20,000 nucleotides of DNA from Neodothiora populina (Eukaryota): contig NW_027191408.1 in assembly GCF_041146345.1 (NCBI RefSeq), positions 1,417,671 to 1,437,670 of the forward strand, given 5' to 3'. Under the pieces are notes generated by a model that made no database searches, was not told the origin of the DNA, and saw only the letters and a list, made by a program, of their open reading frames with translations. Below are positions 1 to 20,000 of the stretch, piece by piece (position 1 is the first letter of the stretch; each line of letters starts with the position of its first letter). The translations under genes and the position numbers were made by a program.

Positions 1-397
1 GCTAATAGTGCTGCCTTAATCCTTACTTCAAGCTCTTAAAGTTAAGAGTAGTTTGTTCTCGCTTAAACAAGGATTCTCGCTTATTCGGCGGTAAGGGCGT
101 AATATAAGCTTATAATGTACCTGCTAAAAAGGGCTATATCTAATCGTCTAATATATTTGCCTTAAGGTCTTAACGGTCCTGTACGAGCTTTCGTAGTTAG
201 CTGACTTTCGAGATGCTTTTGAACTAGCCGTATCTCTACTACTCTTCATGTCGGCTTATCTGTGATTATAGCTTTCAAATATGTCGCGGCCTTTGCTGCT
301 TAATTAGCTTCCTCGTTACTTAAGTTATCGAAGTGCGCTAATATTTATATAAAAGAGACTATTCGTCCGGCTTCCCGTGCTTATATAAGAGCTTCCT
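1..397. repeat. RIP-degraded repeat/transposon remnant (family not identifiable)
   Basis: Visibly TpA-rich and CpA/TpG-poor (e.g. 'aatataagcttataatg', 'taatatttatataaaag'), with no ORF of 60 aa or more. Lies next to an LTR-like element. Composition judged by eye. Confidence 0.45.
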
Positions 398-737
398 TGT
401 TACGATCCCATACGTGTACCCCGCACGAATCACTGGCTTGGCAAGTGATTACCCCTGGACAGGGTTACCTTCCAAACAGAATCGCTTGGCTCACGAGTGA
501 TCACGGTAATTCAGGAATCACTCGACTCACGAGTGATAGGAGTGATACACTACACTCACTTACGACACCGAAAGGTATATAGCAATAGACAATGTTCCCC
601 TATGGAACATTGTGTTCAATTTCAATTCAGTTACCAGTGATTGGAATTACCTCTTCACGTGTGCCTTGATACTCCTCTTCACGAGTCCAACCCAGGAGAG
701 ACTATCATGGTAGTAGCCTCACAACCAATCCTTAACA
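398..737. mobile_element. LTR-like element (~340 bp), probably from an LTR retrotransposon
   Basis: Starts TGTTACGAT (398) and ends ATCCTTAACA (737): TG...CA ends with an imperfect terminal inverted repeat. Contains a TATA-like GGTATATAG (~574-582), direct repeat CTCACGAGTGAT (490-501, 526-537) and a perfect 10-bp hairpin (589-613). Flanks (TTCCT / GCACG) do not form a TSD, and no PBS or PPT is evident. Confidence 0.55.
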
Positions 738-3700
738 GCACGGTGAGGTCATGCCAACTCTAATAGAGCGCGTCGAGATGGAAGATGACATCGATAGAGG
801 ACATACGACCGAGTCCCCGGATTGATTTGCAAGACATGGTTCATTATCGAGAAGGTTATTGCGAGTTGTACTCCAGTAAATACTTAATCTGGAGTCGACA
901 GGAACTTCATTCGTCGCTCACAGTTCTGTCTGATTGTATCTTTGCCATTCGAAAAAAATGCTCTGACTAAGATGCTTCCGCATGTTGCAACTCCTTAAGA
1001 TGATCTGTATTGTCACATCCATATTTCAATTAGCCACGGCAGAAAGCGTTGTTCTAATAACCTAAGTACTTCTTCCAACCTACTGTAGCACACAGAGTGA
1101 GTGTGCTGCCAGCTTCAGCCATATGTAGTATGAGTAAAGTATTTACCTACTGTAGGTAGCAATCTTTGAGGTAGCCGAACACTGGTCGTTGAGGGTAATA
1201 CTATAACAGCAACGACAGTTTCCAAGGAGCATCACTGATTCGTGGGACAGGGTTACAGCCAGTAGTATCCATCCAGTAGCAAGGCTCTACCGCTTTAGCA
1301 TAGCTAGTTTCGACGCCCCAGCGATAAAAGATCATATCAAATCATTTACATATCATGACTTAGTGACGTTTAACCTGTTTCGTGATCGGCTCCGCTCGTG
1401 GGTCGATCCTATATTCAATTATTCAATAGTAGTAACCAACGAACCATTCTAACAGTAATAACTCCACAGCGAATAGTAAAGTGGGCGAAGTGACACTGGA
1501 TGAGTCTTAAGCCTTAGCGGAAACGGCTTGTATGTCAGTCGCCTGATATCTACCTACCCTATTGTGAACCACCGACCTTAACGCCTCGGATGACTTCTTT
1601 AATCCTTCATATGGAGTACGATATGGTCACTTTGATGCATAAGGTAAGCTATGGGATAAGTATCTAGATGGCCTGAAAGTTGAATCTCTGTATGTCGTAT
1701 TCATATTACGTTTTCTGTGTACTGCTTCAGCATTTCAGCTGTATCGCTTCACTTTCGGGAGACTTTATTCTTCCCCAGCAAGATCGACTCATATAGCTAT
1801 GTAGTAGCTAAATGTCAACACCATAAAAATGTAATAATCAATCGTAATCACATAAGTACATGCTTCAGGCTATGCTACAGTGTTGAAGTACGGCAATAAG
1901 ACGTGCAATAGAAGAGGCTTTTGCTTGCAGCTTTGCCATGCGGACCGCTCGATAGCGACCTACTGTACCTTATCATACAGTACTGCATCCGAGGTTGCTT
2001 AGATCAACAATCGACTCCGGGTACTCCGTATTCTACACTAACCCATGTTTATTCCGCTTGCTGTCGATGCGGCAGGACGGAAGGTCTTCTGTTGCGAACA
2101 ATTCTCCGCAGTGCAAGCCTAGACTCCGACAAGCCTAGGATCAGCTGCCGTTTCAGATTGCGCCTCCTTATCAACATATCACCCAACCAGAGCACACTAC
2201 AAGTGCTGCAGCCCGGAATATGTAGGGCAGTGTTCTGTTAGCTGATGATAGTCAACCTAGGCAATCCTGCAACACTAGTCGGCTATGTACTGTACTCAGC
2301 AGGTCTGCCGGAAGCGCTTTCATTCCTTTGTTTGCTGATTCCTTTCTTCCCCGCTCTAGCTGATGCCGATGATACCATGCCTAGACTTCGACCTTTGGCA
2401 GCTATCATAGGTCCGTGGAGTTTCCATATTTTTGCGGTTGGCGTCTGTCATGTGAAGCTGTAAACGCAGTGTAGATAAAACTAGCAGATTCATGTCTGCG
2501 GCTAGTAAGTCATGTTCATTAGCTATGCAAAATTACAACGAAGAACCAGTTTCGCCCAATGAGCTCATCAGATAGGTTCAGGAACTACCCAGAATATAAA
2601 TAGAAGGCTCAGCGGACAACTTCGAGCGGTATGCTGACTAGGCTGGGTTGATTGAGGTTACTTGCTTTCTGGTACACTTTCACGTTCGTCACCGTTACGC
2701 CTTAACAGGAAATAGCCTGTGCATCAAAGTAGAAAGGAAAACAGCTGATAGGGCGTTCTGCATAGGAGGCTAAGGTCTGGTCTTTGACGTTACCTACGTC
2801 GCTGTTTTCGGGTTACAGAATTGATCGGCCTGCATGGTGCTGTGCTTGACATAGTCAATTTGGGTGGGGGGACCCACTTTCCGGGGGGCTTTGCTCTGCA
2901 TGAGTCCTATGTAAGTCCTACTGCCTTTATGTTCGCGTAGACCATACAGAACGTAAGATAGATATGAAAAAACAACGACAATCTCTGTGACGACCATAGC
3001 AATAGGCGAGAGATTGTAGTCAGGTAATGCACTTGACTTCTCTCATAGGTTCATTGGAGAAGCGAGCTCGATGCTTTCCTTCATAAACACATACTTGTCA
3101 CTTCGATTTGAACGGAAAATTGAGCCAAACATGCTACCTGAGAGAAGATGACGCGCTGTATGTGGAGGTAGTGTGTCGGCCATTTAATACATCAATAAGC
3201 CATAATCTTTGGCTTGTGAAACGGGCGTAGCAGGAGTCAAGGTTCACAGCGGCGCAGCGCAGAATCGCCTTGGTCTCCAGTTTACTGCTTCGAACTCTCG
3301 TTTTTCGGAAGCAGTATTTACTTGTATTTTGTGAGCCTGTCACTCACTTATTATGAACTTTGAGGCATTGTCAGACCGAGCCCGGTCTCCGACATGATCG
3401 TCCCACTCTTTTGCTGCGGAACAGGACCTGGCTCGGGGCTGCGCCTCAAAGGGCAAGGAAGACAAAATTTATAAGCCACCAGGCACACATCGTCTCACAT
3501 TCGGTAAGGCACAGACGGACAGTCTTCTGGAGTCTAAGCGCCTAGTGAAGACTTCCTCGTTTCTATATAGACTCGAAGTCGCCTCCAGCTTTCATGATCG
3601 TCACAATGGTGACCTACATCGCAGCCCCTCCAAAAGAAGGAACATTCTCTCATAAAGCTTAATACTGGTTTTATACTGCAACCTCTTCCGCAATCTGGTG

Positions 3701-3835
3701 ATATTTGAATAATCTACTTTCCCATGTCATTAGCCACACGTCCAATAGCCCACTCAGTCATCTGCTTGTTCATTCAATTGCTTCTGATAGATACTCTGGA
3801 ATTGGAACCTGCACCAGCAGATGATTATCTACACT

Positions 3836-5564
3836 ATGCGTAAGTGGGAAGCATCAATGACCCGATCATAGCTGAAACTTTCGAAGGTAATCTCTCACAT
3901 AGGGTGCGACTGCAGGCTCAGAAAAGTAGCATTGCTTTATTTGAAATGGTCAAGCATCTCGCCTTCAGATGGCGATTCTGTGACAACACGAAGGTCTCCG
4001 ACGAGGAATCCGGGCTCAATCGAACCAACACGGTCAATCCGGGAGAGATAGCTGCCGGACATCCCGAAGCCAAGGCGATGGGAAGCGAAGACTGCGGTGA
4101 AACAGTCCGTACTCAGCGCAGCCATACCGGCCCAAATCTCTCTTGGGACTTTACAGTACCCGAATTATCGATCGCGAGTAATGGTGGTAGTCCTCTCTTC
4201 GAAGTCGTAGCTGCAAGCATAGAGTATGGTGGATTGGCACTCGAGCTCAATTCAGATATGAACCAGGCTGTCCACCACACGGAATCGACTAGTGCGAAGG
4301 AGCGCAAAAGCCACTCACCTGCTCTGAGACAGTTCAAAGCTATCCTTTACGGATCGTGAATCAACGTTCTACTCCTCTGCGTTCCTGTTGGATTTGCCGT
4401 CAAGTATGCTCACCTCAATGAATATACTCTTTTTACCATCGACTTCGTCGCTATCGTTCCGTTAGCTGCGATGCTTTCCTTCGCCACCGAGCAACTGGCA
4501 CTATATGTCAGAGATACGACGGGTGGCCTACTCAATGCCTCATTCGGTAACGCCACGGAGATCATTGTCGATATCATCGCCTTGAATCAGGGAAAGATCA
4601 CCATTGTGCAGACTTCGCTCATTGGCAGTATGCTTCTGGATCTGCTGCTTGTCTTGGGCATGTGTTTCGCCTTGGGTGGTTACAATCGCATCATGCAGAA
4701 CTTCAACGCTACCGTGGCGCAAACTGCCGCCAGCATGCTCGGGTTTGCCGTCAGCTCGTTGATCGTACCAACAGCCTGCAAAGCCTTCGGTAGCGGCAGT
4801 GTAGACATCTCCGGAGAGTCCCATGGAGTTGCAGTAACGATATCTTGCTGTTCGTTTATGCAGCCTTCCTCTACTTCCAGTTGAGCACTCATGCCCACAT
4901 CTACGCTGAGCCCTCGCAGAAGTCATTAGAGATCAAGAGTACCAAGAAGCAAAAGAGGAGAGCATCGCTCAACCGTGGAACCGTAGGACTTGATTCGCCG
5001 ACTGAAACTGGCGGCCAGGTCCATAAAGCTGATACGGCGCACGCAAGGAATGAGCAGGAAGAGCAACCAATTTTAAGCAAGACCGGTGTTCTCGTCTCTC
5101 TTGCTATCGCCACTGTACTGATCGCCTTCTGCTCTGAATCTATGGTCAGCGGTATCGATTACATCGACAAAGATGGTCATGTATCCGAAGAATTCGTCGG
5201 TCTTATTCTCTTACCAATCGTCGGCAACGCTGCAGAGCATGCTACAGCGATCACGGTCGCTATGAAAGACAAGATGGATCTTGCAATCGGTGTCGCCGTC
5301 GGATCCAGCTTGCAGATCTCTTTGCTAGTCGTACCACTCATGGTTGTCGCCAGCTGGTGCGGCGTCGGCGATGCCACACTGTCTTTGAGCTTTGACGGCT
5401 TCCAGATTGCCGTGTTGTTCGTCTCAATGCTTCTTGTGAACTACGTCGTTCACGATGTCAAGAGCAATTGGCTCAAAGGAACACTTCTCATGTGGCTTTA
5501 CATTATCATCGCAATCGCCGCTTGGCTTTATCCTATGAAGAGTACAGTTAGTCGATCTCCCTGA
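3836..5564 (+). pseudogene. VCX1-like: Vacuolar Ca2+/H+ exchanger (CaCA/CAX, VCX1-like) pseudogene
   Basis: alpha-1 repeat GLLNASFGNATE and alpha-2 repeat GNAAEH, plus family segments IVQTSLIGSMLL, FVGLILLPIVG, KDKMDLAIGVAVGSSLQI, KSNWLKG. In-frame TGA at 4357-4359 where Trp is expected (YGS*INVLLLCVPVGFAV), with the frame continuing into ORF 4471. Frameshift at ~4837-4841 (GVAV + ACGAT + ILLFVY). Likely start ATG 3836 (or 3821) with intron 3840-3886 (GTAAGT...AAG), which joins in frame. Confidence 0.9.
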
Positions 5565-7002
5565 CCAAGCGTCGTTTCATGCAATAACGAATCGACGAAG
5601 TTAAGCCTGCCCTGATCTTTTCTTCAAACCCTATATACCGATAGTACAATCAATCTCAATCAATATGGAAGCAACAATCGCGACCGTATATCATAACGTA
5701 CCCAGAGTCCACAAGCTAAGAACGCAAAGTCAAGAAATCATAGGGTTGAACGCACGAAGCTACTATTTCTCACAATATGATGCAGATATACAGTCGTCCC
5801 TCTTGCTACCTTTACGTTGCATCGGTTCCTTCTCTTCGTTAACCCTGGTGAAAAGCCTAGGTGGGGGCGATGTACGTATCGCGGTGAACTGGATGTAGGA
5901 GAGAAATTGGAACTCACACATGTCAGAGCAAGGAACAACTACCTCTCGTTTCCTTACCTACGCTGTCTCGGATCCACCATTGAGCAATTGCCCAGTTTCT
6001 ACAATCTGCCCAGAATAGGTCTATATCGTGAAACCTCCGGTCAAACAATGTTGCTCGAGCGAACATAAGCCAGATCACCATCCATGAGTATCGGGGATGA
6101 GATCATTTAGAATTCGGGATAGTCTGCCATAAGGCTGGGCTATGCTATACATCTGTCCACACAGCGATGACTAACCTGTCCTGTCTCACATGCAATACGA
6201 TTACGCTGTTTCCAATGAATCACTGCGGCAACGACGTTCATATCGTGACAACATTTATTGAATACATGATGAAGAAGATCGAGATGTCCACGGTCAGGAG
6301 GATTAATGGGCCAGAAAATATTAGGATGCGGCTGGTCCGGTCCGATTCGATCTGAGAATTGGTGGGTGATGGCAGATCCCATGATCGAACACATGACCAA
6401 ATGGAAAATATTTCTCATGTTACATACCCTTGATGTAATCCTCAAGGTGCAGTGTGTGACTTCATCTTTTAATGACTTGATTCAACGTTGTAGCACTCAT
6501 GATACGAATTTAAGGCGAAAGATCCGGAGAGAACGAACGAAGGAGCCTGCAGGTGAGTCGTTCATTATATTGTTGTAATATGTCTAAGTCATTACTGTAC
6601 ATCATCCGGCTTGGTGGGGGCATTGTAACACGCCCCGCACATACCCTGCGCAAATTATGACCAATCACGAGAGGTACGACTGCAACATTGAGGGAGCAAA
6701 GCATCGATCATGAGAGTCTTGCGTCACCTGATTTCTGTAGTTAACAAAGGAGCTTGCTTAGGGGGGCAATATGGCCGCATCAGGTTGATATCCCAGATCT
6801 ACAGTACGCGTAGTGTCGGGATTAGTCTCGAGCTTCGAAGCCGCACTGTCACACACCCGAACACAGCTGATCAACCATTCTACAACATGAGAAGAAGAGC
6901 ATCGTAAAATATGAGCGACAGCTGCTTTTAGACAAGCATCTCGACTTCGGGTTGGGAAGATCCCCATCGAGATGCCCTTCATCGCTTTTGCCTATACCCT
7001 TG

Positions 7003-7637
7003 CTATCCGGATCTTGCTTGTGTCTGCACTTTCTCACCACAGCGCCCATACCTGCAACCTTCGCACAAGCCACTCTGATGCCGCCCCTTGCTTCAACCGG
7101 AGAAGCACGGTGTTTCCACCATAATTCCACGCCATTTCTTTAGACGATATGCCACCCTATCCGCATAGGTAGAGCCCAGGTCTGGCTTGCTCAGGTGACC
7201 GCAAGACTTGCAACGTTGATGATATACTCTTGCATTGTACTCATTGACAGAGTACTCACAAATAGTGATGGCGCTTTACTTGTTTGACCACCCATCGAAG
7301 GGACATGCCTTGTTGTTGCATTCAAAGGGCCCATAACTCCAGTGTCATATTCATTGATGACACCATCGGACTCATCGACATCGTGAAACTCGAGAATTAT
7401 GCTGTCCGCTTCGATCTGGCATACTATATCCTTGTTCAATGCTAGAAATATGGATCATCCATGATCCACACCACTTCCTGTCGGAGTGCCCCGTTGAACA
7501 GTCTTCTTGATCTTGAAGACTTTAGTCTACTTGATGTCGACCTTCATAGCGTCGAGGTCTGCTAGTAGGCTGTGCAGAGGCTGTTGGAGAGCCTTCACAG
7601 TATTGGATGTCCTTTTGGAACCGCCAAAGTCAACCAT
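7003..7637 (-). pseudogene. zf-3CxxC zinc-binding domain protein pseudogene
   Basis: Manual translation across frames: ...*SIFLALNKDIV..LEFHDVDESDGVINEYDTGVMG/FECNNKACPFDGWSNK*SAITICEYSVNEYNARVYHQRCKSCGHLSKPDLGSTYADRVAYRLKKWRGI..FSG*SKGRHQSGLCEGCRYGRC. This matches the fungal 3CxxC pattern. Stops at 7527-7529, 7455-7457, 7276-7278 and 7093-7095; frameshift at ~7327-7328. Start ATG 7637 is tentative. Confidence 0.85.
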
Positions 7638-9685
7638 TGGAATGTCTCTATATGGATCGCGGAGTCATGACTGCGTCGGGTTAAAAAGACAACCACAATC
7701 GTGTCTGTGAGTATGGTAAGTGATACTCGCCTGTTACACACATCAGATGACACTTCGAGAGCAGACTGCTGTGGTGCTCATGAGCATAAGGCAACGGTTG
7801 AAAGAGATGAACAAGTAGAAACGGACAAGAATATAAGGATTTTTCAAGTAGCTCCTTCGCATCATACGGACCAACCTATCATATTACAAGACCCGTGTAT
7901 GGTCGGCGTCTCATACAAGCGCACACACCTGCACCATACAGCTAGATTTATTCTGACTGGAACTTTGAAATAGTTCCCAAGCGGCATGCTTGTTACGAAG
8001 CCTGTATCGTAGCTCGAAGAATTTCTGCTATTGCTGTCGATGCGGAGTGCATATGTTAGGGCCTTGGTAGCCCTGTGTTCCAGCCAGAGCATTCGATTGA
8101 GACCACAAAAGTAGCCAAGTGGCTTGGAGGTTCCCAGTCACAACTACGACAAAAATAGAGTAACGCCTCAGTCAAAATATTAGCTTGTCAATACGACAGC
8201 GATAGGTCCTTCCAACATCCAACGATGCGATCATTCCGGCAGATGTGGCTACTGCCACGTCCTTGCAATCTCCTGAATCTTGCTGGTGGAGGGGTGATGA
8301 AAGCCAACAGCTCAACATACACAGCATGAATGACATGGGTCACTTTATGACGGATGCACTTTCAGAAACGCCTGCAAGACGAGCTAATCTGCACATAATT
8401 GGTCTACTAGGCTTCGTGAAGCTCAAGAGCAGTGTCTTATGCAAAGGTGCCCAAGGGCATGCATTGATTTCTCCACACCACCAGAATGGAGCGCAACAAG
8501 TTTTCGATCCTGGAGGAAACGCCGTGTCAACCGTAGCTGCGACATCTCGGTACCTGTGTTCCCCAATTCTCTATAGATATTTACAGAACAGCTTGGCTAT
8601 CTATGTCGGGATCGTTCTCATATGTTCCTGTGTACTGGTGGGCGGCTGTGGGTCAAGTTGACTCCATAGCTATACGCAATATCCTTCCGTCAGAGGCTCC
8701 GATGTTGTCAATCATACTGCTGTAGGGCATTTAGCCATCGAGTCTATATTCAGATGCTTAGTGGAGATGTTTGAGCGTACGTCCTGTCGCTACCGGGGGT
8801 ATCTTGATTGCCTATGAACATGTTAGATATAGTACTTGAGAACGCTGAGCAGGAAGCTCACCTCACTCCAGTATCTACATGTCATGGAAGCGCAGTCGTA
8901 AAGGGTCTTTCTATCTTTGGCAAGATTAAACCGACTCGAAGCCTTGCAACACCAACTATGACCTGCTAGGTCCTGGATAGGTCACACTTCGCAAGATTTA
9001 ATTCCTTAGTCCGGCCCTTGATGAATCTTAATGGCCGACTTGATCGAACAAGTGATTGTTCTCTCCACACTTCTCGCATTGACTCATAAAGTCAGACATA
9101 CTGGACGTGCTTGTGCTTATCCTAATATAGTAATGATGACTTCTTGGAGGTTGATCTGTACTGATCAACAATTGATACTGATACGAGCGTCAAACCGCTG
9201 CATTGAACAGTGTCAAGGGCTCGATTAATAAGGGATTAACGATAATTGATATGGTGGGGTATCTGTATTCCGATGCGGTGGCGACAACATATTCGTCGCA
9301 TATCACCAGTCTATATCACAGCTCTTGCTCGAAATCTGTTATAAGGCGGGCTTGATCACTGTCATAAGCGGCACAATCTACCAATCTGATGTCAACACCA
9401 TGGGAGACTTCTTGAAAGGCTGCTTTACCTAGACTTGTCGTCATAGTGTCAAATTTCGTGGGGTCGGGGGTCAGCGCGGGGAAATTCAGTTCATGCACAC
9501 TACACTGCATGCCAAGAAGTCTCTTGTCATTATAGCGGAGCAGTAGGAATGCGTTCGATGGTTCAAGTATACGAGACCTCCCGGGAAAGCCTTTCCTATT
9601 GCGCGCTATAGGGACATCCTGACCAAAGGTAGAAGGGAGAAAAAAAGGAGGACCAGAACGCGATTTCTCGTTGTCTAGGCATGGA

Positions 9686-9874
9686 TCAGGTCCTATTGAC
9701 ACCGACGAGGTTCATGAACTCGTTACGTGTCTCGAGGTTCTTTTCGAAGCAACCAAGGACGCAATTGGTGATAATAGTGATACCCGTTTTCTCGACGCCA
9801 CGCATAACCATGCACAAGTGGCTCGATTCCATGATGACAGCGACGCCCTGCGGTTTGAAAATTTGGATGATGGC
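9686..9874 (-). pseudogene. FOL2: C-terminal fragment (62 codons + stop) of GTP cyclohydrolase I
   Basis: Translates AIIQIFKPQGVAVIMESSHLCMVMRGVEKTGITIITNCVLGCFEKNLETRNEFMNLVGVNRT*, containing the GCH1 signature HLCMVMRGV. The upstream frame has a stop within 8 codons and no RRLQVQERLT segment. Absent from the ORF track; the + strand ORFs at 9671/9681 are its shadows. Confidence 0.88.
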
Positions 9875-10446
9875 CTGGAATCCGAGAAGTGTTGTTTACT
9901 CAAATATCTCCACCCTTACTACAATAGAGTAGCTAGAGACAATACAGGTTGCGACATCTATTTGACTGATGATAACTCTGGCTCTCATACTAAAGCAAAA
10001 AAGGTTCTGGTAACGCGTGCTTCACAGCAAGGTATCCTAATCTGCGCCACAAGCAAGCACTAGCCCTGACACACAACGAAACGAATATTCGACGCCTTCA
10101 AGATTGAGATGGCAATATGTTCAGCATGTGGTGCAGATTCAGCAGCAATATTGGAAGCAGGAAAGCATATTCGATAGAATTGTAAAGGAGTCAGAAATGA
10201 TTGTAAAGAGGATTTGGCAGCATGACACAAAATCGACATTCTTTCGACGCGCAGGGAATTGCCTTGAATGTGATGAATGTGGGGAATGGCACTTCTTCTG
10301 CGAATCATCAGCTATAATTGAATCAATGACTACTTGAATGCGACAGACATTGCTAGACTTGGCGGTAGGGTGGGTACTCGTACATACTTTCCATTACGTT
10401 GCTAAGGCCCTGTCATTAGACAGCCCTGAACGAAGTTGTGGCATCA

Positions 10447-11370
10447 TCATGAGAAAAATCCTCCATTCAAATGTGGCAGCAGGAGCCCATCGCGGAAGCC
10501 TCTTAGATAAGTATCGACGTTGATGCTACGCAGCCAGACATCCCGCCCTAATTCCGTCTCGATCGCCGTACGCCTCCGATATCCGAGACACTCCCCGTCT
10601 TCGACAAAAGGCACCGGTCTCCCGAACACTGCCTGTGCCACTAATGCCGGCTCAGAGCCTACAAACACTCGGCTGCGCAGCCGAAGCCTCTCCATACTTT
10701 CGCTCATATCTGTCTCCGTTCCTTCTGCTTGTACTGTATGCCAATCTCTCGACGTACTCAAGGCTGGCACACAGCTGCTACAGTGTACTGCAGCGATACC
10801 AAATTCTCCATGCCATCCACCTTTGAACTCTTCTGGCAACTTCTTTGTGCTGCAACCCACGGCGACCATGCTGCTACACGTCACGCAACATAAGATACCC
10901 TGACCTGCGACGTCGATGCCCTCCTTTACAGCAGCTGCTTCGCTTCTTTGTTGTTGAATAGTTGCCGAGTCTGGGTCTTGTTGACTTGCGCCCGTGCCTT
11001 CTTTCGATCGAAATTGGTTGTTACTACGGAGATCAGCGATTTGTCATCTAGAAATGTAGGTATATGTACTAGGATCCTCAGGCATTTCCTCAACAGCCTC
11101 GCAATCCTCGTTTGCTTCGAGAATAGTCTCGTCTGCAACGGGCTCTACATGATTCCATCCTGAGAAAGGCTCTGGAGAAGGCTCAGAAGGAGGCTCCGAG
11201 GTCTCGACATCGATGTTGGTGCAAGGTTCGTCCTCACCCCAGTAAACCTGCGTACGTCCTGTCTTTACCAGGTGTGAATATGTCTCGCTGTCAATCTTTC
11301 CCTGGGTATGAAGCTCCTCTATCTTCGCACGGAGTGCCCTCAGATTCTTGGTAGACTTCTTGCTGCTCAT
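10447..11370 (-). pseudogene. Decayed hypothetical protein gene (unknown family)
   Basis: ATG at 11370 opens a protein-like 108-aa ORF (basic N-terminus, acidic/Pro linker). Protein-like sequence continues in shifted frames (PTFLDDKSLISVVTTNFDRKKARAQ...; ...LGRDVWLRSINVDTYLRGFRDGLL), interrupted by several stops. Confidence 0.4.
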
Positions 11371-11769
11371 GATGTTCTCGTATTCTCCAGTGATTGGAAA
11401 GACTACGAAGAAGAGTTGGACCTTTCGAATGATGTCGGGTGGGAGGGGTTTAGATGTAGCTTCGCCGTCCCCACTGCATCAATGTCTCGATAATATATTG
11501 GCCGGCGCATATGCTTGATCATACAGCTGCCTTGTAGCAATTCGCAATTAAGGGCACCGGAAGCGCAATGCACATGTCACGCACACCTCGGCTCTGGTAT
11601 GGTCTCTGATCGCGTAGATCATACACTCTTTGTGACATGTTCTCTAGCCTGCAAACATAATTTTACCTTGCAGTGGGTGGGCGTGCTTATGCATGCATAG
11701 GTCAGTCCATATGCCTACTGTACTAACGATACATGATTTCCATGCAGCTAGATAGACCTTCAATGAAGC

Positions 11770-12748
11770 TGTAAATGTATGCGGCAATCCGAGATGTTAT
11801 CGTAGGATTGCTCGTTCTCTGACCGCAATTTGAGCTGTACCTTGAAGAGTTGAGCTGGATTTACTAGGAAGTACAAGTGGCATCGGCGATATCTGAGGAG
11901 CATTATCCCTGCCTGCATGTAACGCTTGTAGCATCCTATCAAGCTACGCACACCAGGTAGGTCTTGCGCCTGCCAATTTGAGACGCTTACGATTCTAATA
12001 TTTTGTAGAGCAAGTATTGATCCTCGCGACTGACATCTGTAAGACTTTACATGAGAAAAGAGCGATATCAAGGAAACGCTGCGCGTCAGGGGCTCGACAC
12101 TTCGTACTCGACAGAACGGAAACAGATGTACTCCATCATCAGAGATCAACCGTGGCGGACACTGAATGTTGCATACTTGTAATTCGCGATTGTGATTCAT
12201 GTACTCTGTAATCTGGATCACATAGAGTTCGCTCTTCCTCGCTTGTTTACAGAACATATGCGGCATAGTCGAACAGTCGATTGATGGAGCAATAGTGCAT
12301 TGACAAGGGCGAGTTTTTTCAGGTGAGCAGAACCTACTTGAGTGTCCATAAAATTCCGATATCCTTCGTCTATATTGCTGAAAAGGTTTTGAGCACCGCA
12401 ATCATTAGTTCGCCAGCCCTCGCTTGCTATATGAACGATTACAGCTACAGTCGGCGTCAATCCGAAGAAAATTGTGCTCGCCTCAGATGCTTGGATAGTC
12501 GCAACGAACGGACACGGTCGCCCTCGTGTTGTCCATGCTGGAATATACCCGCACCTACGTACAGAATTCTCCGTCTCCGCAACGCCCTGTGGCGCATGGG
12601 CTGGCATTCCAATGCGGGGAAGACTTGGCGACTTATGCGGAACTTCGCAATCAAATATGCTCACCCGAGTCTATACATTCAACTCATTCAGATACACAGA
12701 GATGTGATATCAATACTACCCAAGCACGTTACAGGCTGTGAGCTATGA
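11770..12748 (+). pseudogene. Decayed multi-exon gene remnant (unknown family)
   Basis: Canonical fungal intron at 11957-12008 (GTAGGT...TTCTAAT...TTTTGTAG) flanked by protein-like but stop-riddled frames (YAAIRDVIVGLLVL*PQFELYLEELSWIY*...). Boundaries approximate. Confidence 0.3.
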
Positions 12749-13292
12749 GCTACTAAGCGACACCTGTATCTTGACGAGTCCTGCAGAATACTTTGTTCGT
12801 CTTCTGCTATCGAATTGTCTTGTTCCTCGTCTCCACAATGCCGAGACGTCACGTGCCAGAGATCTTCTCTGCAGTCTTGTTGTTGCCTGACAGCTTTGTT
12901 TCTCTCTTTCTTCCTTGCCTTTTACAAGCTTACCTCATCGACACGCGTCTCAAGGCGACCTTCAGTCATCGATTGATTATCTCCATCATCTGCATCTTTC
13001 TCGAATCCATCAGCTCTCGTCAGGCTTTTTATTTGTAGACTCCGACGACTTGGACAACGTCCAAACACGGTCGCGCCACCACGTCACTGCACACTCGCAG
13101 CCGTAATCGCCCAACCGGAGTGGCCGCCCTTGGTCGTACGTTCGTCGCTGGATGCGCGTGAAGAGGCAGTCTTTGCTGTGTCGAAGATAATCCCATTTCC
13201 TTCATCGAAGAGACGCTTTTCGCCCGTGTCGCCGCGAACCGACCCAGCGTGGCCCCCGACCAGTGCTGATACCACGTTGCTGAGTGTGCATT

Positions 13293-13317
13293 GTCGCGTC
13301 GCGTCGCGTCGCGTCGC
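13293..13317. repeat. (GTCGC)5 microsatellite
   Basis: Five exact copies read directly from the sequence. Confidence 0.9.
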
Positions 13318-13497
13318 TATCATCTTGACCGTCGCCGTCGCCTTGAGTATCGCCGCCATCCACTTCGATTCCACACATCGTCGACAACAGTTCAAGCATC
13401 ATCAATAAGCAGAGTCAAGGCTGCTCTTCCAGACAAGATCAAGGAAAGCCTGGGTGGGCGGGTTCGCACGGTTCCTTGCGACACAGTGCGGGACGAG

Positions 13498-13654
13498 GTA
13501 TGTACACTGTCGTCGCTCGCATTGGATTACTGACGCGTCGATCGTGTGGATAATTCGTCCAAATTTTGTCGGTCGGCTTGCTGTGTCGGCGTCACCTCTT
13601 TCTGTAGTTCGTCGCGTCATGAACATTAGCCCTCTGCGCTGTCACTAATTCCAG
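13498..13654 (+). other. Putative 5'-UTR intron of the downstream gene, with alternative acceptors
   Basis: Donor GTATGT at 13498. Branch TACTGAC at 13528-13534 with first downstream AG at 13606-13607. Second branch/acceptor CACTAAT..CAG at 13643-13654. Confidence 0.35.
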
Positions 13655-13780
13655 TCGCCGCCGTCGCTCCCCTCCGTGTGAGCGTAAACCGCCATCACTG
13701 TGACCTCTACCCGATAGCAACCTATACGATACGCCCTCCACAATACACACTTGCACGATCTCGACCCTGACACAACAACA

Positions 13781-15787
13781 ATGAAGAGCAAGATGGATGA
13801 CATGGACACGTCTGATTCTGATGACGTTCAACGGCTCAGGTCCAGGCTCGTCTCGGAGGCTCCTCTGACGTGGGTAGTGCCGGGACAACCGGTCGTTGCC
13901 CTCATGACGACGAGCGAGACGGACGCACAGAAGCCGTGTCAGAGTGTCGGACAGCCATCGCTGCGCAATTGTGTTGGGGAGACGCTGTTCCTGTGGATCG
14001 CCTTGAACCAAGACACTAGCGAGCTCTTCATCGCCTTGAGTGTGCGAGTCGCACTAACCAAAGCTCGATCGACTCGCACCAGGCCGCGCAAAAGTCCAAG
14101 TCGTACGCTGTTCCTTGTCATCCCTCCAGAGTCGCTCGCTCTCGAAGTGAACCACGTTGCCTATACCAGTGATGCCATCCCAAGCCAGTTCCGTCAATCT
14201 CCCTCCGACACCGAGTCTGGGAAATGCAGCATCATGCATATGTCGTTCGACCTCGGCGATAGTAAGAGCAGTGTCATCATGCCAGCATACGACATGCCCA
14301 AGTCTCCCATCATGCCGTCGTCGTTGGCTTTGCTTCGTGAAATCAAGTCCTTGTCCGAAGTCTCGCGGTTTAGTCTCTATGCCAATGCCGATCATGTGAT
14401 GAACCGGTCCCTCGAGCAAGTCCGGAATATGTTGGAGAAGTCTCACCCTGTCACCGCACCTTCTGTCCATTTAGATCGATTGTACCCTGGCAATCGTAGC
14501 GCATGCGTGGATAATTGGAATAAGCAAGGCTGGTTCCTTGAGAAGAGCGCACTTGTGAGCAAGACAGACATTGACCAAGCACCTGATCCCTTCAAGCAGC
14601 CCTTGCCGCTGTACGAAGATGCAAATCAACCATCTCTGTCGACGACTTCGGCACCTGCGCCGTCATTACCCTCTACCGCCCCTCCTGCCTACGATGAAGA
14701 CCACAGCCCACCGATCTCAGCAGCTTCGCCTTCCATAGCACATGCTTGCCTTGACTCCCATCTCCTTCATGACATCGAAGCTCCGTTGGCCGGCTTCGCG
14801 CCATCTCCTGCCTCGTCTTATCATCCCCTCTTCCGCTCGCCAACCCCAAGACCTCCACCCACACCTTCGCCGCTGCTCTCTTCGGACTACACTGCTGATC
14901 TCGTTGCCACTTCCCCGTCCGATACTGTCGCATCCGCCATCCTTGACACAACAAACCGCGCTCTGTCCGAAGAGGCTCACAATGGGGGAAAAATCGCTGC
15001 GAGCGAAAGGTCCGCCCAGATACTGGATCCAGTGCGACGGAAACGCCCGTCTTCCGCTGCACACCAGGCGACCCATCCAAAGTCGATGCGGGTGTTCCGC
15101 ACGCCGGCCTCTGCTCAAGATCTTCCTGGTCCTCCGTCACGATTTGCTTCCACTATGTCGACCACCCAGCCCGATACACCATCCCGCCCCATCGTCTCGT
15201 CTCCGCACAACACTGCCGTGGCTGAGTCGACGCTCGGAAGCAATGATACTGTATATGCGCCCGATGAGACTTGCGTCACATTGTGGCTGAAAGAGGCATG
15301 GAAAGTCTGCCCGGGAGCACACTTTGTTTGTATCATTGAACTCCTCAGCCTTGCCAGCGTCGCCAGCAAGCATGACGAAGAGAGCAATTCCAGATGTTGG
15401 GCAGCCTGCACAGCCGCACTCGTTCGGTACTGTGCCGAAGAAGACCTTGCTCGAACCCGTGACCTGCTTCAGACCCAGCCCGACCCTGTCGAAGACGATA
15501 TCGACTTTGATGAGATGGCTGCCTTGACTACTTGGTTGTGCGTTCTGCGACGTGGTGCTGACATGGAATTCTTTGCCTCTTTATTAGAGTTATCGGCCTT
15601 GACCCAACGACACACACGACCCTGGTTCCATGAAGCCGTAGAGCCTGATCTAGTCACACAGTATACACATCAGAAAGCTAAGCTCATCGACCATGCCTGT
15701 ACCGGCCTTTACCAAGACATACTTGAGCAAGGAGAAGATGCTATCTTCTTGGCAATGATGCGCGAGAAGAAACGGCTAGGCATATAA
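13781..15787 (+). CDS. Hypothetical protein (~668 aa): folded N-terminal domain, Pro/Ser-rich linker with LPxY/PPxY motifs, basic RRKRP motif, helical C-terminal domain
   Basis: Uninterrupted 2-kb ORF. ATG at 13781 in good context (ACAACAATG), preferred over the TTG at 13751; in-frame upstream stop at 13715-13717. LPLY at 14603-14614, PPAY at 14681-14692. Confidence 0.8.
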   Translation: MKSKMDDMDTSDSDDVQRLRSRLVSEAPLTWVVPGQPVVALMTTSETDAQKPCQSVGQPSLRNCVGETLFLWIALNQDTSELFIALSVRVALTKARSTRTRPRKSPSRTLFLVIPPESLALEVNHVAYTSDAIPSQFRQSPSDTESGKCSIMHMSFDLGDSKSSVIMPAYDMPKSPIMPSSLALLREIKSLSEVSRFSLYANADHVMNRSLEQVRNMLEKSHPVTAPSVHLDRLYPGNRSACVDNWNKQGWFLEKSALVSKTDIDQAPDPFKQPLPLYEDANQPSLSTTSAPAPSLPSTAPPAYDEDHSPPISAASPSIAHACLDSHLLHDIEAPLAGFAPSPASSYHPLFRSPTPRPPPTPSPLLSSDYTADLVATSPSDTVASAILDTTNRALSEEAHNGGKIAASERSAQILDPVRRKRPSSAAHQATHPKSMRVFRTPASAQDLPGPPSRFASTMSTTQPDTPSRPIVSSPHNTAVAESTLGSNDTVYAPDETCVTLWLKEAWKVCPGAHFVCIIELLSLASVASKHDEESNSRCWAACTAALVRYCAEEDLARTRDLLQTQPDPVEDDIDFDEMAALTTWLCVLRRGADMEFFASLLELSALTQRHTRPWFHEAVEPDLVTQYTHQKAKLIDHACTGLYQDILEQGEDAIFLAMMREKKRLGI

Positions 15788-17746
15788 CCAGGGAAAAAAG
15801 ATGTTGTCGTAAGTCTGTCGCCTACACCTGACTGGATCTGGTCACAGGGACTTTCTATCCTAGAGAACTATAGCGAGTGATCACAGTCCTTTTCAGTCAA
15901 GTCACTACATCCACGTGGATCCTGCTTCGCGAGTGCCTTGTCGATCAACGCTATTGCTCCGACCGTCTTCGCACAAGAAATCGCATGCATCTGACTACAG
16001 GGTCACAAAGCGCTATCCAGCCTGGACGTTGTTTTTCTACCTCCGTCGCCCCAACTTCATCGGTGTCATATAATGAAGCTGTGTCGCCGTGTCGCCTATC
16101 GCCGCTCTCTAGACCCTTTTTGCCGCGCCTCCCACAGTCCTCCATCACCCTGCTTGTTAGAAGTCCGTATTACCTGGATGCCGTCGGCCATTATGGCTCT
16201 TCCATGCGTCGAGTTATAGCCCAGACCATTCGGCATCACGCCCGCTCCGCGCAAGGATGAAGCTACACCTAGCAATGCACGCCACTGCCGATGCACAACG
16301 ACTATACTACGTATGCGATCTTAAGACCGCACATCCCAAGTGATAGATCCTGCTCGTCGTCTCACTACCGTTTTGCAACTAGGAGAGATTGTCAGTGTTG
16401 TTGAAATGCAGTTGCTCGATCGTTATATAGCTTGCCGTGTCCATTTCCATTGACGTCCAGAAGCCCCTGCTTGATTGTACTATCGTTGATTATAGCTGAA
16501 TCACAGCGTCACTACGAATCACGGGGGTGGACTGCAATGCCATCAATCACAATTTTGCCAGATTCCCATTCCAGCATGCACAGTGATCATCCGCTTCAGT
16601 CGTCATATAGCAGGTCCTCGTAGAACCACGACTAGGCTGGTGCTACGCGATTTATCGAGACATGTCCAGTCAATTCATGACGCGTCGCAATACGACGCAA
16701 AGAGAGACAATCTGATTTTCCTCTACAACCATGTCTTATACTCTGCTTTATCGGCTGTTCATGTTCTTAATGTTCATCTACAATGCATCTTCGTGTGACT
16801 ACTAATGCTCCTTCTCTCCTTTATCTAGGCTCTCATCGAGATCATGTTCAATCAAGAGCTCACATGTGCTCGTCGTCTACATCTGATCCGCGAACAAACC
16901 TCCATCGGCCATGTCCGTAGTAATCTACACTCACGTCCGTCACACGGATGCCGTGACATTATCGATACAGTGATGCTCCATATTACATGTGCAAAAGGTC
17001 AGGACTTTTTGCGAATATGTGCAACCCCACGTACAATTTGACTATTGAGACAAAAGAATCATCTGAATATACGGCGATGAGCCCATAAGCTATTAGGTGG
17101 AGAACAATTGCGTCTCGATAGTCCCGTGTACAATTAAGAGTGATCCCACCGTCTCCTTCTTGCTGCGTGTGAATACAGGGGCCGTAGGCCACGTCTGCTT
17201 TACGATGCGTGAGGGAGATCGAGGTCGCATCGCGCCGCTGGAGTTTGTATTCAAGCCAGGCGAACAGCATAGAACGTGAGGATTGGTGGACTGTTTCCTT
17301 ACTGCTTTTCGTAGGACTCCTGAAATCTTGAGCCCCGACTTAAGGGTAAAGTACCCCAGTCATCAACCAGTCGCAGTTAAGTTCTCATCCCACTTCAGTT
17401 GAAGCCAAGAAGATCAACGAGATCACTGTAGTAGTCAATACACATCACACAGCCCTTCTACCTGTAGAGGTCAGAAGCAGTCTTACCTCTTGACGTCTGT
17501 CTCATCCGAAGATACCTGCACGGTATACCAAATTCCCACCTGCCCTCCTGGGAGTTTTCCACTAATCACCGCTCTTCCCTTCCTGTCGATCGCCTTTTCT
17601 CAAGCGTCTTTGCGGGGTGAAACGCGTCCATCTTCGGAGCGTTCCGTAGCCTCACTGGGAGTAGAGGAGTTTGGTTTTTGGCGATACTAGTACATTCATC
17701 CATGAGATCAAGAAACAAGCAGGACAACGAGGTAACGACTTAGGAT

Positions 17747-17784
17747 AGCTTATACGGACGACAAGACCGTGCATAGCTTAACAG

Positions 17785-17820
<36 letters not shown>
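17747..17820 (+). mobile_element. 3' terminus of a non-LTR retrotransposon (LINE/SINE-like), 5'-truncated
   Basis: Stem-loop AGCT-TATACGG/acgacaaga/CCGTGCA-T-AGCT (17747-17778) followed after 6 nt by an (AATC)9 tail. No RT ORF or TSD seen. Confidence 0.45.
17785..17820. repeat. (AATC)9 microsatellite
   Basis: Nine exact copies read directly from the sequence. Confidence 0.95.
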
Positions 17821-17823
<3 letters not shown>

Positions 17824-18149
17824 AATGTTAAGGAGGCCGATTTGTTCGCGGGGGCGATTATGTTTGCGGGCATACTAGTAAGATCAAATGAAGGACAGCT
17901 TATACAGCCAGCCTCGCCCGTAAAAAACTCGGACAATATGTCAATCAGATGAAAGCTGAGAAATGGGGAAGGAAGAGAACTGTTGTTGAGAGTAATGTGT
18001 CATCAAGGTATTAGCCTTCGTATCTTCTTTTACTCTTAAAAAATCCCCTTGAGCTTGGCAGTTGAATTCCTGATACCGCTCGGTTTCTTGCTGCTGTATA
18101 TGATTGCAAAATCGTCTTGTACCTGGGTTTGTTTTTTTACCTTTACCCA

Positions 18150-18387
18150 CATGTGCATCTTCTCTGCTTCCGCGAGCTTGCCTTGAGCTCTGTATGGAAT
18201 GCCGAGATTGTGAACAGTGTCAAGCGTCGAGGTGTGTTCCGGTCCTACCGCTTTCTCGTTTCCTTCGAGCGCCCGCATGTACATCTTCTCTGCTTCCGCG
18301 AGCTTGCCTTGAGCTCTGTATAGAATGCCGAGATTGTTAACAGTGTCAAGCATTGAGGTGTGTTCCGGTCCTACCGCTTTCTCCTTC
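18150..18387 (-). repeat. Tandem 126-bp TPR-coding repeat (~1.9 units, highly similar at DNA level)
   Basis: CATGT(G/A)CATCTTCTCTGCTTCCGCGAGCTTGCCTTGAGCTCTGTA begins at 18150 and at 18276 (126 apart). Confidence 0.9.
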
Positions 18388-18440
18388 CCGATTGTCGATG
18401 CACATTCCATAGTATCTGCCCTCTCCGTCTCGTCCGAGAC

Positions 18441-18500
18441 TTCATCAGACCATGCTTCGAAGTCTATCTTTTCATCAGACCATGCTTCGAAGTCTATCTC
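18441..18500. repeat. 30-bp tandem duplication inside the NLR (encodes (E/K)IDFEAWSDE x2)
   Basis: TTCATCAGACCATGCTTCGAAGTCTATCT(T/C) at 18441 and 18471; one mismatch. Confidence 0.95.
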
Positions 18501-19938
18501 TTCATATAAGCGTATTGCATGAGGGAGCAACCGCCGTTCTAATACCCAATACTCGTGCTGAGACTTCTCCCTAGGTACTAGATCTCCTACACCATGTGCA
18601 GCTACATGGAGGAGTTCAGTCTTCTCTTCACCTACACAGAGATGAGAGCACCACAAGTGTAAAACTGCGTGCATAGAGTGACTCCACGTATCTTGTTGAT
18701 GTTGAATCAGACTATACCGTCTAAGCAGTCCGATAGCATCTGAGAACTTGTGTTCCTCCGAGAGTGTCAGAAGCCACTGTGTGGCGTCGCCATCTTTAGC
18801 CCATCTCGAAATCGATGCGACAAGCTCATACCATATTTCTATAGGAGCAAGGAGACCCCAGAGTCTTAATAGACCTGCTGCTACATGGTCCTGATACACG
18901 ATCTGATCATACGACAGTGTCCATGTTGTTAGAACACTACGTCCACCATACTCCGCTAAGGGTTGTTGGGCTTGCTGCATCTCAAGCAGCCTTTTCCATG
19001 TCTTTTTGTATCGTTCCATGTAAATTATGGCGCTGATACCCGTGTACCGAAGTTATGCACCAGCTTGGACAAGCGCGAGTGGTAAACCGTGCAGTTCAGA
19101 AAGGAGAAGGTGCGAGTCTAAATATTGTAAGCTTCCAACTGTGTCACTAGTCGAGATAGCGATGTAGTTAAGACCGACCTTGGAAAGGGCCCCCAGCGTT
19201 CAACTCTAGTATTGTTCTAGCTTGTCGATCGTCCACTCTACCAACCTCTAGAGATCCTTCAAAACTGCGCGCTATATCTATAAGCCTGCTATTTATAATC
19301 ACGGCTCCATGATATGCTTCGGGAAGGAAGTCGTGTATGTTGAATGCTTGGGAGTCTCTGTCTCGATTTCGGAATTCGCGATCGACATTGTCTATAACCA
19401 TTAGCCATTGTTTGTTGGATGGTAAAGACAGCCAATTTAGCACGGCTTGTAACACGCCATCTATATCTACCTGCAACGATTGAAGGATCTCTCTGACTTC
19501 AACTGGAAGCTCATTTTCAGGTATCCGGTATGCTGCTTCAACAAAAGATTGCTTTAGTTGATTCTCGGAAGACCCATTTAGCCAGATCACTGCGCTGTAG
19601 ATCTGATGGTGATTTCGGGCATGCTCAATAGCAAGTTGTGTCTTACCAATGCTACCCATACCATAAAGTACAAATACCCTCTGCTCAGGCGGGCTGAAAG
19701 CTTCTGGAACTAGGTACCTCTCAACCTTTGACATTTCCGTCGTGCGAGGAACAAAAGAAGTGACCCTTGGTATTCCTTTAAAACTGAAAGGTATGTTGTG
19801 ACTGCCTTGGTCTGTTTAAATAGATCAGCTAACCTGACTTGACGATCCTAGGACGTAGGTCGTGAGGGGTTGTATATACATGTAGCCCGAGCGAGCAGCA
19901 ACGACGGTGACTTGTCAACCATAACTTTAATAACATCT

Positions 19939-19990
19939 TTAGGGTTAGGGTTAGGGTTAGGGTTAGGGTTAGGGTTAGGGTTAGGGTTAG
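19939..19990 (+). repeat. Telomeric repeat tract (TTAGGG)8 + TTAG, followed by non-telomeric TAGCGGCACG
   Basis: Read directly. TTAGGG is the canonical filamentous ascomycete telomere unit. Confidence 0.97.
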
Positions 19991-20000
19991 TAGCGGCACG

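Follow-up and report, generated by a model that had tools for sequence, protein, structure and literature searches.

The window that we analysed, a 20,000-nt stretch of DNA from Neodothiora populina, ends in what is probably a chromosome-end telomere seated inside an NLR gene of the SesB-like/NB-ARC/TPR type. We consider it likely that the end of the chromosome was lost and that telomerase then added repeats to what was left, leaving a promoterless pseudogene. The telomere itself was readily detected. Tandem Repeats Finder reported a perfect (TTAGGG)x8.7 tract at positions 19939..19990 of the plus strand (52 bp, 100% matches), and the 12-mer TTAGGGTTAGGG was counted seven times in this tract and not once in the rest of the window, against 0.02 copies expected from shuffles. 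On the plus strand, the G-rich strand runs 5' to 3' toward the end of the window, as is expected at the right-hand end of a chromosome. The tract adjoins a coding exon directly, and no subtelomeric sequence lies between the two. Repeats fused to the unique interior of a gene without any subtelomere are the hallmark of a terminus that was lost and then replaced by a de novo telomere.

The start of the tract was set at 19939 because base 19938 is a T where a repeat in register needs a G. The AAA codon read on the minus strand at 19940-19938 has positions 19939-19940 in common with the first TTAGGG; this TT, perhaps TTA, could come from the gene or from the repeat. Both the tract and the reading frame confirm the original prediction, which held that telomere repeats are joined within an NLR exon, with the AAA codon overlapping the TT and without a spacer. 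The last 62 bases of the window consist of the telomere tract and ten non-telomeric bases (19991..20000, plus strand), so that the repeats do not quite reach the window's end. These ten bases have no second copy anywhere in the window (one match, to themselves), and they resemble no adapter or vector that we recognise. Noise at the end of the contig, a leftover of an adapter or the beginning of more sequence could each account for them. The ten bases were absent from the original prediction, as were the premature stop and the second intron described below.

The truncated gene could be followed from the telomere through three exons. The minus-strand frame that opens at 19940 encodes KDVIKVMVDKSPSLLLARAT. 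This remnant of exon 1 (19880..19940, minus strand) comprises 20 codons plus the opening base of a Tyr codon that the intron divides, and it was delimited from the frame, the relatives and tblastn. Alignment with the relatives places within it an ATG (19920..19922, minus strand) that corresponds to a conserved internal Met and lies 16 nt from the first base of the telomere. Intron 1 (19812..19879, minus strand) is a phase-1 intron of 68 nt, GTATAT...CTGAT...AG, in which CTGAT forms a branch-like site. It was placed by colinearity with the relatives: splicing builds the Tyr codon from the T at 19880 and the AC at 19811-19810, and the spliced product is colinear, without gaps, with the ..ARSQYQGKH.. 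of the relatives. The in-frame splicing of the 19940-19880 exon over this GT..AG intron into the NB-ARC exon, as first proposed, is thereby borne out. Exon 2 (19179..19811, minus strand) encodes the N-terminal two thirds of an NB-ARC/STAND NTPase, including the Walker A motif GMGSIGKT. Intron 2 (19118..19178, minus strand; 61 nt, GTCGGT...TAG, phase 1) was located by alignment with the relative P0001, in which residues 225 and 226 fall at 19180 and 19118, respectively, and no residue is lost. A frameshift between 19199 and 19168 was dropped in favour of this 61-nt intron, across which the relatives align without loss. Exon 3 (18036..19117, minus strand) encodes the rest of the NB-ARC domain with its GLPLAL motif, a DUF7779-like region, a linker and two TPR units, and it closes with a terminal stop at 18038-18036. 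Once spliced, the gene reads from 19940 to this stop as 592 codons in one frame, interrupted by one internal stop. Homology to the relatives can be traced as far as about 18150, beyond which ~38 codons of seemingly unrelated sequence lead up to the stop; the 3' end of exon 3 at 18036 should be taken as provisional. A candidate intron of 53 nt with GT..AG borders was also seen within these last ~38 codons.

The gene is predicted to be a fungal NLR whose original architecture was a DUF676/SesB-like alpha/beta-hydrolase followed by NB-ARC and TPR. The TPR region was matched by the Pfam families TPR_10 (E = 1.8e-15; 56.8 bits against a cut-off of 27.5) and TPR_12 (E = 1.7e-14). For exon 2 alone, the Pfam match to NB-ARC was weak (E = 0.0031; 17.2 bits against a cut-off of 23.5), as was the match to AAA_16. 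The same exon matches NB-ARC-annotated relatives at E-values of 2.9e-61 to 1e-22, relatives with E-values down to 2.9e-61 carry NB-ARC as well as TPR, and the Walker A motif GMGSIGKT and GLPLAL are visible in the alignments. A word-indexed search with exon 2 retrieved 14 longer relatives, and an exhaustive library search gave 4884 matches at E<=1e-3 and a listing of the best 150 among them. More distant relatives possess PNP_UDP or patatin domains, and their linkers are unrelated. The two TPR_10/TPR_12 units of the window gene correspond to a 126-nt tandem duplication (18146..18383, minus strand; 1.9 copies, 94% matches), and the relatives have more units.

Several side observations concern the same region and the same family. 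The two TPR units show the near-identical-repeat pattern that has been described for fungal NLRs. The linker that precedes them holds a 30-nt tandem repeat (18440-18505, minus strand; 2.2 copies, 94% matches), which duplicates the acidic sequence IDFEAWSDE, and at these positions the linker aligns poorly with the relatives. Proteins P0018, P0020, P0023, P0028 and others, of ~200-280 aa, present an unrelated start a few residues before ..Y.GKH... A phase-1 intron that the relatives share after ..ARSQ, with prokaryote-style gene calling running into it, would produce such starts.

The ATG at 19922-19920 appears from the alignments to be a conserved internal Met in the C-terminal helix of the hydrolase, and not the ancestral start codon. 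The motif P.LL.AR that follows it is carried by five of the 162 proteins collected; in P0022, P0043 and P0049 it lies 224-331 residues deep, after ..HF.MNKF..EEDF.TV..V[VI]..M. Using residues 1-330 of P0022 as a query, we retrieved 137 relatives, mostly from Dothideomycetes. HF.MNKF was identified in 69 of 277 collected proteins, and for 60 of these 69 a Met is found 24 residues later, which is the register of the window. The Met is separated from the telomere by six codons, KDVIKV, which conform to the x[DE]V[VI][EKQ]x pattern of the family. A matrix derived from the 43 distinct hexamers of the family gave KDVIKV 8.38 bits; in the six-frame translation of the window, 10 of 30949 hexamers reach this value, as do three of the 621 window hexamers that precede a Met (KDVIKV included). 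The family's own hexamers have a median of 13.7 bits, and the homology upstream of the Met rests on six residues. With tblastn (word size 2), exon 1 was recovered as a colinear match directly before that of NB-ARC: residues 118-136 of P0243 matched 19940-19884 with 58% identity, and residues 274-291 of P0163 matched 19937-19884 with 67% identity. The suggestion that the exon-1 peptide is the tail of an alpha/beta-hydrolase (SesB-like) domain, made at first from the peptide itself, agrees with the 60 relatives in register.

The number of residues that precede the junction-equivalent column in these 60 relatives ranges from 109 to 583 with a median of 275. The window gene would accordingly have lost ~275 residues (the median in the relatives) together with its start codon, its 5'UTR and promoter, and any sequence farther out. 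Of the hydrolase domain, just the final 20 codons are left before the telomere, and tblastn (word size 2) with six of the 69 tail-bearing relatives found no hydrolase remnants elsewhere in the window. Together with a homology that reaches the telomere, this upholds the predicted deletion of the N-terminal domain and promoter.

The missing domain appears to be a divergent DUF676/SesB-like alpha/beta hydrolase. In P0022 (residues 1-310), Pfam matched DUF676 at E = 0.078 (12.9 bits against a cut-off of 20.3) and Abhydrolase_6 at E = 0.092; among 51 aligned relatives, DUF676 was found in eight and Abhydrolase_6 in nine at E<=1e-3. The Atlas feature score was 0.96 to DUF676 clusters and 0.93 to a SERAC1 cluster. 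We compared the AlphaFold model of the relative P0168 (pLDDT 86.8) to the PDB using Foldseek. Its first half matched lipases and thioesterases, e.g., lipase BlEst2 (6wpy_A, TM 0.66 by target), as well as monoglyceride lipases, and its second half matched Apaf-1 and plant NLRs. The predicted structure gives the domain of the relatives an alpha/beta-hydrolase fold. The nucleophile column of the 51 relatives contains Cys in 31 cases, Ser in 11, a gap in eight and Leu in one, with the consensus AHCFGG, and the His of HF.MNKF is present in all 51. Going by this composition, the clade might possess a variant SesB-like hydrolase with a Cys nucleophile. The nucleophile and His positions have both been lost from the window gene. 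In the part of the study of Dyrka et al. 2014 (PMC4986451) used here, a lipase-like, SERAC1-related domain is termed sesB-like and sesB-like/NB-ARC/TPR figures among the architectures listed; the same part of the study pools an in-house sesB signature with Pfam alpha/beta-hydrolase annotations.

The part of the gene that is left presents one further lesion. A premature in-frame TAA, identified in the alignment of the relatives, occupies codon 253 of 592 (19053..19055, minus strand) within the NB-ARC/GLPLAL region. The corresponding column contains Tyr in 70 of 79 relatives and Phe in the other nine, and TAA is one base from a Tyr codon. A hidden intron over the TAA (19055-19053) was considered and rejected: the sole GT..AG pair encloses 28 nt, which is too short, and the relatives align straight through. 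In the NB-ARC tree, the terminal branch of the window has a length of 0.65 relative to a median of 0.27. With only 16 nt between the ATG and the repeats, there would be no room for a promoter. Because the promoter appears to be gone and one premature stop interrupts the frame, the NB-ARC-TPR remnant is best called a pseudogene.

Little else in the window could be assigned to a family. A Ca2+/H+ exchanger gene, the only other gene that Pfam recognises, was found on the plus strand at ~3844-5564, or about 4360-5564 by a narrower estimate, where Na_Ca_ex was matched on two ORF pieces (E = 1.3e-24 and 1.8e-12); since the match is split over these two pieces, the gene is expected to have introns. 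Its best matches are from Neodothiora populina (66%), Delphinella strobiligena (64%) and Aureobasidium (61%). We searched Pfam with a 689-aa ORF and 36 other ORFs of at least 85 aa, retained as not simply overlapping better ones and including one from the 3' region of the NLR gene itself, and only the Ca2+/H+ exchanger scored above the curated cut-off. ORF 11044-11478 gave a sub-threshold Pfam match to Ribosomal_L19e_C (E = 0.0028). An Rfam search and a tRNA scan of the window yielded no Rfam family and no tRNA. The 689-codon open frame (13718-15787, plus strand) is Ser/Pro-rich, lies in the GC-richest part of the window (0.55-0.57) and has no Pfam match; it has an Atlas entry from residue 22 with a model pLDDT of 0.46, and its nearest clusters consist of unnamed ascomycete proteins (0.94). 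We also observed a perfect (AATC)x9.2 microsatellite at 17785-17821, ~200 bp downstream of the NLR remnant.

The truncation of the coding sequence has to be weighed against the gene models of two relatives, the closest full-length ones in the word-indexed search. P0001 from Elasticomyces elasticus (50% identity) and P0005 from Zopfia rhizophila (43% identity) begin with MVE..P.LL.ARS at residue 1; their first residue is colinear with the window's Met at 19922-19920, and neither has an upstream domain. Nine further relatives of the 73 in the NB-ARC tree present fewer than 40 residues before NB-ARC. These proteins are what would be expected if the window gene belonged to a natively domain-less NB-ARC-TPR form starting at Met 19922, from which the telomere removed only the 5'UTR and promoter. 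We regard this as distinctly improbable. P0278, which comes from another E. elasticus strain and belongs to the 90%-identity cluster of P0001, possesses FFGTPFRG...HFDINKF upstream of NB-ARC, and this suggests that the Met start of P0001 is a modelling choice rather than the mark of a domain-less gene. The P0278 model skips the stretch that contains the Met, and the P0001 model starts at that Met. P0005, a single-member cluster, is the lone remaining counter-example. A phmmer search of the collected proteins with exon 2 ranked the tail-bearing P0207 first, and a hydrolase tail was present in 14 of the 16 best scores. The NB-ARC tree, a quick IQ-TREE inference with SH-aLRT support only, contained 74 rows, i.e., exon 2 of the window and 73 relatives chosen from 221 matches for near-full coverage and a minimum length of 380 aa, a choice that excluded 148 fragmentary or partial matches. 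The window was sister to P0182 and P0219 (Aureobasidium, both with the tail; SH-aLRT 95), P0001 was sister to the tail-bearing P0207 (SH-aLRT 86), and P0005 branched inside the same 7-row group (SH-aLRT 85). Moreover, the fit of KDVIKV to the family profile would be unexpected of an old UTR at ~50% protein divergence. The original prediction had asked where homologues start relative to this Met, and the answer is divided: P0001 and P0005 do start there, whereas the Met is internal in 60 relatives and P0278 has the hydrolase upstream. Given the upstream hydrolase sequence of P0278 and the nesting of both P0001 and P0005 among domain-bearing proteins in the tree, these two models do not appear to overturn the truncation. 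After the wider searches, the tree and the cluster-mate P0278, we dropped the candidate of an N-terminally complete CDS that is missing only its promoter.

Because of the ten trailing bases, two other alternatives have to be considered. The first is an artefact of assembly, in which the repeats, or the contig's last bases, would have been joined through a chimeric read or over-extension of the contig to a gene that is intact at the real locus. The ten single-copy, non-telomeric bases are of the kind that read noise or an adapter remnant might leave after the tract, and the tract is short (8.7 repeats). We nevertheless find an artefact unlikely: the repeats are perfect and in true right-end orientation, the putative 2-3-nt seed at the junction is typical of real de novo telomeres according to the part of PMC7367193 used here, and the independent premature stop and the long terminal branch (0.65 against 0.27) both fit a dead gene. 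Alternatively, the contig could run past position 20000, and the tract could be a telomere internalised in or beside the gene by an old end fusion or by repair after telomere failure. Sequence does resume at 19991-20000, and internalised telomere tracts are described for Pyricularia in the part of PMC8381367 used here. However, a 20-kb window placed arbitrarily would only by coincidence have its edge ten bases past such a tract, and the four codons past the tract, RAAT, are unlike the ..EEDF.TV of the relatives, although they are too few to decide. An interstitial tract therefore seems quite unlikely to us.

For the truncation at a chromosome end, healing by telomerase on a TT(A) seed is a plausible and, in our view, the most likely origin. 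A break, or erosion of the telomere with resection, would have removed the chromosome end. Telomerase would then have extended the exposed 3' end of the plus strand, ...CATCTT(A), with those 2-3 bases as its seed. The loss may have been tolerated because the gene belongs to a large family that is dispensable and turns over fast. In the blast fungus, the part of PMC7367193 used here reports seeds of 1-4 nt for 19 of 24 de novo telomeres, with which the TT(A) at the junction is compatible, and nested terminal truncations are described as common in the corresponding part of PMC8381367.

More speculatively, the conserved internal Met might act as a latent start, such that beheading near it would recurrently yield expressed domain-less NB-ARC-TPR proteins. 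We view this as very improbable. If it were true, the P0005 protein of Zopfia would have been beheaded by another route, and expression could come from, e.g., transcription at the chromosome end. The domain-less proteins could then be regulators or decoys of their full-length paralogues, and telomere healing would generate architectural diversity among NLRs in addition to destroying them.

Under the truncation that we favour, the window would offer a base-resolved case of chromosome-end instability pruning the NLR repertoire of a fungus, with a cut that lies within coding sequence and spares just the final 20 codons of the effector domain. It would connect the fast turnover of NLR genes with the instability of fungal chromosome ends, both of which are well known, and the junction marks a possible chromosome end in the source fungus. 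The case also carries a warning for annotation, as a conserved internal Met allows gene callers to output plausible "domain-less" NLR models. Since P0001 and P0278 represent the same type of locus under two models, counts of N-terminally "missing" NLRs may be inflated.

Among known systems, the window gene shares with Pa_2_10340 of Podospora anserina, as presented in the part of PMC4986451 used here, an NB-ARC domain followed by TPRs of the kinesin-light-chain type with near-identical repeats. Compared to the sesB-like/NB-ARC/TPR NLRs covered there, it keeps the tail of the lipase-like domain while the domain itself is gone, it contains a premature stop and it has only two TPR units. Its sister group is formed by P0182 and P0219 of Aureobasidium pullulans and A. 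melanogenum (SH-aLRT 95). These two proteins and P0207 present the linker ..V[VI]..M....P.LL.ARSQYQGKH.. in the same register as the window, and they possess 197-306 hydrolase residues before the junction-equivalent column, all of which are lost in the window. They are only 46-51% identical to the window gene (P0207 of Elasticomyces elasticus being the highest, 51%) and do not represent orthologous alleles. PMC12258605, which deals with the NLRs of Sordariales, makes no mention of telomere or subtelomere. Chromosome-end truncation of this sort is already a well-known and ordinary kind of event. The de novo telomeres of Pyricularia (Magnaporthe) oryzae, in the parts of PMC7367193 and PMC8381367 used here, are alike in that repeats are set on non-subtelomeric sequence via a seed of a few bases and in that genes adjacent to the end are lost or cut; those events were seen arising in progeny, clones and reads, whereas the present one is read from a single assembled sequence. 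AVR-Pita of P. oryzae, located 48 bp from the telomere (same part of PMC8381367), likewise is a non-essential and fast-evolving gene beside the repeats, but it is whole and functional, whereas the window gene is cut inside its coding sequence.
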